Source of the DNA: a virus | Lineage: Duplodnaviria; Heunggongvirae; Uroviricota; Caudoviricetes | IMG/VR virus record: IMGVR_UViG_3300042006_000024 | Strand: one strand, 5' to 3' | DNA: 64,000 nucleotides | In this document: one piece after another, positions 1 to 64,000 of the stretch | Layout of the letters: every line of letters starts with the position of its first letter | How positions within the stretch are numbered: the stretch's first letter is position 1 | Program-made: the position numbers and the translations under genes | Notes under the pieces: model-generated | What the model was told of the DNA's origin: nothing | Seen by the model: only the letters and a program-made list of their open reading frames with translations | The model's database searches: none

Positions 1-528
1 CATACGGTATGAGTGGATGCAATGCTTGAACATGTCGACTTCACTTAGGTTCTTCAGCAGTTCCCATTCAAGAGCCAACTTTGTGTGTTTGCGATAACGA
101 CTCTCGGTGCGCAGCTTCAACAGGGCAGCAAACGCGATCATCCGCATCTTTGGCGAGAGATAGTGCATGTTCAGTCCAATGACAATCTCCATCCCGTCTT
201 TCGCTTTGTACGAGCTTATAGGGAACATCATTGGGTAACGGTCCCAGATAGGCAGAGTCGCCTTGTGCTTGGCATCGTATTCAAAGAAGTACATACGACC
301 AGGTGTCAGCTTCTTAGCCCACAAACTGCGATCTCGAAACATCGCGCCTGTACCGAGCTTGTTGTAAGACTTACCAACATAGTTACGGAACCAGTCAAGC
401 GATGCGGCGATGTTGCGCTTCATTGAATTCGGGTTATTACGGTAAAACGCTTTCTCAAGGTTTTTTAGGATCTCAAGGTCCGTGCCTGTCGAGTTCTTGA
501 CTGGTTCGTCTTTTGGTTGCGCGGCCAT
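1..528 (-). CDS. hypothetical late protein, partial (3' end lies beyond the left window edge)
   Basis: Open minus-strand frame from the ATG at 526-528 runs to position 1 with no stop (MAAQPKDEPVKNSTG...). Absent from the ORF track because it is truncated. An exact TATAAATA sits upstream on the same strand. Confidence 0.5.
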   Translation of the reverse strand, partial: MAAQPKDEPVKNSTGTDLEILKNLEKAFYRNNPNSMKRNIAASLDWFRNYVGKSYNKLGTGAMFRDRSLWAKKLTPGRMYFFEYDAKHKATLPIWDRYPMMFPISSYKAKDGMEIVIGLNMHYLSPKMRMIAFAALLKLRTESRYRKHTKLALEWELLKNLSEVDMFKHCIHSYRM

Positions 529-573
529 AAATTATGGAGTCCTAGCTAAATAACAGATGTGTATATTCTCTAG

Positions 574-581
574 TATTTATA
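574..581 (-). promoter_or_regulatory. T4-type late promoter TATAAATA (minus strand)
   Basis: Plus-strand tatttata is an exact TATAAATA on the minus strand, about 45 nt upstream of the ATG at 528. Confidence 0.45.
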
Positions 582-596
582 GGACAAAACCACGTT

Positions 597-1565
597 ATGG
601 CTTCTTTCAAAGAACATACAGCGAACATCTTGCAAAATGGCCTGGCGCGTACTAACCGATTCCAGGTACTCATTCCTACACCTATGATGCGCAATGATGC
701 TATTGGTGATGAATCGAGTGATGAGTTCGTAGGGCCTAAACCACCTGTCTCCAAACTCAAAGCGTTGTTTGGTGAAGCAGTCAAAGTGATTCGTATCTTC
801 ACTGGTGGTGGTTCTGCTGAATACACCCGTGGTCTTGATTTGATGTGTTCACAGACTGAACTTCCTGGCAAGACGATCAACACGTCCGAGACCAAGTATA
901 ACGGTGACGTACACAAGATTGGTCAGTCATTGATGTACGGCAACCAGCAGTTCACCTTTCATGTGTCACAGGACATGTATGAAAAGACCATCATCGATCA
1001 GTGGATGAATATGGTCGTTGATCCTGAAACGCATGAAGTTAGTTATCTGACCGACTATGCGGTAACGATCAACGTGTTCCAGCTTGATCAGAACGACAAG
1101 ATTGTCCATGCAATCGCGCTGATTGACGCATTCCCAGTCATGATGAACCCACTGACATTGTCGAACAGTGAGCATAACAACGTGCACGAATTGATGGTTC
1201 AGTTTGCCTATCGTCGTTGGATTAACCTTGATCTCTCAGCAGACCCTGAGAACAGCATGGACAGTCTACTTGATACACCACTAGGTCCGTACCTTGCGCC
1301 GATCTTGTCGAACCCTGTGGTACAGCGTGGTCTTGAATATGTGAAGAATACAACCGGCCTCGATCTGCAAGGCGAAGCATTGAACATATATAAGCAGGTA
1401 GACGACATCGTCAAAAATACAACTGGTGAATCGATTAACAAATCTGTTGGTCTGATGAACTCAATCAAAGCCTCACTTGATGTCAACGATAAAATCACCC
1501 AAGCCGATGCAGGCAAGTTGTTTGATTTCGTTGAAGGTGCAGTGCAGAAATTTAAACCAAACTAG
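597..1565 (+). CDS. hypothetical protein (322 aa)
   Basis: Long ORF with an ATG start. Wins over the antisense ORFs it overlaps by length and gene packing. Confidence 0.6.
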   Translation: MASFKEHTANILQNGLARTNRFQVLIPTPMMRNDAIGDESSDEFVGPKPPVSKLKALFGEAVKVIRIFTGGGSAEYTRGLDLMCSQTELPGKTINTSETKYNGDVHKIGQSLMYGNQQFTFHVSQDMYEKTIIDQWMNMVVDPETHEVSYLTDYAVTINVFQLDQNDKIVHAIALIDAFPVMMNPLTLSNSEHNNVHELMVQFAYRRWINLDLSADPENSMDSLLDTPLGPYLAPILSNPVVQRGLEYVKNTTGLDLQGEALNIYKQVDDIVKNTTGESINKSVGLMNSIKASLDVNDKITQADAGKLFDFVEGAVQKFKPN

Positions 1566-1578
1566 GTGAAGACACACT

Positions 1579-2292
1579 ATGGCACTTCCTAAGATCCAAC
1601 ACACGCTGTACTCTCACACTTTGGTAGGCTTGGGTAAGCAAATCAAGTTTCGCCCATTCACTAACCAAGAGCAAAAGACCTTGCTGTTGGCTAAAGACGC
1701 CAAGGGTACCGCTGATGAGAAAGAGGCAGTGGTCAATGCTATTGAGCAGATTGTAGGTAACTGCACCCTGGGTAAGATTGATGGTTCGTCTCTGTCGACA
1801 TTCGACATTGAAGACTTGTTCCTGCGCATTCGTGCCAAGTCTGTGGGTGAAGTGATCAACGTTCAATACCGCTATGACTTCCGTGATGCTGAAGACCGTC
1901 CACAAAGTCGATTCATCAAGGCTGCGATTAACGTTGACGACATCAAAGTTAAGGTCGATCCTGAGCATACCAAAGTCATTATGGTCAGCGACAAGATCGG
2001 TATGACCATGCGTTACCCGACCTTCAAGATGCTCAAAGACATCGCCAGCGAAGATGACTTGCCACTTGAATGCATCGACACCATTTTCGATGAAAGTGAA
2101 ATTCATGACCGTAACTCGGTCACGCGTGAAGAGCTTGTAGCGTTCTATGACGACATCGATACCGCAGGTCTGCTGAAGATCAAAAAGTTCTTTGACACAA
2201 TGCCTTCTCTCCAACACACCATCGAACTTGATGTCGGTGACGGTAAGACAGAAACCGTGACATTCAAAGGGCTCAACGATTTTTTTATCTAA
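1579..2292 (+). CDS. hypothetical protein (237 aa)
   Basis: ORF starts 14 nt after the upstream stop, same strand. Confidence 0.6.
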   Translation: MALPKIQHTLYSHTLVGLGKQIKFRPFTNQEQKTLLLAKDAKGTADEKEAVVNAIEQIVGNCTLGKIDGSSLSTFDIEDLFLRIRAKSVGEVINVQYRYDFRDAEDRPQSRFIKAAINVDDIKVKVDPEHTKVIMVSDKIGMTMRYPTFKMLKDIASEDDLPLECIDTIFDESEIHDRNSVTREELVAFYDDIDTAGLLKIKKFFDTMPSLQHTIELDVGDGKTETVTFKGLNDFFI

Positions 2293-2294
2293 CG

Positions 2295-2474
2295 ATGACG
2301 CATGAAAGTTTGGAGTCGTATTACACAAATAACTTTCATGTACTATTCCATCGAGATATTGGTTTCGAAAACCACTTCAGGTTGTCCGATCTCGACGGGA
2401 TGTTACCTTGGGAACGCGAGATTTACATGATGCTCATGAATCAAAAAATGGAACAGTACAAAAACGCCAAATAA
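2295..2474 (+). CDS. small hypothetical ORF (59 aa)
   Basis: ATG 3 nt after the upstream stop. Falls below the ORF-track size cutoff. Weak. Confidence 0.2.
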   Translation: MTHESLESYYTNNFHVLFHRDIGFENHFRLSDLDGMLPWEREIYMMLMNQKMEQYKNAK

Positions 2475-2534
2475 CCCGTCGTCCGTAGGTCTAGTAAATA
2501 GTTCTATACACGCCATAAACAGGAACCGTTTATC

Positions 2535-4484
2535 ATGTCGTTTAAAGATATTCTACTAGACCTGCGCTCGATGCGGCGCAGTAACGCACTACGCAATGAA
2601 ACTGATCCTACCAAAGTGGCAAACATCCTTGAGGATCTCATCAAGGAGTCCATTCACCTGCAACATGGTGGTGACAAAGGTTTTCAACGCAAGTCAATGG
2701 CCGAACTGAAACAGATTCGTCGTGACCTTGTGGCCGGGCAAATCAACGCAGGTGACAAGACGGGTAAAATGACCGTCGTTTACAGCAGCGTGATTGATGC
2801 CCTGAGCAAAGCCGAGCAAGAAGGCTCTAAAGGGATGCAGGTCTATGAGAAGACCGCTGAGTCCCTACGTAAGTCGATCCCATCGTCGGACACCCTGATC
2901 TCTGCCCTGATGACTGCGAACCCTCTGATGGGCTATGGCGTCAAGATGGTTCGGGATATGTCGCGCTCATCTGCTGAAGCAAGTCGGCGCGCAAAGCTTG
3001 AGGCCGCTAAGAAGATTGCATTGCTTCGCGATCAAAAAGCGTTCTTGGATGAACAGTTCAAAGCTGCTGAACAGGCTGAGCAACTGGCTGAAGAGACTGC
3101 TAAGTCAACCGAAGACGGTCAGAAGAAAAAGGACAAAGCTGACAAGAAACGCAAAGGTAGTAACCAGTACACCATTCAAAGAGAAATTCTTGAAAGTATC
3201 GACCGTGAAATTAAGATGCTGGTTGATATCTGGAGCGATGAACCTGTCAGTCGCATTGAAGAGGCTATCAAAGAACTTTCAATGCAACAGTCTGAGGAAG
3301 CCGAGAAAACCCGTATTGCCAACGAGGAAGCTGCTGAGAAGTCGCGCCGTGATGGTAAACTGGATAACATGGGTGACACTGATACCACGACCGCACCTAC
3401 ACCGATTCCCGATCAGCTCGACACACACGGCGTGCGTGATCCTGAGCATACAAATGGTGGTGGGTTGCTGTCGTCGATCATGGGTAGTATCGGTAAGATG
3501 TTCCTTACTGGTATAGGTGGTCTATTCGCCGCAGGTGGCTTACTTGCTGCTGGTGGTATTCTGGCCACGATGTTGAAACCGATTAAAGGTATCATCAAGT
3601 TCTTTACAAGTATTGGTACAGTCGCACTCAAGCTTGCAGGAAAACTTGCGTTGCCTGTTACTGTGATCATGGCGATCTATGACTTCTTTGATGCATTCTT
3701 TAATGCAAGTGAGTACTTAGGTAAAGCAGACAGCCAGATCAGTATGGGCGAACGCATCTCGCTTGGTATTGCCAATGTCATTGCATCGATTGTAGGAATC
3801 TTCGATGACGTCCTTGAACTGTTTGGTGTCGATCTGATTAACACAGAAGGGCTGACCAAGAAGATACATGAGTTCTTCATGGGCTTCCCTGATATGGTCA
3901 TGAAGATGATCAACGATGCCACAACCTATGTGACTGACATGTATGGTGAAGTTGTTGCATCACTGAAAAGTCAAGTCGAAGATGTTAAATCTGGGCTTGT
4001 TGATGCGTACACTGGAGTGGTCGATAAGATCATGGGTATTTTCGATTCAATCACATCGACCTTTAAAACGGTCATTGAAACAATTGAAAAGAAATTCTCT
4101 GAATGGAAGCAGACGATCAGCAACATTCCAGGTATTGGTCCGTTGTTCTCATCTGATCCGACTGAGCCACTGAAACTTGATCCAGCCGCGATTGATCAGG
4201 CAAGTCAAGATCTCAAAGACATGACTAGCTCAACAAACCTGCTTCGAGTGAATGAGGGTGTTGCTACGATGGTACCGCTGAGTCCACAAGAGCAGCCTAC
4301 AGGGTCGCAAGCTGCATCAGCGAACGTTCAGCGCGCAGAGCGTCAAACCCAAGCGCAAGCAGCATCACCAGTAATGGTTAATGCGCCACAAACAACTGTG
4401 AACAACATTAACCAAGGTGGTGGCCAGAAGTCAACTAACACGTCTAATCAGAACCACAAGTTCCGAAGAATGGCGGACAGGTAA
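2535..4484 (+). CDS. large Lys/Glu-rich coiled-coil protein with central transmembrane block (possible tape-measure or injected protein)
   Basis: 649 aa. Long charged helical stretches, a glycine-rich hydrophobic core (GGLFAAGGLLAAGGILATML) and a Q/N-rich tail. Confidence 0.55.
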   Translation: MSFKDILLDLRSMRRSNALRNETDPTKVANILEDLIKESIHLQHGGDKGFQRKSMAELKQIRRDLVAGQINAGDKTGKMTVVYSSVIDALSKAEQEGSKGMQVYEKTAESLRKSIPSSDTLISALMTANPLMGYGVKMVRDMSRSSAEASRRAKLEAAKKIALLRDQKAFLDEQFKAAEQAEQLAEETAKSTEDGQKKKDKADKKRKGSNQYTIQREILESIDREIKMLVDIWSDEPVSRIEEAIKELSMQQSEEAEKTRIANEEAAEKSRRDGKLDNMGDTDTTTAPTPIPDQLDTHGVRDPEHTNGGGLLSSIMGSIGKMFLTGIGGLFAAGGLLAAGGILATMLKPIKGIIKFFTSIGTVALKLAGKLALPVTVIMAIYDFFDAFFNASEYLGKADSQISMGERISLGIANVIASIVGIFDDVLELFGVDLINTEGLTKKIHEFFMGFPDMVMKMINDATTYVTDMYGEVVASLKSQVEDVKSGLVDAYTGVVDKIMGIFDSITSTFKTVIETIEKKFSEWKQTISNIPGIGPLFSSDPTEPLKLDPAAIDQASQDLKDMTSSTNLLRVNEGVATMVPLSPQEQPTGSQAASANVQRAERQTQAQAASPVMVNAPQTTVNNINQGGGQKSTNTSNQNHKFRRMADR

Positions 4485-4490
4485 GTAAAC

Positions 4491-4518
4491 AAAGCGCGGC
4501 TTAGGTCGCGCTTTTTAT
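4491..4518. terminator. bidirectional intrinsic terminator between convergent genes
   Basis: agcgcg-gcttaggt-cgcgct hairpin followed by TTTTATT. Confidence 0.55.
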
Positions 4519-5100
4519 TGCGTTGTCTTTCAGGAACTGCATGAAGATGTCTTCATGCACATCATAACCAAACAAGTTGATCTGTTTACGTTTAGGTCTG
4601 AAGTTCGACACAACGGTCTTGACTTCGACATCAAAGATGATTTCATCGACGCTACTGAACTTATCATCAAACGCGTTTTGAGTTTGGATGGAATAGATAA
4701 CACCATCAGTGTCACCGATGAGTCCATACAAAGGGCCGTTGAAGGTGTGAATGATTGAACCTAGATTTCGATCACTGAAGCCAAGGTTGACCAAGTGCTG
4801 AAACGCTTGTCGGATGACGTCTTTGTCATTACCAGTTTTGATCTTCAATGCTTTGAACTTGCCGAGACCCAGGAACTTGGCGATGTCCATTTGAAGGCCT
4901 TTAGGCTTTTCCTTAGTATGGACCAGGCTGCCATTTTGACTAAGGTAAATGTAGTGCCGGTCATTTATAGCATGACTGTACACGCCATAACCATCAACAA
5001 TCGTGTGACCTTCTGCGCGCAGTTTCGCACGCACTCGACTCCAGATCTCTGAGCCGTGAGCTTGCATGTCTTTAGTTGTGAAGTAGTCGTTTGTACGCAT
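4501..5100 (-). CDS. hypothetical protein (199 aa)
   Basis: ORF. Its start abuts the stop of the next gene. Confidence 0.55.
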   Translation of the reverse strand: MRTNDYFTTKDMQAHGSEIWSRVRAKLRAEGHTIVDGYGVYSHAINDRHYIYLSQNGSLVHTKEKPKGLQMDIAKFLGLGKFKALKIKTGNDKDVIRQAFQHLVNLGFSDRNLGSIIHTFNGPLYGLIGDTDGVIYSIQTQNAFDDKFSSVDEIIFDVEVKTVVSNFRPKRKQINLFGYDVHEDIFMQFLKDNAIKSAT

Positions 5101-5669
5101 TATGCAACCTTCAAGTCAAGTAGGAAATCACTAAGTTCGAAAAGATCAAACGTTGTGTTGATGTTGAAGCAGCGAACGTTATGTTCTTTGGCGATTCTCC
5201 ATGCAGTGGCGGTACCACCTTCAGGAACGCCTTTACGATCAACCGGCGCCCAGCATATAAGGAACTTCGATGGGTCGTCAAGTGAATGACCAAGCACCTG
5301 AAACACATTACGTGTGTGTAGGGTTCTAGCACCTTTCGAACATGCATTCCAATCGGGGTGCACACTCTTAGCGATCTGAACCGCCTTTTCCCAAATCACC
5401 GCAGGGACTTGTTCAGGGACTGTATAATTCAAACCCTTCTTTCGACCTTCAAAGCCATCCCACGGCAGGTAGATGTCGTAGAACTGTTTCGGACTACGGA
5501 TCAGATATTGCTTTGCACCGTCCTCAAACGCTGTGTCAGCCCCTTCAGCGCCACCCGAACGCAGTGTGTAGTGCGCGTGTGCGAGACGACTGCCAAGGGC
5601 TTTGAGGACTTCACATTGGGTCTTTGGCGTCCCGCGTGAGCCAACGCCTGTGTAGTAGAGGTGTTTCAT
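5100..5669 (-). CDS. DprA/Smf-like (SLOG) Rossmann-fold protein
   Basis: Motif GVGSRGTPKTQ...LRSGGAEGADTAFEDGA matches the DprA pattern G(S/T)R..P......SG.A.G.D.A..GA. Confidence 0.4.
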   Translation of the reverse strand: MKHLYYTGVGSRGTPKTQCEVLKALGSRLAHAHYTLRSGGAEGADTAFEDGAKQYLIRSPKQFYDIYLPWDGFEGRKKGLNYTVPEQVPAVIWEKAVQIAKSVHPDWNACSKGARTLHTRNVFQVLGHSLDDPSKFLICWAPVDRKGVPEGGTATAWRIAKEHNVRCFNINTTFDLFELSDFLLDLKVA

Positions 5670-5674
5670 AATGA

Positions 5675-6133
5675 TTACCGAGTCCTTGGTAGTGAGCTAA
5701 CGTCGATTTTGAAACCTTCGAGTTCGATGCTCTTGACCAGAGTCTGCATCTCAACCTTGAGGCTTTCTTGCAGTTCGCGGATCTCGATAATGCGATCACG
5801 CCATTCGCGCAGGTCACCTTTAGGCTTGATCATAGCTTCATCGAACATGTCACGGGTGATGATTGCAGTGTCATAGTCAATCGAGGCTTCAAGTTCAAGC
5901 GGATCAGAACTTCCAGGTTTAGACGGGTGGTAAACACCTTGACATAAAGCGTCAGCGGTCGACGAGTTCGAACCGCGACCGTAAGTCCACTGATCGGAAT
6001 CATCGTCGAACTTGGGAGTTTTGCGCCAGTAGTAAATGCCGCCGTCACCGTCTTGTGTGATAGCGACACAACCTTCGCGTGGATACTCGGTCAGGAAAGT
6101 CTGAACGAGGTTAAGCAGTTTCTTACGTGCCAT
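5675..6133 (-). CDS. hypothetical protein (152 aa)
   Basis: ORF with an RBS. Sits downstream of the terminator that closes the NAMPT operon. Confidence 0.5.
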   Translation of the reverse strand: MARKKLLNLVQTFLTEYPREGCVAITQDGDGGIYYWRKTPKFDDDSDQWTYGRGSNSSTADALCQGVYHPSKPGSSDPLELEASIDYDTAIITRDMFDEAMIKPKGDLREWRDRIIEIRELQESLKVEMQTLVKSIELEGFKIDVSSLPRTR

Positions 6134-6150
6134 GGTAATATTCCTTGAAT

Positions 6151-6180
6151 CGAAGAAAAGGGGCCTTGCGACCCCTTATT
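6151..6180 (-). terminator. intrinsic terminator after the NAMPT-like gene
   Basis: Minus-strand RNA aagggg-ucgcaagg-cccctt followed by UUUCUU. Confidence 0.55.
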
Positions 6181-6193
6181 CAGTTAGTTGATA

Positions 6194-7888
6194 TTAGTCA
6201 ATCAGGCGTTGACGAATCTCGGACAGACTTGTTTCAGATACAACACCGTTGTGGAACAGAATCTCCATCGCACCCAGGTTGTCGATATCACTCATCGGTT
6301 GTTGGTCGTACAAGACGAACTCATCACCTTCTTTCTCGACTCGCAGAAGACCTTTAGCCGACTTCTTGAGCGCGTCACCAGTCTTCGGATCTTTGAACAG
6401 CTCAATAAATTCACCGTCAATGACAGTAGCTGTGGCTTTAACAGCACTACCAAAAGTATCACGAGTTGAATAGTTGTAAGTGTAACTGCCAATGCCAAGT
6501 ACCACATTGCCACTTGCGAAGCCCTTATCCATCAGACGTTGCAGAATTTCCCACTGACGTTCCAGGGTGATGCTGTCACCGTAGATCAGACCGATGTGAG
6601 TGTCGAGTTGTTTGAAGCCTTTGTCGGAGTAAGTACCACCGAAGGTTTCCCACAGCAGTTCGATAGAACCTTTGACTTCGTGATCTGGTATAACTTCACC
6701 AACTGCTACGCGGCTTGGGTCAACACGATCAAATCGACGATACTGATCACCAATACGAACAACTTGAGCCTTACCGATAGAACTCAGCTTTGCGGTTTCG
6801 AAGTCATACGCTTTGTAGAATGCATCAACACTATCGAACTCATCAGCCAGAACATGTAAACCGCAGATGATTTCGATTGGATTGCCGCTGTCAGGGCGAA
6901 TGACCAAACGACCATCACGCGCCATAATTGCCTCTTTGACGCCCGGAGTAGGCAAGAGCTGAGTCAGCAAACCCCAGTAATCGTAGGTGTCAGCAACATA
7001 GCTGGCAAAGCCTGTAGGCACGATGCGAGTGATGTAGTCGAGCAGGAAGCGAACTTCACCGAGCAACAGGTATTGTTCATCGGTCATGCCAGGCATTTCT
7101 TCGCGCAGTGCACGAACGTGGAACAGGATGTTGCTGGAACTGATGCTGTGTTCAGTAGCAGGTACACTACCACCAATCAGTTCGTTGTCGGAATCGGCGT
7201 GGTAGTAGTCTTCCACGTAGTCGATAGCCGATACCACATCAGTGCCAGTGAACGACAGCAAGTGAGCAGCACCCGAACGCGCAGCATCTTCAGGACCCGA
7301 CATACCGCGAGAAGAGAAGTCGTGACCTTGCCACTGGATCGCTTCTTTCGGCGTACCAGTCAGTTCAGCGAAGTGTTCGAACACGCGGCGATATTCGTAG
7401 GCGATGGTCGCGTTGAGACTGGATTTCCAGTTCGAGTTCGATAGAGTCGGTTCGATGTAGTTGACCAACCAGGCGAAGTCAGGGTGAGTGTTGTTGATCA
7501 TCATTGTTGGAACTTTCATGCTGACGCGACTGCCTTCTGGCAGAGCGCGTACAAGCAGCGGCAGATAGCCCAGATCATGCAGTTGAGCGAAGCCGTCAGC
7601 AGGGATAACGCCAGGGCCCATCATGTTGTTACAACGACGTTGATAGCGCGCAACAGCTTGTTCTTTTGGTAGGTTGAAGAACTGTTCATTGAACGCTTCA
7701 ACCAGGAATTCGGACGCGAAACCTTGACCACCAAACACAACCATCTTCTTGTCGAACAGTGGGCCACCTTTGAACAGGCGGTCACTGCGAGGGGTGAAAT
7801 TTGAAGACAGGAAAGTAGTGAATATGCGCATCATTGCGCGGTGACCAAGTTTATACGCGTCGGTTGCTGACAGAGGTTGCAGTTTCAT
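6194..7888 (-). CDS. nicotinamide phosphoribosyltransferase family protein (NAMPT/NadV-like; Namat-like)
   Basis: 564 aa. N-terminal DAYKLGH motif and typical NAMPT length. Sits 50 nt downstream of the Prs-like gene with its own RBS. Confidence 0.85.
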   Translation of the reverse strand: MKLQPLSATDAYKLGHRAMMRIFTTFLSSNFTPRSDRLFKGGPLFDKKMVVFGGQGFASEFLVEAFNEQFFNLPKEQAVARYQRRCNNMMGPGVIPADGFAQLHDLGYLPLLVRALPEGSRVSMKVPTMMINNTHPDFAWLVNYIEPTLSNSNWKSSLNATIAYEYRRVFEHFAELTGTPKEAIQWQGHDFSSRGMSGPEDAARSGAAHLLSFTGTDVVSAIDYVEDYYHADSDNELIGGSVPATEHSISSSNILFHVRALREEMPGMTDEQYLLLGEVRFLLDYITRIVPTGFASYVADTYDYWGLLTQLLPTPGVKEAIMARDGRLVIRPDSGNPIEIICGLHVLADEFDSVDAFYKAYDFETAKLSSIGKAQVVRIGDQYRRFDRVDPSRVAVGEVIPDHEVKGSIELLWETFGGTYSDKGFKQLDTHIGLIYGDSITLERQWEILQRLMDKGFASGNVVLGIGSYTYNYSTRDTFGSAVKATATVIDGEFIELFKDPKTGDALKKSAKGLLRVEKEGDEFVLYDQQPMSDIDNLGAMEILFHNGVVSETSLSEIRQRLID

Positions 7889-7938
7889 TGTTTCAATTTC
7901 CTTTCATGTGAAATAATAACGAAGTTAGGAATTGCTGC

Positions 7939-8763
7939 TTACCAGGGGAAGTAAACCATGTTGGCAGGCATGTTGTTGATTGCAGCGCCTTTGAAGCTTG
8001 TCGTAGTGTACACACGATCAAATTCATTCGCAACTACATCAGCGCCTTTAGTGAACAAGCCGTGAGTTACAGCAAGTTCAACGCGATTTGCGGCAGTAGT
8101 CAGTTTGGCGAGTTCGATGAAAGTACGGCCACCGTCGCAGATGTCGTCAAGTACGAACAAGTTCAAACCAGTTACATCGGCAGACATTGTCAGGCTTGTA
8201 ATGTGACCAGTAGCCATGTCGCGTTCTTTGTTGCAGACGATAACACCTTTTGCACCGACTGCTTTGGCGAACGCTGCCGACTTCTTGTATGCACCTGCAT
8301 CAGGCGCGACGATGTGGATATTCGACCAGTTGCTGTGCACACGACGGAAGATGTCGATCTGGTCGATAACGACGATGTTTTTGATCAGTGCGGACATTAC
8401 ATCGCTGTGTGGATCAAGTACGACGACTTGTTCGAACCCCAGGTTGTTGATAAGTTCCGCCATTACCGCTGCACTGTGAGCATCACCGCGATTGCAGACA
8501 CGATCCTGGCGCGCATACGGCATGTAAGGGATGCGCGCTTTCAACTTGATGCCGACGTATTCACGACGCAACGCATCCACTGTAAACAGCAACTTCATGA
8601 TGTCGTCATTTGTTGCGAGGTACGCAATAACAGTGGCTTCGGTTACTTCAGGATGACCCCAACCAGAAGGCTTTTCACTGTTGAGGCCAATACCCACTTC
8701 ACCAGCAGGGAATTGTTTGTTCTCAATGTCGTAGGTAACATTACCGATAATATACTTGATCAC
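7939..8763 (-). CDS. ribose-phosphate pyrophosphokinase family protein (Prs-like; candidate ADPR pyrophosphokinase Adps)
   Basis: 274 aa with a GTG start. PYARQDR motif and PRPP-binding loop (LDDICDGGRT). Confidence 0.8.
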   Translation of the reverse strand: MIKYIIGNVTYDIENKQFPAGEVGIGLNSEKPSGWGHPEVTEATVIAYLATNDDIMKLLFTVDALRREYVGIKLKARIPYMPYARQDRVCNRGDAHSAAVMAELINNLGFEQVVVLDPHSDVMSALIKNIVVIDQIDIFRRVHSNWSNIHIVAPDAGAYKKSAAFAKAVGAKGVIVCNKERDMATGHITSLTMSADVTGLNLFVLDDICDGGRTFIELAKLTTAANRVELAVTHGLFTKGADVVANEFDRVYTTTSFKGAAINNMPANMVYFPW

Positions 8764-8800
8764 GGGTTCTACTTCTCAGGGTTATGTTGATAGTGCAGGA

Positions 8801-8829
8801 AGTCTACACTGCCTTAGTCTATACAGCAA
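8801..8829 (-). promoter_or_regulatory. putative sigma70 promoter for the Prs/NAMPT operon
   Basis: Minus strand reads TTGCTG, 17-nt spacer, TAGACT. The -10 is weak. Confidence 0.3.
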
Positions 8830-8852
8830 GTTCTTTTTGAGTAGACAAAGAA

Positions 8853-8880
8853 AAGCCCTCAAACAAAGAGGGCTTTTCGG
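8853..8880. terminator. intrinsic terminator (gccctc/gagggc stem with T-tracts on both strands)
   Basis: aagccctc-aaacaaag-agggcttttc. Separates the SPFH gene from the Prs operon. Confidence 0.55.
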
Positions 8881-8894
8881 GTGACGCTTAGGTG

Positions 8895-9743
8895 TTACTT
8901 GGCGAAGACACGGTTGCTCAGACCGCTGCTACCCATTGCTTCGTATGGTACGAAGATCGCTGCCTTGTTCTCGGCCATCTTCTCCATCACTTCCAGCTGA
9001 CGGTATTGCAGCAGAGTAGGCGTGATGCCCGCGGCGGTGATGTTGTTTTCGTCACGAACAGTCTCAGCACGTTTCATGCGGATGTCGTAGTCTTTGGCAG
9101 CAAGCAGCAGTTCGTTTGCCCGTTCAACCATCTTCACAGCCTGGTTGTTTGCTTCGGTTTCAATCGCCATCTCACGTTCGTTGCGCTTCTGGATCGCGTT
9201 ATCGATTACGTCAGGATAGTCGATGTTCGCCATCGTGATGTTCGACACTTCCAGAGGACTGTTCGCCATCGCTTTGCGCAATTGATCGGTCAGGTCGTTG
9301 CTGATCTTGTCGTAGTTGTTGGCAACTTCGGTCACCTTGTACTTACTCAAGACAGACCGCGATACAGTTTGGACCATGTCCTTACCGTACACACCGTAGA
9401 CCATCGGCAGCGTCACCTGGAATTGCTGGTGCTTGATGTCGTTGAACATCGAGTTGATCACCTTCTCATTACCGTTGATGCGAGTACGGAAGCGCACTTG
9501 CAGGTTCAGGGTCAGGTCGTCGGCCATCTTGACTTGGATCGCCTCGGCCATGGTCTGAGTACTGGTGTCAAGGATCACCATGTCTTCAGTCCACCAGAGC
9601 CAGTACTTGCCAGTCTCTTTGACATCAGTGGAGTAGCCTGCGGCCGACAACACTTTACCTTTTGCTGCTGGCGGAACGGTCACTTTACCACAACCAACCA
9701 TTGCCAGGGCGAGTACTGCACAAACAATCATTTTCTTAAACAT
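8895..9743 (-). CDS. SPFH/band-7 domain lipoprotein
   Basis: Internal start MFKKMIVCAVLALAMVGCG gives a lipobox. Prohibitin-like coiled-coil C-terminus. The longer upstream extension overlaps its neighbour. Confidence 0.7.
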   Translation of the reverse strand: MFKKMIVCAVLALAMVGCGKVTVPPAAKGKVLSAAGYSTDVKETGKYWLWWTEDMVILDTSTQTMAEAIQVKMADDLTLNLQVRFRTRINGNEKVINSMFNDIKHQQFQVTLPMVYGVYGKDMVQTVSRSVLSKYKVTEVANNYDKISNDLTDQLRKAMANSPLEVSNITMANIDYPDVIDNAIQKRNEREMAIETEANNQAVKMVERANELLLAAKDYDIRMKRAETVRDENNITAAGITPTLLQYRQLEVMEKMAENKAAIFVPYEAMGSSGLSNRVFAK

Positions 9744-9744
9744 G

Positions 9745-10062
9745 TTACTTCGTTTCCTTGAGTTTGAGGGAATCTTCGAATTGCTGTTTGATGGAAGCCG
9801 CAGTATTGTGCGTGCTTTCAACTTTGTCAATAGTCAAAACAGGAGTTTCGACATCGAATTTGTTGCGACCAAGATCAGCTTGGCGAGTGCCTACGTCAAA
9901 CGCGCTGAGACCCACTACAGCAGCGAGAACCAGGGTAGCTAGTGCAACATACTTCTTGTGCTGGCGAAAGCTGTGCAGGGTGAGTAACGCAGTCACAGTC
10001 AGCACTACGATTGCCATGTACAGTTGCAGCGGGCTCCAACTCAGGTGAATTTCAACCATCAC
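9745..10062 (-). CDS. membrane protein, possible NfeD-like partner of the SPFH protein
   Basis: 105 aa with two predicted TM helices. Abuts the SPFH gene with a 1-nt gap. Confidence 0.45.
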   Translation of the reverse strand: MMVEIHLSWSPLQLYMAIVVLTVTALLTLHSFRQHKKYVALATLVLAAVVGLSAFDVGTRQADLGRNKFDVETPVLTIDKVESTHNTAASIKQQFEDSLKLKETK

Positions 10063-10331
10063 TTTGCATCCTTCATAGGTAGATCATTGATTGGGTTGCG
10101 ATTGCTCATGAGCAACGATGAATGTTGCAGGTCGATATTGTAGTCACTGGCCATACGCTTGACAATAGCTTTAACAACTTTGCCATTATCGCCGTTAGCT
10201 GGAACCCAGAGTCGCCAGAACGCAGGACCACTGCCAAAGTTCTCAATCACTACAGCTTCAACCAAACCGTTCTTTTGCTCTTGATACCACAGTTGTGGAC
10301 TATTGAGTTTGATCAGTTTCTTGTGTGCCAT
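10059..10331 (-). CDS. hypothetical protein (90 aa)
   Basis: ORF, ATGA-coupled to its neighbour. Confidence 0.45.
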   Translation of the reverse strand: MAHKKLIKLNSPQLWYQEQKNGLVEAVVIENFGSGPAFWRLWVPANGDNGKVVKAIVKRMASDYNIDLQHSSLLMSNRNPINDLPMKDAK

Positions 10332-10333
10332 GA

Positions 10334-10555
10334 TTACTTCGCTACCAGAACTTCAACGTGACTGAACGCGGTGTACGTAGGGCCGCCACCGTTTCGATCT
10401 TCTTTCAGGACGTGGCGGATAGCGGATACTAAGAGTTTGTGACCTTTATCATTGATGATAGTATCACCTTTATCAGGGTGAGTGCATGCGTGGTACGAAA
10501 ACAACTCCTCACCATCACTGACTTTAACAACTTTGATTTTGTAGATCCCGTGCAT
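10334..10555 (-). CDS. hypothetical protein (73 aa)
   Basis: ORF with an AAGGAGA RBS. Confidence 0.45.
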   Translation of the reverse strand: MHGIYKIKVVKVSDGEELFSYHACTHPDKGDTIINDKGHKLLVSAIRHVLKEDRNGGGPTYTAFSHVEVLVAK

Positions 10556-10576
10556 ATCGTCTCCTTTGTTAGTTGA

Positions 10577-10628
10577 GCTTTACTTTGTCGAGATGCGCAC
10601 TCTAACACGTCATTCGACAAAGTAAAGC
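10577..10628. repeat. 15-bp perfect inverted repeat (gctttactttgtcga / tcgacaaagtaaagc) with 22-nt loop
   Basis: Read directly from the sequence, in the gap between the RNA ligase stop and the next gene's RBS. No T-tract follows it. Confidence 0.7.
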
Positions 10629-10640
10629 CTCTATTTCAAA

Positions 10641-11723
10641 TCAATCGCCCTGTTTGATCAAATAACGGTTCGAAATTGCCTTGAACTGCCAGTTGCGAGT
10701 CAACGACTTGAACACCAAGCCCTCGCGAAACTTACCTTTCAAACCACTGTCACCATCGGCCAGAGCCAAGATTTCGGCCATAGTAGGAGGCAACATCATG
10801 CGCACGCTGAACGTAGGGACCATCTGCAAGTCAAGATCATCACAGACATGCCTTGCCTCACCAGGCAACATGTACTGCTGAGCATCGATGTCAAACACGT
10901 TGTAGACGTACAGCTCAACGTCATCCAAGCCTTCGAAGTTTGACTGGATACCAGGTCCAACCATCTCACCTTGAAGTGCAATGTTACGACCAGTCACGGC
11001 ATGATAGGTGCGCAGTTTGTCGTCAAGGTTGTATTTGTTGAAGGTCTTGACAAAGAGGTTTTCCTCATTGCCTTCAAACTTCAGCTCCAGGTTACGCGAG
11101 CAAACGCCAGTGACAACAACATCCTCAGCATTTTTCTTGACATAGCCTGTGAAGCTGCTACCATCAAGCTTGTAGGTAACGTTGAACTCTTCCTGAGAGT
11201 CAACAGCGTCTTGATACTGACGCTTGAGGTTCTGCACCCGTTCCTGATCGGACTTGCGGATGAACTGCGGGAAGTTGCCTTTGGCCAACCCTGCAAGATT
11301 CGCATTGACTGGGCGTTCCCATTTCAGGATGCCCAGGGTTTCAGTCAGGTCAGTTTCTGTGCCTACCAACAGGTCATCGGCCAACTGAACAGCGATAGCA
11401 TCACCGTTAGGCAACTCTTTCACAGGGATCAACAAGCCTTGACTGATCTCACCGCGCAGTTTGATGGTGCGCAGACGCTCACCTTTGACGCCTTCGTAGA
11501 CCTTCGGCTCTTTGTCTTTCGACAGGAACGGTGCGATCTCATGTGGAATCCAGCTGTCAACTTCGAAGTAACAGGCAATATCACCAGTCACATACAAACC
11601 TTTCTGAGCAACTACACGCCAGCCACCGATTGTGGCGATGTCAAGGGCATCAGCGTTTGGGTGTGCAATTACTTCATCCAGCACAACCAAACGCGCTAGT
11701 TTACGTTCACTCATTTCTTTCAA
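10641..11723 (-). CDS. ATP-dependent RNA ligase (Rnl family)
   Basis: Nucleotidyltransferase motif I YKLDGSS, motif IV EGLVFK, motif V KAISNRYLIK. 360 aa. Confidence 0.65.
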   Translation of the reverse strand: MKEMSERKLARLVVLDEVIAHPNADALDIATIGGWRVVAQKGLYVTGDIACYFEVDSWIPHEIAPFLSKDKEPKVYEGVKGERLRTIKLRGEISQGLLIPVKELPNGDAIAVQLADDLLVGTETDLTETLGILKWERPVNANLAGLAKGNFPQFIRKSDQERVQNLKRQYQDAVDSQEEFNVTYKLDGSSFTGYVKKNAEDVVVTGVCSRNLELKFEGNEENLFVKTFNKYNLDDKLRTYHAVTGRNIALQGEMVGPGIQSNFEGLDDVELYVYNVFDIDAQQYMLPGEARHVCDDLDLQMVPTFSVRMMLPPTMAEILALADGDSGLKGKFREGLVFKSLTRNWQFKAISNRYLIKQGD

Positions 11724-12544
11724 TCCTTCAGGTCAGGGTGTTTGTGTTTGTTGTCAAGCATGAGTTCGATTTCACGCGCTTTGTAACTGATTTCTTCTTT
11801 GGAGAAGGTCGACTCACGGTAATCGTGATAGCGCTGCCATGCACGCATCATTTCATACATCGGTGTGTTGTAGTCAATCTCAGATATGCCAACCCCAAGC
11901 GACTTTGCTACAGCCAAGCGAACACCGAGGGCTGATAGATTGACACCTTCGAGATCCTCGCTGTAGAGTTTCGGATCGATCAACGCACCGACAGCACACA
12001 TGCAACCATCAGAGGTGCGATACTGACACGAACCGTGTTCACCGGCTGCTTGCTTGCCTTGCTTGAGCAAGTGGTCAGCAATATAGCCTGAAACTTGTTT
12101 GATATGACGCTTGGTGATTTCACCGGTCATGTCGTACCGTTCGCGAGTTTTCAGGTGCTCATGCATTGTCGATGGAGAGTCTGGACTACCGGCGTCTGCA
12201 CCTTCTTGAATCCAACGCCCGTAATTAATGCGGAATACAGGTTCACCGTCTTCGTACTGCGCGTATGCGGAATCGTGGTAGTTCTGCCAAGCTTTCAACA
12301 ATGCGAGTGTGTCCACATCGAGCTTCATTTTCAGCGACAAGCCAACGGCGGTGATGATCTCTTCGCGCCCCATAGCCTTGCCTTCAAGTTCAGGGCTGTA
12401 GACTTCATCGGGGATCAAACAACCGACGGCACACATGTTACCGTTGATGTTGCTATACTTACATGTACCATTGTTAGTTTCGCTTTTCGCCTTCTGTTTG
12501 ATCAGATGGTCACGGATCTTTTCGGAGATTTGCAGGAGAGTCAT
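11720..12544 (-). CDS. protein with tandem duplication of a Cys-motif domain (family copies 1 and 2)
   Basis: Two ~135-aa repeats, each with HLIKQ, C.YR and MCAVGCLI motifs. Confidence 0.6.
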   Translation of the reverse strand: MTLLQISEKIRDHLIKQKAKSETNNGTCKYSNINGNMCAVGCLIPDEVYSPELEGKAMGREEIITAVGLSLKMKLDVDTLALLKAWQNYHDSAYAQYEDGEPVFRINYGRWIQEGADAGSPDSPSTMHEHLKTRERYDMTGEITKRHIKQVSGYIADHLLKQGKQAAGEHGSCQYRTSDGCMCAVGALIDPKLYSEDLEGVNLSALGVRLAVAKSLGVGISEIDYNTPMYEMMRAWQRYHDYRESTFSKEEISYKAREIELMLDNKHKHPDLKD

Positions 12545-12945
12545 ACGGTCAGTTCCTTGAGAATCATATCGTGGAAGTGGGTAGGGCTGTTTGGCTCATC
12601 GCTCGGCTTATTAACCCAGTCAGTGTAGCGATAGGTTTTAGTCGACAGCACGTCGCAACTTTCATAAAACGAATCGTGATACGACTGCCATGCGCGAAAC
12701 AGTTGAGACGCTGTTTCATCAACCAACACGCCAGACAGTTTGAGCGCATCAGTGATAGACGGGTCGTCTGCCATCTTACCTTCAAGGTCAGGGTCATATG
12801 CATCATCATTGATGAGGCAACCGACTGCACACATCAAGCCTGCCTCACTGCGGTATTTGCAACTACCATGATCGCTTACGCTTTTGCTACGTTGTTTGAT
12901 CAGATGGTCACGGATTGTTTCGGACAACTGTACAAGAGTTTTCAT
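12541..12945 (-). CDS. Cys-motif domain protein (family copy 3)
   Basis: 134 aa. IRDHLIKQ...CKYR...MCAVGCLI...WQSYHD. Confidence 0.6.
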   Translation of the reverse strand: MKTLVQLSETIRDHLIKQRSKSVSDHGSCKYRSEAGLMCAVGCLINDDAYDPDLEGKMADDPSITDALKLSGVLVDETASQLFRAWQSYHDSFYESCDVLSTKTYRYTDWVNKPSDEPNSPTHFHDMILKELTV

Positions 12946-12950
12946 AACGA

Positions 12951-13289
12951 TTACCTCAAAAATGGATGTGGGAGACAGACTTGGATGTAAGCTTCACCTG
13001 GCTCGCCTTCACCTTCAAGACATCTGAAGCAGTTGGTAGGGAAGCCCAGCATTGTAAACAACTCTTGATGTTCCTCTAGAGTAGCCTCGCGGCCAAGTTC
13101 ATCAAGCGTATTCACGCGCAACCTGTTCTCAACGTTAACCTGACTCAGTACGACAGCAACGACACTAAGCTTAGAGTTGATGAACGCCTCTTCAACAGAA
13201 TGCATGAAGCGGTTGACGTTATCATACTGGCGAATCACGCGTTGAACGCGCACGCGCTTAGCCATTTCACTTGCTAACAAACGGTTCAT
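12951..13289 (-). CDS. hypothetical protein (112 aa)
   Basis: ORF, ATGA-coupled upstream. Confidence 0.5.
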   Translation of the reverse strand: MNRLLASEMAKRVRVQRVIRQYDNVNRFMHSVEEAFINSKLSVVAVVLSQVNVENRLRVNTLDELGREATLEEHQELFTMLGFPTNCFRCLEGEGEPGEAYIQVCLPHPFLR

Positions 13290-13453
13290 TTTTGCTCCAG
13301 GAATTGTTGGGACTCACCTTCACCAATACAGATGGCGATTGTCTTACCCAGTTTAACAACTTCAGTGAACACGAGGCTACCAATAACATGGTTGAACGCA
13401 ACTGCATCGGACATCAAAGAGTTGAAACGGTCTTTATCGATTTGAACGATCAT
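13286..13453 (-). CDS. small hypothetical ORF (55 aa), first gene of the operon
   Basis: ATG at 13451-13453. Its stop overlaps the next gene's ATG as ATGA. A promoter lies immediately upstream. Confidence 0.3.
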   Translation of the reverse strand: MIVQIDKDRFNSLMSDAVAFNHVIGSLVFTEVVKLGKTIAICIGEGESQQFLEQK

Positions 13454-13496
13454 GATATAAGGTCTCAGTCACTGTTGGTTACGCTGTCAGGCCCCA

Positions 13497-13525
13497 ATTG
13501 TAGTACACAGAATGCAATGCGTCAA
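13497..13525 (-). promoter_or_regulatory. sigma70-type promoter TTGACG-17-TACAAT
   Basis: Minus strand: -35 at 13520-13525, -10 at 13497-13502, 17-nt spacer. Confidence 0.5.
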
Positions 13526-13532
13526 GCGCTAA

Positions 13533-13775
13533 TCACACTACATCCAATTTATTTTTGTCTTCGAAGTATGCGTCAAGACGCTTGACGAACTTGGTAGCTT
13601 CACTGAACGCTTGACCGTCGTCCATCTTCAGCATGTCAAGCAAACGCTCTTGAGCGGTACGCAGAAGGGCTTTCAGCTCGCGGTTTTCGCGCTGTGTGTG
13701 AGCAAGTACCAAATTCGCGATGCGCGATGCTTTGTTAGGGTCTTCACCAGAGTAATAGAGAATACGTTCACTCAT
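13533..13775 (-). CDS. hypothetical protein (80 aa)
   Basis: ORF in a coupled small-gene operon. Confidence 0.45.
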   Translation of the reverse strand: MSERILYYSGEDPNKASRIANLVLAHTQRENRELKALLRTAQERLLDMLKMDDGQAFSEATKFVKRLDAYFEDKNKLDVV

Positions 13776-13990
13776 GATGTAATTACCTCGGCTTCAGTTT
13801 CGATCCATACGCGAGCACCACAAGCAAGAGGCTTATCGGGTGAATAGACTACGCGACTAGGGCCTTTAATCTCGACCTCATGCGCGTAACGATTTTCCTT
13901 GTACGTCTTCACAGTAAGAGTCGGTTTGTTCTCACCGTTCTTCGCGTTCGACTTGATAACATGTTGGTTCACATGTATGACTGTTTTCAT
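13772..13990 (-). CDS. hypothetical protein (72 aa)
   Basis: ORF with an ATGA overlap. Confidence 0.45.
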   Translation of the reverse strand: MKTVIHVNQHVIKSNAKNGENKPTLTVKTYKENRYAHEVEIKGPSRVVYSPDKPLACGARVWIETEAEVITS

Positions 13991-13991
13991 G

Positions 13992-14300
13992 TCAATACAA
14001 ATCCTCGCTGAACAGTTCGGTCGAACCCTGATTACCAGACTTCAGACGGCGCTTGTTGAGTTGACCACCAGCCAGAGCGATCTTGTAAGCCTCACTGCGA
14101 TCCATGAAGACACCGAACTGGTCGATAAAGCCTTCTTCATACTCACCAAGGCCATCCGATTCGATCAGACGGTCTTCGTTCATACGGTCAAGTTGTGAAT
14201 GCATGACCATATCAAAGTGACGTGCACCTGCAATGATGACCTTGCCATAACGAACAGCCGCACAGACGACGAAACGCCCTTCAATCAGTACAGTGGACAT
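13992..14300 (-). CDS. hypothetical protein (102 aa)
   Basis: ORF. Confidence 0.5.
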   Translation of the reverse strand: MSTVLIEGRFVVCAAVRYGKVIIAGARHFDMVMHSQLDRMNEDRLIESDGLGEYEEGFIDQFGVFMDRSEAYKIALAGGQLNKRRLKSGNQGSTELFSEDLY

Positions 14301-14470
14301 TAGAGGCAGCCTGCATTAGGCTGCTGTTGGTGACGCTTGTGATGATCTTCCATCAAAGCCTCACGGATGGCGTTCTCAAGCATGAACCTGCGATCATCAG
14401 CGCAGTCGGCATTACGGAGTGGGTCAATGTAGCGCTGTGCAATAGCACGAACGCGGCTTTCATCTAACAT
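14300..14470 (-). CDS. small hypothetical ORF (56 aa)
   Basis: ATG at 14468-14470. TAATG overlap with the 102-aa gene. Below the track cutoff. Confidence 0.3.
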   Translation of the reverse strand: MLDESRVRAIAQRYIDPLRNADCADDRRFMLENAIREALMEDHHKRHQQQPNAGCL

Positions 14471-14472
14471 GA

Positions 14473-14727
14473 TTACAGTCCTAATGAGGTTTTGAGAAGT
14501 TGGATTGCCACGAGGTTATCTTGCTCAAGTGCTGAGCCTTTATACCCGTCGTATTCATCGTACATCGTGTGATGTTGGTGGTTCGCTTCGATACACATCA
14601 AAGCATTCGCAAACACCCGAAGGCTCAGAGCGCGGGCTTTGATTTGGTAGTCATACTCGATGTGCGAAACAGTTTTGCGATTTTCGAGGTCAACCAAAGG
14701 CTTTTTGTGTTCGGCGTAAAGTGACAT
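14473..14727 (-). CDS. hypothetical protein (84 aa, internal start MSLYAEHK)
   Basis: The longer 117-aa version would contain the promoter. The ATG at 14725-14727 has an RBS (GAGGGGAT). Confidence 0.45.
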   Translation of the reverse strand: MSLYAEHKKPLVDLENRKTVSHIEYDYQIKARALSLRVFANALMCIEANHQHHTMYDEYDGYKGSALEQDNLVAIQLLKTSLGL

Positions 14728-14757
14728 GATGATCCCCTCTTCACATTTATTCCGTGC

Positions 14758-14786
14758 ATAGTAAAGGGGCCGAAGCCCCTTGTCAA
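14758..14786 (-). promoter_or_regulatory. sigma70 promoter TTGACA-17-TACTAT with a GC hairpin (UUCG loop) in the spacer
   Basis: Minus strand: TTGACA aggggcttcggcccctt TACTAT. Confidence 0.55.
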
Positions 14787-14800
14787 AGGATTTGTTGGAC

Positions 14801-14986
14801 TTAGAAGTCGTCAGCGAGGTCAGCAACAGCAGTCACAAGACCATCGAAGTCTTCATTAGGACCGTAGACGTTGGCGAGTACAAACACAGCATCTTCATCA
14901 ACGCCGTTTTCTTCAGCGAGCGAACGCAGATAGTGGGCACGAGATTTGTAGCCATTATCAGCGTAGACGTTCTGTGCGATGTTCAT
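14801..14986 (-). CDS. hypothetical acidic protein (61 aa)
   Basis: ORF with an AGGAG RBS, directly downstream of the promoter at 15027-15055. Confidence 0.45.
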   Translation of the reverse strand: MNIAQNVYADNGYKSRAHYLRSLAEENGVDEDAVFVLANVYGPNEDFDGLVTAVADLADDF

Positions 14987-15026
14987 GATGTAACTCCTGC
15001 TTCACGTTGTTTGTTTTGATGTGTCC

Positions 15027-15055
15027 ATGGTAAAGGGCCCGAAGGCCCTTGTCAA
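15027..15055 (-). promoter_or_regulatory. sigma70 promoter TTGACA-17-TACCAT with a GC hairpin (UUCG loop) in the spacer
   Basis: Minus strand: TTGACA agggccttcgggccctt TACCAT. Paralogous to the element at 14758-14786. Confidence 0.55.
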
Positions 15056-15071
15056 GCATTTTGTGTGAGGA

Positions 15072-16010
15072 TTATTCTTCGATGTAGCTGAAGCTTTCGC
15101 ACACATGGTTCGGGATCAGTTGACGATGCTGAATCCAGCCTTTGAAGTTACCTGAATGGAAGACACCTTTGCGATCCATGTGAGTGATACCCTCCTGCCA
15201 TTCGGTCAAATGCTCATATGCACTATCACCCAAGCGCGGTTTCTCGATTGGAGTACCCTGGTGCTCGAACGGGCTAGCGTGTACTTTATCGGCCCCTACA
15301 AGACGATCATAGAGCCCTACAGCTTTCTCAAGGCTGTCATCACTCTTACGATACGACACTTGGGCACAACATGACGAACTGATCTTCAGGGCTTCAGCCA
15401 GGGTGTACTCATGAACATCTGTACCGCTACCTTCAAGGAACTCGCTCCAGTAGCCGTCGAAGTAGAACGGAACGTGCCACTCACCAGGTAGCAATAGACG
15501 CGGCGAACTTTCGTTGTATGCAGCAAGCATCACGTTAGCCAGGACTTTGATGGTCGGATCAGCCATCTCGCAATGACGCAACCAGAACCAGTTGTCATAT
15601 GAAGTCGAAGTCACAACCACTTTGATGTTCTGGGCGAACTCAGTACCACGGTTGGCGACTTGCTTGTGATAACCCGCTTCAGCAAAACCTTCACTGAACT
15701 TGGCAGCGCTCAGTGCCATCAGCTTCCACCATTCTTGAGGTGTGTAGCCGTTGATCAGTTCGAAGTGTTCACCAGCGTCCTGCATACCAGTCTGGTTCTT
15801 ACCGAAGTGAACAGGCATTGCAGGGTCGTTCATGACACGATCAAGCACAGCCTTTGTAGGGATAGCGCGTGAACTTGCGGCATTACGCGAGAACTCACGG
15901 TGAGTCATCAGCTCGGCGTGAACGATGCGCGGATAGTCGAGGACGAAGGTCGTAATGCGGACACCATCTTCATTAATGGAGTCAGCAATGATTTCAGCAG
16001 TAACGGTCAT
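15072..16010 (-). CDS. thyX: flavin-dependent thymidylate synthase (ThyX-like)
   Basis: HREFSRNAASSR matches the ThyX RHR-x7-S motif region. 312 aa. In the td position next to the nrd genes. Confidence 0.6.
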   Translation of the reverse strand: MTVTAEIIADSINEDGVRITTFVLDYPRIVHAELMTHREFSRNAASSRAIPTKAVLDRVMNDPAMPVHFGKNQTGMQDAGEHFELINGYTPQEWWKLMALSAAKFSEGFAEAGYHKQVANRGTEFAQNIKVVVTSTSYDNWFWLRHCEMADPTIKVLANVMLAAYNESSPRLLLPGEWHVPFYFDGYWSEFLEGSGTDVHEYTLAEALKISSSCCAQVSYRKSDDSLEKAVGLYDRLVGADKVHASPFEHQGTPIEKPRLGDSAYEHLTEWQEGITHMDRKGVFHSGNFKGWIQHRQLIPNHVCESFSYIEE

Positions 16011-16183
16011 ACAGTTTCCTTAGGATTAGTGTGGGTCAGACATGCGACGTCGAAATTGACAATTCGAATATCGTTTAGGTCATCCACGTATGAGCATGTT
16101 GCCTTGACGCCTACAAGTTTCTCAACAGTCATTTCAGGACTACCACTGTTCAAGAAAACGACGTCACCTTGTTTGATTGTCAT
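16007..16183 (-). CDS. small DUF2158/YodC-like protein (58 aa)
   Basis: MTIKQGDVVFLNSGSPEMTV matches the DUF2158 signature. ATGA overlap with thyX. Confidence 0.4.
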   Translation of the reverse strand: MTIKQGDVVFLNSGSPEMTVEKLVGVKATCSYVDDLNDIRIVNFDVACLTHTNPKETV

Positions 16184-16185
16184 GA

Positions 16186-16572
16186 TTAGTTACCGTTATG
16201 AGCGAATTGGTCGAGGATGTGTGCGTCTTCTTCCTCGAAGACATGCGCAGGGATTTCTGGCAGTTCTGTGGCTTCAAGTGGTGCAGAGTTTGAAACACTT
16301 TCCAGAACTTCAGCATCATCACCGTAGTGTTGTTTGCGTGCGATCATACCTTCAATGCGCCAGATCTTGTCGAGGGCTTCCTCACGCGAGTACTTGCGAC
16401 CCAGTTCATCTTTGAACTCTTCAGGGTTGATCGGTGCACTTTCACCAGTGACGTAATAGCCACCCCTGGTGTAAATGATGCACATCATGAAACGATCACC
16501 ACGAGTGAGGTACTCTTCAGTCAGAACTTGGTTCTCGATCCATTCGTGCGACAACTTTTTAGGATTTGCCAT
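16186..16572 (-). CDS. hypothetical acidic protein (128 aa)
   Basis: ORF. Confidence 0.5.
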   Translation of the reverse strand: MANPKKLSHEWIENQVLTEEYLTRGDRFMMCIIYTRGGYYVTGESAPINPEEFKDELGRKYSREEALDKIWRIEGMIARKQHYGDDAEVLESVSNSAPLEATELPEIPAHVFEEEDAHILDQFAHNGN

Positions 16573-16804
16573 TCAGACGCGCCTCAAGTTGAGTGTAACC
16601 ACCGATGTATTCAGACATACCTTCAGCGGTCAGGAAGATTTGTGGGACAGAACTGATCGATGTACCGACCATTTCTTCAAGTTGTTCTTTCTGGATATCG
16701 TCACCGACTACCTTATAGTCGAATTCGATACCTTTCATCTTGCACAACACTTTTGCCTTTTCGCAAAAGGTGCAGCCAGGACGGCCATAGATCAATGCCT
16801 TCAT
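16559..16804 (-). CDS. glutaredoxin-like protein (NrdC/NrdH-type redoxin)
   Basis: CTFC (CxxC) active site 10 aa from the N-terminus, 81 aa, adjacent to the nrd genes. Confidence 0.7.
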   Translation of the reverse strand: MKALIYGRPGCTFCEKAKVLCKMKGIEFDYKVVGDDIQKEQLEEMVGTSISSVPQIFLTAEGMSEYIGGYTQLEARLNGKS

Positions 16805-16836
16805 ATGTAACTCCAGAGGTGTATAATGTGATTTGT

Positions 16837-17115
16837 TTAGCGAGGGTTTATGATGAATTTGTTAAACACGAGGGCAATCGTGTAGTAAGGTTCAGCACAC
16901 GGGCGGTCTTCGCAGTCATAGTCCATCACGTAACCTAGATTCTCCATGTCGCGAATGAAGCTAACACGATCCCAAGGAACTCGCTTAGAATCGATCCTGA
17001 CGCGCATGTCTGAACTTGCGCGCATGCGTGGGAGTAAGTGATCTTTCAACCACTCTTCGAGCCCCTCACATGCTTGAGTTTCTTGGATCAGGGTGTACAT
17101 CTCGTGTGCGTTCAT
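16837..17115 (-). CDS. hypothetical protein (92 aa)
   Basis: ORF. Confidence 0.45.
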   Translation of the reverse strand: MNAHEMYTLIQETQACEGLEEWLKDHLLPRMRASSDMRVRIDSKRVPWDRVSFIRDMENLGYVMDYDCEDRPCAEPYYTIALVFNKFIINPR

Positions 17116-17306
17116 TGAACCAGACTCACAGTAAATGGCATATGTGTGTACGATGCATATACCAGTGCTGCACCGATACCCATAGGGATTAGAGCTTCAA
17201 AACAGAACCTGCCACTGAATGCATTACCTATGAACAGCAACACAAGGCCACCGATACAAAAGAACGCTCCAGCAAATGTAATGATCAACCATCCAATAAC
17301 AGCCAT
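17112..17306 (-). CDS. small membrane protein (64 aa, 2 TM)
   Basis: Hydrophobic ORF. A TTGATA-16-TGTATAAT promoter-like site lies just upstream at ~17348-17380. Confidence 0.45.
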   Translation of the reverse strand: MAVIGWLIITFAGAFFCIGGLVLLFIGNAFSGRFCFEALIPMGIGAALVYASYTHMPFTVSLVQ

Positions 17307-17367
17307 ACTTCACTCCTAATAATATATAAGCCCAACGCAATAGTGCGTCAGGCTATTATACATGTGA

Positions 17368-18456
17368 TTAGAAGTCAGTATCAAGCTCAGTTTCATCAAC
17401 GTTCATATCAACTTGGCCGGTTTGATACTGAAGGATAGTGTCTTCCTGTGGTGCAGGTTGATCATCATCACCAGTTTCATTCAGGAACTTGCGCATCCAA
17501 GGGATAGGCTCTTTAACCGGAACGGTGAAGTTTGGCTCAACACCATTACGGCGCATGCACTTACCTACATGGTATTGCAAGTAAACGATCAGCTCTTGTT
17601 CAGTCAGACCGACAATCGGGCCTTTGCTGAACAGATACTTGATCCACTCAAGTTCTTGACGATAGACAGCATACAGGATTGCTTCGGCATCAGCCTGACA
17701 TTCAATCGCGATCTTCGCCATATCAGGGTCTTCTTTCGGACTCTGACGCAGGACAAACTGAGTGAAACCACAGTGGAACGCTTCGTCTTGACGGATCAGT
17801 GTAACGATCTCACCAGAACCCTTCATCTTACCACGGTTGGCAAACGAGAAGGTGCAAGCGAAACTTACATGGAAACGAATCTGCTCAAGGGCGTTGACTG
17901 CAACCATGCACAGGTAGAACGCTTTCTTGGTGCGATAGTCGCCGTAGTCGTATTCTTTGATGCACCGCAGGAGTTCGTCATAGTACTTGCTGATGTCGTC
18001 AGAACACTCGGCGATCTCACGGATCTCCTTCATCGTGTCATAGATTTCAGAGGCGTTGGCGTAGACGTTCTCAATGATATGCGTGTAGCTGCTCGAATGG
18101 ATGCCCTCGTAGAAGTTCCATGCGTTGATGAATGCCTCTGCCCATGAGTCAGACACAATCGGCAAGAAACACAGTGCAGGGGCACGGCCTTGAACGCTGT
18201 CGAGGATGATTTGACGCTTCAGGTTCGATGAGAAAACATGCTTCTCAGCTTCGGTGAAGTCGTTGTAGTCAATCTTGTCTTGAGACATGTTGACTTCAGT
18301 TGGTCGCCAGTAGTTGGCCAACTGGTTTTCAGTCAGACGTTTAACCATCGGATACTTGACGACGTCATAGCGCTGAATGTCAACAGTGCCAGCCTCATCG
18401 AAAAACATCTTAGGCTTGTAAGTACCGTTTACATCACGGAAGTATAGAACAGACAT
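17368..18456 (-). CDS. nrdB: ribonucleotide reductase class Ia beta subunit
   Basis: 362 aa with ferritin-like di-iron motifs (EAFHCGF...). Confidence 0.9.
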   Translation of the reverse strand: MSVLYFRDVNGTYKPKMFFDEAGTVDIQRYDVVKYPMVKRLTENQLANYWRPTEVNMSQDKIDYNDFTEAEKHVFSSNLKRQIILDSVQGRAPALCFLPIVSDSWAEAFINAWNFYEGIHSSSYTHIIENVYANASEIYDTMKEIREIAECSDDISKYYDELLRCIKEYDYGDYRTKKAFYLCMVAVNALEQIRFHVSFACTFSFANRGKMKGSGEIVTLIRQDEAFHCGFTQFVLRQSPKEDPDMAKIAIECQADAEAILYAVYRQELEWIKYLFSKGPIVGLTEQELIVYLQYHVGKCMRRNGVEPNFTVPVKEPIPWMRKFLNETGDDDQPAPQEDTILQYQTGQVDMNVDETELDTDF

Positions 18457-18501
18457 TGAAACTCCTAGAAAGGCCGAGTGTTACCTCGGCCATGTTTGAT
18501 G

Positions 18502-20790
18502 TTAGATTACACAGGACGGGCAGGACGCTTCGTCTTCTTGCTCAACTACTTCTGGCACAGCACAATCAAGCGCAAGACTCTTCTCCTCTTCGGTCTTGAT
18601 CATCTTACGGTTGTTGTGGTAGTAGCCAGTTTTCCCGCCGAGTTTATAGATCAATGTCATGTCATTCAGAATCACGGTCGCCGGTACCTTGTTGTCAGGG
18701 TACTTAGTGTTGTCGTAGCGAGTGTTCAGCGAGATAGCCTGATCCATACGCTTCTGCATAATGCAGGAGATTTTGATGTAACCGTGAAGATTAACGTCCC
18801 ACTCAAGTTGGTACTTGTGCTTCAGGCGATCATACTCAGGCACAACAAACTTAGTACCAGACTTAGCAACGATCAGGTTGCGAACAGGCTCTTGACCATT
18901 AGTCATGTTCTGCACACGCGAAGACGTTTCAGACGGCATGTTGCACATCAAGGTCGCGTTACGAATGCCCGATACCTTCATGCGCGCACGCAACGGCTCC
19001 CACGGCATACGCTCAACATGAGGAATAACTTCATCAATGCCTTTCTTGCGCACGTCTTGAGGGAAGATGCCCTGAGCGTATTTGGTGTTTTCAACTTTAC
19101 CGCATGCACCGTACAGTTCAGCAAGTTCAACCGACGCTTGAGTCAGATAGAACGCCATCGCTTCCATGTATTCATCGACAACTTCAAACGCACCTTCATC
19201 GAACTTCAGACCACGTTTAGCCAGGAAGTAAGCGAGGTTGTTTACGCCGATGCCCAGAGGACGATACCAGTCAGTGCTGTTTTTCGCAGCGGGCAGCAAG
19301 TATGGCTGATAGTCAAGCAAGGCGTCAAGTGCGAACACAGCAAGACGGCAAGGAACTTCGAAGTCAGACGGCTTCTTGATTGCACCCCAGTTGATTGCAC
19401 TCAGGTTGCACAGACTGATCAGCGCGTTCATGTCCTCAAGACTCATCAGTTCGATGGTCGGCAGTGTCACTTCAGTGCACAGGTTCGACATGCGAATAGG
19501 TGCGTTCTTAGCAACAAAACTACCCTGTTCGTTCGAGTTGTCGACGAAGTGGAAGTAAACACGCGAGGTCGAAGAACGCTCGGTAGCGATCATGTCACGC
19601 AGTTTGCTACCTTCGATGATACGACGGGTTTTGGTTTCGTCTTTCTCATACAGCTCATACAGACGCGCAAACTCAACTTGGTCATCGCAGAACGCCTTCT
19701 GAAGCAGTGGAACTTCCTCAGGGGAGAACAGGGTGACGGCTTCGCGCTTGAGAATACGTTTCCACAGATAACCGTTCAGGTTGAATGCGTGGTCAGCGTG
19801 ACGAATGCGTGTTTCTTCAGTGCCTTTGTTGTTCTTCAGTACCAGCAGCTTCTCAACATCCAAGTGCCAGATGTTGTGGTAGTAAGTCTCGCTACCCTTA
19901 CGCATGCCGCCCTGACTAGAAGCCCCTACAATCGCTCGTGACGCTTGAGCAAAGCCAATCACGCCAGTAGTCGTCACGTCACCGTTACGAACAGGCTGCC
20001 CCTCAGCACGCAGGTTAAACACGCCAAGACCGATGCCTGCCTTGTTAGTCGCATACTTCAGCACTGCTTGATAGGTCGCACCAATCGAGTCAATCGAATC
20101 GCCCATTTCAATCAGGGTGCAACTTGCGCCTTGTGGGTTCGGTGTACGAATCGATGCAGCGATCGGACTCGGGATACTGATACCCGCTTCAGACAGCTGG
20201 TTGTAGTAGCCTTTGACCATCGTGATGCCGAAGCGATCAACGTACTTGCGCATCAGAACAGCGGCTACCAGGATGTAGGCCACTTGAGGCGTTTCGTGGT
20301 AGACCTTCTGCTTACGATTCTGCACCAAATACTTGTCAAGCCACTCACGCGCACCCGAGATACGGAAGTTAAAGTCGTTGTCATGCTTGACAAACGATTC
20401 AATCTTGGCCCATTGCTCAGGCGTGTACATGTTCAACAGGTCTTTGTGATACCAACCCGACTTGACGTTCTTTTCAACGATCCCGTACAGCGAAGGAACT
20501 TCGAACTGACCATAAACTTCTTTGCGCAGTGCCAGCATAACCAGACGACCAGCAACCAGGTCATAGTTCGGATAATCTGGCGAGATGAGTTCGTGTGCAG
20601 AGTCGATCAGCGAGGTATGCAAGTCAGACGTTTTCATGCCGTCATGAAACTTCAGTCCAGCCTGTGCTTCGATCTCAGAAGGTGAAACGTTGCTTACGCC
20701 GTCACATGCCCATACTAATACCTTGTGAATCTTGTTGATGTCCAACAGTTCGCGTGAACCATTGCGCTTAATGAGGAAAATATCTTTCAT
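18502..20790 (-). CDS. nrdA: ribonucleotide reductase class Ia alpha subunit
   Basis: 762 aa. N-terminal ATP cone and catalytic motifs (NLCTEV, C-terminal CPSC pair). Confidence 0.9.
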   Translation of the reverse strand: MKDIFLIKRNGSRELLDINKIHKVLVWACDGVSNVSPSEIEAQAGLKFHDGMKTSDLHTSLIDSAHELISPDYPNYDLVAGRLVMLALRKEVYGQFEVPSLYGIVEKNVKSGWYHKDLLNMYTPEQWAKIESFVKHDNDFNFRISGAREWLDKYLVQNRKQKVYHETPQVAYILVAAVLMRKYVDRFGITMVKGYYNQLSEAGISIPSPIAASIRTPNPQGASCTLIEMGDSIDSIGATYQAVLKYATNKAGIGLGVFNLRAEGQPVRNGDVTTTGVIGFAQASRAIVGASSQGGMRKGSETYYHNIWHLDVEKLLVLKNNKGTEETRIRHADHAFNLNGYLWKRILKREAVTLFSPEEVPLLQKAFCDDQVEFARLYELYEKDETKTRRIIEGSKLRDMIATERSSTSRVYFHFVDNSNEQGSFVAKNAPIRMSNLCTEVTLPTIELMSLEDMNALISLCNLSAINWGAIKKPSDFEVPCRLAVFALDALLDYQPYLLPAAKNSTDWYRPLGIGVNNLAYFLAKRGLKFDEGAFEVVDEYMEAMAFYLTQASVELAELYGACGKVENTKYAQGIFPQDVRKKGIDEVIPHVERMPWEPLRARMKVSGIRNATLMCNMPSETSSRVQNMTNGQEPVRNLIVAKSGTKFVVPEYDRLKHKYQLEWDVNLHGYIKISCIMQKRMDQAISLNTRYDNTKYPDNKVPATVILNDMTLIYKLGGKTGYYHNNRKMIKTEEEKSLALDCAVPEVVEQEDEASCPSCVI

Positions 20791-20805
20791 GGGTTGAACT
20801 ACACC

Positions 20806-21360
20806 TTAGTTGTTTGGATTGTTAATAAAGTAATCGCACATTGCATAGGCATCCGTGATGTCGGCTAGTGGGCTTTTGTCGGACGCGCAGTTTAACAGCT
20901 TCTCTAAGTCGACGTCTAAGCCTTTGTTTAGAAAGGCATCATACATCGCAGTCTTGTTTGAGTTACCTTTGCCTGTGAACAACTTTTTCACCGCAGTCGG
21001 CGCTGGGGTAATGAAAGCAATGCCTTCTTTCCACATTTTATGTTTCAACAGACCGATGTTCTCAGCGATGTTAAACACACGACCACTAGCGCCCATTGCA
21101 TAACCTTCAAGGCAAGCTTCTTTCACACCATGTCTCTTGAGGATAGTAATCGCCCATGACGCGATGTTGTCATAGCGTTCTTCATCACTGTGGTGCAACG
21201 TTGCTTTAAAGCCGTGAATATTACCGTAGGACTGGTCGTACTTCTTACTGTCAATGTAGAAGTAGAAGGTGCAGTTTTTGAATTCAAGTGGGGTCTTTGT
21301 ATCGTGAATGCAGATTGCTGGACATGACATCGACCAGTCGAGGCCGGCGATCATAGTCAT
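20806..21360 (-). CDS. RuvC-like Holliday-junction resolvase family protein
   Basis: N-terminal IAGLDWS catalytic Asp and C-terminal DITDAYAMCDYF, giving a RuvC/RNase-H-like motif order. Confidence 0.4.
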   Translation of the reverse strand: MTMIAGLDWSMSCPAICIHDTKTPLEFKNCTFYFYIDSKKYDQSYGNIHGFKATLHHSDEERYDNIASWAITILKRHGVKEACLEGYAMGASGRVFNIAENIGLLKHKMWKEGIAFITPAPTAVKKLFTGKGNSNKTAMYDAFLNKGLDVDLEKLLNCASDKSPLADITDAYAMCDYFINNPNN

Positions 21361-21509
21361 TCTTCTTCACCATCGGTGTCGATGGCTGCATCAACAGGGG
21401 ATGCACAGAATGGGCAGCAAGTGATATTTTGGGCATCCTCTTCTTGATAGACAAGGATATATTGAGTGTCGCAGGTTTTGCAAATAACTTCTGATTTGAG
21501 TAGAGACAT
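21357..21509 (-). CDS. zinc-ribbon small protein (50 aa)
   Basis: CKTC...CPFC. Stop overlaps the ATG of the RuvC-like gene as ATGA. Below the track cutoff. Confidence 0.35.
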   Translation of the reverse strand: MSLLKSEVICKTCDTQYILVYQEEDAQNITCCPFCASPVDAAIDTDGEEE

Positions 21510-21588
21510 ATCGGGTGATTCCTAAACGGTTATTGAAAGTGAATGTTGCCTATAACTTTCATTTATAACCGAAGAAACCACCCGATAT
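21508..21588. repeat. long inverted repeat (atatcgggtg / cacccgatat, extendable to ~14 nt) around a 55-nt loop containing TATAAATG
   Basis: Read from the sequence. The proximal arm contains the ATG of the zinc-ribbon ORF. Confidence 0.55.
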
Positions 21589-21594
21589 TCAGGA

Positions 21595-22170
21595 CTAGCT
21601 TTCTTCCACTTCGTCGCTGTCTTCACCACCAAGCACGCGTAACACACGCTCAGCCATGTCCTCAGACGTCACGTAGAAGTCTTCACCCTTCAAGATGCGT
21701 GTCACTTCATCTTCAGTGAAGAAGGGCACGTAGATCGAATATGCGAGCTTCGCATACAGTTCAACAATTGCCTGGGCTTGCTTCAGATTATCGCTGAACT
21801 TCATCCCTGGACTGGTCAGACTGCCATCATGGTACAAGAAGTGTGCGAACGGATGAATCTCAATGTTCTCACACGCGAGCATGATGATAGTACCAGCACT
21901 TGCAACGCCAGCTTCAGCATGAGCAATCACGGTTGCCTGAGTACGAAGGATTGCATGCACAATCACAATCGCCGCTTCCATGTTACCACCACCTGTTGCC
22001 AAGTGAAGATGAATCTCATCACCTGGCGCAGCATGGTCAAGGGTAAAGACAAGATCGCAATAGTCCTTAGTATCACCGATATCATCGTAGAAGTAGAAGT
22101 GATTGGGTGGTGCAACTTGCGGCCCTGTGTATTGCGGCGGAGTATAGCTTGAGGTCATTTGATGATACAT
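21595..22170 (-). CDS. ClpP/S14-like serine peptidase family protein
   Basis: LATGGGNM resembles the ClpP INSPGG loop. AGVASAGTIIM resembles the catalytic Ser region. Confidence 0.45.
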   Translation of the reverse strand: MYHQMTSSYTPPQYTGPQVAPPNHFYFYDDIGDTKDYCDLVFTLDHAAPGDEIHLHLATGGGNMEAAIVIVHAILRTQATVIAHAEAGVASAGTIIMLACENIEIHPFAHFLYHDGSLTSPGMKFSDNLKQAQAIVELYAKLAYSIYVPFFTEDEVTRILKGEDFYVTSEDMAERVLRVLGGEDSDEVEES

Positions 22171-22197
22171 GGTGAGTACCCGCTTTGTGTGATAAGA

Positions 22198-22491
22198 TCA
22201 ACTACTACTTAGTTCCTTTTTCATTCGTTTCCTAACAGTGGCAATGAAGTCATCCATCGAGTTTCTAGCGTCTAAGGTGAAAGAAACTCCGCAAGATCCA
22301 CAATAGAACAGATTGACATCACCCTGGCTCAACCATTGCAGGTGATTCTCGGGATGTTTGCAACTCCTCTTCATCTCATGTATTTGGCTTAGGATCGCTC
22401 GCTGTTTGCTTGCGAGCTTACCAATCTCAGTAGCATCAAAAGTGGCGTAATGCTTATCGTAGTCGAGACCTTCAGTAATCATGCCTTCCAC
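22198..22491 (-). CDS. hypothetical protein (97 aa) with C-terminal CGSCG
   Basis: ORF. Confidence 0.45.
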   Translation of the reverse strand: MEGMITEGLDYDKHYATFDATEIGKLASKQRAILSQIHEMKRSCKHPENHLQWLSQGDVNLFYCGSCGVSFTLDARNSMDDFIATVRKRMKKELSSS

Positions 22492-24074
22492 TTCCCGTTC
22501 TTCAGCGTGACGATGGTACGTTTGCTGTTTGCGTAGGTCACAATGTGGCTATGAGACCACGACGAACCGCCTTGGTTATAACCCATATCCATCTTCGCAC
22601 TCACACCAGCCTGGTAGACGCCATCACGAATGTTCGCAGAGTGTGAATGCCCGATGTTGTAACGTGTACCAAGCTTTTGATATGCGTTAATCGAACCGCG
22701 AGCACCGTTATTGCCGAGATGTCCATGAGCACCACACTCAATCCCATCCTTACCACAAATCATGAAGCTTTCATCAGTACGCAGGAACCGTACCGATCTC
22801 AGCTTAGGATTATGTTTGGTCAGCGCGTACTTGAACACAGAGAACTCTTGATTACCGTCAGCGATTGCGTTGTAGGTAGCAAGTTGACAGTCCAAGAAGA
22901 ACAGCGCGTTTGCTGGATCAGTCTTGTAGTCAGCAGTTTTCAACCAGCGTTGCAGTGCCAGGTCATGGTTCGACTCGACAATCACAGTTTGGCAGTAACT
23001 CCTGTACATCAAATTCAGAACGTCCGACACACGCGCAACGTCTTCAGACACCCAATCCTTGTTCTGGACATACAGAGCGAACTTGACATACGGGTCATTG
23101 ATTGTGTGGTGGTTACGCGCTTGCATGTCGAGGACATCATGCACTAGCTGGAACTTAGGCATCAACGAATCGATCATGCTGCCCTTGTTACCGAAGCTTG
23201 CGGCATACACCTTGGCATCGTACTTCTCAGCGTGAATGTCACCCCAGTTGATCGCTTCTACGCGGTGAGCAACAGAAACGCCCGTAGGGGTATACAGGCG
23301 GTCCAGATCGTAGAATTCGCCAGTCTCAGTGTCTGCGATCAGTTGACGCACGAACCAATCGCCGTCGGCATCGATCTCGACAATCAACGCACCAAAGATA
23401 TGGTGAAAGGATGCTTTCTGTCCAGACTTTTTCTGGATGTAGTTGCGTTGGGTGACAGCACCTGTGGTGTACAGGATGCGTACAGGTTCATCTTTGGCGG
23501 TCGGCAACGATTCGAGTTGAACCTTGGCGTGCGGGATGATCCCTGAACAGTTCTTGGTGTATGAGTGAAAGCCACTCAGCGGGTTGACAGCAGTAGGGAT
23601 AACGTTCAGCTCGCCACACCAGATCAGGTCGTCGGCAAGTTGAATTGGTTCATCGACGATGTATTTCTTGATCTTGCTGTCAAACCATTCACCTTCAGAT
23701 TTTTGCAAGTTCTGAAAGCCATCCACATTGTAACTGAACGTACCTACAATGATCGTTGCGTCAATACTCTTCGCCATTGTCTCAAGCGATGCCAGGAACT
23801 TCGAATGTACGTAGGTCGAGTTCTGTGCAGAGGTCAAGATGAACCGATTACCAGGCAACTTCTTGATCTGGTGATAGTGGTCATGAAGACTACCTGAAGC
23901 AATCGGCTTCTCATGCTTAGCCCACCAGTCACCATAAGTCTCCTTGCTCAGGAAGTTACCTACTGTGGTCTTGGAGATGTCGAGTGCGTGAGCGATTGCG
24001 CGTATGGAAAGGTTATCGTTTTTCAGACGCAGGATTTCAAGCTTTACATCATCGGTCAATATTGCTGAGGTCAT
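22479..24074 (-). CDS. N-terminal HTH plus calcineurin-like metallophosphoesterase domain protein
   Basis: HTH LSIRAIAHALDISKTTVGNFL. Phosphoesterase motifs GDIHAE, ESNHD, GAHGH, GHSH. Confidence 0.5.
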   Translation of the reverse strand: MTSAILTDDVKLEILRLKNDNLSIRAIAHALDISKTTVGNFLSKETYGDWWAKHEKPIASGSLHDHYHQIKKLPGNRFILTSAQNSTYVHSKFLASLETMAKSIDATIIVGTFSYNVDGFQNLQKSEGEWFDSKIKKYIVDEPIQLADDLIWCGELNVIPTAVNPLSGFHSYTKNCSGIIPHAKVQLESLPTAKDEPVRILYTTGAVTQRNYIQKKSGQKASFHHIFGALIVEIDADGDWFVRQLIADTETGEFYDLDRLYTPTGVSVAHRVEAINWGDIHAEKYDAKVYAASFGNKGSMIDSLMPKFQLVHDVLDMQARNHHTINDPYVKFALYVQNKDWVSEDVARVSDVLNLMYRSYCQTVIVESNHDLALQRWLKTADYKTDPANALFFLDCQLATYNAIADGNQEFSVFKYALTKHNPKLRSVRFLRTDESFMICGKDGIECGAHGHLGNNGARGSINAYQKLGTRYNIGHSHSANIRDGVYQAGVSAKMDMGYNQGGSSWSHSHIVTYANSKRTIVTLKNGKWKA

Positions 24075-24122
24075 TTAACACCTTTCTCGCTGTAGTGTAT
24101 TGTTGAATTGTTTAGCGGCTTG

Positions 24123-25181
24123 TTACAGCCGCTTCCATTGCATGAACTTCATTTTCGCAGTCATGCCTTTGTAGGTTGACTGTTTGATCACGCCCATCAG
24201 TTGCGAACGCGTGATACCTTCTTTGACCATGTCGTTGATGTCGACCTTCTTCATAGGACTGAATGGCCAGATAACTAATGACCGACCTTCTTCAATCGCC
24301 TGCTCCATATACCGACACACGTCGCGGTTACGACACTGATTGTCGAAGATCAACACGTCTGCCTTAGATCGCACCAAGTTCGCATCGCAGGTCGCAATGC
24401 AGTTGTCAACAAACAGCGAGTCGAGCGGCCCTTCGACACAATATGTTGTCTTGGCCGGATCCATCTCATATAGACCATAAAGCTTCTCGACATCATCATT
24501 CGCTTTGATGGTGATGTACTTCATCTTCGAATCCTTCAATGCGCGTCCCTGAAGCATCTCAACAACACCATCAGTGTTCACAAACGGAATCAGGATGCGC
24601 GATTCTTTCGCAAGCAAGTTCAACCCCGCTTCCTCGTTCATCATTGAGGCAACTGATTTGAAGTCGTCGGTGTAATACAGACGGCGCATCTCGTGTTCAG
24701 TGAATGCACGACCTTTCAGAAACACCACAGCGGGATGCGTTTCAGGTAGACTCATCACATTGATAGAGACGCGCTGGAACTCATCGAGGTCGATCCCCTC
24801 TGAAGGGCCCTCTACGACGTCCAACAACTCATCGGGCGTCCCACTCAATGTCATTTCAGAAGACGTCTTCGACGCAGTGCTGACGCGCTGGTTGAACGTG
24901 TCAAACAGTGTCTCACGCTTGTACTCCTCGAACTGCGAGCCGTATTGATCGCGCATGAAGTTGTAGAACGACTTCGAGTAACCACAGTTGTGACACCACA
25001 CCAACATGTTCTGCTTTTTCACGTAAAAGAAGAACCGAGTCAACTTGGTGCTCTTCTTTGAGTCACCACATACAGGACATCGACATGCCCAGACGTTAGT
25101 CTTTACCTTTTTAAAGCGTTGCAATCCAACAGAGATGCGATTCATCCATTGAATATCGATATGGACCTTTGAGTGAATCAT
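24123..25181 (-). CDS. DNA primase (gp61-like; zinc ribbon plus TOPRIM)
   Basis: CRCPVCGD...WCHNCG zinc ribbon. TOPRIM CVEGPLDSLF. I place the start at MIHSK (AAGGA RBS). The ORF track extends it to 25310. Confidence 0.6.
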   Translation of the reverse strand: MIHSKVHIDIQWMNRISVGLQRFKKVKTNVWACRCPVCGDSKKSTKLTRFFFYVKKQNMLVWCHNCGYSKSFYNFMRDQYGSQFEEYKRETLFDTFNQRVSTASKTSSEMTLSGTPDELLDVVEGPSEGIDLDEFQRVSINVMSLPETHPAVVFLKGRAFTEHEMRRLYYTDDFKSVASMMNEEAGLNLLAKESRILIPFVNTDGVVEMLQGRALKDSKMKYITIKANDDVEKLYGLYEMDPAKTTYCVEGPLDSLFVDNCIATCDANLVRSKADVLIFDNQCRNRDVCRYMEQAIEEGRSLVIWPFSPMKKVDINDMVKEGITRSQLMGVIKQSTYKGMTAKMKFMQWKRL

Positions 25182-25283
25182 ATCCTTACCATGTTTTGAA
25201 ATTGATAAATAGTATATAACACTAACAACACACTCTCCTACTGCTAACTGTAAAGAGAACAACGAGATAGAAGGAACAACCTG

Positions 25284-25739
25284 ATGGCCCAACCAATGGA
25301 ACTCTGGCAAGTCGTAACCGTGCTTTTCGGTATTTGCGTAGCCATTACAGGCCCCGCTATTTGGTTTTTCAAAACCAATACCGCCAGGCTCGAAAAAGAA
25401 AACGATAAAATCGTTAACAAGCTTGAATCGTCAAACACGAACGCGTTCAAAGACATCAAGAATGATCTGAAGGAGTTTCGAACTCACTTTGACAGCAAGA
25501 TCAGTGAGGTCTATGTTGCGGTCGATTCGAAAAACCGTGAGCTTAAGGACTTTGTGTCAAAAGAACTCGATTACGTCAAGAACCATGTCCTGTCTGTTGA
25601 GGAAAAGGTACATGCAGCACGGGAACATAGTCATGGGATTGAAAAGGATCTTCTGAAGCTCCAATTGGCAATCGGCAAAGACTACATCACCCGTGATGAC
25701 CTGTACGAATTCCTTCGTACCCGTAGCGTTACAACTTAA
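25284..25739 (+). CDS. membrane-anchored coiled-coil protein (151 aa)
   Basis: Single N-terminal TM helix then heptad-rich helices. Lone plus-strand gene in a minus-strand block. Confidence 0.5.
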   Translation: MAQPMELWQVVTVLFGICVAITGPAIWFFKTNTARLEKENDKIVNKLESSNTNAFKDIKNDLKEFRTHFDSKISEVYVAVDSKNRELKDFVSKELDYVKNHVLSVEEKVHAAREHSHGIEKDLLKLQLAIGKDYITRDDLYEFLRTRSVTT

Positions 25740-27094
25740 AGCGCATCGAGGTCTTTGATAAACAGCGCGTCTGTGCTGGTTTTCTCAAGGGTCTCGATAT
25801 CTGCCTTCACACCTTTCGCTGCTTGCTCTGCCTCAGCAACTTTCTCCATTGTGAGAGAACTGATTTGCATAGCAAGTAAGCGATCCATGTACTTCAAGTC
25901 AACCACTGCACTGAACTCGGCTTCAAGCTCCGAACGTTTCTTCTTGTGCGGGTCTTTCATCTTCGAGTTCCAGTAGGTGATGAACTTGACCTTGTTTTCG
26001 TTCCACTTCAAATCCTCGGCCATCGCCTCAAGCAACTTCTGCTTGCGAATCACATAGATCCCTTTCCTGAACTCAATGAACGCCAACAGGGCTGCATAGA
26101 CGTTGTCAAAGCGTTGCAAGTTCGCCCCGATGTTCCAGAGCGTGACGTTCTCACCGAAGCGATGCACCAACTTGAAGATTGATTTCAGTTCGACGATTTC
26201 CTTGCGCGCAACTTCACGCGGGACAGTGATGATAAACTCAAATCCATCCTCAGTCGAGTTATTGTCGAAGTCTTTGACCTTACCATCATCCATCAACTTG
26301 ATCAGGATTTCCTTGAACTTGTCGACGTCATAGGTGATAGGCAAGTGCGTGACCTTCAGGGTCGTTGTATTGATCTTCTCAATCCGACCGTGAAACTCCC
26401 ATTGCGTATCAGATGCACCCTTGACAACTTCACCACCCCATGCACCGAAGTACGGCGTCATTGCCGCATCAATCGTGCGCTGTTGTACTGCAACACCCTG
26501 AAGCAATTTCTTCATCAGGTCAGCAACTTTCTTCGGATCGCGGGACAAGATCTTCGATGCGTGGCCAGTACCAACACCCTGAGCACCGTTGACCAACCAG
26601 AAAGGAATGATCGGGAAGTAGTTCAGCGGCTCCATCTCCTTACCTTCTTCAAGGCGCGATTCAAGCAACAGGTCGTCATCACGGTGCAGATACTTGCGCA
26701 TGTATGGGCTTGGCTTTGTATAGATGTAACGCACGGCAGACGCTTCAGAACTCATGATCGAACCGAACTGTCCGATAGGCGTGAACAAGTTGACGTTGTT
26801 GCTGCCAGGGAAGTCTTGCGCAAGCTTAACTATCGTCTCACACAATGAGTTCTCACCGTGCTGATACGCTGTCACCTTCGCCCCATGTGAACCAAGTTGC
26901 GCAACCTTGATCTCAGATGTCCCGTGCGTGAACATTCCATAGACAGCTTTCCGTTGCGAGTCTTTGAACCCATCCACAATAGATGGGATACTGCGCACGT
27001 TGTCGGCGTTGGAAAAGATCTTCAGGTCATTGTTGATGAAGTCCTTGAGTCGGTATTTCGAGTGATCTGGGTTATGCTGTATGAATAATGACAT
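25736..27094 (-). CDS. DNA topoisomerase II medium subunit (gp52-like, GyrA-type)
   Basis: GyrA-like N-terminal motifs. Start placed at MSLFIQ with a GGAGG RBS, one nt after the upstream stop. Confidence 0.85.
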   Translation of the reverse strand: MSLFIQHNPDHSKYRLKDFINNDLKIFSNADNVRSIPSIVDGFKDSQRKAVYGMFTHGTSEIKVAQLGSHGAKVTAYQHGENSLCETIVKLAQDFPGSNNVNLFTPIGQFGSIMSSEASAVRYIYTKPSPYMRKYLHRDDDLLLESRLEEGKEMEPLNYFPIIPFWLVNGAQGVGTGHASKILSRDPKKVADLMKKLLQGVAVQQRTIDAAMTPYFGAWGGEVVKGASDTQWEFHGRIEKINTTTLKVTHLPITYDVDKFKEILIKLMDDGKVKDFDNNSTEDGFEFIITVPREVARKEIVELKSIFKLVHRFGENVTLWNIGANLQRFDNVYAALLAFIEFRKGIYVIRKQKLLEAMAEDLKWNENKVKFITYWNSKMKDPHKKKRSELEAEFSAVVDLKYMDRLLAMQISSLTMEKVAEAEQAAKGVKADIETLEKTSTDALFIKDLDAL

Positions 27095-27095
27095 A

Positions 27096-28961
27096 TTAGG
27101 CCTCCGTGAGCCACAGTTTACGCTGGTCGGCCTTTGACTTATCGAATGCGGTATCGAGTGCATCAACATCAGTCTGATCTTCAATCGTGATCTGCACCAG
27201 ATACTTCGACTCATCGTTCAGGAAGCGTTTGAAGTCTTTGGTATCATAACCACCGAGTCCTTTATAGAACTTGTGCTTATGATTTGGATTGTTTACTGCC
27301 CAGGCACTATACGCATTGACATTGAAGAACTCAAATGTTTGCTTGCCTGCTGTAGCGATGATTAACGGCGTGTTCATTCGATAGATCGCACCGAGCTTAA
27401 ACAACTCAGGCCAGAACTGGTGGATCATGTTGAAGAACAAACCTGCAATGTGGCTACCGTCAGCATCGGCGTCGGTCAGTTGAACAATCCTGTTGAAGCG
27501 CAAGTCGGCCAACGATTCAACCTTCTGTCCGATCTTCAGACCGATGATTGCCATGATGTTCTGGAACTCTTCGGATGCAGCAAGCTTCTTGACTTCAACC
27601 TCACGCACGTTGAGCAACTTACCACGCATCGGGAACGCACCATGAATATCAGGGTTGCGTGCAGACATGATCGTGTTCTTCGCCGAGTCACCCTCAGTGA
27701 AGTAGATCGCGCACTTGCTCCGATCTTTACTCGCGGCATCATCGAACTTGGCAATGCGCTTGAGGAAGTTCGTGCTTTGTGTAGTCTTGTTCAGGTTGCG
27801 CAGTTCAGCCATATCAGCCCGATGCTTCTCACCTTCAACCCAATCCAGAACCTTCTGCACGACAGCCGACTCAAGAACCTTCTTGATGAACTTGTCGGAT
27901 GGTACATAGGATGCGCCGTAGTTGCGCACTTCGGTACTCATGAACTCTTTGGTCTGCGAGGTGAACATCGGCGCGTTGATCGAACACTTCACAAACAGGA
28001 ACATTTGCTGCTTGATGATATTCGGCTTGACGTCGACCTTGTGTTTCTTCTTGATGAAGTCACGGATCTTGGTAGCGATCTGCAACGACACGTAATCGAT
28101 ATGCGTCCCGCCGTTATAGGTATCAAGCCCATTCACGAAAGAGATTTGCTTGAAGCCAGATTCAGGCGCGGCAGCAACAGCAACCTCGAACTTCTCTTGG
28201 CTGTCGATGATGTGTGCAGGGTTGAATAGGTCAACGTAATCACTGAACGATTTGATCTTGATCAGCTTGTCATTGAAGTGCACTCTGATACCAGGGTTGC
28301 AACCAGCAATGTCATACGTGCGACGTTCGATCTTGCGTATGTTTACATCGTCAAGCTCGCACTGCAAACGCCCGTAGTCAGGCGTAAACGTGATCGTCGT
28401 CCCCTTGTCAGTGCTTGGGGTGATCAACGCTGTATCGCGCTTAGAGAGATTGTCACGAAACACTTGAATGAAACGATTCTTACCGTCGCATGTGTCAACC
28501 TTGAACTCTTTCGAGAACACGCTGGTCAACTTGCTACCAAGACCGTTCAGACCACCTGTTATACGCACTTCATCGCTGAAGTTCGACCCTGTACGAAACT
28601 CGCTGAAGATCATTTCAGGGATGTACATGCCGTACTCAGGGTGTTTCGAGACAGGGATACCACCGTCATCGCGAATCGAGATTTCACCAGTCATCGGGTA
28701 CAGATTGACCCAGATGTTTTTGATGTTCCCTGTGCGTATATGTTCATCGGCCGCGTTGGTTGCGATCTCATCGAACATCTTCAACAAGCCCGGATTCCAG
28801 GTCAAAGTCTCTTCGACCATCGAACCGCTTTCTTCCCCTTCACCCAGGACCCATGTGAGTGCTTCAGAGTTTGTGACGCTACCTAGATACATCCCAGGGC
28901 GTGCAAGGACGTGTTCGACCTCGCTCAATCGCTTATATTGTGAAACGTCTACTTCAGACAT
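27096..28961 (-). CDS. DNA topoisomerase II large subunit (gp39/gp60 fusion-like, GyrB-type ATPase plus TOPRIM)
   Basis: 621 aa. GHKL ATPase motifs (GLNGLGSKL), TOPRIM EGDSA. Confidence 0.85.
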   Translation of the reverse strand: MSEVDVSQYKRLSEVEHVLARPGMYLGSVTNSEALTWVLGEGEESGSMVEETLTWNPGLLKMFDEIATNAADEHIRTGNIKNIWVNLYPMTGEISIRDDGGIPVSKHPEYGMYIPEMIFSEFRTGSNFSDEVRITGGLNGLGSKLTSVFSKEFKVDTCDGKNRFIQVFRDNLSKRDTALITPSTDKGTTITFTPDYGRLQCELDDVNIRKIERRTYDIAGCNPGIRVHFNDKLIKIKSFSDYVDLFNPAHIIDSQEKFEVAVAAAPESGFKQISFVNGLDTYNGGTHIDYVSLQIATKIRDFIKKKHKVDVKPNIIKQQMFLFVKCSINAPMFTSQTKEFMSTEVRNYGASYVPSDKFIKKVLESAVVQKVLDWVEGEKHRADMAELRNLNKTTQSTNFLKRIAKFDDAASKDRSKCAIYFTEGDSAKNTIMSARNPDIHGAFPMRGKLLNVREVEVKKLAASEEFQNIMAIIGLKIGQKVESLADLRFNRIVQLTDADADGSHIAGLFFNMIHQFWPELFKLGAIYRMNTPLIIATAGKQTFEFFNVNAYSAWAVNNPNHKHKFYKGLGGYDTKDFKRFLNDESKYLVQITIEDQTDVDALDTAFDKSKADQRKLWLTEA

Positions 28962-28997
28962 AGTACAACCTTGTTATTGATCAGTTAAATGATGTGG

Positions 28998-29204
28998 TTA
29001 CTTATCAAGCAACTGAAAGCGCTTGCGATTGCGACGATTACCAAACGGGTGGAAGTTCTGAGTCACACTACCTACAGGGCAAGTGTTGCTGAACTTCGTA
29101 CCTAAGTCTTCTTTGCGCCATACACCAGAGTCAGGCATCACACTCGACCAGACAGCGCCAGTCTTAGGTTTCACAACGTATACACGAGCCATAATAGACC
29201 TCAA
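28998..29204 (-). CDS. small hypothetical protein
   Basis: ORF only. Confidence 0.3.
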   Translation of the reverse strand: MRSIMARVYVVKPKTGAVWSSVMPDSGVWRKEDLGTKFSNTCPVGSVTQNFHPFGNRRNRKRFQLLDK

Positions 29205-29215
29205 GAATTTATGAA

Positions 29216-29584
29216 TTAACGACCGAAGACGTAGCCTGGTACATAGAAGAACAGACCGTCCGCGACGTAGACTTTCACGACTGACTTGTTACCAGTGTTT
29301 GCGCCAATCACAAGATTGAGTTTATCGCCTACGTTGATGATGCCGCAACGTTTAGTGCCGAACATATGTTTCATGACTGCGGGCGTCTTGTGCGCGAGTG
29401 TCAGTTCTTCTAGGGTACGGCAGCCGGCCCCTTCATCGACAGCAGTAACGCTTTCTGTTTTGATTTCATGGACAATGAGCCCACCGTCTGCACCTCTGGT
29501 AATAGATGTGTCGGCGTTTGCAGACATCGCGGCCAGTAACAGTGCAGCGCTCAATACAGTTTTCATGTTCATTTGATTTCTCAC
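29216..29584 (-). CDS. secreted protein with cleavable signal peptide (122 aa)
   Basis: MNMKTVLSAALLLAAMSANA signal. Has its own promoter and is followed by a terminator. Confidence 0.5.
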   Translation of the reverse strand: MRNQMNMKTVLSAALLLAAMSANADTSITRGADGGLIVHEIKTESVTAVDEGAGCRTLEELTLAHKTPAVMKHMFGTKRCGIINVGDKLNLVIGANTGNKSVVKVYVADGLFFYVPGYVFGR

Positions 29585-29619
29585 ATATGGTTAATTAAAG
29601 TTAGACTTGCTCACGTATG

Positions 29620-29649
29620 AGTATACATCGGAGTTTGGCACTTTGTAAA
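29620..29649 (-). promoter_or_regulatory. sigma70 promoter TTTACA-18-TATACT
   Basis: Minus strand. Lies between the terminator and the ATG at 29584. Confidence 0.45.
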
Positions 29650-29650
29650 G

Positions 29651-29685
29651 TAAAAAGGCCGCCTTAGCGGCAGCCCTTTATTACA
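29651..29685 (-). terminator. intrinsic terminator after the vWA gene
   Basis: Minus-strand RNA GGCUGCC-gcuaa-GGCGGCC (one G-U pair) then UUUUU. Confidence 0.5.
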
Positions 29686-29697
29686 GCGAGGTAAGAC

Positions 29698-31770
29698 TTA
29701 GATCTTGATGAACTTGCGCACTTTTTCGATTGTCATGTCAGCCTTTTGACCTTCAATTTCAACCTGAGTGGTAATAACTTCATCATCACCGTACCACTTA
29801 CGACCCAGTACCAGAGTGTAGACCGCGTTCGCCAGGACAGTTTCCAGCTTGCGCTTTTCAGCAGTCATGATCCCCTTCAGGTTTTCCAGAGTTGCCTGGT
29901 CGACACCAGTGTATGAAACGAGGTTCTTGTTGATCAGCGTGTCGCCCAGGTTCAGCTTCTTGCCACCTTCAACCTTAGTGCGAACTGCTGGGATCGCTGG
30001 CAGAGACGACAAGCCTTTGATCTTGTACAGAACCTGAATCGACTCATATTCATCAGTCGCTTCAGTCGAAGTAGTGCCTACAGGCGAGAAGCCGTAATCA
30101 CGAACACCGATCGAAGACAACCACTTAGCACCTTCTTCGCCGTACTTGTTGATCATGCCTTCGATCTTACCAGTACTGCCACCCTGTTCATTGATCAGGT
30201 GAGACAGAACTTTCAGGCTTGCCTTAGCAGTCGTAACAGCTTCAACAGTCTTGACGAAGTCGGACAGCTTCACGTTCTCAACCATAGCGCGGTTGATTAC
30301 AGGGATGCGCGACAGGTCAAATACCCAGTAGCACTTGCCTTCAGTCTCTTCAATCACTTCATGAGCGAAGTGTTCCAGAGTCGGAGCGATTGCAGCAGGG
30401 AACAGAACTGGCAGTTTCTCCATGTTGCGAATGCCATCTTTGATGATGGTATAGTTGCGAGTGATGAAACTCGGTACCATCTTCGGCAGACCGTGTTCGT
30501 TTTCTGGCAGTTCAACCTGACCAGACAGAGTGGTTTGAACGCTGACGTTTGGACGCTCAGCGTTGAAGACCAATCCTTTCATCGACACACGAGACATCGG
30601 TGATTGAACAAAACGTGGCAGCAGCGCTTCAGTGGTGCTCGAACGACCAACTTTGTTGTAGCTCCAGTACGGCGAGTCGGTGACGATGAAGCTGTCAGCC
30701 CCTGCAAGCGTGTTCAGCAAGTCGATAGTAGTAGGCGCATTCTTGTTAGGGACTGCATTCAGGTCCTTGCCATTTACATAGCGCAGGGATGCGTCAAGTA
30801 CTGCTTTGCCGACCCATTCTTCGAACTGCGACAGTTCCTGTTTGGTGAACGCGTTCTGGTATTTCTCGACCAGTGCAACATCACCCGAAGCCTGCAAGCA
30901 TTTCCAGACCAGTTCACTGTCACCAGTCTTGGCAGCGTAGTACATGATCATGAACAGACGGTCGTCGCTCAGTTGCTTCGACAGCACGTCGCTTGGAACT
31001 ACCGAGTAAACCCGTGTTACGTCTTCAGGGATCTGTGCAACACCTTCAACAGTCGGAACGATTTTGATCTGACCGTTCTGTTCGAAGATTGCGTGCTTGG
31101 CGCGCTTGTTGATGTTGACTGCGATGTTGTTGACGCGAGACACACCACGTACAGCGTTCTCGACAGCTTCCTCGTAGTTGATCACGCCTTCAGCGAAGAT
31201 GTGCACACCGTTTGCAGCATCAGCCATTGCAGACAGCAGTTCACGGTCAGCGTAGTAGCCGTATTCGATGAACGTTACTGCTTTGAACACGTCAGGCAGG
31301 TTGCCAGCTTGAACGATCAGGTCACCGCGATTCGACTGGTTGTCGTAACCGTCAGTCAGCATGATGTAGCTGTTGACCTTAGTTGGGTCAAGATTCAGTT
31401 CCATAGCCTTCTTCATCGGGTCCATGAAACCAGTAGCACCGATTGGCTTGATGTAACGGTCGATTGCAGCATGCATTGACGCAATGGTCGACACATCGGA
31501 AACCAGGACGTTCTCGAACACAACACCACATTGACCGCGGCTGCTGAAGTAGATTACCGAGAAAGTGTCATCAGGCTGTGCGACCATGCTGATGATGTTC
31601 TTGAGGTGAGTACGGATCTTTGGAAGATCGTTGTACATCGAGTAGGACACGTCAACGACGTAGACGTGGTTGCAAGCTGCTTTGGTGGTTACAGTTTTGA
31701 CGCCACCGAGTTCAATTACTTCAAAGCCTTCATAGGATTCGGACATTTTGCTACTCTCATTAAAAGTCAT
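29698..31770 (-). CDS. von Willebrand factor A domain protein (690 aa)
   Basis: MIDAS DVSYS...T...MLTDGYDN near the N-terminus. Long C-terminal region of unknown function. Confidence 0.55.
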   Translation of the reverse strand: MTFNESSKMSESYEGFEVIELGGVKTVTTKAACNHVYVVDVSYSMYNDLPKIRTHLKNIISMVAQPDDTFSVIYFSSRGQCGVVFENVLVSDVSTIASMHAAIDRYIKPIGATGFMDPMKKAMELNLDPTKVNSYIMLTDGYDNQSNRGDLIVQAGNLPDVFKAVTFIEYGYYADRELLSAMADAANGVHIFAEGVINYEEAVENAVRGVSRVNNIAVNINKRAKHAIFEQNGQIKIVPTVEGVAQIPEDVTRVYSVVPSDVLSKQLSDDRLFMIMYYAAKTGDSELVWKCLQASGDVALVEKYQNAFTKQELSQFEEWVGKAVLDASLRYVNGKDLNAVPNKNAPTTIDLLNTLAGADSFIVTDSPYWSYNKVGRSSTTEALLPRFVQSPMSRVSMKGLVFNAERPNVSVQTTLSGQVELPENEHGLPKMVPSFITRNYTIIKDGIRNMEKLPVLFPAAIAPTLEHFAHEVIEETEGKCYWVFDLSRIPVINRAMVENVKLSDFVKTVEAVTTAKASLKVLSHLINEQGGSTGKIEGMINKYGEEGAKWLSSIGVRDYGFSPVGTTSTEATDEYESIQVLYKIKGLSSLPAIPAVRTKVEGGKKLNLGDTLINKNLVSYTGVDQATLENLKGIMTAEKRKLETVLANAVYTLVLGRKWYGDDEVITTQVEIEGQKADMTIEKVRKFIKI

Positions 31771-31776
31771 TAAGGA

Positions 31777-32028
31777 TTAGTTTGCTATTGCAGCTAACAC
31801 AGGCTGAACCAAGTTTCGATCATGGTCTTCAAACCAGCCTGTGAGTTGTATCTCTGATTGCACTATGACACAGAACGGATTGTCATCAGTTGTTCGGTAG
31901 ATAATAGGATCACCACGATATCCGAAGTGCCCTCTATAACCATCATACTGCGACGTCTTTGCCATCCATCTATTTAGACCACTGCCACTACAGCGCTCAG
32001 ATACCGCTGTGTACATAGTGCGTGCCAT
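31777..32028 (-). CDS. hypothetical protein (83 aa)
   Basis: ORF. Confidence 0.4.
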   Translation of the reverse strand: MARTMYTAVSERCSGSGLNRWMAKTSQYDGYRGHFGYRGDPIIYRTTDDNPFCVIVQSEIQLTGWFEDHDRNLVQPVLAAIAN

Positions 32029-32639
32029 TACAGCGAGTCGAGCAGCGCGTTAACATCAACTGCTTTGGTAACATAGCTGATCTTGTGCGTCTGCACGATG
32101 ATGCGATTGCCTGTTACTTGCAACTTGACTTTCCGTACCTTGCGGAACTCGATCATTTGTTCTGGCGTAGCAACAAACCGATGTGAACCGTTAGGAGCGA
32201 CCCATGTGAAGGCAAGTGCCTTGTTGTGCCACACAACAGCAGTGCGGAACGATACTTGATTGTTCGGGGTGCGTGCAAGTGGATCTTTCATGCGGAAGTA
32301 CACCGAACTATCGCTGTAGACCATGTTGTAACCACGAGCGTTCATGTAACCACGCAGGCTAGCAATCTGATCTTCTGTGGTGTCTTCAACCTCATGACCG
32401 TCATTGAACTCGGTGCCAGCACGCTTGCCAAGCAGGTAGCGAGTGTTACGGGTTTGAATGATGTTACCTTCACTGAGCGAACCATCGAGAACAGCCGAAG
32501 TGCGAATGGCCTCACCATCACAGAAACGACCAGCCTCGTCGCCATAGATCGCACCACGAAGAATGGTGGAGTCACCACTTCGCAGAGGTGACCACTCTTT
32601 CAGGATTGCGTCAAACTGTTGTTTCATTTGTTGCTCCAC
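32028..32639 (-). CDS. hypothetical protein (203 aa)
   Basis: ORF. TAATG-coupled. Confidence 0.5.
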   Translation of the reverse strand: MEQQMKQQFDAILKEWSPLRSGDSTILRGAIYGDEAGRFCDGEAIRTSAVLDGSLSEGNIIQTRNTRYLLGKRAGTEFNDGHEVEDTTEDQIASLRGYMNARGYNMVYSDSSVYFRMKDPLARTPNNQVSFRTAVVWHNKALAFTWVAPNGSHRFVATPEQMIEFRKVRKVKLQVTGNRIIVQTHKISYVTKAVDVNALLDSL

Positions 32640-32679
32640 ATTAAGTTGAACTGCTTATTTGAAGATGCCAGATGTTATT

Positions 32680-32907
32680 TCAGGAATTATCAGTTGTAAA
32701 GCACTTTTGACGCTTATAAGAACCCTTACCTTTCTTAGGGCTCTCAGTCTTACTACGGAACAAAGGTGATGTAACAAGTGCACCAACTGCACTGTGTTTG
32801 ATATCACCTCGTTGATGATCGTGACTCATGATTACCTCTAATCGATGAACATTGTAAACAGTGAAAGAAGTTCCACTATCAACATCAGCGGTTCCCACTT
32901 CTTCCAC
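32680..32907 (-). CDS. small hypothetical protein
   Basis: ORF only. Overlaps the next ORF call. Confidence 0.25.
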   Translation of the reverse strand: MEEVGTADVDSGTSFTVYNVHRLEVIMSHDHQRGDIKHSAVGALVTSPLFRSKTESPKKGKGSYKRQKCFTTDNS

Positions 32908-32987
32908 TTAGGAAAGAACTTGTGGATCACAAAACTGGTAATACCCAGCGCTACAATGATGATCGCAATTGCGATGATTGTGTTCAT
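32838..32987 (-). CDS. small single-pass membrane protein (49 aa, start MNTIIAI)
   Basis: Internal ATG overlaps the upstream stop as TAATG. Hydrophobic. Confidence 0.3.
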   Translation of the reverse strand: MNTIIAIAIIIVALGITSFVIHKFFPKWKKWEPLMLIVELLSLFTMFID

Positions 32988-33214
32988 TACTTCACCATAT
33001 TCTTTGCGTATTTCGCAATAAAGAGCGTGAAGTGTATTGGTAGCGTGAGCCACCAGAGCAATACACATACGACGACAAAGCACGCCATTTCAGAGTTGTC
33101 CGTCCGAAGTTTTCGCCGCGCTTCATCAGAAAAACAGTGGTTGGCAGTAAAAATACCAAACGCTAATGCAATCACACCAATAATAAAATAACCAATCACA
33201 TACGCCCAAACCAT
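32987..33214 (-). CDS. small two-TM membrane protein (75 aa)
   Basis: Hydrophobic ORF. Confidence 0.45.
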   Translation of the reverse strand: MVWAYVIGYFIIGVIALAFGIFTANHCFSDEARRKLRTDNSEMACFVVVCVLLWWLTLPIHFTLFIAKYAKNMVK

Positions 33215-33238
33215 GACATCGCTTCCTTCTTGATATAA

Positions 33239-33673
33239 TTAAACAGCTTCATCATCGGATTCACGAAAAAAGGTTGGGTAGACTCGTTTCAGCACGGCCT
33301 TACTTACCCCCTCTATTTTCTTACCTTGAAGAACGCTGATCAGTAGGTCAACATCACCGACACTCACGTTTTCCAGAACAAGCTTCAAGTTGCGATCATA
33401 CACGGCCTTGTTGTCCTTGTATTGCAGCGCTGCATTCAACTTAGGCAGTGCATTCAACAGGGTCATGAAGCCAACTGTGTGAGGGCGATTAGAGGGCTTG
33501 TACTCAGGGATCGGATAAGGTTGTTCACCGTTGTAGGCGATGTCAACTAACCAACGAACGTCCTTGCGGTCGTATTGTGCAAGTAAGCGAGCCTTTTCGT
33601 CAACCGTTCCATTAAGGTCGGCAACAAGTTTAAAGATCTCGTGTACTGGTAATAGCTTGTTGATCTGTCTCAT
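33239..33673 (-). CDS. hypothetical protein (144 aa)
   Basis: ORF. Confidence 0.5.
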   Translation of the reverse strand: MRQINKLLPVHEIFKLVADLNGTVDEKARLLAQYDRKDVRWLVDIAYNGEQPYPIPEYKPSNRPHTVGFMTLLNALPKLNAALQYKDNKAVYDRNLKLVLENVSVGDVDLLISVLQGKKIEGVSKAVLKRVYPTFFRESDDEAV

Positions 33674-33790
33674 GAAAAATCTTCCAATTTCGTGTACTGC
33701 CTAGGTCCATGACTACCACGCTGCCATGCTTGCTTTTCTTTGGTAGAGCGCTTGTATGGTTCAACACAGCGCAGGTCATCAGTAGTACGT

Positions 33791-34312
33791 TCACGCGATT
33801 TGCGGTTGGAGTTCATTTGCAACAATTTCCTGGATAGATAGAAGTTCAACGTTGAGCAACTTGCAAGTGTTTACTTGCTTAGGGAGTTGACCAGCTGGTG
33901 TACGATAATACACCTCATTATATATGATTCGCTTGACTGGTGCTTCTGGTGTTGTCAGAGCGAGCATATGTTTCAGGCAATTGTTACATGGGCAGTGCGT
34001 TGAGTAAAACGTTACCTCGTTGTACTTCACCGTCGAACGTGCCATCTCAATGATGGTGTTCATCTCACCATGAATCTCATGCTCTTCAGACCATGCAGAG
34101 TGTTCAGGGCCACGCTCTTTGTGCACGTCACAGCAGTTAGGAGCGCCCGATGGCGTCCCGTTGACCCCTGTAGCGATGATGCGACCACGTTCATTGACTG
34201 CAAGTACACCGACTTGCATCGACACGCACTTAGACAACAGTGCGAGGTCAAGTGCCATGTTCATGAAGACCTGATGCTTATTCATTATATTGGTTTGTTC
34301 CAACTGATCCAT
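33791..34312 (-). CDS. dCMP deaminase
   Basis: Zinc-binding HGEMN...CPCNNC cytidine/deoxycytidylate deaminase motifs. Confidence 0.8.
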   Translation of the reverse strand: MDQLEQTNIMNKHQVFMNMALDLALLSKCVSMQVGVLAVNERGRIIATGVNGTPSGAPNCCDVHKERGPEHSAWSEEHEIHGEMNTIIEMARSTVKYNEVTFYSTHCPCNNCLKHMLALTTPEAPVKRIIYNEVYYRTPAGQLPKQVNTCKLLNVELLSIQEIVANELQPQIA

Positions 34313-34530
34313 GCGATTGTTTGTTTAGCGATGCTGTCCGCGTATTTCTTATCGAGATACGCAAGGGCTGCTGCGTCTGAATCGGTCCAAATGATCTCAC
34401 CTTGGCGTTCCTTCCATGTAGTACCAGCCCAGCCTAAGCTATTCTCATGCCTATAGTGGCGCCACCAGAACAACCACTTGTACTGTGGATAATACAGGCC
34501 GTCCCTTGTCATTTTCACGCGCTGTTTCAT
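34285..34530 (-). CDS. small WYYP-motif protein, paralogue 1 of 3
   Basis: KMTRDGLYYPQYKWLFWWRHY. Confidence 0.5.
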   Translation of the reverse strand: MKQRVKMTRDGLYYPQYKWLFWWRHYRHENSLGWAGTTWKERQGEIIWTDSDAAALAYLDKKYADSIAKQTIAWISWNKPI

Positions 34531-34766
34531 GATTGCACATACTCGATGATTTTGGCGTTCTTGGATTTTTTGATGTTACGGATATCCTCTTCGTGTACGT
34601 CGTGCAGGAACGACATTGCAGCATCTTGCGTTGAATACCTGACGACGGCGCATTCATCAAAAATCCAGCCCTGCTTGTCATAATGACACCAGAAGAACAT
34701 ACACCTGTACTGTGGGTAGTACCAACCATCTTGTGCTAGACGAACGCGTTTCTTTGTCGGTTTCAT
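34527..34766 (-). CDS. small WYYP-motif protein, paralogue 2 of 3
   Basis: RVRLAQDGWYYPQYRCMFFWCHY. Confidence 0.5.
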   Translation of the reverse strand: MKPTKKRVRLAQDGWYYPQYRCMFFWCHYDKQGWIFDECAVVRYSTQDAAMSFLHDVHEEDIRNIKKSKNAKIIEYVQS

Positions 34767-34978
34767 TCTTCAGGTTTCCATGTGAACACTTCGATGGCCT
34801 GGGCTTTGTGGATCTGATGCAACTCCCTGGCGTGCTGTTTATCTAGGAAATTGCGTGCGTTGTCAAGCGTACGGAAGCATTTGTCTATGCCGTACGGTAC
34901 CCAGAAGAACAGCATCTTGCGTTCAGGGTAGTAAAATCCATCAGCATATCGCTTGATACGCTTTTGTTTTGGTTGCAT
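34763..34978 (-). CDS. small WYYP-motif protein, paralogue 3 of 3
   Basis: RIKRYADGFYYPERKMLFFWVPY. Confidence 0.5.
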   Translation of the reverse strand: MQPKQKRIKRYADGFYYPERKMLFFWVPYGIDKCFRTLDNARNFLDKQHARELHQIHKAQAIEVFTWKPEE

Positions 34979-35025
34979 CTCACATCACTCCAGGGTTGGC
35001 CTAAAAGCATCACGAATCGTTGGAT

Positions 35026-35092
35026 ACGAATTATACAGTGGATTGCATGCCTGTATAATAGTATTTTTAAATCAATTGAATCTGAATAATAG
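35026..35092. repeat. repeat unit R1: ATTATACAG-N11-CTGTATAAT palindrome plus TTTTTAAAT..TGAAT tail
   Basis: Read directly. Gives TGTATAAT extended -10-like hexamers on both strands. Confidence 0.6.
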
Positions 35093-35123
35093 TTAAATTC
35101 TTTCAGGTCTGGATCGTTCAGGA

Positions 35124-35190
35124 ACGAATTATACAGTCAAAATTTGATCTGTATAATAGTATTTTTAAATTGAATAAGATTGAATGATAG
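35124..35190. repeat. repeat unit R2 (second copy of R1)
   Basis: Same arms and spacer length, 98 bp downstream of R1. Confidence 0.6.
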
Positions 35191-35271
35191 ATAAAACCAT
35201 TTACTGGGTTTGACTCGTGCTGAATCGATCAATAAATAATCTGAATAGAACTCATAACAGATAATAGTCAT

Positions 35272-35721
35272 ATGGCTAGGAATTATAAGCAAGGGGTTTT
35301 CAAGCCCAAGAATCCTTCGAAGTACATTGGTGATCCTACTAAGGTTGTGTTCCGATCCGGTTGGGAAAATAAGCTGATGCGCAAACTCGATGAAAGTTCA
35401 ACCATCATTGGCTGGAATTCCGAGGACGTGGTAATTCCATATATCAGTCCTGTAGATGGTCGCGCTCATCGCTACTTTGTAGACTTCCTCGTTGTGGCTA
35501 AAGGTCCTACAGGTGAGAAGATTATCACCCTGATTGAAGTCAAACCTTATGCCCAAACATTACAACCAACAATGACTGCAAAGAAGACCAAAGAGCGCTT
35601 CATGACTGAGATTGCGACCTATGCAGTCAATCAGGCTAAGTGGGCCGCTGCTGAGGCATATTGCGTCAAACGTGGTTGGAAATTCACAGTACTCACAGAA
35701 AACGATATCAACTTCGTTTAA
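35272..35721 (+). CDS. T4 gp4-like head completion family protein (tentative)
   Basis: N-terminal FKPKNPSKYIGD...FRSGWE recalls the T4 gp4/gp50/gp65 family from memory. Sits just before the baseplate hub genes, as in T4. Confidence 0.35.
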   Translation: MARNYKQGVFKPKNPSKYIGDPTKVVFRSGWENKLMRKLDESSTIIGWNSEDVVIPYISPVDGRAHRYFVDFLVVAKGPTGEKIITLIEVKPYAQTLQPTMTAKKTKERFMTEIATYAVNQAKWAAAEAYCVKRGWKFTVLTENDINFV

Positions 35722-35734
35722 AGAGGTGTAACAG

Positions 35735-36775
35735 ATGGCCGGCGATATTATTGATTCGATCAGCAACACTTATGGCAGCGTGAAAGCGTCAGCCAAAGAG
35801 ATGTATGACGATTTCATGCACCCTAAAGGTGCGACTTCATATGCAGCACCACCAGAAAAGAAAATTACTCGGATCAAAAGACTTGAGGATAAACTTGCCT
35901 CAGGGAAACGTCAATACAAATTTCTGAAGTTCCCGTTGGACGTCGATACCGAAGCAACACAGAACATCATGCTGATCAACATCAACGCGATCAGTGGTTC
36001 CCAGTATGCAGGTAAGCAGTACAAGGTTATTGAGGGTGATGAGGCACGCATGGAGCAGAAAGGCTCTAACAGTCTTGCTCGGCACTTCTCAGGCAATACC
36101 GTACGCATCGACACTGCGATTGCACTACACATGCCACCATCGATTCAGACATCGTATCAGTCTACATGGAACGCGTCTGATTTAGGGGTTGCAGGGGCTG
36201 TGATGGATGCCTGGGGTGGTTCTGGTGACATGTCTTCGTTTGAAGCATGGAAGAATGCATGGAACACATCGAAAGAAGCGCTACCTGAAATCCTGAAAAT
36301 GACTGGGATTAAGGTTGCTGATGCAGTGCTACCTGGTAAGATCGCTGATGCATATACATGGGCCAATCAGATGGTTGAGAACCCGTATGTTGAAGTGCTG
36401 TTTAAAGGTGTGTCGAACCGTACCTTCAACTTCACGTTCAAGTTCATCCCGCGTAGTCCAGCAGAGCAGATTGCAATCAAAGAGATTGTTGACACCCTGA
36501 AGTTCCACAGAGCACCAGAAAAGAAGTTGAACATGTCTAACCTCTACTGGAGCTACCCTTCGACGTTCGACATCCAGTTCCTCAAGAAGGATGGTCAAGA
36601 AAACGAATGGTTGTTCAAGATCTCCACATGTGCATTGACCGACTTCAACGTACAACAAGGTTCAGATAGCCACTATGCATCGTTTGCCGACGGTAGCCCG
36701 TTCTCCACAACGATCAGCTTGAGCTTTACCGAACTTGAAGTGCTTGATAAAAACCGTATTTTGCAGGGCTTCTAA
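35735..36775 (+). CDS. baseplate/tail structural protein (346 aa)
   Basis: First gene of the baseplate operon. Confidence 0.45.
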   Translation: MAGDIIDSISNTYGSVKASAKEMYDDFMHPKGATSYAAPPEKKITRIKRLEDKLASGKRQYKFLKFPLDVDTEATQNIMLININAISGSQYAGKQYKVIEGDEARMEQKGSNSLARHFSGNTVRIDTAIALHMPPSIQTSYQSTWNASDLGVAGAVMDAWGGSGDMSSFEAWKNAWNTSKEALPEILKMTGIKVADAVLPGKIADAYTWANQMVENPYVEVLFKGVSNRTFNFTFKFIPRSPAEQIAIKEIVDTLKFHRAPEKKLNMSNLYWSYPSTFDIQFLKKDGQENEWLFKISTCALTDFNVQQGSDSHYASFADGSPFSTTISLSFTELEVLDKNRILQGF

Positions 36776-36777
36776 TC

Positions 36778-37266
36778 ATGAGTTACTTCACAGCTTTTCC
36801 GTTAGTGCGCTATGACAACTCGTTGCAGGTCAACTTGACTCGGCGTGTTGGTGTGTCGCAAACAATGAAGAATGATCCTGCTTATTACTATGAGCATAAC
36901 ATCGGTGATGGTGATACTCCAGAGAACCTGGCTGATCGCTTTTACGACGATGTCAACCTTGCATGGGTCATACTTCAGTTCAATGACATCGTCAACATCT
37001 TCGAAGAGTGGCCTAAACCTCAGTGGGAGTTCGATTCATACGTCAATGCGACCTATGAAGATCCGTATGCAATTCACCACTATGTGGACTACGACGGTAA
37101 AGAAATTGACTTCAGCACTGCAAAGCCGTGGGAGCGAATCCCGATCACTAACTATGAACACGAAACCGAGTTGAATGACGCTAAGCGCAAGATCAAGCTG
37201 GTACTGCCTGAGTTGGTCAACACAATCGTTAACCGTCATAAAGAAATAATCCAAGAAGGTGTGTAA
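36778..37266 (+). CDS. baseplate-associated hypothetical protein (162 aa)
   Basis: ORF 2 nt after the upstream stop. Confidence 0.45.
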   Translation: MSYFTAFPLVRYDNSLQVNLTRRVGVSQTMKNDPAYYYEHNIGDGDTPENLADRFYDDVNLAWVILQFNDIVNIFEEWPKPQWEFDSYVNATYEDPYAIHHYVDYDGKEIDFSTAKPWERIPITNYEHETELNDAKRKIKLVLPELVNTIVNRHKEIIQEGV

Positions 37267-37269
37267 CTA

Positions 37270-38502
37270 ATGGCTCAGTACTCACGTAGCGGCCAATTCG
37301 AACTGGTCAAGGCAACAATCTTGACCAACACGTCGAACCCTGTTGAACTCGACCTTGCAACTGCATTCACTGATGCGGTCATCTATGAGACGATCTTTGA
37401 CTACACAATGTCAGGGAACATCTCGTTTGTTGACACAAACAACCTAGTGCAGAAGTACGGCCTTGGTCGCGGTGAGACTGTGACCTTGCAGTGGTACACT
37501 ACAGGGATTGAAAATTCACCAATCACGGTAACTGGTCAAGTGTATGACTTGCAGGGACCGATGCCTTTAGGTGATCAAGCATCTGGTTTCACTCTGCACT
37601 TTGCATCACCTGAGTTCATCGCATCGATCCAGCAGAAGCTCTTTACGGGCCATAACGAGGCGTGCTCCGACATCGTTGAGCGTATCCTCAAGAAGATCAG
37701 CAGACAAGCGCCAGCGAAGCCTAAGGGGCTCACAGTGACACGCACGCGCAACATTGAACACATTGTCTTCAGTGGTCATACGCCTGATCGTGGTATCGAC
37801 ATGTGCTGTAAACGTGCAATCTCGACAACTGGCATGAATGGTTATTTGTTCTATGAGGACAACTCAGAGTTTCGATTTGTACCGATTGAGGAACTCTATG
37901 CTCAGGATCCTGTCATAGAGTATGTCTATCGTAGTGCGCCAACCTACAACGATGTCGAGAACGCCCACGAAGAGAGCTTCAACACCTTTCAGGAATTCGA
38001 GATCGAAGAGTCAAACAAGTTCATTGATGACCTGCATGATGGTCAGTATGGTTCAGCACACGGTTTCTTGTCGATCATGGATAAGAGCATGACCGTACAC
38101 AACTACAATGCCAAGGCTAAGTTCGACAGCAGCAAGTCGCTTGGTAAAGCTGCCGTATCACTGGATCAGAACTTCAACAGCGAGAACAGTGACCGTGTAA
38201 CCCTGCATTATCGCAACACTAAACAGGATAATGAAGGTAGCATTGTCGATAACAAGCTGAAGCTCCTCAAGTCAAATTCATTCTCGGCGAACATCGGTAT
38301 CTTTGGTAACTCATCGTTGAAAGTTGGTACTACGATGAAGACCTCGATCCCGTCGAACTCGAAAGAATCAATGACACCAAATGCAACAGACAACATCTCA
38401 GGTAAGTTCCTGATTGCCGAGATTAAACATATCCTACAACCTAAATCGTACAATCAACGAGTGAAGTTGCTGAAAGACTCGTTTGAAGAGGTGACATCTT
38501 GA
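37270..38502 (+). CDS. putative baseplate hub protein (gp27-like by position)
   Basis: 410 aa, immediately upstream of the gp5-like gene and overlapping it by 4 nt. Confidence 0.35.
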   Translation: MAQYSRSGQFELVKATILTNTSNPVELDLATAFTDAVIYETIFDYTMSGNISFVDTNNLVQKYGLGRGETVTLQWYTTGIENSPITVTGQVYDLQGPMPLGDQASGFTLHFASPEFIASIQQKLFTGHNEACSDIVERILKKISRQAPAKPKGLTVTRTRNIEHIVFSGHTPDRGIDMCCKRAISTTGMNGYLFYEDNSEFRFVPIEELYAQDPVIEYVYRSAPTYNDVENAHEESFNTFQEFEIEESNKFIDDLHDGQYGSAHGFLSIMDKSMTVHNYNAKAKFDSSKSLGKAAVSLDQNFNSENSDRVTLHYRNTKQDNEGSIVDNKLKLLKSNSFSANIGIFGNSSLKVGTTMKTSIPSNSKESMTPNATDNISGKFLIAEIKHILQPKSYNQRVKLLKDSFEEVTS

Positions 38503-40031
38503 TTGACACAAATAACTTCACACCTTGGTTTGGTGTCATTGAGAACGTTGACGACCCGTTGAAGAATGGTCGTTACCAAGTCAGGGTGTTTGGCTACAAC
38601 TCGGCCAACCCTGGCATGCTCCCTACAGACAACTTGCGCTGGTTCTCTAGCGCAGTGTCAAACAGTGCTGGCTCTCAAAGCGTTGGTCATAGTCCTACTG
38701 GTTACAAAGTCGATTCATTCGTATTCGGTTACTACATCGACCCTGATCATCAAGAAGGTGTCATTCTTGCGGCTATTGCTTCAATGCCAGGCGGTCTGAA
38801 TGATGTCAGTGAGATTGCAACGGGTGAAGGTGGCACGTATCTTGATGAGTTGACCAACAACGCGGTCAAGGGTATTCCAGATGCTCGTGGTGAGACTTGG
38901 GATGAACCAACCTCACGTTATGCAGTCGTCTATCCAAAGAATCAGGTGTATCAGTCTGAGTCGGGCCATGTCATTGAATACGATGATACGCCAGGTGCTG
39001 AGCGCGTCATGATCTTTCACCGTTCAGGCTCATTCGATGAGTTTCACCCTGACGGCAAGCGTGTGTCGAAGGCTGTCAACGATTCGTTTGATATTCACTT
39101 GGGTGGTCATAACATCTTCGTCAGTGGTAGTCTGAACCTTGTTGCATCGGGTGACTATCGTGTCAGTGTCGGTGGTGAGATGTATGTCAAGGCAACCAAA
39201 GTGACATTTGATACACCTGAAGTCGATATCTACGGCATCAGCAGTGCAAATGATCACATGAGCGGTAATGTCAGCGGTGGCTTCCACATTCACCCTGAGA
39301 CCAATCAGCAAGAAACATTGTCGCCGCTTGGCTACTCGCTTGAGTTCACACCGACACCTAAAAACAACTTCTCGTTTCAGTATGAAGAAACACCTTACAC
39401 GCCCGAGATTGTTGATATGGCGGTGTCTAACGGTTTCATCACGCCTGAAGAAGGTGAACGTGTTATGACCGAAGAGCCGATCATTGAAAGTATCGCAGAC
39501 GAACCACCACCGGCTGAAGTCAAACCGGTGATTGCTGAGTGTGGTTTGGCGATTACTAACGGTAAAGTGGATTATTCAGTCAAGTTGTCACCAAACTTTA
39601 CGCTCCGTCAGTTGTCTTTAGGTGCTGTAGTCTCACAATATGCGATCAAAGATCAGAACGGCCTGACTTCAGAGCAGATCATCTGTAACCTGAAGAACCT
39701 CGCTGAGAACGTTCTAGAGCCCTTGAAGGCGAAGTATCCAAACATGATCGTCACCTCTGGCTTCAGAACTGGTAGCGGCAAGAGTCAACACTTGAAAGGT
39801 GAGGCCGCCGATATTCAATTCAAGAATGCATCAAAGGGATTCTACTTCGAAGTTGCGAAGTGGGCTAAAGACAATCTACCGTATGACCAGTTTCTCCTTG
39901 AGTACAAATCGACAGGGACCAGAATGCCCTGGCTACACTTTTCACTCACACGCGGTCGCAGCCAACGTGGCCAAATCATGACGTTCTTTAATCACTCAAA
40001 GTACGCAAACGGATTAGTACAAGTAGCTTAA
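38499..40031 (+). CDS. baseplate central spike (gp5-like N-terminal OB domain) with C-terminal M15-family zinc peptidase domain
   Basis: WFGVIENVDDPLKNGRYQVRVFG matches the gp5 OB N-terminus. C-terminal SGFRTGSGKSQHLKGEAADIQF is an M15 H..G.A.D zinc site. Confidence 0.65.
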   Translation: MIDTNNFTPWFGVIENVDDPLKNGRYQVRVFGYNSANPGMLPTDNLRWFSSAVSNSAGSQSVGHSPTGYKVDSFVFGYYIDPDHQEGVILAAIASMPGGLNDVSEIATGEGGTYLDELTNNAVKGIPDARGETWDEPTSRYAVVYPKNQVYQSESGHVIEYDDTPGAERVMIFHRSGSFDEFHPDGKRVSKAVNDSFDIHLGGHNIFVSGSLNLVASGDYRVSVGGEMYVKATKVTFDTPEVDIYGISSANDHMSGNVSGGFHIHPETNQQETLSPLGYSLEFTPTPKNNFSFQYEETPYTPEIVDMAVSNGFITPEEGERVMTEEPIIESIADEPPPAEVKPVIAECGLAITNGKVDYSVKLSPNFTLRQLSLGAVVSQYAIKDQNGLTSEQIICNLKNLAENVLEPLKAKYPNMIVTSGFRTGSGKSQHLKGEAADIQFKNASKGFYFEVAKWAKDNLPYDQFLLEYKSTGTRMPWLHFSLTRGRSQRGQIMTFFNHSKYANGLVQVA

Positions 40032-40058
40032 ACTCACAATAATTAAAGGGAAACCAGC

Positions 40059-40502
40059 ATGTCAAGTACTATAACACTCGAACGCGCTTACACAGACTCA
40101 GCGACTATCGGCAAGATGTACATGCCTAGTGGCATCGTATTCGATACGATTGAACTACCATGGGAGAGCAATGAACCAGAAGTCTCTTGCATCCCTGAAG
40201 GTAGCTACACCCTCAACAAACGCTCAAGTGGCATCGTCAATCGCACGTCACGTGGTAAATACACCGCAGGTTGGGAAGTGACAAACGTTGAAGGTCGAAC
40301 CTACATCATGATCCATATCGGTAACACTGTATCGAACTTTCAGGGCTGTATTGGTATCGGTGAAGGTTTAGGTGTTATTGACGGTAACTGGGCAATCCTG
40401 CAAAGCTCAGTGTCATTTGATAAATTCATGCGCGAGATGGAAACATCTGAAGATTGGAAGTTGACGATTCGCGTCCGCACACAACGAGGGTTTAACCAAT
40501 GA
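40059..40502 (+). CDS. DUF5675/YkuD-like (L,D-transpeptidase-fold) protein
   Basis: IPEGSYTL...HIGN...GCIGI resembles the YkuD HxG...GC motif. Confidence 0.4.
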   Translation: MSSTITLERAYTDSATIGKMYMPSGIVFDTIELPWESNEPEVSCIPEGSYTLNKRSSGIVNRTSRGKYTAGWEVTNVEGRTYIMIHIGNTVSNFQGCIGIGEGLGVIDGNWAILQSSVSFDKFMREMETSEDWKLTIRVRTQRGFNQ

Positions 40503-40870
40503 GACGTGACATTGACCTGTCATTCAAGAAGCATCCTTTGACAGGAGACCTTGCGACCAAAACAGGCAGTTCTGCTATTCGTCAATCACTGATCAATATT
40601 GTCCGCACCAACTTCTATGATCGCGGCTTTAACGTTGAGATGGGTACGAACCTTGATGCTTCGATGTTTGAGAATATCGGCCTGACCACAGCGCGACAGA
40701 TTCATGACAACATCGAGAACGCGATCCGTAACTTTGAACCACAGGTCGAGTTGATTGATATTGAGGTTCGGGATACTGGTGGTAATGAAGTTTCGGTGAA
40801 GATCTATTACACCGAACTCAACAACCCTACTACACAAGCCTTGATCGTGGACTTGAGTCGCATTCGGTAA
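40499..40870 (+). CDS. baseplate wedge protein gp25/GPW family
   Basis: DLSFKKHPLTGDL...IRQSLINIVRT...EPQV is a typical GPW/gp25 signature. 123 aa. Confidence 0.75.
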   Translation: MRRDIDLSFKKHPLTGDLATKTGSSAIRQSLINIVRTNFYDRGFNVEMGTNLDASMFENIGLTTARQIHDNIENAIRNFEPQVELIDIEVRDTGGNEVSVKIYYTELNNPTTQALIVDLSRIR

Positions 40871-40913
40871 TCGGGTGGAGTGACCTAATAAATAGCTGTA
40901 CGACAACTATTGA

Positions 40914-42659
40914 TTGGGTCATGCTCTCATGTCTTCACTTATTACATCATACGATCCACAGGAACTCAAAGCTTCCTTAATTGAGTACATGCAGGCGAAA
41001 CCTGATTTTGCCGACTTCAACTATGAAGGTTCGACGATCAATACGATCATTGACCTTCTGGTGCGCAATACTCACTACATCGCCTATATGGCAAACATGG
41101 TCAGCTCTGAATCGTTTCTTGATTCGGCACAGTTGCGGGCCAACGTTGTCAGTCATGCTCAGAAACTCTCCTATACACCTAAGTCGCGCACTGCAAGTAC
41201 AGTGGTCGTTGACCTTGAAGTCCTGCCGTCAGCACAACCAACTGAGTTCAGCCTCGTAGCCGAGAAAGGTTCCGTGTTCCTCAACACAATTGGTAACGTG
41301 ACCTATTCGTTTACCAATACAAGCGAGATCACCCTACTCAAGACAATTGAGAACAAGTTCATTGCGAGTAATGTTGAACTGAAGCAAGGTCAGTTGCGCT
41401 CTCAGCGTTACCTGTATAACTCCAGTACAAAGACTATCGGCATCATGAATGCTGACATCGATACAGCGACTGTGCGCGTGTTTGTGACTGATCCGGTGAC
41501 AGGCGAGATCACTGAGTATCTGAAGGTCGAAAACATCGTAGACGTCGGCACAGACAGCGCTGTGTTCTATCTGTTCGAGAACACACTGGGTAAATACGAC
41601 ATTCAGTTTGGTCGCAACGTTCTAGGTGCTGAACCGATAAACAACTCGGTCGTTCGAATTGAATACGTGGCTGTTGAAGCCGAACACGCAAACGGTCTGA
41701 AAACCCTGATTGCAGGTACACCGATTCAAGGTTACTCGAACATCAAGGTCACTGTGGTTACCGAGGCTTACGGTGGTGCTGAGAAGAGCGACATTGACTT
41801 CATCAAGTTCCTTGCACCAAAGATCTGGGAAACTCAGAACCGTGCAGTACGTGACAAAGACTATGTGGCGATCATGTTGCGTGAATTCACCTTCATCAAG
41901 TCTGCAATCGCCTGGGGTGGTGAAAAGAACGTTCCGCCGTACTATGGTCGAGTGTTCCTATGTGCAATCCCACAAGACGGCTTTGTTATCGCCGATACAG
42001 TGAAACAGACCATCGAGAGACGTATTACCGAGTTCTCCGTTGCTTCGATTACGCCTGAAGTGGTTGACGCGTCATACATCGGTCTTCAGTTGGATATCGG
42101 TATTCTGTATAACGCCAATCAGACGACCGATACGTTTGCTCAGACTGTTGCTGCGGTGAAGACTGCTGCGAACACATACAATCAGAACAACCTGCGTCTG
42201 TTTGACTTCTGGTACAACGATAGCGAGTTGTCCCGTCAAATCACCAAAGCAGCGCCGTCGATCTACTCGATTGAAACGCACAAGAAGGCCTTTTTTGACA
42301 CGCCAATCAACCGCAATGTGATGAAGCACTACATTGCCGAGTTCCTGAATGAAGTTGAACCTGGCTCTCTGGTTGTGTCGGATGTTGTATTTGACATCAA
42401 TGCGACAAGTCAAAAGGTGCTTGATGATGGTGCAGGCAAGATCATCAAACAGATTATCAAAGACGGTATAACTACCAATGAGACAATCGGTAGCATCAAT
42501 TACACCACGGGCTATGTCGAGTTCAATGCACTGTTGCTTGACCCTGGCACGCTGCGCATGACGGTCACTCCTGTAGCAAGCAACTTCTACACTGATCGGA
42601 ACTATGTGGTGTACATTGACACTATCAATGTTGATTTGCTAACAACCAGAAAGGTTTAA
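40914..42659 (+). CDS. baseplate J-like protein (gp6-like)
   Basis: 581 aa, directly after the gp25-like gene. Confidence 0.5.
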   Translation: MGHALMSSLITSYDPQELKASLIEYMQAKPDFADFNYEGSTINTIIDLLVRNTHYIAYMANMVSSESFLDSAQLRANVVSHAQKLSYTPKSRTASTVVVDLEVLPSAQPTEFSLVAEKGSVFLNTIGNVTYSFTNTSEITLLKTIENKFIASNVELKQGQLRSQRYLYNSSTKTIGIMNADIDTATVRVFVTDPVTGEITEYLKVENIVDVGTDSAVFYLFENTLGKYDIQFGRNVLGAEPINNSVVRIEYVAVEAEHANGLKTLIAGTPIQGYSNIKVTVVTEAYGGAEKSDIDFIKFLAPKIWETQNRAVRDKDYVAIMLREFTFIKSAIAWGGEKNVPPYYGRVFLCAIPQDGFVIADTVKQTIERRITEFSVASITPEVVDASYIGLQLDIGILYNANQTTDTFAQTVAAVKTAANTYNQNNLRLFDFWYNDSELSRQITKAAPSIYSIETHKKAFFDTPINRNVMKHYIAEFLNEVEPGSLVVSDVVFDINATSQKVLDDGAGKIIKQIIKDGITTNETIGSINYTTGYVEFNALLLDPGTLRMTVTPVASNFYTDRNYVVYIDTINVDLLTTRKV

Positions 42660-42660
42660 T

Positions 42661-44313
42661 ATGGCCGCTAAAGCGATCCAACATTCGATTCCGGGCCAAC
42701 TGTCCTCGCACATCAACGAAGAGTACCCGCTCTTCGTTGAGTTCCTGAGTGGGTACTATGAATGGCTTGAGGGTACAGACAGCCCCTATTATCAACTGCG
42801 CAACCACTTGTCAGCACTCGACCTGAAAGAATCGCTTGACGGGTATGCTACGCACCTGAAAAACGAATACTTGTCGACCATCCCTGAGAAGGTGTTGGCC
42901 GACAAAGAAATCCTGATCAAGCATTCGAAACAGTTCTTTCAGTCGCTCGGTAGTGAAAAGTCGTTTCAGTTCCTGTTCAAGATCCTCTATAACGAGGACA
43001 TCGAACTGTACTACCCGAAAAACGACATCCTGCGTGCGTCTAACGCAACATGGATCGATAACGAAAACCTGATGTACGTGTCGAACAGCGGCAACGTAAA
43101 CAACTTCCTGTACCGTCGTATTACGCAGACGCGTGAGCCGTTCCCAGGGGTGTTTGAGTACGCCACAGCAACAGTTAACCGCATCATCAACCGCTATGCC
43201 AACAAGTTCAACTTTGCCGAGTTGTACCTGAACGACATTGTTGGTACATTCGATTTGAATTACCCTGTTGTTGTTGACAATATCACTGAATGGATTTTGC
43301 CGATTGCTGATGGTGTCGAGGTCATTTCACCTGGTCTGAACTACACGGTCGACAACAACTTGACTTATGCGGGTGATTCGACATTCGACATCACTGTTCA
43401 GGCAACTGGGCCTGGTAGCGTTGATACCCGTTATACCACGATCATGACTGCAAGTGATTTGACCGTCAAAGTGGGTGGCGTTGAGATTACTGGCTACACA
43501 TACGACGGCAAGATGCTTGCGCACGCCAGTATCTTGCAGGGCTCTACAGTGACGATCAGTTTCCCTGTGTATGCAGGTTTCTTGTCGATTGACCGTGTAG
43601 GTGCACTTGGTCAGATTGTTGATGTGAATTTGATTGATACGCCGTTCGGTATTGTTACGCCGCAGCTCTACACATCTGCCGATGGTGGTTCAGGTGGTTC
43701 GATTCGCATCATCCCTGCACTGACCAAACGCATCGAAGGTTACTTCCTTGACAATGAAAGCTTCCTGTCGACCAACAAAGTGTTGCAGGATTCTGAATAC
43801 TATCAGGACTATTCGTATGTGATCAAAGCAGGTATCGGCGTTGATCGCTACCGCGATGTGGTGATGAATGTTCTCCACCCTGCTGGTCTGAAGATGTATG
43901 GTGAAGTGAACATCATCGAGTTCATCAAGTTGATCATTCGCGATGCCAACTTTACGGTCACGGTGAATTTCATGGGTGAGATTTCGTTCCAGTCGTCTGT
44001 TTTCCTATACAACCGAGTCGGCTTCGTTCAGGACTTCATGTATGCGGAAACAGAAGGGACGTACAAAACAAATGACTTCAAAGACATTGTCATTGCTGAT
44101 GTGTTCGAGGGTGTTAAGCCGCTCAACCGTCACTTTACAAACGTTACTGTCCTGACACCAGGTGGCTATGTTTACGCAGGCTATTTCGATGCGGGTTATA
44201 ACACTGATCTTGTGACTGATGATCCGTCATACATTGATGAGACTTACATTGAAGACGGTTACGAATACATCGAGCTTGACGGTGCTACAGCGTTCGGCCA
44301 TTACACTAGTTAA
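42661..44313 (+). CDS. baseplate wedge / tail-fibre connector protein (550 aa)
   Basis: ORF with a 1-nt gap after the gp6-like gene, before the fibres. Confidence 0.35.
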   Translation: MAAKAIQHSIPGQLSSHINEEYPLFVEFLSGYYEWLEGTDSPYYQLRNHLSALDLKESLDGYATHLKNEYLSTIPEKVLADKEILIKHSKQFFQSLGSEKSFQFLFKILYNEDIELYYPKNDILRASNATWIDNENLMYVSNSGNVNNFLYRRITQTREPFPGVFEYATATVNRIINRYANKFNFAELYLNDIVGTFDLNYPVVVDNITEWILPIADGVEVISPGLNYTVDNNLTYAGDSTFDITVQATGPGSVDTRYTTIMTASDLTVKVGGVEITGYTYDGKMLAHASILQGSTVTISFPVYAGFLSIDRVGALGQIVDVNLIDTPFGIVTPQLYTSADGGSGGSIRIIPALTKRIEGYFLDNESFLSTNKVLQDSEYYQDYSYVIKAGIGVDRYRDVVMNVLHPAGLKMYGEVNIIEFIKLIIRDANFTVTVNFMGEISFQSSVFLYNRVGFVQDFMYAETEGTYKTNDFKDIVIADVFEGVKPLNRHFTNVTVLTPGGYVYAGYFDAGYNTDLVTDDPSYIDETYIEDGYEYIELDGATAFGHYTS

Positions 44314-44340
44314 ATAAGACTAAACGAATTCGAGGTTACT

Positions 44341-46212
44341 ATGCTAGCAGACAAAACAAACGTAGTTAAGCGGTCGAGCAAAGGCACGCCCTTAACCTAT
44401 GTTGAAATGGATCGCAACTTCTCCGAACTTGTGAATGCGATTGACGACGTTGATGCACTCACAACTGATGTCAATACACTCACAACTACCGTTGATGAGT
44501 TTGTGACTGATGTCGGTGATCCTGATGTAGGGTCAACCCTCGTTGGGCATAAACGCACTGATATAGCTGACACTATTTCAAACGTCAATATGATGTTGTC
44601 GAGTCTTATAGTCAACATCTGGGAGTATGCCAACTATATTACAAGCAAGCCTACATCATCGCCTTCTACATGGGACTGGACACCTGCAACCGCAGCAGCT
44701 TCAGCGTTTGTGAAGTCTAAGGGTGGCGGTTGGATTCGTTATCCTGCTGGTAGCTATCCTCATACCAAGATGGTTAAACAACACGGCGTGAGTTGGATGG
44801 GTGACGGTTCAAGCGTAACTTACATCACCACACTGGCATCGACGTCCGCTGTGCCTTATGGCCTCATTGAAGTTGAAGCAGGTGCTGTATCGTCGTCTCA
44901 CATGGTTGGCATGCACATCATGGGTAGCGCAGTTGCAGGCTTTGCTCAAGCAACTGTCAACGCAACTCAGTGGGGCATGTACGCCAAAGCTCAATGGGAT
45001 GCAACGTACCAGCATGGTGGTCTGTGGTATTCTGAGTTCCGTGATGTTCGATTCTCTAACTTCAACTACGGAGTGTGGACTCGTGGTGGTTATACGATCA
45101 ACAACTACAAACGCCCAATTCAATTCGTGACGTTCGACAAAGTATTCATCCAAGTACCTACAGGTGGTGAAGCTCTTCGTATGACAGGGCAGCACGGTCA
45201 GATTGAATTCCGTGGTGGTTCTGCTGAAGGTCGCGACGGTGTTGTTGCCGCCCTCTGCATCAATATCGGTATGGACCCTGATCCAGCGACTATGGCTGAT
45301 AACGCTGCCACTGGTCAAGGTGAAAACACATCAGATGCTCCTGGCACTGGCAGTGCTGTGCAAGCTCCGTACAACGTCAACTTCGGTAACGGTTTCTCTA
45401 TCCAGAAGTCCCGTAAAGGTATTGCTGCTAAGAACTGCCGTCAAATCTCGGTTCAAGGTGCTTGGGTCGAAGACATTGCAGAGTTGATTGACTTGTCTAC
45501 TAACGCTCACTTGACGTTTGAGTCAAACCACTTGGCTAACGCGGCTGACGGCTCTGTTGGTGGTACAGCGGGTACAGGTTATCTGTTCAAGATGGCCACT
45601 AGCTCGGCATTGGAGTTCAAATCGACTTCTGATGTTATTGGTACAGTTGATAACTACCTTGAGCCGACTACTAACTTGAATAACCTTCGCAGTCTGAAAA
45701 TAGAAGGTCTTGCTTTTGGTGATACTTATCAGAAGTTTGTGGCTGCGGGTTACAAGACTATGGTTCTCACAGGTTCGGCCATCGACATTGGCGCTCACAA
45801 GTTTGTGGTTATCAACCCGGCGCCTGGTGACCCTAGTTTGAAGTTGGATATCCTGAAAGCTACTATTGCTCCAGGTGAGCGTGTAACTATTCGTGCACTG
45901 ACTGGGCCTATCACAGTGGTCAACACTGGCAACATCTCGTTGAACGGTGAACCTGCAATCTGTCTACCACTGTCAGGCGCGATGGTCCTTGAACGACTCT
46001 ATCAAGTCATTGGCAACGTTGAGTGGGTATTGATATCAGTAACCGAACAACGCGCTACTGCCGCCCCTACAGACGGCTTCTACTACCCACAGGCACACAG
46101 AGTCTGGCGTCGCGATGCAGCAGCTTCTGGACCAATGGGTTGGATTTGCACAACAGCTGGACTGGCAGGTACAACTGCTGTGTTTAAAGCGATGCCTAAC
46201 CTGGCAGCGTAA
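44341..46212 (+). CDS. tail fibre / tailspike protein 1
   Basis: 623 aa. N-terminal anchor shared with fibre 2. Gly/Ser/Thr-rich beta-rich body (YPAGSY). Confidence 0.6.
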   Translation: MLADKTNVVKRSSKGTPLTYVEMDRNFSELVNAIDDVDALTTDVNTLTTTVDEFVTDVGDPDVGSTLVGHKRTDIADTISNVNMMLSSLIVNIWEYANYITSKPTSSPSTWDWTPATAAASAFVKSKGGGWIRYPAGSYPHTKMVKQHGVSWMGDGSSVTYITTLASTSAVPYGLIEVEAGAVSSSHMVGMHIMGSAVAGFAQATVNATQWGMYAKAQWDATYQHGGLWYSEFRDVRFSNFNYGVWTRGGYTINNYKRPIQFVTFDKVFIQVPTGGEALRMTGQHGQIEFRGGSAEGRDGVVAALCINIGMDPDPATMADNAATGQGENTSDAPGTGSAVQAPYNVNFGNGFSIQKSRKGIAAKNCRQISVQGAWVEDIAELIDLSTNAHLTFESNHLANAADGSVGGTAGTGYLFKMATSSALEFKSTSDVIGTVDNYLEPTTNLNNLRSLKIEGLAFGDTYQKFVAAGYKTMVLTGSAIDIGAHKFVVINPAPGDPSLKLDILKATIAPGERVTIRALTGPITVVNTGNISLNGEPAICLPLSGAMVLERLYQVIGNVEWVLISVTEQRATAAPTDGFYYPQAHRVWRRDAAASGPMGWICTTAGLAGTTAVFKAMPNLAA

Positions 46213-46220
46213 CAACACCG

Positions 46221-46250
46221 AAGCCTGCTTAGTTGCAGGCTTTGTCTTTT
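46221..46250 (+). terminator. intrinsic terminator after fibre 1 (probably leaky)
   Basis: aagcctgc-ttagtt-gcaggctt then TGTCTTTT. Confidence 0.45.
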
Positions 46251-46287
46251 GTGGTAGTAAATAGTACATAATAAATTCGAGGTTACT

Positions 46288-48534
46288 ATGCTGTCAGATA
46301 AAGCGAACATACTCCTAAGGGCGATTAAGGGTTCTGAACTTACCCACGTCGAAATGGACACGAACCTGGACGAGATCAAAAAGGTCATTGATGATGTGCA
46401 TGCGCTGAATGACGCCGTTGAGGCCGATTCTCCGTTGAAAGCGCCATTGGCGAGTCCTGCGTTCACAGGGCTGCCCACTGCCCCTACGCCATCGGTTGAA
46501 GATAATTCTGATCTCCTGGCTACGACTGCCCACGTTCATAGCGCAGTCGACGTTCTAGGGGCTGACATTCTGAGCCGCTTGAAGTTGCGCCCTGAAACGT
46601 TCGGCGCAGTGGGTGATGGTGTAGCTGACGATACCGCCGCATGGAACTTGCTGCTAGATGCAATGTTGCTGACCAAGCGAAAAGGTGAATGTGTTCCAGG
46701 TGCACAGTACAAGATCACTTCAGTCCTAACGCGCACGCTGGTTGATACCGATGTGTTTGACCTCGATATGAATGGCGCGACGTTCATTCAGGGTGGCAAC
46801 AATAGCGTCCTTGTACTGACTAACAGCGTTAATGGTACTGTCACATCAGTAACCGAGAATGTCCAAATATCGTACAACTTGGGCAACGGCGCGACCAATA
46901 CCTATGTGATGAAAGTTACATCAGTTGGTCACGGCTTCACGACTCCTGGTCAGATTGGTAAGATCTTCAGTGACGATATCGTTCCTGACTTCGATGGCTC
47001 TAATCAATACTGCGGTGAGTTCTTCACTGTTAGTGCAATTGAAAGCGCCGATATCTTCTACACCTTTGGCGTCTTCGATGAAACATATCTGACCAACGTC
47101 AAAGTTTGTCGGCCGTCGGGTGCTAAAGTCAACATCGACAACTTCGCAGGTAAATCAACTTGGGCTGATTCGGTCACTGCGAGCTTCTGCACTATCTCGG
47201 GTTTGATTAATCCGGTCTTCGGTGGTACTGTTCGAGCGAATGACATAAACGCACCGTTCTTGAACTTTACAAGTACATACCGTGCCAAGCTGAGCAAGAT
47301 CATTGGTCGCAATATCAAGAACCGCCCTGACTTGGGTGCTTATGGTTATTTGATTAACGACAGCGCAGCCTACTACAGTGACATTTCAGGCATCGATTGC
47401 ATCTTTGCACGTCATGATTACACCACAAGTTCCCCATCAGCAGTCGCGGGCGATGACAAACCGTTCCTTCGTGGTCGTACAATTGGTTCAGTCGTTCGAG
47501 ACAGCGTAGGTAACTCGTTTGATACCCACAGTCCATGCCTGCGTATCACCTTTGAAAACTGCAAGCCAGTTGACTCACATCGTGGTTACGACTACGGTGG
47601 TGCTGGTATTCAGATTCGCGGTAACGATTGCCAAATCATCAACTGCGACGTATCACATTCGAAGATTGGTGTTGCTCAAAGCAGTGCAAGTAAAACGGGT
47701 CCAGCCAAACTGCTGATCGATGGGTTAAAGTATCGTGGCCCGAACGGTCATACACCAGTCGTGATTAACGGTATCACTGCATTCGAAACCATCGTTACTT
47801 TCCGTGGTGACATTGAAAGTCAAGCAAGCTCGATTTTCGAAGTGACTAACGCTACTCTGATCGTCAATGGCACGCGTGTGACAATGCGTCCAACTGATAA
47901 CGGTGCAGCAATGGTCAACTTGAACACTGGTGGCAATCTTGAATGGCAGGGTGGTTCACTCAACATCACCAATGGCAACAGCCACAAGATCGTTGCACAC
48001 CTTGATACTGCAACCACAGCGAAAGTTGATGGTCTGTCAGTTCGCGGTGTTACTGGTCGTCTGTCGTACCTTGCTACTTCAGCATCACAATACGCAATTG
48101 AATCACGCTTCACTAACATCCAACTTGATGCTGCATTGCCAGGCAACCCGTTCTTAGGTTATGAAGCTACATTACCTAAAGTCAGTGCTGAGTTCTGCAT
48201 AGGCTACAACTTGCGTCCATTGGCGTATCGTGTGTTCACGTACGGTACTACGGGCAACCAGGCAATTGATTTGCAGTTTGCAGGCAATCAGTCGATATTC
48301 CTTCGAGTTGAAGCGACAGCAACTGGTGTTGTAATTAACTCATTGACTCAGGGTGCGTTCGCTGGTCAGCGTTTGATTATCAACAACCGCAACTCATCGA
48401 CGTTCTCGCTGAACGTGGCAAACAACTCAGGTGGGTTATTGACAATGGCTGCAAGTGCTACACTGACAGCTGGTCGAGGTATTACGTTAGTGTGGGATGG
48501 TAGCACATGGCGTTCTGCTGATAACCACGCATAA
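46288..48534 (+). CDS. tail fibre / tailspike protein 2 with pectate-lyase-superfamily beta-helix
   Basis: FGAVGDGVADDTAAWN motif typical of right-handed beta-helix depolymerases. 748 aa. Confidence 0.65.
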   Translation: MLSDKANILLRAIKGSELTHVEMDTNLDEIKKVIDDVHALNDAVEADSPLKAPLASPAFTGLPTAPTPSVEDNSDLLATTAHVHSAVDVLGADILSRLKLRPETFGAVGDGVADDTAAWNLLLDAMLLTKRKGECVPGAQYKITSVLTRTLVDTDVFDLDMNGATFIQGGNNSVLVLTNSVNGTVTSVTENVQISYNLGNGATNTYVMKVTSVGHGFTTPGQIGKIFSDDIVPDFDGSNQYCGEFFTVSAIESADIFYTFGVFDETYLTNVKVCRPSGAKVNIDNFAGKSTWADSVTASFCTISGLINPVFGGTVRANDINAPFLNFTSTYRAKLSKIIGRNIKNRPDLGAYGYLINDSAAYYSDISGIDCIFARHDYTTSSPSAVAGDDKPFLRGRTIGSVVRDSVGNSFDTHSPCLRITFENCKPVDSHRGYDYGGAGIQIRGNDCQIINCDVSHSKIGVAQSSASKTGPAKLLIDGLKYRGPNGHTPVVINGITAFETIVTFRGDIESQASSIFEVTNATLIVNGTRVTMRPTDNGAAMVNLNTGGNLEWQGGSLNITNGNSHKIVAHLDTATTAKVDGLSVRGVTGRLSYLATSASQYAIESRFTNIQLDAALPGNPFLGYEATLPKVSAEFCIGYNLRPLAYRVFTYGTTGNQAIDLQFAGNQSIFLRVEATATGVVINSLTQGAFAGQRLIINNRNSSTFSLNVANNSGGLLTMAASATLTAGRGITLVWDGSTWRSADNHA

Positions 48535-48546
48535 TCGCAAGCCAAT

Positions 48547-48576
48547 AAAAAGCCCAGTTAATTCTGGGCTTTTTGC
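48547..48576. terminator. bidirectional intrinsic terminator
   Basis: agcccag-ttaatt-ctgggct flanked by a T-run on both strands. Sits between convergent genes. Confidence 0.6.
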
Positions 48577-48579
48577 TTA

Positions 48580-49089
48580 TTACGAAACAGTAATGACAGT
48601 GGTGTCAGTAACTGCGTTGTTGCTCACAGAACGTACTGTGATAGTGGCAGTACCAGAAGTCACACCGGTAACCAGACCAGTTGCAGACACAGTGGCGACA
48701 GCAGGCGCTGACGATGTGTAGGTCACAGCTTTGTTCCATGCTGAGACTGGCGCGACAGTCGACGTCAGTTGCTGAGTGCCCGCTACGGCGATAGTAGCAG
48801 TCGCTGGCAGCATGTCGATGCTAGTCACAGGCAGATAGGTCGTAGGAGAATCGAAGAACGATGTGATGTTCGCAAAGTTCAAGTTCACTGCGGTGCCCTG
48901 GAAGTCCAACTGGAGTTGAGTGCTTGTCAGAGTAACAGTGGTTGCTTTCAAGAACGCTTTGATGCGATCACGAATCCTCTTCTGCGAAGACAGTAGGACA
49001 TTGGCCCCAGACACTTTCCAACCTTTATCGGTTAGAACCACCGTCTTGTTATTGAGTCGTGGTTTGACAGCCCATTGTGGATATTTCAT
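48580..49089 (-). CDS. Ig-like (Big_2-type) domain protein, possible capsid or tail decoration protein
   Basis: C-terminal ATVSATGLVTGVTSGTATITVRS Ig-like repeat. I prefer the ATG at 49089 with a GGAG RBS. The ORF track starts at GTG 49122. Confidence 0.55.
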   Translation of the reverse strand: MKYPQWAVKPRLNNKTVVLTDKGWKVSGANVLLSSQKRIRDRIKAFLKATTVTLTSTQLQLDFQGTAVNLNFANITSFFDSPTTYLPVTSIDMLPATATIAVAGTQQLTSTVAPVSAWNKAVTYTSSAPAVATVSATGLVTGVTSGTATITVRSVSNNAVTDTTVITVS

Positions 49090-49122
49090 GTTGCGGTGCT
49101 CCATCTTATAAGATTGTAACAC

Positions 49123-49130
49123 TATTTATA
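49123..49130 (-). promoter_or_regulatory. T4-type late promoter TATAAATA
   Basis: Exact octamer on the minus strand, about 30 nt upstream of the Ig-like gene start. Confidence 0.5.
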
Positions 49131-49153
49131 AGACAGAGCTTTGTGAAGGTAGG

Positions 49154-49459
49154 TTATTTAGCGTTATTACTGATCAGCAACATACGCTCATCATCACAGT
49201 ACAAGTAGGAATCCCACAACAGAATACCTTCACCCGTCTGAGTCATGCGACCCAGGACATTACGATCATCGAGACGCTTGATCACTCCGATATGCGCGTT
49301 GATGACAATCGTATGGTTGCCAGCGAGTTTCCTGATCAGCCAGTGGCGAAAGTTTGCAAGCATTGTTGCACTGCTGAACGGCAGAATATCACCAGAGCCA
49401 GCAGGTGGTGCTTCGCGCAAGTCGAGGTAATCGGGTTCTGTTTGAGACCATGAAGTCAT
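49154..49459 (-). CDS. hypothetical protein (101 aa)
   Basis: ORF. Confidence 0.45.
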   Translation of the reverse strand: MTSWSQTEPDYLDLREAPPAGSGDILPFSSATMLANFRHWLIRKLAGNHTIVINAHIGVIKRLDDRNVLGRMTQTGEGILLWDSYLYCDDERMLLISNNAK

Positions 49460-49482
49460 TGCATATTTCCTTAGTTTGAGTA

Positions 49483-49773
49483 TTACGCGGCAGAGCTAAC
49501 GTCTTGGGCATACGGAGCCAGGAAGCGTTCGTCGATAGCTTCGTGTTGGTGATGGGACTTGTACTTGCGACCGATGATGGCGACATCATAGTCATTGACC
49601 TGGGTATCGTAGTTGAATGTCGCACGAATAACACCGACCAGACCGTACAGCGATTCGTCTGCTGCCAAAACATTCGTCTCACCGATGAAAGAGACGCCTT
49701 CTGGGTATGTGATTCGGACGAAGTCATTTGCTTTGAATTTGGGAGTGTTCATATGGTGCAATTCCTTTCTCAT
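49483..49773 (-). CDS. hypothetical protein (96 aa)
   Basis: ORF. Confidence 0.45.
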   Translation of the reverse strand: MRKELHHMNTPKFKANDFVRITYPEGVSFIGETNVLAADESLYGLVGVIRATFNYDTQVNDYDVAIIGRKYKSHHQHEAIDERFLAPYAQDVSSAA

Positions 49774-49835
49774 GATAAAAAGTCTAACTCACGAGCGCAT
49801 TCTAGCAAGTGAGTTAGCACAGTACAAGCCTTTAG

Positions 49836-50117
49836 TTACAGCGGTTCTTTCAGGGTACAGTGGCCCTTGGTGTTCAACAGCTGGACAGCATACCCACCCG
49901 AGGTTTTTACACCTACAGGTTGATAGAAATTGATTTTGTACTCAGCCTCGATAGGGGCATGTACCTTGATCACAAAGCACGTTAACCCACCGTTTTGGGC
50001 TACGGCTCTTTCTATCGTGTCTTCGCCTATATCTTCGGCCAGTCTAGCCAAAGCACTGGCTGGGGTATCGGCAACGGCCCAGTTGTAGACGCATGATGCG
50101 TAGTAATGGAACTTCAT
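49836..50117 (-). CDS. hypothetical protein (93 aa)
   Basis: ORF downstream of the promoter at 50161-50189. Confidence 0.45.
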   Translation of the reverse strand: MKFHYYASCVYNWAVADTPASALARLAEDIGEDTIERAVAQNGGLTCFVIKVHAPIEAEYKINFYQPVGVKTSGGYAVQLLNTKGHCTLKEPL

Positions 50118-50160
50118 GATGAGTGCTCCGAGTGATGACGATGGTGTAGCTCATGAGTCG

Positions 50161-50189
50161 ATTATGGCTCAATCACTACACCTTGTCAA
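50161..50189 (-). promoter_or_regulatory. sigma70 promoter TTGACA-17-CATAAT with conserved CGACTCATGAG leader
   Basis: Minus strand: -35 at 50184-50189, -10 at 50161-50166. Confidence 0.5.
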
Positions 50190-50193
50190 CACC

Positions 50194-50814
50194 TCAGACG
50201 TGACTCACCTCAAAGTTTTCATACACCACCCAACCACCTTCAGACTCAGGACCCTCGTTGTCGATGACATAAGCGCCTGCTTTGAAGTAGAACGGGAACT
50301 CGGTCCACGCCGCATCGACAGTCACTGCATACACCAAGCCGTTAAGCTTGATCTGCAAGACATCGTCAGTGCCCATTGCCAAGCTATAGCTGAACGACTC
50401 GCCAAGCTTGCAGGGTACTGTGAGGACTTTGACGGCGGTGCCGCTAGGCTTCAGTCGCAAGTCAACCCGCGCAACGCCATTCCACCATGTAACCATCAGG
50501 AATGGGTTAGGTGCTTTGTGCGCGTGAATTTGACCGATGATGACTTTACCTGAACTCGGCGCAAGCTCGACACGAACCGTGCCTTGCATGGTGTGAACAG
50601 CTTCCCCTGCTACCCAGTTATAAGACTCGGCACTGTCAGGAAGCGTTTCACGACTTTCAGTGCGTGGACTAGAGCTAGAACCAGATGTGTCACCTAGTAC
50701 TGAGCACCAATAGTTGGTGTGGCCTTTAGGATCGGTCCACACCAGATTGGCTGGAGGTTTCTCAGGGTACAGATAGACCTGACCGTGTGCAGTGATATTG
50801 CCAAAGCTGAACAT
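50194..50814 (-). CDS. polysaccharide lyase family 7 (alginate-lyase-like) protein
   Basis: PL7 signature blocks RTESRE, QIH and YFKAGAY in the right order. 206 aa. Confidence 0.55.
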   Translation of the reverse strand: MFSFGNITAHGQVYLYPEKPPANLVWTDPKGHTNYWCSVLGDTSGSSSSPRTESRETLPDSAESYNWVAGEAVHTMQGTVRVELAPSSGKVIIGQIHAHKAPNPFLMVTWWNGVARVDLRLKPSGTAVKVLTVPCKLGESFSYSLAMGTDDVLQIKLNGLVYAVTVDAAWTEFPFYFKAGAYVIDNEGPESEGGWVVYENFEVSHV

Positions 50815-50867
50815 CTGATAAAACTCCTACGTTAATGGATACCGCAGGATTATTTATCAGATCGTAC

Positions 50868-51269
50868 TTACTCAGCATTCTCGAACAGTGCAGCAGGTGA
50901 CAGGCCGTAGTTTATGGCAATACGTTGCATGTTCTCCAATACCTGTTCGATCAGCTGGTTACTGTCATGTGCGTTCTGAAGTGTTTGAATCAGATTTTGG
51001 TGCGCGTTTGGTGCGTAGCCTTCTTTGACAATTTCGAGCCATCCCATTCCTTCTGACGGATCGAAGATAGCCAAGTACTCATCGTCTGCAATCAAACAAC
51101 CTGCGGCACACATAGTCCCACCAGTGCCACGATATGCGCAAGTGCCGGTGGTGATACCACTATCCTCTTCTTTCATCGAACGCTTACCTTGCTTGACCAG
51201 ATGACGTGCAACCTGATCGAACACTTGTTGCGCTGTTGCATCTTTCAATGTAGCCAGTGTGATAGTCAT
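50868..51269 (-). CDS. Cys-motif domain protein (family copy 4)
   Basis: VARHLVKQGK...CAYR...MCAAGCLIADDEY...LQNAHD. Confidence 0.6.
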   Translation of the reverse strand: MTITLATLKDATAQQVFDQVARHLVKQGKRSMKEEDSGITTGTCAYRGTGGTMCAAGCLIADDEYLAIFDPSEGMGWLEIVKEGYAPNAHQNLIQTLQNAHDSNQLIEQVLENMQRIAINYGLSPAALFENAE

Positions 51270-51295
51270 ACTTTTCTTCCTTCGAAATGGGTTGG

Positions 51296-51769
51296 TTAGA
51301 CGACAGCGCCGAAGCGGTCGAAGTGTTCAAGCGCGAGATCGAGGTACATCATCCACGCTGCACGAATGGTGAGTTTCTTGTAGCGGTAATCACAGAAGCC
51401 TTCTTTTTCATGTGGCTGCCAGGTGCTGAAATCAACAGTGCCTTCATGGTAAACGAGAACTGATGCCGCACGCTTTTCAAAGCGTGCGTTCACTTCTACA
51501 AGTGGAAAACCAGCGGGTACAGGCGTGTGGGTCCAGATGTTAACCTCAGTCTTAGGTGCAGTGCGACTATCCCAAATGATTGGATCATCAGCGTTAACAA
51601 CACCGTCACGGATGAGGATATATTCAACATCGTATTGACTGCGATCTTTCAGCTCTTGCATTGCGAAGTCAATCGCTTTCTGAACACCACCCAACCATTT
51701 ACAAAACACGAATGTCTGCTTAGGGTTGCGTGTGGCTATTGCAAAGGTATAACCGATAGGCTTGCTCAT
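51296..51769 (-). CDS. hypothetical protein (157 aa)
   Basis: ORF. Confidence 0.5.
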   Translation of the reverse strand: MSKPIGYTFAIATRNPKQTFVFCKWLGGVQKAIDFAMQELKDRSQYDVEYILIRDGVVNADDPIIWDSRTAPKTEVNIWTHTPVPAGFPLVEVNARFEKRAASVLVYHEGTVDFSTWQPHEKEGFCDYRYKKLTIRAAWMMYLDLALEHFDRFGAVV

Positions 51770-51963
51770 GCTTGTTCCTTAGGAATGGTGTGACCGATTT
51801 TCAAACGTGAGCCCAGCCAGTAATGCTTTTCCATGCGCTGAAGATCATTGATGCTGATGGTCGACATTTCTTTCCAATGCTTGAGTGCATACGCCTCAAG
51901 CTCGTTTTCAGGAAAGAGGGTGATGATACCATCACCCGTCATTTCAGCTCGCATTGAAAGCAT
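51766..51963 (-). CDS. hypothetical protein (65 aa)
   Basis: ORF with an ATGA overlap. Confidence 0.4.
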   Translation of the reverse strand: MLSMRAEMTGDGIITLFPENELEAYALKHWKEMSTISINDLQRMEKHYWLGSRLKIGHTIPKEQA

Positions 51964-52330
51964 CCAGGTTGAGTTCGTAGGTAGTGCCTACTTCTTTCAT
52001 CTTCACAAGGACGCTTTCAATGAGACCAGACCGATCGTGTGCGCGTTGCAGAGCGATGATCAAGTTTTGGTGGTGCTCAGGAACAGTCTGATTGGATACT
52101 AATCGATCCCAAGTACCGCCACCGTTTCCAGCGCCATTGTCGAATTGTGGCAGATATTCATCATCAGCGATGAGGCAACCTGCCGCACACATCAAGCCAT
52201 TGACACCACGGTAGAGGCACATTTGTGAACCAGGATTGACCGAACGCTTACCTTGTTTGATCATATGCGTGACAACCTGGTCAAACACTTGTTGAGCGGT
52301 TGCATCTTTCAGGGTGGCCAAAGTAATCAT
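51944..52330 (-). CDS. Cys-motif domain protein (family copy 5)
   Basis: N-terminal 18 aa almost identical to copy 4. CLYR...MCAAGCLIADDEY. Confidence 0.6.
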   Translation of the reverse strand: MITLATLKDATAQQVFDQVVTHMIKQGKRSVNPGSQMCLYRGVNGLMCAAGCLIADDEYLPQFDNGAGNGGGTWDRLVSNQTVPEHHQNLIIALQRAHDRSGLIESVLVKMKEVGTTYELNLDAFNAS

Positions 52331-52737
52331 TTCGAAAGCTCTTCCAGGTTGAATTGAAGTTTGTGTTTCTTGGCGAAGTGTTTGAGACGACGAGGGTAGT
52401 CAATTGCACCCACTTCATCAATGTCCCAGCGGTCTACGTTCATGTCATGCATCTTCTGGAGCATGTCGATGAAGTACGCATGCTTACTCGGGACTTGCTC
52501 AGGGAACGCCTCAGAGCAAGACAACCAGCTGCCGCGTTTGTCGAACTTGATGTCGTACTCTTCATCGGTCATGAGACAGCCTGCCGCACACATCAGACCA
52601 TTACCTGGACGGTACTGACACATACCTGCGTCGTTCGTGGCGCGGACTTTCTGTTTGATCAAGTGACGAGCCACCTGATCGAAGATCTGCTGTTCGGTTG
52701 CGTCTTTCAAATTTGCGAGTGTGATTTGCATGATCAT
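52327..52737 (-). CDS. Cys-motif domain protein (family copy 6)
   Basis: VARHLIKQK...CQYR...MCAAGCLMTDEEY...LQKMHD. Confidence 0.6.
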   Translation of the reverse strand: MIMQITLANLKDATEQQIFDQVARHLIKQKVRATNDAGMCQYRPGNGLMCAAGCLMTDEEYDIKFDKRGSWLSCSEAFPEQVPSKHAYFIDMLQKMHDMNVDRWDIDEVGAIDYPRRLKHFAKKHKLQFNLEELSK

Positions 52738-52961
52738 TATCCCAGGAAGGCGTGAGTGTCGGTTGGCGAAGGAGCTTTCGGCATTGGCATCCAGTGACTG
52801 TAGCGGGTCTTGAAGAACTCGTCCTTCTTGACAATCAGGAAAGTAGGAACACCGATCCAGATTTGTTCAGCGATACTGAACATGAAGACGATATCACCGT
52901 CAGCCTTGGTAGGCATACACTTTGCGGTTTCGAAATAGTACTGCTGTTGATGGCAAATCAT
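52737..52961 (-). CDS. hypothetical protein (74 aa)
   Basis: ORF. Confidence 0.4.
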   Translation of the reverse strand: MICHQQQYYFETAKCMPTKADGDIVFMFSIAEQIWIGVPTFLIVKKDEFFKTRYSHWMPMPKAPSPTDTHAFLG

Positions 52962-53049
52962 GATAAAGGGCTTCTCACTTGCTAGGCTAATGTAAAAGAA
53001 TGTAGACGTTATACGCTAAAACAGGGGTTAATGCAAAGGATTCTTTACG

Positions 53050-53256
53050 TTAGCTGGCACGCACTTTCACGCAAAGGTAGGTCTTGTCGACCTCGTAGTA
53101 GCGACGATCAGACGGCACCCGAGCATTGATGCCTGCCTGGTTGCATTCGTCCATTGTAGCGAAGCCTGGTACGCTAGTGGTTGAGATTGCTACACCAGGC
53201 ACACTGCCGTTGCTAGTGAAAATTGCTGTGGTAAGAATCAGTGTGTACAAGTCCAT
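53050..53256 (-). CDS. small secreted protein (68 aa)
   Basis: N-terminal hydrophobic signal-like segment. Confidence 0.4.
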   Translation of the reverse strand: MDLYTLILTTAIFTSNGSVPGVAISTTSVPGFATMDECNQAGINARVPSDRRYYEVDKTYLCVKVRAS

Positions 53257-53447
53257 CAGGTTTGTTCCTCATCGGTAATGATTTCGAGTGTCACGCGAAC
53301 CTTCGTGCCCAGTGGTAGACCCAGGTACTTCGCATCGACAGCCACATGAGCATTGAATTTGTCGTGTGGTATAGCGTCAGACTTTGGTACATAAACCCTG
53401 CAGGCCCCGTAGGGCCCCACGATTGCAATAGCAGTACCAATTAGCAT
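53256..53447 (-). CDS. hypothetical protein (63 aa)
   Basis: ORF. Confidence 0.4.
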   Translation of the reverse strand: MLIGTAIAIVGPYGACRVYVPKSDAIPHDKFNAHVAVDAKYLGLPLGTKVRVTLEIITDEEQT

Positions 53448-53448
53448 G

Positions 53449-53763
53449 TTATCCCCTTGACCGCAGTATCGCTGTCACATAGTTACGAAATTCGCACGAC
53501 ATACCTGCAGGCCAATGCGTGAATTTACCGTCAGCTTTGATCTTCAGCAATTCGCCAGTCTGCGCCCACTGCACGATAACATCATCGTGATGAAGAACGT
53601 TAGTGGCGACCATAGCGCGAAATGCAGTCAGGATAAGGTCGCTGCCGATGACGATCTCAGTATCCTTGTCTACAGCTTCATTGATAATCTTGTCGACGTA
53701 GTGCTGCACCAATGCATCGGGCAGTGTGTAGCCGTTCAGGTTGTCGTAAATGATGGTGAGCAT
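53449..53763 (-). CDS. hypothetical protein (104 aa)
   Basis: ORF. Confidence 0.45.
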   Translation of the reverse strand: MLTIIYDNLNGYTLPDALVQHYVDKIINEAVDKDTEIVIGSDLILTAFRAMVATNVLHHDDVIVQWAQTGELLKIKADGKFTHWPAGMSCEFRNYVTAILRSRG

Positions 53764-53772
53764 GTTATCCCC

Positions 53773-54588
53773 TTACAGCACTGTCACGCGCTGAACGATT
53801 GTTTGTGCTTGACCCTTGTATTCGTCGTGAGACTTCACAGTGGCTTTGATTTTCAATTCGTCGCCCTCTTCAGGGCTGAATGCCCCACTGAAGACGACCA
53901 AGCATGCGTTGGTAGCTTTGTCGATCATCGTAGTCACGTAGCACACCTCAGGGCCGCCGTAACCGAAACCTTCACGCACGAAATGCCGCGAACCAACAAC
54001 AGTGACATCGAATGTGAGACGTTGTTTAGGTTGACCGACGATTGCAGTCTTGTCTGGTTTTGGCAGAGCGAGGTGTGGTACAAGACGAAGAATGGCAACA
54101 GCAGTCTTGTGGATCACTGAGTCAGCTTCGAACTCGTTGACTTTATCCATCAACCAAGTCAGATAACCGCGTGGTGCTTCCTCGAACCTCTTACCAGCGA
54201 ATGGGCCGAAAGTGAAGATACCGCTAGCGATTTTCTCATCGCGTTCTTTGTTCCATGCTTCACGTTGAGCATCCCACTCGGCCTGACGCTGTTCTTCTTT
54301 GATACGACGTTCATTCATCTGTTCAGCAGTGGCGCGCTTGATTTCACGCATCTCGCTGACCAGCTGTTCACGAGTCGTAGACAGTTTGACGCCCATCTGC
54401 TCAGAGTACGCTTGAGCTTTGGCAATCGCTTCGTCAGGGTCTTGCGACAGGTTGAAGTGGTGAAACGAACGAACGCTACGCTCAACACCTTCGCGACCGT
54501 AGTGAACGTGTTCGTAGGTTTCACGCAGGGTGAACAGTGCGCCGGTTTCGCCTATACCGATATACAGAGAAGGGATGAAATTCGACAT
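53773..54588 (-). CDS. hypothetical protein (271 aa) with central charged coiled coil
   Basis: ORF downstream of the promoter at 54630-54658. Confidence 0.5.
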   Translation of the reverse strand: MSNFIPSLYIGIGETGALFTLRETYEHVHYGREGVERSVRSFHHFNLSQDPDEAIAKAQAYSEQMGVKLSTTREQLVSEMREIKRATAEQMNERRIKEEQRQAEWDAQREAWNKERDEKIASGIFTFGPFAGKRFEEAPRGYLTWLMDKVNEFEADSVIHKTAVAILRLVPHLALPKPDKTAIVGQPKQRLTFDVTVVGSRHFVREGFGYGGPEVCYVTTMIDKATNACLVVFSGAFSPEEGDELKIKATVKSHDEYKGQAQTIVQRVTVL

Positions 54589-54629
54589 GACTGATGCTCC
54601 GAATAATGTATTTGTTAACTCATGAGTCG

Positions 54630-54658
54630 ATTATGGTGCAGTCGACTCACACTGTCAA
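54630..54658 (-). promoter_or_regulatory. sigma70 promoter TTGACA-17-CATAAT with conserved CGACTCATGAG leader
   Basis: Minus strand: -35 at 54653-54658, -10 at 54630-54635. Paralogous to the promoter at 50161-50189. Confidence 0.5.
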
Positions 54659-54661
54659 CCA

Positions 54662-55012
54662 TTATTTTGGTTCAGCGCTAATGATGTCCATGACTGCACA
54701 GAAATCGAACTGAACATGGTCACCATCTTTGAGATTGTGTGACTGGGTGAACAGCAGGTCATTGTTCACTACGCCGATGATCGATGTATCTGTAACGTCG
54801 TTGACCAGAACCCAGAAGCGTTCAGCAGAAGCGTCACACACCTCATAATCAAGAACAGCACCGATCTTGACATTGTCGCCCCGTTTAATGGTCGCCAATT
54901 CTTCTTGCGATGGTGCATAGAACGTATCGGGATGATTTGAATGTATCTCTTGAGCGTTCAAGAGAATGTCGGTAATTTGAATTGGTGGTCGCATGATATA
55001 GTTTACCTTCAC
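54662..55012 (-). CDS. hypothetical protein (116 aa)
   Basis: ORF. Confidence 0.45.
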   Translation of the reverse strand: MKVNYIMRPPIQITDILLNAQEIHSNHPDTFYAPSQEELATIKRGDNVKIGAVLDYEVCDASAERFWVLVNDVTDTSIIGVVNNDLLFTQSHNLKDGDHVQFDFCAVMDIISAEPK

Positions 55013-55015
55013 GTT

Positions 55016-55252
55016 TTATTTTGAAAGAGCGTGTTGAACAAGATCTGTGATGTCAATACCTGCATCATCGCAGACCCTGTAAGGGCGGTTTCTGATCCCG
55101 CAGACGCTCATCATATGCGTTCCCTTGCTGTTGTACACATCGACAACAACGACACCTGTAGGGTCTACCGCTGCTTTCTGCTCAGCGTCTGCAATTGCAG
55201 CGCGCAGCTTGGTCAGTGTCGAGGGGTGCATGAGTGAGGTCTGAGTGATCAT
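55016..55252 (-). CDS. hypothetical protein (78 aa)
   Basis: ORF. Confidence 0.4.
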   Translation of the reverse strand: MITQTSLMHPSTLTKLRAAIADAEQKAAVDPTGVVVVDVYNSKGTHMMSVCGIRNRPYRVCDDAGIDITDLVQHALSK

Positions 55253-55258
55253 GTTGGT

Positions 55259-55642
55259 TTACTCTTCGTCGGTTTCGGTCGCTTCAGTAGCACCCGATGC
55301 ACGAATGGTAACGAAGCGTTGCACCTCTGTCAAGTAATTTACCGCTTTACCGACAGACCAGGCGTGCACGATGCAATCGGTCTTGGTCACATGATCTTCA
55401 GTGACGACATGACGAACGTCAGTGTCAGTCCAATCGATGCTGATAACGCGTTTGCGATTGCCCAGCTTGATCATACCGAACGGCGTTTGCACCTTCCACC
55501 ACGGCAGCGTATCGATGAGACTTGGCGAATACTCGTTGTCAATCGATTCGACTGCGATAACGTCGATGTTTGCGAGAAGGAACATTGCGCGGACTTGCGC
55601 TTCGGTGGTGATTGTCAGTACTGCTACACGGACATTGCACAT
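55259..55642 (-). CDS. hypothetical protein (127 aa)
   Basis: ORF. Confidence 0.45.
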   Translation of the reverse strand: MCNVRVAVLTITTEAQVRAMFLLANIDVIAVESIDNEYSPSLIDTLPWWKVQTPFGMIKLGNRKRVISIDWTDTDVRHVVTEDHVTKTDCIVHAWSVGKAVNYLTEVQRFVTIRASGATEATETDEE

Positions 55643-55724
55643 GATTTGATACCTCTATGATTTAATTGATACTTCATTGGTGTTGCATTTGCAGCATGTG
55701 ACCTTTTCGGCCACATGTCAACCT

Positions 55725-56114
55725 TTACCGTGCTTGATACAGGAGACGGCCATTGGCACGGTAACCTGCAATCTTTTGAATTTTGTTGTCGCTGTAGTAG
55801 ACCGTGACGTTACCGTGTAGGCCGTCTTTGTTGCTGACGTAGAAGTCAACGATGGCCGCTCCGTTGTCAGTCAAGGTCACGCCGCGTTTGAACTCAGTGA
55901 GATCGTATGGGCTGTCAAGATCAGTATCATCCCAACTGTCGTCAGCACACTTGGTAACGAGGGCGATGTTGATGTTACGTTCAACATTTTCGTCGTCGAT
56001 GTTGAAGCGTGCACCAGGTTCGAGGATCAAGCGACCAGCAGCTAAACCAGTTTCAGTGCTGGCGGCCTGCTTGATGAGTGCGATATCTTCGCGAGATGGA
56101 ATCCAGAACGGCAT
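55725..56114 (-). CDS. hypothetical protein (129 aa)
   Basis: ORF. Confidence 0.45.
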   Translation of the reverse strand: MPFWIPSREDIALIKQAASTETGLAAGRLILEPGARFNIDDENVERNINIALVTKCADDSWDDTDLDSPYDLTEFKRGVTLTDNGAAIVDFYVSNKDGLHGNVTVYYSDNKIQKIAGYRANGRLLYQAR

Positions 56115-56198
56115 GTGATGTGCTCCTGCGCATGTTATTAGTTATTACCTCACATGCGCAGTATACGACGGATCCAATCGTATTGTAAACAACAAATT

Positions 56199-56405
56199 TT
56201 AGATACTTTTTACCACGCGTTCTTTGACGCCATGACGTGAGTTGTTTTGCGCAAGCCCTGCACCGATCATGAGGACACCTTCGCCATCACCAAAGATGAA
56301 TCGAATCTCCTCGGCGTAGGAATTGATGCTGTAGTCGCTCCAGCCAGCATTGCGTTGAATGTTGGCTACCTTGATCAGGTCGACTTCAAACTCTTCTTTG
56401 GTCAT
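56199..56405 (-). CDS. hypothetical protein (68 aa, internal start MTKEEF)
   Basis: The longer form overlaps its upstream neighbour. The internal ATG abuts that neighbour's stop. Confidence 0.35.
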   Translation of the reverse strand: MTKEEFEVDLIKVANIQRNAGWSDYSINSYAEEIRFIFGDGEGVLMIGAGLAQNNSRHGVKERVVKSI

Positions 56406-56406
56406 A

Positions 56407-56628
56407 TCAGTTCTCTTGGTCTGCTGTGATGAAACCACGTTCAACTGCACGGCGACGGGCTTCAGCCATTTGCGGGTATTTGGTGACATGACTACCAGAG
56501 CAGTATTCACCATGAGGACCGTAGCGACTGATCAACGTCCAGTGCTTGCCAGGGTGAAAGTACAAGTCTTCACCGTTGAATTCACCCAGGCTGATGCACA
56601 CATCGCAATCATGTTCATGAATAGCCAT
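56407..56628 (-). CDS. small Cys/His-rich putative zinc-binding protein
   Basis: HEHDCDVC...C motif. Confidence 0.4.
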   Translation of the reverse strand: MAIHEHDCDVCISLGEFNGEDLYFHPGKHWTLISRYGPHGEYCSGSHVTKYPQMAEARRRAVERGFITADQEN

Positions 56629-56867
56629 TATCGTCTCCCTACCACACCTTCGTAAAACGAATTGCCGTCTTTGTTAGCCCAGTATTCGATCTTCTCTGCA
56701 CACTCAAGGCAGTACCAAGCTTTCATCACAGTGTTGAAGTGATGCGCGCTGTTCGGCTTCTGGCATTGGGTGACATTGCAGTTCTGACCTTCAAGGCCTT
56801 TACCTGGCAACGGTGCCTTTGGTTCGTAGACTTCACCCCAGGTTTTACCTTGCGATTTGAACGCCAT
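56628..56867 (-). CDS. small Cys4 zinc-ribbon-like protein
   Basis: CNVTQC...CLEC. Confidence 0.4.
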   Translation of the reverse strand: MAFKSQGKTWGEVYEPKAPLPGKGLEGQNCNVTQCQKPNSAHHFNTVMKAWYCLECAEKIEYWANKDGNSFYEGVVGRR

Positions 56868-56869
56868 GA

Positions 56870-57157
56870 TTAAAGTCCCTTACGCTTGAGATCGAATACC
56901 CACCAGCAATACAGCTGGGAAGTGTATGCAAACTTTTTGAGGTAGTTCATGTTGCCGAACGTATCTGGGTAGACGTCGCCCAGAGCACCAATCAAGGTGT
57001 AATTGTCAGGGCTGATTGTATCCAGCATCTCGGCAATATCAGCCTCAAAGTTAGGGTAACCCATCGAATACATCGCGTTGCACATGTATGGGTTGGAGGC
57101 ATCATAGACACCTTTTACCAATGCGCGTTCAATAGCTTCAGACAGCTTCACATTCAT
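56870..57157 (-). CDS. hypothetical protein (95 aa)
   Basis: ORF with a GGAGA RBS. A promoter lies upstream. Confidence 0.45.
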   Translation of the reverse strand: MNVKLSEAIERALVKGVYDASNPYMCNAMYSMGYPNFEADIAEMLDTISPDNYTLIGALGDVYPDTFGNMNYLKKFAYTSQLYCWWVFDLKRKGL

Positions 57158-57184
57158 TCTCCAGTATGTTTGTCTTCAGATTCC

Positions 57185-57214
57185 ATTGTATGGCGTGGGG
57201 TTGATGCTTTGCAA
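57185..57214 (-). promoter_or_regulatory. sigma70 promoter TTGCAA-18-TACAAT
   Basis: Minus strand. Sits in the 83-nt gap before the ATG at 57157. Confidence 0.4.
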
Positions 57215-57240
57215 GCTTTTTCGCGCCCACGCTAACGACT

Positions 57241-57519
57241 TCAATCCAGAAGAGAGTTGGTTTGAACGCGAGTGGTCTTGCCTTCAGACACCGCACGATT
57301 GACTGTAGTACCGCCACCTTCAACGAAGTAGACATAGTGTGGATGAACGCTACCAGGAACGGCGATGATGACGCGAGAAACACCACGACCATCAGGCAAC
57401 GTGCCTACCTTGATCGGGGAGTTCAGGTTGTAGCTGTTGGCGATTGCGGCTTCGTTATGGGTTGGGCCACAGCCAACCAGTGCCAACGACAGTACAGCGA
57501 GTGCGATAAGCTTTTTCAT
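57241..57519 (-). CDS. lipoprotein (92 aa)
   Basis: MKKLIALAVLSLALVGCG signal plus lipobox. Confidence 0.55.
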   Translation of the reverse strand: MKKLIALAVLSLALVGCGPTHNEAAIANSYNLNSPIKVGTLPDGRGVSRVIIAVPGSVHPHYVYFVEGGGTTVNRAVSEGKTTRVQTNSLLD

Positions 57520-57710
57520 TCGGATGTTCCTTTAGTAATGTCTGGTGTCCGATGTTCAGTTGATGCTAGAACGGCGCGCAATTCATCATGCGCCGCCGCC
57601 GACTGAATTTGGATTGTTCGTATTGTCACTGGGTCAGTGATATTTCTCGGATATACCCGTGTAAGCCTTTCAGCAAGTTCACGAGGTATGCAGATATTTT
57701 CAGAACTCAT
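57516..57710 (-). CDS. hypothetical protein (64 aa, internal start)
   Basis: The 111-aa track ORF overlaps the next gene by 150 nt. This internal ATG gives a 10-nt overlap. Confidence 0.3.
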   Translation of the reverse strand: MSSENICIPRELAERLTRVYPRNITDPVTIRTIQIQSAAAHDELRAVLASTEHRTPDITKGTSE

Positions 57711-58362
57711 TGCTAACCTTCTTATGGTCTTCAGGATATGCGAGCAACTTGACCAGACGTTCTTCGGTTGTGATACGACGGTCGACAGTGTAACGACTGG
57801 CATTGTTTTGCATGTCGATGTAGAGTTCAACCAGGATGCGAGGCAATTCAACGATACCCATCGCGTCTTTGGCTTTCCTCTTTGCGGCTTCCATATGTTT
57901 GTGATAGGTGAGGTATGAATCCATCAAAGCCTTAGCCATGTCAACTGCAAGTACATCACGATGGAACAACATCATGGCGAAGTTGCCGATGTCGACTGGA
58001 TCACCTTTACTGATGTTTTCGATCAGCATTTGGATAAGCGATTCCACAGTACACTCATCCGGCTTATCCCAGCCACCACGACCCCGCTCACGCATCTGAG
58101 CCATCTTGTTCTTCATGGCTTGAGCGAACGTATCAACCGCAACATCATCAGCGTGACGGTCCCTGTAGGCGACTTCTTTCTCACGCCATTCGAGGATTTC
58201 ACTGTGGCTGAAGTGCATGCCATTGATGAGTACATAGTTCTTCGCAGGTTCTTTTACAGCAGGTTGCATTACATCATCGGTCAAGCACTTTGGATAACCG
58301 CAGTGGAGGTTATGCATTTGGCAGCCACCCAATGCGCTCATGTTCTTACAAGTCTTTGCCAC
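57700..58362 (-). CDS. hypothetical protein with N-terminal Cys cluster (220 aa, GTG start)
   Basis: CKNMSALGGCQMHNLHCGYPKC. GGAG RBS 8 nt before the GTG. Helical C-terminus. Confidence 0.45.
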   Translation of the reverse strand: MAKTCKNMSALGGCQMHNLHCGYPKCLTDDVMQPAVKEPAKNYVLINGMHFSHSEILEWREKEVAYRDRHADDVAVDTFAQAMKNKMAQMRERGRGGWDKPDECTVESLIQMLIENISKGDPVDIGNFAMMLFHRDVLAVDMAKALMDSYLTYHKHMEAAKRKAKDAMGIVELPRILVELYIDMQNNASRYTVDRRITTEERLVKLLAYPEDHKKVSNEF

Positions 58363-58364
58363 AG

Positions 58365-58565
58365 TTATTGCTCCACGAATTCGACACGCTTGCCATCAAC
58401 CCAGGCAGCGACAGGTTTACATTTGATGATCGTGCCCTGAATGGTAGTTTCACCTGCCTTGGCACAATCGGATTTGACGTCAGCAAGTGGCGTATAGCGG
58501 CCCGCAGAAAAGCTGATACCACCTACGAAGAACATTACAAGGATGAATGCAGCGAAGCCGTCCAT
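58365..58565 (-). CDS. small membrane protein (66 aa)
   Basis: N-terminal TM helix. Confidence 0.4.
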   Translation of the reverse strand: MDGFAAFILVMFFVGGISFSAGRYTPLADVKSDCAKAGETTIQGTIIKCKPVAAWVDGKRVEFVEQ

Positions 58566-58789
58566 TATTCGGCTTCCTTGATTTCTTCAAGATCTTTGAA
58601 TGGGTGGGTGAAGAACGGATAGCCACCATCCACATCGAGTGTCAAGCTGATGTGATGTACACAGGTAATTCGAGTATCGTCACTGGCGCAACCGTAGTCG
58701 TGCATGCGGCACTTTTGCACGACTGTGCCCTTGGTGGCCTTTGGTTCAGTCGTGCTGTCAGTCAGCAAACGATATTGTTTGACGTTCAT
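58565..58789 (-). CDS. hypothetical protein (74 aa)
   Basis: ORF. Confidence 0.4.
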   Translation of the reverse strand: MNVKQYRLLTDSTTEPKATKGTVVQKCRMHDYGCASDDTRITCVHHISLTLDVDGGYPFFTHPFKDLEEIKEAE

Positions 58790-59094
58790 TTGAGTTCCTT
58801 AACAGCTTTGCGCAGCTGGTTCAGCAAACGCATATTGATGGTGAGGGCGTTGTCTTCGGTTTTACCAGTACTTGGATGAACGTAGGTTTCTTTGTATGGT
58901 CGACCAAGTTCAGCTTCAGACCGATCTACCTCGGCAGCGATCATTGTAGCGACTGTTACAATCGATTGCAAGCGCTTCAATTCTTTCTTGGCGCACGCAC
59001 CACACTGGTAAATTTCATCGTAGTACTGTTGACCACAACGTGCTCCTTCGCCGTGACCCATCGTGGTGAGACTGTTGCAATACTTACTCATGAT
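58786..59094 (-). CDS. small Cys-rich protein (102 aa, internal start MSKYC)
   Basis: C..C...C..C pairs. The longer form overlaps upstream. Confidence 0.35.
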   Translation of the reverse strand: MMSKYCNSLTTMGHGEGARCGQQYYDEIYQCGACAKKELKRLQSIVTVATMIAAEVDRSEAELGRPYKETYVHPSTGKTEDNALTINMRLLNQLRKAVKELK

Positions 59095-59341
59095 TTTTGA
59101 TCTCCGACAGCTTAGCAGTGATTTCGGATTTGTAACCGTTAGGGACGATGAACCAAAGCTTCTTGAGCATTTCAACCAATAATGCTTGGTTGTTGGTCAG
59201 CGTGGCGATAGTTGCTCGCATTTGTTTACGCTCAGCTTCGATCTTTGGTGCCCAATCGCAAGCTTCGCAAATGTGGGTGTCTTCGCCTAGATCATAACAC
59301 ATTGCAGTCGCACCACAAGTGTCACAAACGGCAAACATGGT
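59084..59341 (-). CDS. zinc-ribbon protein (85 aa, start MFAVCDTC)
   Basis: CDTC...CEAC. The internal start avoids overlap with the lipoprotein gene. Confidence 0.35.
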   Translation of the reverse strand, partial: TMFAVCDTCGATAMCYDLGEDTHICEACDWAPKIEAERKQMRATIATLTNNQALLVEMLKKLWFIVPNGYKSEITAKLSEIKNHE

Positions 59342-59345
59342 TGTC

Positions 59346-59579
59346 CTATTCATGAGGCACATCCAGGTTTTCAAGAGGGTTAGTGAAAGGTTCTTCTCGG
59401 ATACCTTCACCGAGTGAACAGTAGATTGCATCGATCTCACCGTACGCACGATAGACCTTCAGGTACTTGTAACCGCGAAAGCCGCAAAACTCATAGGCTT
59501 CGTCGATGCGTTGTTCTTCAGTGATTGCGCAACCAGTCAGAACTGACGCAATAGCGCACAACAGGAATAAACGTTTCAT
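59346..59579 (-). CDS. lipoprotein (77 aa)
   Basis: MKRLFLLCAIASVLTGCA signal plus lipobox. Confidence 0.5.
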   Translation of the reverse strand: MKRLFLLCAIASVLTGCAITEEQRIDEAYEFCGFRGYKYLKVYRAYGEIDAIYCSLGEGIREEPFTNPLENLDVPHE

Positions 59580-59737
59580 GGTTTCATCTTCCGTGCTACG
59601 CGTTGAGCCTTACGCTTTTGTTTGCGTTTGGCTCGATAGCCGCTTGGGAGTTTGTAATCGGTGATGTGTCTGCAACGGCCGTATGACTTAGCCCACACCT
59701 TTTGTTCAGCTTGGAAATTACCGAAGCTCCAGAACAT
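59576..59737 (-). CDS. small highly basic ORF (53 aa)
   Basis: ATGA-coupled to the lipoprotein gene. Lys/Arg-rich C-terminus. Confidence 0.25.
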   Translation of the reverse strand: MFWSFGNFQAEQKVWAKSYGRCRHITDYKLPSGYRAKRKQKRKAQRVARKMKP

Positions 59738-59976
59738 TACCACACCGCCTTGTAGGTCACTTCAAACATTGAGTTGGCGTGAGCGATGTATTCGATGCAG
59801 CTTTGGTCGTTGAAGTCAATCTGCTGATACACGCTGTTCCAAACGCAATTAGGGAACATCTTTTGCGCGTTGAGGAAGATGGCACCACCGTCATGCAGTG
59901 TGCCTTTGATCCAAGAGCCTTTGAAACCTGCTGCCTCAAACGTCTTTTCGAGGACTTGATGAGCTTGAGAGACCAT
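59737..59976 (-). CDS. hypothetical protein (79 aa)
   Basis: ORF. A possible TTGTGG-17-TAGAAT promoter lies upstream. Confidence 0.45.
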   Translation of the reverse strand: MVSQAHQVLEKTFEAAGFKGSWIKGTLHDGGAIFLNAQKMFPNCVWNSVYQQIDFNDQSCIEYIAHANSMFEVTYKAVW

Positions 59977-60206
59977 CTTGATTCTCCTTTCATGATAAGT
60001 TGTTGCTTCACTATGAGAACGATTCTACAGATGATCACTCAATGCCACAAGCATTATTTTAAGGAAAATTACCTTTTCGCACGTCACCCGCTGTGACAGT
60101 CTCGGGCCATGCACGTTTGTCAGGCTGACGCTGTACCGTGCTGTACGGGTTCTCTAGCAGTTGTAGGCTGTCCAAGATAGTCAGCGCTTCCTGAGTCGTC
60201 GCCAAG

Positions 60207-60695
60207 TCAACAAGCTTGTTCAGTTGCGCTTGGCTGATTCGATACCCTCGCATCACGTCCCTCCAACCATTCACGGTCAATAAAACCATCGACAACGAAG
60301 CCACCCAGTTCGACCTCACCTTCAACAGGAAAGGTTTCACCGCGGAGACCATAGAACAACTTGCCTTCAATGCCTTTGACAGGATCGTTGACGAAGTAAC
60401 CATCCTCGGTGACTTCAATGATGATCTGGTGCATGCCACCCTGAATGTTCAGAGATGGAACGCTAACCAGATACGCACCAGAGGAGATCAGCGTAGGTAG
60501 GGATAGACTGTCGAACGACGTACAAGGGATTTGCAGTTCATTCAGCAGTTGCCCCATCGAAGTCGCACCTGCGCGATACTTCTCATGGAACTGGTCAATC
60601 AAACCTTGTACAGGTTCATCAACCAACATTGCCAGGCATGTAGCAACGCAACTCACAGTACATGGTTGCGTCTGATGTTTGATTAACGGTTTCAT
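60207..60695 (-). CDS. putative papain-like cysteine peptidase (C39-like)
   Basis: QPCTVSCVATCLAML resembles the C39 Cys motif. MHQIIIEV resembles the His motif. Start placed at MKPLIK. Confidence 0.35.
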   Translation of the reverse strand: MKPLIKHQTQPCTVSCVATCLAMLVDEPVQGLIDQFHEKYRAGATSMGQLLNELQIPCTSFDSLSLPTLISSGAYLVSVPSLNIQGGMHQIIIEVTEDGYFVNDPVKGIEGKLFYGLRGETFPVEGEVELGGFVVDGFIDREWLEGRDARVSNQPSATEQAC

Positions 60696-60997
60696 TTCAA
60701 TCCTTTCTCCACCTTTGCAATCCACTTGTTGCATTTGTTGTTGACAATGGCATAGATCTCTTCAACCGTAATGCCAGGCTTTTGTGCGTTCATCATGTCG
60801 ACTGCGGTGATGATCAAGTCAACAGCCTCACCTACAACGCCGTCAGGACCAGGTTCACGGTCTTTGTAACCAAGATCGATGGCGACTTCAGTTGCAAGTT
60901 CACCTGTCTCTTCGGTTACAGCATGCATGATCTGGTTCTTGTCGTAGGTGCAATACTTCTGCGACACGCTCAGGATATAACCAATAGGGCAGCTCAT
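60692..60997 (-). CDS. MazG-like nucleotide pyrophosphohydrolase
   Basis: EETGELATEVA...GEAVDLIITAVDMM matches the EExGE(L/V) metal-binding helix pair. Confidence 0.5.
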   Translation of the reverse strand: MSCPIGYILSVSQKYCTYDKNQIMHAVTEETGELATEVAIDLGYKDREPGPDGVVGEAVDLIITAVDMMNAQKPGITVEEIYAIVNNKCNKWIAKVEKGLK

Positions 60998-61305
60998 TAC
61001 TTCACGCGCCCCACACCACCCCATTCGGAGTTAGAGAACACGATAACCTTGCCTTTAGGATTGACAGCGTAGAAAGTTTCGGTGTCCCAATCGACATTAC
61101 CTTCATCCCATTTGTTTTTATGGAACTCACCGGTAAGTTGACTTTCGTGGCGATACACAGCTTTGAAGTCAACACCCATCACCTTTGACAGTGTTAGGCA
61201 TGAATTGGCATCGCGCTTGTATAGGCCGGCAATGTATTCGGCTTTGAACTCCCAGACATAACGGTAGTCGCGTTTTACATCATCCAACGTGTTGACAGCG
61301 GTCAT
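60997..61305 (-). CDS. hypothetical protein (102 aa, internal start MTAVN)
   Basis: ATGA overlap with the upstream gene. Confidence 0.4.
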   Translation of the reverse strand: MTAVNTLDDVKRDYRYVWEFKAEYIAGLYKRDANSCLTLSKVMGVDFKAVYRHESQLTGEFHKNKWDEGNVDWDTETFYAVNPKGKVIVFSNSEWGGVGRVK

Positions 61306-61589
61306 ACTTCTTCTCCTTCGAGTTGTTCGGCTTGCTTTGCGCGCACTTGCGCACATTTGAGCCAGCCGTACCATTTATTGTCGAACATCATCCAGGTTGT
61401 CTGGTCAGTGCCACAAGTGAAGTTGTAGCAATCACCGGCCCAGAACACACCGTTCGGAACTTTGTTGGTGCTTTCGAACAGCGCACGTTCGGCTTCAATG
61501 TTAACTGTCTTGAGGTCACTGAGAATGACAACAGGCTGACAGTGCCAGATACCGTCAATGCAGACTTCAGCTTCATACGTTTTCAACAT
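61302..61589 (-). CDS. hypothetical protein (95 aa)
   Basis: ORF. Confidence 0.45.
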   Translation of the reverse strand: MLKTYEAEVCIDGIWHCQPVVILSDLKTVNIEAERALFESTNKVPNGVFWAGDCYNFTCGTDQTTWMMFDNKWYGWLKCAQVRAKQAEQLEGEEV

Positions 61590-61604
61590 TTCGGTTTCCT
61601 TTGA

Positions 61605-61907
61605 TTAACAGTTGCCTGAGGTGCGCAGATGTTCAAGCGCTTTGTCGTAGTGGCCATGTGAAGCGACCAGCGCTTTCTTGCACGCCATCAAACCTTCACC
61701 GGTGTGCCCATGTAAGTCCCTGACCATTTTAGCGGTGATCTCAACAGGCGGTCTGTTCAGCTCTTTCATCATGCGTTCAAGCTCGTTCCATCGCTTGTTC
61801 ATTTCATTGCGACCGGGGCATTTGTAATCTGCTACCTGGTTGAGAACAACACCCATTGCACTGATTGATTCATGCATCTTGTTGATAATCGCGATGATGC
61901 CGCTCAT
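61605..61907 (-). CDS. small protein with C-terminal EF-Ts N-terminal (EF-Tu-binding, UBA-like) domain
   Basis: [42 protein letters not shown] matches the EF-Ts N-terminus ITAxLVKELRExTGAGMMDCKKAL. Confidence 0.55.
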
Positions 61908-62458
61908 TACATTGCCGCCCGTGCAGCATTGACAGCCGCATCAACGCGCTTCTGAATTGCATCAGTGGTCAGTCGATCAATGCGCTGCTTGATAGCATAT
62001 TCAACCCGAGCGTCAAGCTTGTCCTCGTATTCTTTAGCAACAGCTTCAACCTTGTCGCTGAGCATTTGGTAGAACTTGTCACTCAACGCATTTTCAGCCG
62101 CCCGAGCAAGTGCCTCGACGAGTTTGGTACCAGGCTGCAACTTTGTGACAGAGTTCCACAAACCGCTATCGGCGAAGTACTTTTCAACGATTGCTTTGAC
62201 ATTAGTTGCCTGCTTGACTTCTTGAGTCAGAGTGCGCAGATGATCCTGGACGTGTTGGGTCAATGCAGTCTTGACGTAGGTGTTAGTAACCTCAGTCAGA
62301 GCCGCGTTGACAAGCTCTACACGGGCTTCTGTGCCTTCAGGGAACAGTGCGTTCAAGACTGGCGTGTTGAGCTTCAGCACGCACTTTGCAGCTTGTTCTT
62401 GGTTCATGATATAAGCCTTCTTCAAATGGATTGTTGTAAAGAGATGCACATCATACAT
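61907..62458 (-). CDS. hypothetical alpha-helical protein (183 aa; alternative start MNQEQ at 62407)
   Basis: ORF immediately downstream of rtcB. Confidence 0.5.
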
Positions 62459-62475
62459 CCCTTTACTCGATTGTA

Positions 62476-63696
62476 CTAGCCCTTAACGCAAATCACTTGG
62501 CGCAGGGTATGAACGATATCAACCAATGCAGACTGCGCAGCCATTACCGCTTCAATGTCTTTGTAGGCTGCCGGCGTTTCGTCGATGACCTCTTTGTCCT
62601 TACGGCACTCGATACCTTTGGTCGCTTCGATGTGATCTTCAACCGTGAACTGTTTCTTGGCTTGGGTGCGACTCATGACACGACCAGCACCGTGCGAACA
62701 CGAGCAGAACGAATCGGCGTTGCCCTTACCACGAACAATGAAGCTCTTCGCACCCATGCTACCTGGGATGATACCCAGTTGACCGACTTGCGCACTGACC
62801 GCGCCTTTACGCGTTACCAGAACATCAGAGCCGAAGTGAAACTCTTTCGACACGTAGTTATGGTGAGCATTGACCGCGCTCTTCTGCAAGCTGAATGCGG
62901 TCAAATGCTTGCGCAACACACCGAGGGTCAGCTCCATCATTTGCAGACGGTTCATCATGGCGTAATCCTGAGCCCACGACACCGCTTCACAGTAGTCGTC
63001 AAACAGTTCAGAACCTTCAACCAGATACGCCAGATCTTTGTCAGGCAAGTGAATGTACTGGCGTGCAATCTCTTCTTTTGCTTTGTCGATGAAGTATGTA
63101 CCGATCTTGTTACCAGCACCACGACTACCAGAGTGCAACATCACCCACACATGGTCACGCTCATCAAGGCACAGTTCGATGAAGTGATTACCACCGCCGA
63201 GTGTGCCCATTTGTTTCAACGGGTTGTTTTGGTTGATCAGCGGATGCTTTTCGAGGATCTTGTCGTAGCGATCAGCAAGAGTGCTATAACGCGTGATTGC
63301 AGAGTTCGGCGCGACCATCCAGCTACCATTCTTGGAACGACCTGGTGTCGACACGAAACCATGAGGTACAGCGCGTTCGATGTCACTGCGAATCAACGCC
63401 AAGCTGTCTGGAAGGTCGATTGCTCGCAAAGAGGTTTCTTGAGCGATCATACCGCAACCGATGTCAACACCTACAGCAGCAGGGATGATTGCACCTTTAG
63501 TTGCGATGACACTCCCTACAGTTGCACCCATACCCCAATGCACATCAGGCATTACTGCGAGATGCTTATGGATGAACGGCATCTGTGCGACGTTGCGCAG
63601 TTGTTCTTTGGCTTGCTCTTCGACAAGCACACCACGAGTCCATGCTTTGATCGGCTTACCGTAGCTTTCGATCATTTCATAACTTTGAACGGTCAC
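62476..63696 (-). CDS. rtcB: RtcB RNA ligase (3'-phosphate/5'-OH)
   Basis: HWGMGATVGSV and VGVDIGCGM metal-binding motifs. 406 aa. Confidence 0.85.
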   Translation of the reverse strand: MTVQSYEMIESYGKPIKAWTRGVLVEEQAKEQLRNVAQMPFIHKHLAVMPDVHWGMGATVGSVIATKGAIIPAAVGVDIGCGMIAQETSLRAIDLPDSLALIRSDIERAVPHGFVSTPGRSKNGSWMVAPNSAITRYSTLADRYDKILEKHPLINQNNPLKQMGTLGGGNHFIELCLDERDHVWVMLHSGSRGAGNKIGTYFIDKAKEEIARQYIHLPDKDLAYLVEGSELFDDYCEAVSWAQDYAMMNRLQMMELTLGVLRKHLTAFSLQKSAVNAHHNYVSKEFHFGSDVLVTRKGAVSAQVGQLGIIPGSMGAKSFIVRGKGNADSFCSCSHGAGRVMSRTQAKKQFTVEDHIEATKGIECRKDKEVIDETPAAYKDIEAVMAAQSALVDIVHTLRQVICVKG

Positions 63697-63754
63697 TGTG
63701 TAATTCCTTCTTCAGATTCGTTTGGAGATGCCATGATAGCATCTCCATTCAGTG

Positions 63755-64000
63755 TTATACAACTTCTACGCGAGTGCAGAATTTGCCGTGGTGATCTTTG
63801 ATCGCCTGGATGAATACGTTAGGTTCTTTGATGGCCGGTGCGACGAAGCGTGGTTCGACGTACTTCCAGGTCATTACAAGCAATCCGAAGGCAATCAGGC
63901 CCCACACCACAGAGGCTGCGGTTAATGCCTCACCTGGTGGTGTGCCGTTCAAGAAGAAAATCGAGAACGGCACCCAAATTGCACAACCAATTACACAAGC
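63755..64000 (-). CDS. membrane protein, N-terminus uncertain (frame stays open to the window edge)
   Basis: The track's start at 63973 is a GTG. The same frame is open upstream to position 64000. Hydrophobic segments present. Confidence 0.35.
   Translation of the reverse strand, partial: ACVIGCAIWVPFSIFFLNGTPPGEALTAASVVWGLIAFGLLVMTWKYVEPRFVAPAIKEPNVFIQAIKDHHGKFCTRVEVV

Follow-up and report, generated by a model that had tools for sequence, protein, structure and literature searches.

NARP1 is a well-characterised phage system that pairs a Prs-like enzyme, Adps, with a Nampt-like enzyme, Namat, and is carried by about 4.3% of sequenced phages. The system counters NAD+-depleting defence by SIR2-HerA, DSR1/2, type I Thoeris or SEFIR. 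Adps proteins are marked by the loss of the C-terminal alpha11-alpha12 module (PMC13586617) and contain a remodelled PP (donor) loop, C215–S220 in ICP1, that is conserved across the family. In Namat, the SCH motif follows the consensus GS-X-phi-X-phi-X-phi-TRD, in which X is aromatic (PMC12774641), and the SCL loop supplies an adenine-stacking R, K or Y. The gene pair of phage pf16 was catalogued as NARP1 by homology alone, with its orthologues entered under ‘Namat within 10 genes: Yes’ and under ‘Adps-associated’ (Osterman et al., 2024, Tables S1/S2).

We analysed a 64-kb stretch of phage DNA (the window), which represents ~40% of a roughly 160-kb phage genome. In this window, members of the Prs and Nampt families are encoded by adjacent, co-oriented genes, and the phage context is given by synteny with pf16 and by structural genes. 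Judged from its sequence, the pair is very probably the NARP1 operon (adps–namat) of a pf16-like (Chakrabartyvirus-related) Pseudomonas phage.

Layout and transcription boundaries of the gene pair

Both genes are located on the minus strand, a point missed in the preliminary description, which had otherwise correctly placed a Prs-like gene 50 nt upstream of a Nampt-like gene on the same strand. The locus, in the direction of transcription, contains the following features:

8895–9830, minus strand: SPFH/Band-7 lipoprotein gene, preceding adps
8850–8878, minus strand: intrinsic-terminator hairpin of the SPFH/Band-7 lipoprotein gene, upstream boundary of the putative NARP1 unit
8764–8849, minus strand: leader and possible promoter region upstream of adps, 86 nt
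7939–8763, minus strand: adps, Prs-family ADP-ribose pyrophosphokinase homologue, 274 aa, GTG start
7889–7938, minus strand: intergenic spacer, 50 nt, carrying the namat ribosome-binding site AAGGAA
6194–7888, minus strand: namat, Nampt-family nicotinamide ADP-ribose transferase homologue, 564 aa, ATG start
6152–6177, minus strand: intrinsic terminator closing the operon, with an 8-bp GC-rich stem, a GCAA loop and a U-rich tail
5675–6133: gene of a 152-aa protein, in the slot where related Pseudomonas phages have an Adpp Macro phosphatase
5100–5669: gene of a SLOG/DprA-like protein, which recurs near Namat or Nampt

The GTG start codon of adps is preceded by a weak ribosome-binding site (GAGAAG). 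The N-terminus of the resulting protein aligns with that of pf16 gp164, and the same 274-aa sequence has been called as a protein in JGI metagenomes. As had been proposed, the second gene has its own ribosome-binding site, with AAGGAA 9–14 nt ahead of the namat ATG; the 50-nt spacer showed no significant structure (dG -5.7, z -0.65).

The two hairpins that had been described as closing the pair are both real on the coding strand, but only one of them closes it. Past namat, the hairpin at 6158–6177 has an 8-bp stem and a GCAA loop followed by UUCUUC (dG -15.7, z -2.9). The hairpin at 8850–8878 has an 11-bp stem with 6 GC pairs, followed by UUUGU (dG -19.2 kcal/mol, z -4.2), and lies 17 nt past the stop codon of the SPFH-lipoprotein gene. 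It is therefore the terminator of this preceding gene, insulating the pair from upstream transcription. In pf16, terminators are annotated at both equivalent places, ahead of adps and past the Namat gene.

The promoter scan upstream of adps returned no sigma-70 promoter reaching the scanner threshold. By eye, the leader offers a weak sigma-70-like candidate, with TTGCTG (8829–8824) and TAGACT (8806–8801) separated by 17 nt and 8/12 consensus matches. A direct repeat, GTRTAGACT, occurs twice in the leader and is not significantly enriched within the window. No usable consensus was obtained from the ‘phage-specific promoters’ annotated in pf16.

Family signatures of the two proteins

The first protein (P0001), annotated at source as ‘ribose-phosphate pyrophosphokinase’, matches the Pfam families Pribosyltran_N and Pribosyltran as well as PHROG 619, and the PYARQDR motif reported for it is present as PYMPYARQDRV. 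To map its residues, the published ICP1 numbering was placed on the ICP1 Adps sequence, which identified R85, H119, D155, K179 and D206-D207-I208-C209-D210-G211. K179 is equivalent to the catalytic lysine (K185 in ICP1, K162 in SPbetaL1), and R85, H119, D155, D206 and D207 are equivalent to the acceptor-site residues R87, H121, D161, D212 and D213 of ICP1; as the catalytic lysine and the acceptor-site residues are also kept in Prs, they are necessary rather than discriminating. The PP loop, in contrast, reads DDICDGGRTF, where canonical Prs has DDMIDTGGT (C209-D-G-G-R-T214-F215 against I-D-T-G-G-T-L). The same loop is found in the Adps of FelixO1, phi92 and RP12, and in many Adps of Osterman et al. 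Table S1. Past the THG motif, the protein has only 39 residues, compared with 64–75 in seven canonical Prs, which indicates that the alpha11-alpha12 module has been lost; the alignment of E. coli Prs runs past its C-terminus.

Identity percentages are too close to tell Adps and Prs apart (31% to ICP1 Adps, 27% to E. coli Prs), and the distinction is made by profiles, tree and motifs alone. The protein scored 250 bits with an Adps-HMM and 85 bits with a Prs-HMM, values that fit the leave-one-out range obtained for Adps and not the one for Prs. In a neighbour-joining tree with a small canonical Prs outgroup (E. coli and six Actinobacteria), it was placed inside the Adps clade, and the Adps/Prs split had 100/100 bootstrap support. 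Among the NCBIfam Prs models, only the broad subfamily TIGR01251 was passed (134.5 bits against a cut-off of 113; 423 for E. coli Prs). All others, every equivalog included, were missed by far, among them the best specific model, the subfamily NF002320 (104 bits, cut-off 297), and the best equivalog, NF002095 (101.5 bits, cut-off 296). A PDB sequence search gave canonical Prs as the best match (~1e-19) and cannot discriminate between the families, because the copy searched contained no Adps structures. The profile and residue comparison suggested in the preliminary description thus places the Prs-like protein with Adps and not with canonical Prs.

The second protein matches Pfam NAPRTase and a PHROG named ‘nicotinamide phosphoribosyl transferase’. 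The catalytic core of the Nampt-like fold is kept (F191, R194, D217, H247, R331 and D333, equivalent to F189, R192, D215, the catalytic His, R306 and D308). Its SCH motif, the adenine clamp, reads G467-S-Y-T-Y-N-Y-S-T-R-D477 and fits the published consensus, whereas NARP2-type Nampts carry GGGLLQxxxRD at this site. In the SCL loop, which is 4–5 residues longer than in SPbetaL1, R37 lies within TPR-S-D-R and aligns with the adenine-stacking R40 of SPbetaL1, an equivalence taken from the alignment. Two lineage-specific insertions are present at approximately aa 255–283 and 346–396. Sequence search matched the protein to the SPbetaL1 Namat (9w5x) with an E value of 4e-124 and 418 bits, compared with ~130 bits for human NAMPT. 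Profile scores were 618 bits for Namat and 189 bits for NARP2-type Nampt. In the tree, the protein grouped with Adps-associated Namats, apart from the NARP2-type Nampts of KVP40-like (ValKK3), RB43 and Aeromonas-31 phages, with 100/100 bootstrap support. In three more distant relatives, a NAPRTase-family gene adjoins the Prs-like gene in all three.

The steps of a mechanism for this pair can be taken from characterised homologues. Host defence by a NADase of the SIR2, TIR or SEFIR type would split NAD+ into ADP-ribose (ADPR) and nicotinamide. Adps would transfer the beta,gamma-pyrophosphate of ATP to the 1'' hydroxyl of ADPR, generating ADPR-PP, with K179 as the putative catalytic lysine and the CDGGRT loop holding the donor phosphates. 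In Namat, nicotinamide would displace the pyrophosphate of ADPR-PP and yield NAD+ directly, and a clamp of Y469, Y473 and R37 on the adenine would favour ADPR-PP over PRPP. Such rebuilding of NAD+ most likely lets the phage survive NAD+-destroying bacterial defences. We infer substrate specificity, NAD+ output and anti-defence phenotype by analogy; identity to the experimentally studied homologues is 31–35% for Adps and 40–49% for Namat. The phage is predicted to resist SIR2-, TIR- and SEFIR-type NAD+-depleting defences, whereas aRES-type (ADPR-1''P-producing) defence should still act on it, because it has no Adpp phosphatase.

Competing readings and neighbouring genes

The pair could instead perform plain salvage, with the Prs-like enzyme converting ribose-5-phosphate (R5P) to PRPP, the Nampt-like enzyme joining PRPP and nicotinamide to NMN, and host PncC/NadD/NadE or an Nmnat completing NAD+. 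The generic annotations (Pfam, PHROGs and TIGR01251, just past its cut-off) say as much. Without ADPR-PP, Namat enzymes can also turn PRPP into NMN in vitro, and the protein described here may have such a salvage side-activity. We nevertheless regard plain salvage as very unlikely. The specific Prs models were missed by a wide margin, the loop that binds the R5P phosphate is changed from DTGGT to DGGRT (CDGGRT in its longer form), the C-terminal Prs module is absent and the protein falls in the Adps clade; its Nampt-like partner carries an ADPR-PP clamp that is absent from true Nampts. The SPbetaL1 Adps gave no product in a Prs-type control (ribose-5-phosphate in the legend, ‘PRPP and ATP’ in the text), and Bas63, the phage used for deletion in Osterman et al., remained able to overcome defence in a host deleted for pncC and nadR. 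On sequence evidence, NARP1 is clearly favoured over PRPP-plus-nicotinamide salvage. A NARP2-like arrangement, in which a true Nampt works with an Nmnat encoded outside the window and the Prs-like gene only boosts PRPP supply, gains some room from the fact that 64 kb of the roughly 160-kb genome were seen. It is extremely improbable given the 100/100 split from the KVP40-like, RB43 and Aeromonas-31 Nampts, the 189 against 618 bits, the classification of pf16 as Adps-associated and not Nmnat-associated, and the finding that no phage has both NARP1 and NARP2 (Osterman et al.). The earlier statement that no NMN adenylyltransferase lies nearby held throughout the 64-kb window: cytidylyltransferase-like, Nudix and PnuC families were not found by Pfam in 42 selected ORFs, and a six-frame motif scan of the window detected neither GxFxPxHxGH nor ISSTxxR nor a Nudix box. 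Within the same 64 kb, there was no combination of a KVP40-clade Nampt and an Nmnat, nor were NadR, Macro or RyR genes found, and the scanned ORFs had no Pfam matches to the PnuC-like transporter and NadR-like enzyme of NARP3. The NARP1 reading of the preliminary description is thus supported by family signatures, 100/100 clades, profile margins and the catalogued, syntenic pf16 pair.

A further reading extends NARP1 by one or both downstream neighbours (5675–6133 and 5100–5669), which would convert ADPR-1''P or cADPR signals into ADPR for the pair, on the model of Adpp (NARP1-AP) or RyDEP. In the related Pseudomonas phages C11 and phiPsa300, a gene for a Macro/Adpp homologue separates Namat from SLOG, at least four phage genera have a SLOG gene only a few genes away from Namat or Nampt, and viral SLOG domains have been predicted to process cADPR-type signals (PMC9503650). 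However, a terminator stands between the pair and both neighbours, and the linkage could simply reflect synteny that related Pseudomonas phages have inherited. No family could be assigned to the 152-aa protein, which is unrelated to the Macro proteins of C11, phiPsa300 and L010 and gave an unusable single-sequence AlphaFold2 model (pLDDT 49.5); in the window, pf16 and L009, the slot between Namat and SLOG is taken by a small protein unrelated to Macro/Adpp. A Pfam search found no Macro-domain Adpp among the neighbours of the pair, and PADLOC returned nothing relevant for the pair and its neighbours, with a single weak PsyrA match to the SLOG protein. In the literature searched, we found neither a characterised phage SLOG anti-defence protein nor experimental data on phage SLOG proteins. 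Conversion of these signals by the neighbours is therefore considered highly improbable. That the NARP1 core of pf16-like phages belongs to a larger NAD/ADPR counter-defence island, a new extended variant of the system, is unlikely; if true, the SLOG or 152-aa protein could act on other immune molecules derived from NAD, by conversion or sequestration, and feed ADPR into NARP1. The locus raises no new question about NARP1 itself, and the leads with discovery potential are confined to the SLOG gene that recurs nearby and the orphan found in place of Adpp.

Comparison with known systems

The pair shares protein superfamilies and an overall goal, NAD+ supply, with NARP2 (KVP40 Nampt and Nmnat) and with canonical Prs/NadV salvage. 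It differs from these in that both proteins fall in other clades, the Nampt-like protein has the clamp, the Prs-like protein lacks both the R5P loop and the C-terminal module of Prs, and the 64-kb window yielded no Nmnat. NARP1-AP, which adds a Macro-domain Adpp phosphatase to Adps–Namat (10.64898/2026.01.28.702374), has the same core pair; C11 and phiPsa300 encode an Adpp-like Macro protein downstream of Namat, where the unrelated 152-aa protein is found in our locus.

The Adps of the Vibrio phage ICP1, for which structures and kinetics are available (PMC13586617), is 31% identical. Its residues R87, H121, D161, K185, D212, D213, I214, C215, D216, G217 and F221 are all kept, F18 falls in the matching xF(S/P)xG motif, and the alpha11-alpha12 module is absent from both proteins. 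The PP loops share DDICDG and differ in their tails (AAS in ICP1, GRT here). Two ADPR-adenine contacts of ICP1 are replaced, F92 by Cys (C90) and F223 by Glu (E217), at positions that also vary among Felixounavirus Adps.

NARP1 of SPbetaL1 is biochemically defined, and structures of its Namat (9W5W/9W5X) have been determined. This Namat is 46.5% identical to ours, with all NAM/NMN-site residues kept and F392, Y396 and R40 corresponding to Y469, Y473 and R37. Our protein differs by insertions of ~29 and ~51 aa, and by a Gram-negative host. The Felixounavirus NARP1 (FelixO1, wV8, EcoM2) has an identical PP loop, DDICDGGRTF, and the SCH motif GSYTYQYMTRD, with 35% identity in Adps and 40% in Namat and a different neighbourhood. 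A large insertion at the same site in its Namat shows that such insertions occur in catalogued NARP1 Namats. Bas63 belongs to Felixounavirus.

The closest relative is the pf16 pair (gp164/gp163; KU873925_00169/_00168), with 63% identity in Adps and 70% in Namat. Its PP loop (DDICDGGRTF) and SCH motif (GSYTYNYSTRD) are identical to ours, and the gene order is the same: RNA ligase, SPFH-like protein, terminator, adps, namat, terminator, small ORF and SLOG/DprA-like gene. The pf16 Namat has 538 aa compared with 564 aa, the second insertion being longer in our protein, and the spacer measures 31 nt compared with 50 nt. At the nucleotide level, pf16 gave no match, and a search of 50,697 phage records returned only a 117-bp match, which indicates that the phage has no close sequenced relative among them. 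We advise annotating the genes as adps and namat. The locus very probably represents a further NARP1 operon, of moderate divergence, in the genome of an uncultured pf16-like Pseudomonas phage.

Organisation of the locus and its source phage

The preliminary description had placed two adjacent genes on one strand, with a 50-nt gap, a separate ribosome-binding site for the second gene and hairpins bracketing the pair. Both ORFs were confirmed on the minus strand; exactly 50 nt separate them, and AAGGAA precedes the Nampt-like start.

Genes and hairpins of the locus
7939..8763, minus: Prs-like gene, 274 aa, GTG start; Pfam Pribosyltran_N and Pribosyltran; PHROG 619, 'ribose-phosphate pyrophosphokinase'
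6194..7888, minus: Nampt-like gene, 564 aa, ATG start; Pfam NAPRTase; PHROG 448, 'nicotinamide phosphoribosyl transferase'
6158-6177, coding strand: hairpin with U-rich tail after the Nampt-like gene; dG -15.7, z -2.9
8850-8878, coding strand: hairpin upstream of the Prs-like gene; dG -19.2, z -4.2

Both hairpins fold stably, but the one at 8850-8878 belongs to the preceding gene: it starts 17 nt past the stop of an SPFH/Band-7 lipoprotein gene, is the terminator of that gene and shields the pair from upstream transcription. The SPFH/Band-7 protein itself (8895-9830, minus strand; PHROG 200, 'lipoprotein') has a lipoprotein-like N-terminus and is encoded directly upstream of the operon, a position kept in Pseudomonas phage pf16 and in another compared phage record (L009). 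Within the 86-nt leader of the Prs-like gene, no promoter matching the sigma-70 consensus was called by a simple scanner; a weak match (TTGCTG-N17-TAGACT, 8/12) was seen by eye.

No nucleotide-level relative was found among 50,697 phage records. Both proteins have their closest relatives in Pseudomonas putida phage pf16 (Chakrabartyvirus, 158 kb), with identities of 63% (Prs-like) and 70% (Nampt-like). The window and pf16 share the order RNA ligase, small ORFs, SPFH-like gene, terminator, prs, nampt, terminator, small ORF and DprA-like gene, followed by an oppositely oriented ~650-aa gene resembling a tape-measure protein. The identical 274-aa Prs-like protein is present in JGI metagenomes, its cluster is recorded on contigs up to 162 kb, and an 83% identical Namat in the same gene arrangement lies on a 163.6-kb Logan contig. 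Because of this collinearity and these metagenomic and Logan relatives, we conclude that the window comes from an uncultured pf16-like phage. A 206-aa protein (50194-50814, minus strand) matches Alginate_lyase2 (PF08787, E 5e-33); a depolymerase against Pseudomonas alginate would fit, and would support a Pseudomonas host.

A NAPRTase-family gene lies directly downstream in each of three relatives with 47-68% identity (contigs of 61-164 kb), one of which has an HNH homing endonuclease inserted between the two genes. Among Adps-clade genes, 97% have Namat within 10 genes (Osterman et al., 2024); Tables S1 and S2 of that study list the pf16 Prs-family orthologue with 'Namat within 10 genes: Yes' and the pf16 Namat orthologue as 'Adps-associated'.

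Assignment of the two proteins to Adps and Namat

The Prs-like protein is 31% identical to ICP1 Adps versus 27% to E. coli Prs, a comparison that does not decide between the two; at the sequence level, motif, C-terminus, tree and profile features do. PMC13586617 names key residues of ICP1 Adps; these were mapped onto the window protein, using a retrieved ICP1 sequence that matches the paper's numbering. Their equivalents are R85, H119, D155, the catalytic K179 and D206-D207-I208, followed by the donor 'PP loop' C209-D-G-G-R-T214-F215. DDICDG is common to the window protein and ICP1 Adps, and the full DDICDGGRTF is identical in the FelixO1, phi92, RP12 and 0507-KN2-1 Adps (Osterman et al., Table S1), whereas the canonical Prs loop reads DDMIDTGGT(L/I). 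Of the ICP1 adenine contacts, F18 is kept inside an xF(P/S)xGE motif, while F92 and F223 are replaced by Cys and Glu at positions also variable in Felixounavirus. Loss of the C-terminal alpha11-alpha12 module is described as a defining Adps signature (PMC13586617), and this module is absent here: 39 residues follow the THG motif, versus 64-75 in seven canonical Prs.

In a neighbour-joining (NJ) tree of 16 Table S1 or validated Adps, the seven canonical Prs and the window protein, Adps including the window protein separated from Prs in 100/100 bootstraps, with pf16 as its sister and Ralstonia phage RP12 next. The profile comparison proposed in the preliminary description likewise favoured Adps: with window and pf16 sequences left out of the Adps profile, the window protein scored 250 bits there, versus 85 bits on the Prs profile. 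When left out in turn, every Adps scored 166-300 and 27-121 bits on the two profiles, and every Prs 95-137 and 354-551 bits, respectively. Among NCBIfam models, the protein fell far under all cut-offs, all equivalogs included, except that of the broad TIGR01251 subfamily (134 bits; E. coli Prs 423, validated ICP1 Adps 98).

For the Nampt-like protein, two elements turn the specificity of Namat away from PRPP and towards ADPR-PP: the SCH motif, G-S-X-phi-X-phi-X-phi-T-R-D, whose aromatic X stacks on adenine, and the SCL loop, which supplies Arg, Lys or Tyr (PMC12774641). The window sequence G467-S-Y-T-Y-N-Y-S-T-R-D477 fits the SCH motif perfectly, and in the alignment R37 falls opposite R40, the stacking residue of SPbetaL1 Namat. 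In contrast, NARP2-type Nampts (KVP40-like ValKK3, RB43 and Aeromonas phage 31) have G-G-G-L-L-Q-x-x-x-R-D at the SCH site, and their SCL-equivalent loop is far shorter. The catalytic core common to both groups is preserved in the window protein (F191, R194, D217, H247, R331, D333). Scores were 418 bits (E 4e-124) to 9W5X/9W5W, cited as Namat structures in PMC12774641, versus ~130 bits to human NAMPT, and 618 bits on an Adps-associated Namat profile built without window, pf16 or L009 sequences, versus 189 bits on the NARP2-type profile. The two groups separated with an NJ bootstrap of 100/100, and tblastn over phage genomes gave identities of 35-66% for Adps-associated homologues versus 27-31% for T4-like phage Nampts.

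Two lineage-specific insertions, at ~aa 255-283 and ~346-396, set the window protein apart from the solved SPbetaL1 Namat. The second site looks like an insertion hotspot, since a longer, unrelated insertion is present there in Felixounavirus Namats. Bas63, whose NARP1 operon was deleted experimentally, is a phage that we take to belong to Felixounavirus. Since Felixounavirus Namats also carry an insertion at the second site, the insertions are no argument against Namat function; FelixO1 and wV8 of Felixounavirus are present in Table S1 of Osterman et al. In ICP1 isolate 2017_Dha_P (L002, 3001-3118), the annotation starts the Namat CDS (439 aa) at an internal Met with an in-frame stop just upstream, and the tblastn match begins ~117 nt before the annotated start; its N-terminus, which includes the SCL loop, may reflect a frameshift or an annotation problem.

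Neighbouring and other genes

Directly after the NARP1 terminator lies a 152-aa orphan (5675-6133, minus strand), whose conservation is limited to pf16-like phages (30-35% identity). It had no Pfam, PHROG or PADLOC match, and its single-sequence AF2 model was unusable (pLDDT 49.5). Two genes downstream of Namat is a standalone SLOG/DprA-like protein (5100-5669, minus strand; PHROG 768, E 6.5e-66; GGAEGAD motif).

SLOG/DprA-like family in other compared phage records
L001: 9055-9642
L009: 9078-9641
L014: 4495-5076
L015: 2324-2758
L016: 6495-7073

Pf16-like phages, Pakpunavirus, Otagovirus and RB43 all carry this family, close to an RNA ligase and no more than a few genes from Namat or Nampt. 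Only a few genes separate it from Namat in the window, in pf16 and L009, and likewise in Pakpunavirus C11 and in Otagovirus phiPsa300; the RB43 copy adjoins RNA ligase, four small genes from a NARP2-type Nampt. C11 (gp018) and phiPsa300 (phiPsa300_024) encode a Macro-domain homologue between Namat and the SLOG gene, matching the Macro protein that follows Namat in phage record L010 (blastp 1e-36 to 1e-55). These Macro proteins are Adpp-like phosphatases of the NARP1-AP type, whereas the window lineage holds an unrelated 130-152-aa orphan in the Adpp slot. [quoted passage not shown] We consider it unlikely that these neighbours are accessory to NARP1 in an extended variant, because the linkage of SLOG to Namat may be no more than synteny passed down by descent.

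The phage encodes an Rnl-type RNA ligase (PF09414 and PHA02142 OB domain; 10641-11723, minus strand), whose gene is found in synteny with NARP1 across several phage genera. Together with an RtcB tRNA-splicing ligase (62476-63696, minus strand; E 4e-129), it suggests RNA or tRNA repair against host anticodon nucleases.

Small paralogous proteins (all minus; shared segments identified by eye)
11720-12544 and 12541-12945: both match PHROG 17693 (unknown function)
51296-51769
51944-52330
52327-52737

They share an N-terminal 'ITLATLKDAT..QVF..V..HL.KQG' and a Cys motif, 'MCAAGCLI.D(D/E)EY' (by eye), and look like a single family present in several copies in this phage.

Proposed mechanism and comparison with known systems

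From the characterised homologues, we infer that a host SIR2, TIR or SEFIR effector would cleave NAD+ to ADPR and nicotinamide. Adps would then transfer pyrophosphate from ATP to ADPR at its terminal ribose, which yields ADPR-PP, and Namat would swap the pyrophosphate for nicotinamide, yielding NAD+ without an NMN intermediate or Nmnat.

Plain PRPP/NMN salvage by the same two genes is formally possible, but is contradicted by the clade and motif evidence. Of the two readings given in the preliminary description, NARP1 is favoured by the Namat SCH and SCL elements, the Adps PP loop, the 100/100 clades and the profile margins. A NARP2-like arrangement, with an Nmnat encoded outside the window, is also formally possible. 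The earlier statement that no NMN adenylyltransferase lies nearby holds within the 64-kb window: cytidylyltransferase-like Nmnat, Nudix, PnuC, Macro and RyR families had no Pfam match among the 42 window ORFs that were scanned, and a six-frame motif scan of the 64 kb was empty. The clade and motif evidence, however, contradicts this arrangement as well, and no phage carrying both NARP1 and NARP2 has been reported (Osterman et al., 2024).

NARP1 was described in 2024 and occurs in ~4.3% of sequenced phages (Osterman et al., 2024). Structural dissection of the system has followed, and the pf16 locus, the closest relative of the present one, is already catalogued. As judged from its sequence, the window locus is a new, moderately divergent copy of NARP1.

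Follow-up and report, generated by a model that had tools for sequence, protein, structure and literature searches.

We analysed a 64-kb stretch of phage DNA (the window; 64,000 nucleotides) around two short elements, here called A and B, which lie in an early minus-strand region of nucleotide-metabolism genes and small open reading frames (ORFs). Element A is located between a gene for the flavin-dependent thymidylate synthase ThyX and a 61-aa ORFan, and element B follows this ORFan and precedes two others, of 84 and 56 aa (Table 1). No PHROG match was found for the 61-, 84- and 56-aa ORFs. The window also encodes NrdA, NrdB, a topoisomerase II large subunit, a gp5-like hub/lysozyme, a gp6-like wedge protein and a glutaredoxin/thioredoxin-like protein. 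A megablast search with 2.5 kb around the elements gave no match among GenBank phages, while tblastn placed ThyX at 75% amino-acid identity to gp176 of Pseudomonas putida phage pf16 (Chakrabartyvirus), a phage that its authors regard as peripheral T4-like (PMC5587285). By its NrdA, NrdB, topoisomerase II, gp5-like and gp6-like genes we assign the source of the window to the T4-like phages and, by ThyX, to the pf16 lineage. Three closer relatives were recovered from IMG/VR, namely L006/L123 (94-98% nucleotide identity), L003/L124 (~85%) and L005/L125 (~84%).

Table 1. Coordinates in the window of elements A and B, their predicted parts and the neighbouring genes.
Feature	Position	Strand	Description
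ThyX, flavin-dependent thymidylate synthase	15072-16010	minus	Read-through transcript would bear hairpin A at its 3' end
Element A, predicted nested promoter/hairpin core	15027-15055	minus	TTGACA-AGGGCCTTCGGGCCCTT-TACCAT, spacer 17 nt
Element A, -35 hexamer	15050-15055	minus	TTGACA
Element A, hairpin	15033-15050	minus	
Element A, -10 hexamer	15027-15032	minus	TACCAT
Leader of cassette A	14987-15026	minus	A/C-rich initial transcribed region (predicted) ggacacatcaaaacaaacaac, then GTGAAG (15000-15005) and SD AGGAG (14994-14998)
61-aa ORFan flanked by A and B	14801-14986	minus	Unit of putative promoter A, SD, ORF and hairpin B
Element B, predicted nested promoter/hairpin core	14758-14786	minus	TTGACA-AGGGGCTTCGGCCCCTT-TACTAT, spacer 17 nt
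Element B, -35 hexamer	14781-14786	minus	TTGACA
Element B, hairpin	14764-14781	minus	
Element B, -10 hexamer	14758-14763	minus	TACTAT
Leader of cassette B	14728-14757	minus	gcacggaataaat, then GTGAAG (14739-14744) and SD AGGGG (14734-14738)
84-aa ORFan, first gene downstream of B	14473-14727	minus	Inside the mosaic block
56-aa ORFan, second gene downstream of B	14300-14470	minus	
Mosaic (replaced) block	14316-14737	minus	Window and L006 only 55-80% identical

Reading of the sequence confirmed that the minus strand carries two TTGACA elements with spacers of exactly 17 bp, as the original prediction had stated. The core measures 29 nt in both A and B, and the whole cassette about 75 nt. A starts 17 nt past the stop codon of ThyX (TAA 15074..15072) and B 15 nt past that of the 61-aa ORF (TAA 14803..14801); the two cores are direct repeats, identical at 27 of 29 positions and 269 bp apart. 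Each matches the promoter consensus at 10 of 12 positions and is oriented toward the downstream gene. The -35 hexamers are perfect; the -10 hexamers, which had been described as good, match TATAAT at only 4 of 6 positions. By hand count, the 25 nt upstream contain 64% (A) and 60% (B) A+T, against 52% in the window. An SD sequence and an ATG were located for both elements (start codons at 14986 for A and 14727 for B, 3' of leaders of 30-40 nt), in line with the earlier claim that each element sits just upstream of a small gene with a ribosome-binding site.

The spacer is completely filled by a hairpin (AAGGGCC-UUCG-GGCCCUU in A and AAGGGGC-UUCG-GCCCCUU in B): the stem begins with the final A of the -35 hexamer and ends 1 base before the -10. 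The UUCG cap had been recognised correctly, but the stem, reported as six GC pairs, has 7 bp in both elements, two A-U pairs followed by five G-C pairs, with the UUCG loop closed by C-G. RNA folding gave -12.1 kcal/mol for A and for B. With the A-U pairs assigned to the tail, the U-tail reads UUUACUAU in B (5 U) and UUUACCAU in A (4 U); this U-tract is imperfect, and a consensus terminator scan called neither A nor B.

Rfam assigned no family to A or B in a search of positions 13000-17500, and no tRNA was found in the window by a tRNA scan. A sub-threshold Rfam match to VrrA was observed at 17322-17432. The motif 'aaaTGCTTGAca' in A was rejected as a T4 middle-promoter MotA box, since its distance to the -10 is 19 bp, where 12 +/- 1 would be expected, and since its TGCTT is not kept in L006 (CGCTT). 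We also rejected GTGAAG as a general translation signal of this genome: GTGAAG-N-RGG has only four occurrences in the window, and of these only those of A and B sit in such a cassette.

We then asked how often such a composite arises by chance, defining a site as TTGACA (up to 1 mismatch), a spacer of 16-18 nt and TAnnnT, and requiring that the spacer contain a perfect stem of 6 bp or more. In the 64-kb window only A and B corresponded to this definition, whereas 300 dinucleotide-preserving shuffles contained a mean of 0.037 sites and none of them reached two. The bare skeleton TTGACAA-N5-TTCG-N5-TTTACYAT was present 43 times in a metagenome collection; three of these occurrences, all from this clade, had a complementary stem, and the other 40 had 0-3 pairs. 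A chance origin of A and B is excluded by the shuffles and the skeleton control. An exact-pattern scan of bacterial and archaeal genomes found no copy of the element, and the possibility of a host-derived repeat was rejected on this basis. Among the matches listed by a degenerate scan of viral contigs there was one unrelated nested example (L057).

Both elements, hairpin included, are kept at the same positions in all three relatives compared (L006, L003 and L005), so that the check on conservation in related phages which came with the original prediction turned out in its favour. Their 29-nt cores are almost unchanged and the upstream intergenic bases differ; element B is identical in the three relatives. 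The B leader, too, is nearly unchanged over its first ~24 nt (14757 to ~14734), with one difference, in L005, and its divergence among relatives begins at ~14736, inside the SD. The search for further copies, which had been suggested as a check, yielded none in the rest of the window but several in relatives: A-type copies in L002 (from the same sample as L006), L004 and L226, and copies in pf16. The A-type copies lie after a gp41-like helicase gene and keep the leader of A in front of unrelated downstream genes. None of the 13 copies of the clade has lost either hexamer or the 17-18 bp spacing, while the flanks diverge, and the -35 is a perfect TTGACA in 12 copies and TTTACA in one.

To the 13 copies of the clade we added the unrelated L057 and aligned the resulting 14 copies. 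All of the stem cells are paired (100%), four of the seven pairs show changes on both sides, and none of 500 shuffles scored as high. The covariation represents few independent events, and the A stem of L003 and L005 (GGGGC) is that of B, so that gene conversion between the paralogues could explain it. The stem appears as GGGCC, GGGGC, GGGGCC or GCCCC, and what stays constant is the pairing and the C(UNCG)G loop. This comparative evidence, with pairing kept in all 14 copies, fits the earlier suggestion that the hairpin is selected for.

The C(UNCG)G loop is an RNA-specific stability motif, and extra-stable C(UUCG)G hairpins were reportedly described in T4 intercistronic regions by Tuerk and colleagues in PNAS in 1988. 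The hairpins of A and B share with the T4 hairpin the loop, the closing pair and the intercistronic position in T4-type phages. We found the 18-nt hairpin AAGGGCCUUCGGGCCCUU between cistrons in 329 phage records, mostly Straboviridae; in RB69, Aeh1, Muldoon, Pet-CM3-4 and MHG19 it stands alone after a stop codon, with no -35 or -10 hexamers flanking it. An RNA-level role for the hairpin is supported by these comparisons, because it is the pairing and the C(UNCG)G loop that are kept rather than the stem sequence, and because the same 18 nt stand alone between cistrons in so many records.

In pf16 (about 75% identity), the orthologue of B lies between homologous genes at 113279-113308 (TTGACA-AAGGGCCTTCGGGCCCTT-TACTAT, 18-nt spacer), with both hexamers intact and diverged flanks. 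It is annotated solely as 'Rho independent terminator' and was called a terminator by ARNold. A scan of the whole pf16 genome (158 kb) returned exactly two nested composites. The second (49152-49181, TTTACA-AGGGGCC UACG GGCCCCT-TACTAT, hairpin at 49157-49176) differs in its stem sequence and in its UNCG loop, which is C(UACG)G.

The position of A, after ThyX, is occupied in pf16 by a canonical UUCG terminator (AAAAAGGCGC-UUCG-GCGCCUUUUU) followed, after 13 nt, by a TTGACA promoter that the authors list as sigma70 (PMC5587285). The leader of this promoter (…acacaaacacacaGTGAAGAGG…catcATG) resembles that of A. Such tandem modules, with AAAAAGGCGC-UUCG-GCGCCUUUUU and then TTGACAC, are present at 113681, the orthologous position of A, and at 19010. 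The nested element and the tandem terminator-plus-promoter replace each other at one genomic position and have been interchangeable there during evolution. Because pf16 has a separate terminator and a separate promoter where the window has A, the nested form would be expected to do both jobs, and among the signs available from sequence comparison this replacement argues most strongly for both tasks.

Composite elements of this kind have been described in the T4-like coliphages RB49 and phi1 as PeSLs ('promoter-early stem-loops'), in which a sigma70-consensus promoter is combined with a G(n)-loop-C(n) stem-loop (Arbiol et al. 2010, PMC2839356). About 50 of them are present in the RB49 genome, and in the commonest class the stem-loop separates the -35 from the -10 (PMC2839356). 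The wild-type clone of PeSL206/205 reached ~13,000 Miller units, most other clones having acquired -35 or -10 mutations, and the stem-loop of PeSL211/210 reduced lacZ to an extent comparable to rrnB T1 (PMC2839356). The activity of PeSL206/205 argues against the earlier expectation that a GC-rich spacer should weaken the promoter: a GC hairpin in the spacer is, given this value, compatible with a very strong promoter.

We scanned RB49 directly and found TTGACA-GGGGATC(N3-5)GATCCCC-TATA(C/A)T at 121708, 122853, 123266 and 158941 (written out as TTGACA-GGGGATCNNNGATCCCC-TATACT), the hairpin again taking up the 17-nt spacer; 121708 and 123266 lie within the intergenic regions of PeSL206/205 and PeSL211/210. 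The elements of the window and the RB49/phi1 PeSLs have in common the sigma70-consensus -35/-10, the 17-bp spacer filled by a hairpin, the location between a stop codon and the next SD and ATG, an A/C-rich leader ('acacacatcaaaacgaaac' in RB49, resembling 'ggacacatcaaaacaaacaac' of A), small flanking ORFans, a T4-like phage genome, and an association with the replacement of genes among close relatives. Similarity between copies reaches into the leader, GTGAAG and SD.

The two sets also differ in several respects. The loop is C(UUCG)G or C(UACG)G in our elements, whereas the GGGGATC..GATCCCC stems of RB49 enclose a variable loop of 3-5 nt; the hairpin energy is -12.1 as against -7.7 to -10.4 kcal/mol, and the -10 is TAC(C/T)AT as against TATA(C/A)T. 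The A/T tract upstream is visibly much richer in RB49 than in A and B, and the copy number of the PeSLs in RB49 contrasts with two in the 64-kb window and two nested copies in the whole of pf16. Finally, the lineage is pf16-like (Chakrabartyvirus) and the conserved GTGAAG in the leader distinguishes it from the PeSLs of RB49 and phi1. Most of the sequence features that define PeSLs are present in A and B; for two of them, an AT-rich tract upstream and a high copy number, this is not clear. As far as sequence can tell, A and B are members of the PeSL class combined with the classical C(UUCG)G hairpin of T4, a relationship that the original prediction had missed.

In Yersinia phage PST and in Vibrio phages nt-1/KVP40, to which the PeSLs have been extended (Comeau et al. 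2014, PMC4122927), the stem-loop is placed upstream of the -35. These and the tandem modules of pf16 are likewise composite terminator/promoter cassettes of T4-like phages, but they consist of two adjacent parts, whereas the nested arrangement of A and B saves ~35 nt and costs a good U-tract. With putative promoter A on its upstream side and hairpin B downstream, the 61-aa ORF also resembles the morons of lambdoid phages, genes that bring their own promoter and terminator, in forming what may be an autonomous transcription unit; unlike it, morons lack repeated conserved cassettes at their borders (PMC2839356). In the literature searched, PeSLs were not mentioned for any pf16-like phage.

On this evidence we consider it quite probable that A and B serve a T4-like phage of the pf16 lineage as composite regulatory cassettes of the PeSL type, which join an early promoter to a stem-loop, each acting as promoter and as attenuator or protector in one. 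A dual role of this kind, promoter in the DNA and attenuator or 3'-end protector in the RNA, had been proposed for the two elements before, and the relatives, the pf16 tandem and the RB49/phi1 analogues all point the same way. As DNA, TTGACA, the 17 bp of spacer and TAC(C/T)AT would recruit the host sigma70 RNA polymerase, and transcription would start ~7 nt after the -10. Because this start lies downstream of the -10, the element's own transcript would lack the hairpin and would begin with the A/C-rich leader, followed by GTGAAG and the SD. The hairpin would be present only in RNA arriving from upstream, i.e. the ThyX message at A and the message of the 61-aa ORF at B, in which the spacer would fold into the 7-bp stem capped by C(UUCG)G and the -10 region would provide an imperfect U-rich tail (UUUAC(C/U)AU).

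The outcome would be partial termination (attenuation), protection of the 3' end from exonucleases, or both. Because the U-tract is poor and the consensus scan made no call, we doubt that termination at A and B is efficient and consider attenuation or stabilisation of the RNA the likelier outcome. We infer promoter activity and either termination or stabilisation, and the net effect would be that each small gene is insulated, with start and stop signals of its own. In a further-reaching version, a polymerase arriving from upstream would pause or terminate on the next promoter, which would prevent promoter occlusion and possibly hand the polymerase over to start again, the ~75-nt cassette (core, leader and GTGAAG) would itself be the recombination substrate behind ORFan exchange in the pf16-like clade, and GTGAAG would be an unrecognised RNA signal for processing or translation, confined to these cassettes; we hold this combination to be rather unlikely.

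Several simpler readings would dispense with one of the two functions. If TTGACA and TAC(C/T)AT formed no functional promoter, A and B would be hairpins only, serving as intercistronic terminators or RNA stabilisers, much as the pf16 authors annotated the B orthologue as a Rho-independent terminator alone; the occurrence of the identical hairpin in hundreds of T4-like phages, where no promoter hexamers accompany it, and the imperfect -10 hexamers would agree with this. Such a reading is unlikely in view of the hexamers and 17-18 bp spacing that persist in every clade copy despite diverged flanks, of the right distance of every copy upstream of an SD and ATG, of the independent promoter with a homologous leader that pf16 has at the A position, and of the nested equivalents in RB49, which are active promoters (PMC2839356). 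The reverse reading, in which only the promoter counts and the spacer is neutral or acts through DNA structure (e.g. cruciform formation or supercoiling sensitivity) with no RNA role for the hairpin, could draw on the modest effects that spacer sequence has on sigma70 promoters and on the poor U-tract. The UNCG loop and the perfect pairing in every copy speak against it, as does the equivalence with the tandem terminator of pf16. In addition, stable extrusion of a cruciform needs more than a stem of 7 bp and a loop of 4 nt. We regard a promoter with a functionless hairpin as highly improbable.

The spacer palindrome might also be read as a DNA operator, bound by a dimeric regulator of phage or host origin that turns the early promoters off, with the RNA hairpin being incidental. 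The inverted repeat does overlap the polymerase footprint, and changes on both sides of the stem would keep a DNA palindrome just as they keep RNA pairing. What varies among copies is, however, the stem sequence, and what is kept is pairing together with a non-palindromic C(UNCG)G loop; other T4-like phages use the same hairpin away from promoters, and other promoter/hairpin composites in the window have unrelated stems. These observations make an operator very unlikely.

A and B may also matter for the exchange of the genes they precede. Because the ~75-nt cassette is repeated before unrelated genes, it would offer homology through which recombination could exchange, remove or add neighbouring ORFans, and A and B, as direct repeats, would provide a substrate for mini-circle recombination. 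The window and L006 are 98-100% identical from ~15900 in ThyX through B and most of its leader, and again 90-100% identical below 14315; between these stretches lies the replaced block of Table 1, with the 84-aa and 56-aa genes. The window and L003 are 90-96% identical between ~14550 and 14340. The left junction of the block is the 3' edge of cassette B; the right one coincides with the conserved end of a gene (PNAGCL-stop) and has no element.

Rearrangements were also observed next to other cassettes. L005 encodes a 142-aa protein whose C-terminal domain corresponds to the 61-aa ORF and whose N-terminal domain matches pf16 gp175; in the lineage of the window this N-terminal domain is missing directly after cassette A. 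Similarly, ~460 bp (one gene and one paralogue) are absent from L226, compared with L004, immediately after the A-type cassette. In pf16, the 84-aa and 56-aa gene families that follow B stand in inverted order. The cassettes may have a causal role in recombination; taken together, the rearrangements fit the published idea of cassettes as portable homology for modular exchange, without proving it.

The dual-function design has been known since 2010 from RB49 and phi1, and A and B are a further example of it; with the principle already published, they open no new question. New are the pf16-like lineage, the tetraloop version, the replacement of nested by tandem forms at one locus, and the clean mosaic junction. 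The annotation of pf16 would gain a correction at 113279-113308 and 49152-49181, both listed as terminators only. As a compact natural part, the 29-nt combination of insulator and promoter may be a candidate for synthetic biology in Pseudomonas. For the T4-like phages themselves, the elements would extend the PeSL design, a single short stop and start signal, to the Chakrabartyvirus branch, and the mosaic junction at B would be an independent example for cassettes that guide modular gene exchange.

The leader motif GTGAAG was kept in 13 of the 14 aligned copies of the cassette (promoter core with its nested hairpin, leader, GTGAAG and Shine-Dalgarno sequence), including both copies of the Pseudomonas putida phage pf16; 0-4 nt separate it from the Shine-Dalgarno sequence downstream. 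Start regions in the window did not generally carry GTGAAG.

Both cassettes of the window, A and B, lie beside apparent rearrangements. The block downstream of cassette B, comprising the 84-aa and 56-aa ORFs, resembled the metagenomic relative L003, and all its surroundings resembled another relative, L006; this mosaic indicates that recombination has recently replaced the block, and one of the two junctions falls at cassette B. The relative L005 encodes a 142-aa protein whose C-terminal domain corresponds to the 61-aa ORF between the two cassettes. As the N-terminal domain of that protein is homologous to pf16 gp175, a domain has been lost, or the gene split, immediately after cassette A.

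Positions of the features in the window and in related sequences
Feature	Sequence	Position	Strand
GTGAAG, cassette A	window	15000-15005	
GTGAAG, cassette B	window	14739-14744	
GTGAAG (further copies in the alignment)	pf16 (L001)	5397-5402	
L003-like block	window	14316-14737	
61-aa ORF	window	14801-14986	
142-aa protein	L005	6086-6514	
TTGACA-N17-CATAATCGACTCATGAG family	window	50150-50189; 54619-54658	minus
Promoter/hairpin regions	window	49728-49835; 55643-55724; 56115-56198; 29573-29697; 17307-17384	minus
Long hairpins	window	10556-10640; 21510-21594	minus
Divergent intergenic region	window	34979-35271	
Short-ORF region	window	25740-27095	
Nested elements	pf16 (KU873925)	113279-113308; 49152-49181	
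Tandem modules	pf16	113681-113704; 19010-19033	
Nested element	L057	1474-1503	minus

A further repeated promoter family of the window had the skeleton TTGACA-N17-CATAATCGACTCATGAG, with two exact matches in the window versus none in shuffled sequence. An inverted repeat in both copies covers the spacer, the -10 box and the start region, and the family looks like an additional subclass of PeSL (promoter-early stem-loop, the composite cassette of coliphages RB49 and phi1) in which the stem-loop overlaps the -10 box. Five more intergenic regions combined sigma70-like promoters with hairpins in varying registers, among them TTGTAC-17-TAGAAT, where a 9-bp stem stretches from the spacer past the -10 box and precedes a T-run; TTGACA followed immediately by ATGTGGCC-GAAAA-GGTCACAT; TTTACA-18-TATACT with ATACGA..TCGTAT; a terminator and then TTTACA-18-TATACT; and TTGATA-18-TATAAT with an 11-bp hairpin after it.

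Two long, almost perfect intergenic hairpins (~17 bp; -32 and -37 kcal/mol) were found upstream of genes and were neither classical terminators nor promoter composites. The divergent intergenic region, which separates a minus-strand block from plus-strand baseplate genes, contained GAATTATACAG…CTGTATAATAGTATTTTTAAAT twice, with an inverted repeat inside either copy; the two are possible sites of late or bidirectional control. Another region of ~1.35 kb, between convergent and divergent gene blocks, held very short ORFs only; no tRNA genes were found in it, and the tRNA cluster of pf16 lies elsewhere.

In the GenBank record of pf16, its two nested elements are labelled as Rho-independent terminators only. 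This phage also has a tandem module, AAAAAGGCGCTTCGGCGCCTTTTT-tgtgttt(c/t)agtgc-TTGACAC, in two near-identical copies. Finally, the viral contig L057 (IMGVR_UViG_3300029787_001740) carried a nested element, TTGACA-AAGCCCC TTCG GGGGCTT-TACAAT, upstream of an ATG. Its stem sequence differs and the contig is apparently unrelated, so the nested promoter/hairpin design is found beyond the pf16-like clade as well.

Follow-up and report, generated by a model that had tools for sequence, protein, structure and literature searches.

The early promoters of phage T4 are of the host sigma-70 type and are built of an UP element, a -35 hexamer, a TGn motif and a -10 hexamer; they have been termed "uber" promoters (Hinton 2010, PMC2988021). 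The UP element is an A/T-rich stretch found at -40 to -60, and the extended -10 motif reads T(-15)G(-14)n(-13) (PMC2988021). The T4 late promoters follow the consensus TATAAATA (PMC5587285), the commonest variant of which carries an A at -13 (PMC2988020). T4-like phages also harbor PeSL cassettes (PMC2839356, PMC4122927), repeated short elements in which a sigma-70-like early promoter stands beside a hairpin. These cassettes are found as many dispersed copies in hyperplastic regions, and their G/C-containing, terminator-like stem-loop is separate from the promoter. In bacteria, the bidirectional promoters described by Warman, Grainger and colleagues are pseudo-symmetric, lie between divergent genes and accept the polymerase in two orientations; both directions share one -10, and the divergent starts are 10, 18 or 23 bp apart (PMC12825309). 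For strong bidirectional promoters of E. coli, mutual exclusion has been shown experimentally (PMC12825309).

Promoters are also part of T4 replication origins. OriE depends on an early promoter, and the minimal oriF (uvsY) and oriG (34) are modules of ~100 bp in which a promoter is followed by a downstream A+T-rich unwinding element with no fixed sequence; oriE, oriF and oriG are all found at switches of transcription direction and of nucleotide skew (Kreuzer and Brister 2010, PMC3016281). The oriF and oriG modules are MotA-dependent and have been defined by replication assays.

The locus described here belongs to an uncultured phage that, from its gene content and gene order, is a pf16-like T4-type phage of the Pseudomonas type. 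Among cultured phages, Pseudomonas phage pf16 (Chakrabartyvirus) is the nearest, with a gp48 that is 76% identical at the protein level, and the gene order in the 64-kb stretch of DNA that was analysed (hereafter the window, meaning the whole stretch) matches that of pf16 coordinates 100-148 kb. No nucleotide match was found among 50,697 phage records, using megablast with 3 kb around the site and blastn with the 293-bp gap. This gap (34979-35271) separates a minus-strand ORF, which ends at 34978, from a plus-strand gp4-like gene at 35272. It is the point of divergence between a minus-strand block of ~30 kb, which contains genes of nucleotide metabolism and replication, and the baseplate block of the plus strand; the divergent intergenic location given in the earlier note is thus confirmed. 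The minus-strand block matches the nucleotide-metabolism and replication genes of pf16, the T4 counterparts of which are of the early/middle class. It starts with three small paralogues, followed by a dCMP deaminase, ArfA and further genes. The first leftward gene has no Pfam or PHROG family match, and the structure prediction of its product from the three paralogues has a pLDDT of 50. On the other side, homologues of gp48, gp53 and gp5 come after gp4, in a run syntenic with pf16 gp204-208. The features of the gap and of its two borders are collected in Table 1.

Table 1. Features of the 293-bp gap and of the genes on either side (positions in the window; promoters and starts are predicted).
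Feature	Position	Strand	Remarks
First leftward-block gene	34763..34978	-	71 aa; first of three tandem paralogues; GGAG 9 nt before ATG
Conserved box ATCGTTGGATACGA, unit 1	35016..35029	-	first ~15 nt of predicted PL1 transcript (TCGTATCCAACGAT); short inverted repeat TCGT/ACGA
Unit 1 inverted repeat ATTATACAG-N12-CTGTATAAT	35030..35059	.	arms 100% complementary
PL1, leftward candidate promoter	35030..35057	-	-35 TATACA 35057-35052; 16-nt spacer; -10 TATAAT 35035-35030
PR1, rightward candidate promoter	35032..35059	+	-35 TATACA 35032-35037; 16-nt spacer; -10 TATAAT 35054-35059; predicted start ~35066
A/T tract AGTATTTTTAAAT, unit 1	35060..35072	-	minus strand reads ATTTAAAAATACT, directly upstream of PL1 -35
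Unit 1 tail	35073..35097	+	two same-orientation TGAAT words and TGAATAATAG; kept in relatives
Conserved box ATCGTTCAGGAACGA, unit 2	35113..35127	-	counterpart of unit 1 box
Unit 2 inverted repeat ATTATACAG-N12-CTGTATAAT	35128..35157	.	perfect 9-bp arms
PL2, leftward candidate promoter	35128..35155	-	hexamers as PL1; predicted start ~35121
PR2, rightward candidate promoter	35130..35157	+	hexamers as PR1; predicted start ~35164, 108 nt upstream of gp4 ATG
A/T tract, unit 2	35158..35170	-	same sequence as in unit 1; 35153 is the start of the 40-bp window with the lowest duplex stability in 64 kb
Unit 2 tail (TGAATAAGATTGAATGATAGATAAA)	35171..35195	+	kept in relatives
Late-promoter-like box AATAAATA	35231..35238	+	33 nt upstream of gp4 ATG; apart from the palindromes
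gp4-like head completion gene	35272..35721	+	PHROG 218 "head closure", E 1.5e-55; first of baseplate block

The two tandem palindromic elements noticed earlier in the gap are present, 98 bp apart start to start. Each is a perfect inverted repeat, as had been claimed, although its spacer is 12 nt long and not 11. The full pattern occurs at just these two sites in 64 kb, even with up to 3 mismatches allowed; its expectation in shuffled sequence is 0.02, and 0/100 shuffles contained two or more copies. A relaxed core, TATACAG-N12-CTGTATA, was found at this locus alone in the 64 kb. Arms and flanks are identical between the units, the shared sequence being 14 nt long at the left (ACGAATTATACAGT) and 22 nt long at the right (CTGTATAATAGTATTTTTAAAT), after which a less strict match continues through a tail rich in TGAAT; the right-hand continuation into TGAAT(A/G)ATAG that had been described for both units is real. 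The 12-nt spacers, in contrast, agree at 2/12 bases. This disparity indicates that the duplication is not recent, and that the arms have been under long-term selection.

Read as promoters, the arms of both units form a hexamer pair on either strand, TATACA and TATAAT with 16 nt between them, and this pair matches the sigma-70 consensus at 10/12 positions. Sites with at least 10/12 matches number 23 in the window (both strands, 128 kb), and the palindromes supply four of them. The remaining ones are mostly intergenic, 5' of minus-strand genes, and have TTGACA-like -35 hexamers. The -10 is thus perfect (TATAAT, 6/6) on both strands of both units, and the -35 (TATACA, 4/6, at 16 nt), while recognizable, is weaker than the TTGACA of the other candidates of the window. 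The earlier note had overlooked the -35-like TATACA that either arm contributes to the -10 in the other arm, and had instead proposed an extended -10 on both strands. The latter proposal does not hold: in TGTATAAT the TG directly abuts TATAAT (C-T-G-TATAAT, with TG at -14/-13), so that it is not a canonical TGn motif, and the promoter scan scores no TG. Another TGTATAAT with a TTGATA -35, reported at ~17348-17380, does exist, on the minus strand near 17355 (TTGATA-18-TATAAT, 11/12); the 10-mer TGTATAATAG is there the -10 region of another strong candidate, with a normal -35.

The predicted start of PL1 is at ~35023, and some 45 nt separate unit 1 from the downstream ATG at 34978, which has a GGAG ribosome-binding site. 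The predicted PL2 transcript would cross unit 1. Within unit 1, four bases are common to the minus-strand -10 (35030-35035) and the plus-strand -35 (35032-35037), from which it follows that a unit would hold one polymerase at a time, facing left or right. For the leftward promoters, the A/T tract falls at about -38 to -50. It may either be UP-element-like for the leftward promoter, or constitute the first transcribed bases and an unwinding region for PR1.

Compared with the systems above, the units resemble most of all the T4 early promoters, with which they share the host sigma-70 type, the place at the head of early genes, the perfect TATAAT, an A/T-rich sequence at the UP position and the tandem copies. 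They differ from them by a -35 (TATACA, 4/6) that is neither the T4-type nor a TTGACA-type hexamer, a TG one base out of register and the fusion to a mirror-image partner, and their early timing is a prediction. With the bacterial bidirectional promoters they share a pseudo-symmetric sequence, two possible orientations of the polymerase and a location between divergent genes, mutual exclusion being here a deduction from the overlap. Instead of one shared -10, however, each unit has two (35030-35035 and 35054-35059 in unit 1) with 18 bp between them, the predicted starts are ~43 bp apart, and each -10 overlaps the partner's -35, not the partner's -10. This arrangement is what we take to be the older type of "back-to-back overlapping divergent promoters".

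The units also differ from other phage promoter classes. Unlike PeSL cassettes, in which many dispersed copies flank variable ORFs (PMC4122927), they are present in two copies at one locus, and their "stem" consists of the promoter hexamers themselves. No TGCTT MotA box, which in T4 middle promoters is centred at -30 and recurs many times per genome, was found here, and TATACA-N16-TATAAT occurs at this locus only in the 64 kb. Neither palindromic unit contains a TATAAATA-type box without a -35, as expected of a T4 late promoter. The "phage-specific promoter" consensus of pf16 (PMC5587285) is absent from the window.

Relatives were collected from IMG/VR, from one metagenome scan, and by protein search and contig look-ups, with gp4 73-100% identical; the metagenome scan contributed a single informative contig, L088. 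A comparison across related phages, as proposed in the earlier note, shows the element to be conserved, with 15 unit copies aligned from nine contigs (gp4 77-100% identical). These relatives are few and phylogenetically close, and represent about seven distinct lineages, since L004 barely differs from the window, and L006 from L181. TATACA occurs as the leftward -35 in 15/15 unit copies, and the leftward -10 is TATAAT in 12/15 and TATACT in 3/15. The rightward -10, TATAAT, is likewise present in 15/15 copies, and the rightward -35 is variable (TATACA, TATACT, TATATC or TATAGC). The spacer between the hexamers varies freely; its length is 16 nt, or 17 nt in L088 and L184, which have one extra base between the arms. 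All unit copies possess an A-tract of 3-5 A, the tract beside the arm being AGTA(T/A)TTT, and all keep the predicted first transcribed bases of the leftward promoter, TCGT(a/t)(t/c)CC..AACGAT. The perfect 9-bp symmetry is limited to some lineages. In L189 and L191 unit 2, the left arms read ATTATATCT and ATTATAGCT, with the inner three bases replaced, and the right arm is fixed throughout; none of the arm changes in relatives is compensatory. The element is real, conserved and non-random, its anatomy, statistical rarity and conservation pattern being matters of direct observation.

In pf16, as in the pf16-like L185 and L190, there is no palindrome, but a conventional leftward TTTAC(G/T)-17-TATAAT is still found at the homologous place. 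This leftward candidate promoter adjoins the same ATCGTTC..GAAC box (in pf16, ATCGTTCAAGAAC stands at the place of the conserved box), and is overlapped by a rightward TTGATG-18-TAGTAT; the arrangement is duplicated ~48 nt away.

The explanation that best fits these data, with a probability of about 0.6, is that the units are tandem back-to-back promoters of the sigma-70 type, to be used by the host RNA polymerase early in infection and mainly for the leftward block. Unmodified host polymerase would read both units at the start of infection; on each strand, one arm would provide the -35-like TATACA, and the other arm, 16 nt off, the perfect -10. The leftward pair, with the A-tract at the UP position, would start the minus-strand early block, from the three paralogues through the dCMP deaminase and ArfA onward. 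The rightward pair probably fires too, without being the main promoter of gp4 and the baseplate genes. Fixed hexamers, a free spacer, the tolerance of 16 or 17 nt and the asymmetric decay of the palindrome together form the signature of a promoter, and the predicted leftward promoter is the function that evolution has kept. Polymerase binding, start sites, early timing and mutual exclusion are what we infer from this signature. The full TGTATAAT is invariant, including its last two bases, which lie outside the leftward -35, so that the rightward -10 seems to be under selection as well. With the rightward TATAAT invariant, two-way firing from each unit is plausible.

Some features count against host promoters. 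Rightward transcripts would reach no separate gene ahead of gp4 and, in L006, would run head-on into an inserted endonuclease gene; the -35 is 4/6 only, and the TG is not placed as an extended -10 requires. Because TATACA is a 4/6 match, unlike the TTGACA of the other candidates, its invariance may be due to something besides sigma region 4.

The earlier note had envisaged paired bidirectional promoters, which are favored by the kept hexamers, the free spacer and the four sites contributed to the 23 of the window. The baseplate block, for its part, has a late-type box of its own, nearer to gp4. Similar xTAAATA boxes precede other plus-strand late genes of the window (AGTAAATAG twice, GCTAAATAA), and gp4 has an upstream CTAAATA, TTAAATA or ATAAATA box in every relative examined. 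The palindromes are consequently not needed to explain the expression of the baseplate genes. In L006, moreover, a 260-aa NUMOD3 homing-endonuclease-like gene lies on the minus strand between unit 2 and gp4, and rightward read-through into gp4 must be dispensable in that phage. Two further rightward candidates were considered and rejected: TTGACT-17-TAAATA (35210-35238) lacks the T at -7 of a sigma-70 promoter, and the TTGAAT words have no -10 at a suitable distance.

Most likely, the locus is of a known type, that is, ordinary host-polymerase start signals able to fire both ways, and not a new kind of system. If tandem host promoters are the correct explanation, the units mark the place where host RNA polymerase first engages uncultured pf16-like phages of the Pseudomonas type. 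Their annotation would then improve on the deposited record of pf16, in which plus-strand "putative sigma70 promoter elements" are the sole features annotated there. The site is a compact natural case of interdigitated promoters, the -10 of one being the -35 of the other, and might be used for testing polymerase competition at symmetric promoters or as a small bidirectional part for Pseudomonas engineering.

Among the alternatives, a replication origin of the T4 oriF/oriG type fares best, while being unlikely. Rightward transcripts would anneal in A/T-rich DNA, and the RNA of the resulting R-loop would prime the leading strand; the A/T-rich stretches at 35060-35100 and 35158-35200 would hold the R-loop, the plus-strand promoters serving to prime and not to express genes. 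Such a role would give a purpose to the rightward promoters, which have no gene of their own. The gap is indeed the least stable duplex of the 64 kb in 40-, 60-, 100- and 200-bp windows. For 200-bp windows the minimum, at 35053, is -228 kcal/mol, and the site that comes next has -250; of the 40-bp windows, the three with the lowest stability are all in the gap, the second of them starting at 35055 and covering the tract of unit 1. The homologous region of pf16, which is unalignable, is the least stable of 48 kb (-231 against -259), which suggests that the physical property is conserved and not the sequence. Rightward promoters followed by 85% A+T DNA reproduce the anatomy of oriF and oriG, a ~100-bp module in which a -10-bearing promoter precedes the most easily melted DNA, and the site coincides with the switch of transcription direction and with the cumulative GC-skew minimum of the window.

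This combination of a promoter with unstable DNA is necessary for an origin of that type and not specific to it, however, since any pair of divergent promoters with UP elements should bring with it low stability and a switch of skew. The A/T tract next to the arm is conserved in sequence, which suits contact with a protein better than a sequence-free unwinding element. The T4 modules, besides, use MotA-dependent middle promoters, of which no sign was found here, and were defined by replication assays; the promoter predicted here is of the host type. A variant in which the site is an early origin of pf16-type phages, composed of a host-type promoter and an unwinding element, with the leftward promoter coupling firing to early expression, seems about as improbable; what speaks for it is the extreme duplex instability that this phage and pf16 share at this one locus despite unalignable sequences. 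An origin, if true, would matter more than a promoter, as to our knowledge T4 is the only member of this large phage group for which one has been defined. Of the replication-origin or packaging-related iteron suggested earlier, the origin alone survives, in this promoter-plus-unwinding form. Iteron origins carry at least three evenly spaced repeats of ~12-22 bp, and the locus has two long units 98 bp apart. A packaging signal was rejected, as the 64 kb contain just the two copies, 98 bp apart; headful packaging is the mode of T4-type phages.

An operator for a dimeric phage or host protein, as the earlier note had also contemplated, is about as improbable as an origin. The 9-bp half-sites, 21 bp centre to centre, would lie on one helix face, and the distance of 98 bp between units would allow cooperative binding or looping, by which the overlapping divergent promoters would be shut off or switched. 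In the window lineage the 9-bp arms of either unit are perfect, even at positions beyond the hexamers, which agrees with a dimeric ligand, as does a second small palindrome, TCGTT..AACGA, kept just downstream of the leftward -10. TATACA is locally enriched here and also in the homologous region of pf16, which has 4/10 of the copies of 48 kb (P about 0.0006). There, a TATACA-N15-TGTATA pair is kept although both of its -10s are crippled, and with the enrichment this hints at recognition of TATACA by something else. The pair is absent from the pf16-like L190, though. In the relatives, the left arm has other inner bases (L189 and L191 unit 2), the arm spacing grows by 1 bp (L088, L184) and the right arm stays fixed. 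Such asymmetric conservation fits a directional promoter better than a hairpin or a protein site of two-fold symmetry. The exact pattern has 13 scattered matches in 185,579 bacterial and archaeal genomes, with zero in Pseudomonas. This is about the chance level, so the palindrome is not a known host regulon box. No DNA-binding protein is tied to the site, the first downstream gene being without a family match and its predicted structure unusable. The loss of arm symmetry and the changed spacing speak against an operator, as do the chance-level bacterial matches, on account of which a host operator was rejected.

A LexA box (CTGT-N8-ACAG) was rejected. The words CTGTAT and ATACAG are common to both, and a CTGT...ACAG pair, its members facing one another across 68 nt, lies between the units, but the site itself is ACAG-N12-CTGT, with reversed half-site order and wrong spacing. 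Boxes for ArgR (TGAAT..ATTCA), Fur and IHF presumably play no part, as the orientation or spacing at this site fits none of them.

A structure-forming element, i.e. a cruciform, or an RNA hairpin in a read-through transcript acting as a processing, stabilising or termination signal, is very improbable: as DNA, the hairpins give better folds than do shuffled controls (z about -3.5), and the predicted PL2 transcript would carry that of unit 1, but the stems are weak (-7 to -8 kcal/mol; -7.2 for the unit 1 DNA hairpin), A/T-rich, with a 12-nt loop and no U-tract after, the arm changes in relatives are not compensatory, and the leader folds no better than shuffles. An Rfam search returned sub-threshold snoRNA noise only. 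Sequestration of the ribosome-binding site and a riboswitch were rejected, the gp4 and leftward leader RNAs folding no better than shuffles.

Between 35077 and 35246, six TGAAT words are found on the plus strand and zero on the minus strand; these pentamers are irregularly spaced, at 6, 88, 10, 40 and 21 nt. Among viral contigs, the exact palindrome is seen in this phage lineage and, besides it, in two unrelated longer hairpins only.

In the pf16-like T4-type phage studied here, a box of the form ATCGTT-N4-5-ACGA accompanies each of the two tandem palindromic candidate promoter units, lying just downstream of the leftward -10, the TATAAT of the minus-strand candidate early promoter. This box is kept throughout the clade, including Pseudomonas phage pf16, the closest cultured relative, and could either fold into a stem-loop at the 5' end of the early transcript or serve as a second protein site. 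The same gap contains six identically oriented TGAAT pentamers within 170 nt, out of 109 on the plus strand of the whole 64 kb; the intervals between them are irregular, and the conserved boxes TGAATAATAG and TGAATGATAG are among the six. In the homologous pf16 gap, TATACA is enriched, with 4 of the 10 copies found in 48 kb (P about 0.0006, composition-matched shuffle). One pair forms an inverted TATACA-N15-TGTATA, the flanking -10 bases being lost.

Features in and around the promoter gap, elsewhere in the window and in relatives
Feature	Record	Coordinates	Strand
ATCGTT-N4-5-ACGA boxes	window	35016-35029; 35113-35127	
TGAAT pentamers	window	35077-35246	+
TATACA-enriched gap	pf16 (L167, record with pf16 DNA)	133569-133804 (33570-33805)	
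Tandem paralogues (81, 79, 71 aa)	window	34285-34978	-
gp4-like head completion gene	window	35272-35721	+
ArfA homologue	window	32680-32907	-
NUMOD3 ORF, between unit 2 and gp4	L006	1626-2408	-
NUMOD3 ORF, between gp48 and gp53 homologues	L187	1537-2232	+
G/C-rich hairpin between A and T runs, AAAAAGCCCAG..CTGGGCTTTTT	window	48535-48579	
44-nt direct repeat	window	50147-50190; 54616-54659	
Small paralogous genes, two clusters	window	11963-12945; 51075-52737	

The leftward early block is headed by three small paralogous genes in tandem, whose number varies from one to three between relatives. Their products have a basic N-terminus and the motif DGxYYP..K.LFFW; no Pfam family was matched, and the structure prediction was too poor to use (pLDDT 50). 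Further along this strand lies a homologue of ArfA (PF03889, E 5e-20), an alternative ribosome-rescue factor of bacteria, with a counterpart also called in relatives L181 and L185. On the rightward side, the gp4-like protein has a match to PF08722 (TnsA-like endonuclease N-terminal domain; E 6e-20) and a weak one to phage endonuclease I. Among relatives, the otherwise conserved region is interrupted in two contigs by NUMOD3 homing-endonuclease-like ORFs.

Elsewhere in the window, the 44-nt direct repeat spans a strong candidate early promoter, TTGACA-17-CATAAT (11/12), and its leader. This duplicated promoter cassette precedes two different minus-strand genes. About six small paralogous genes, in two clusters ~38 kb apart, make up repeat families D1-D4, with a DNA identity of 62-83%. 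Where the plus-strand tail-gene block converges with the next minus-strand block, the hairpin looks like a bidirectional terminator of the kind described in pf16.
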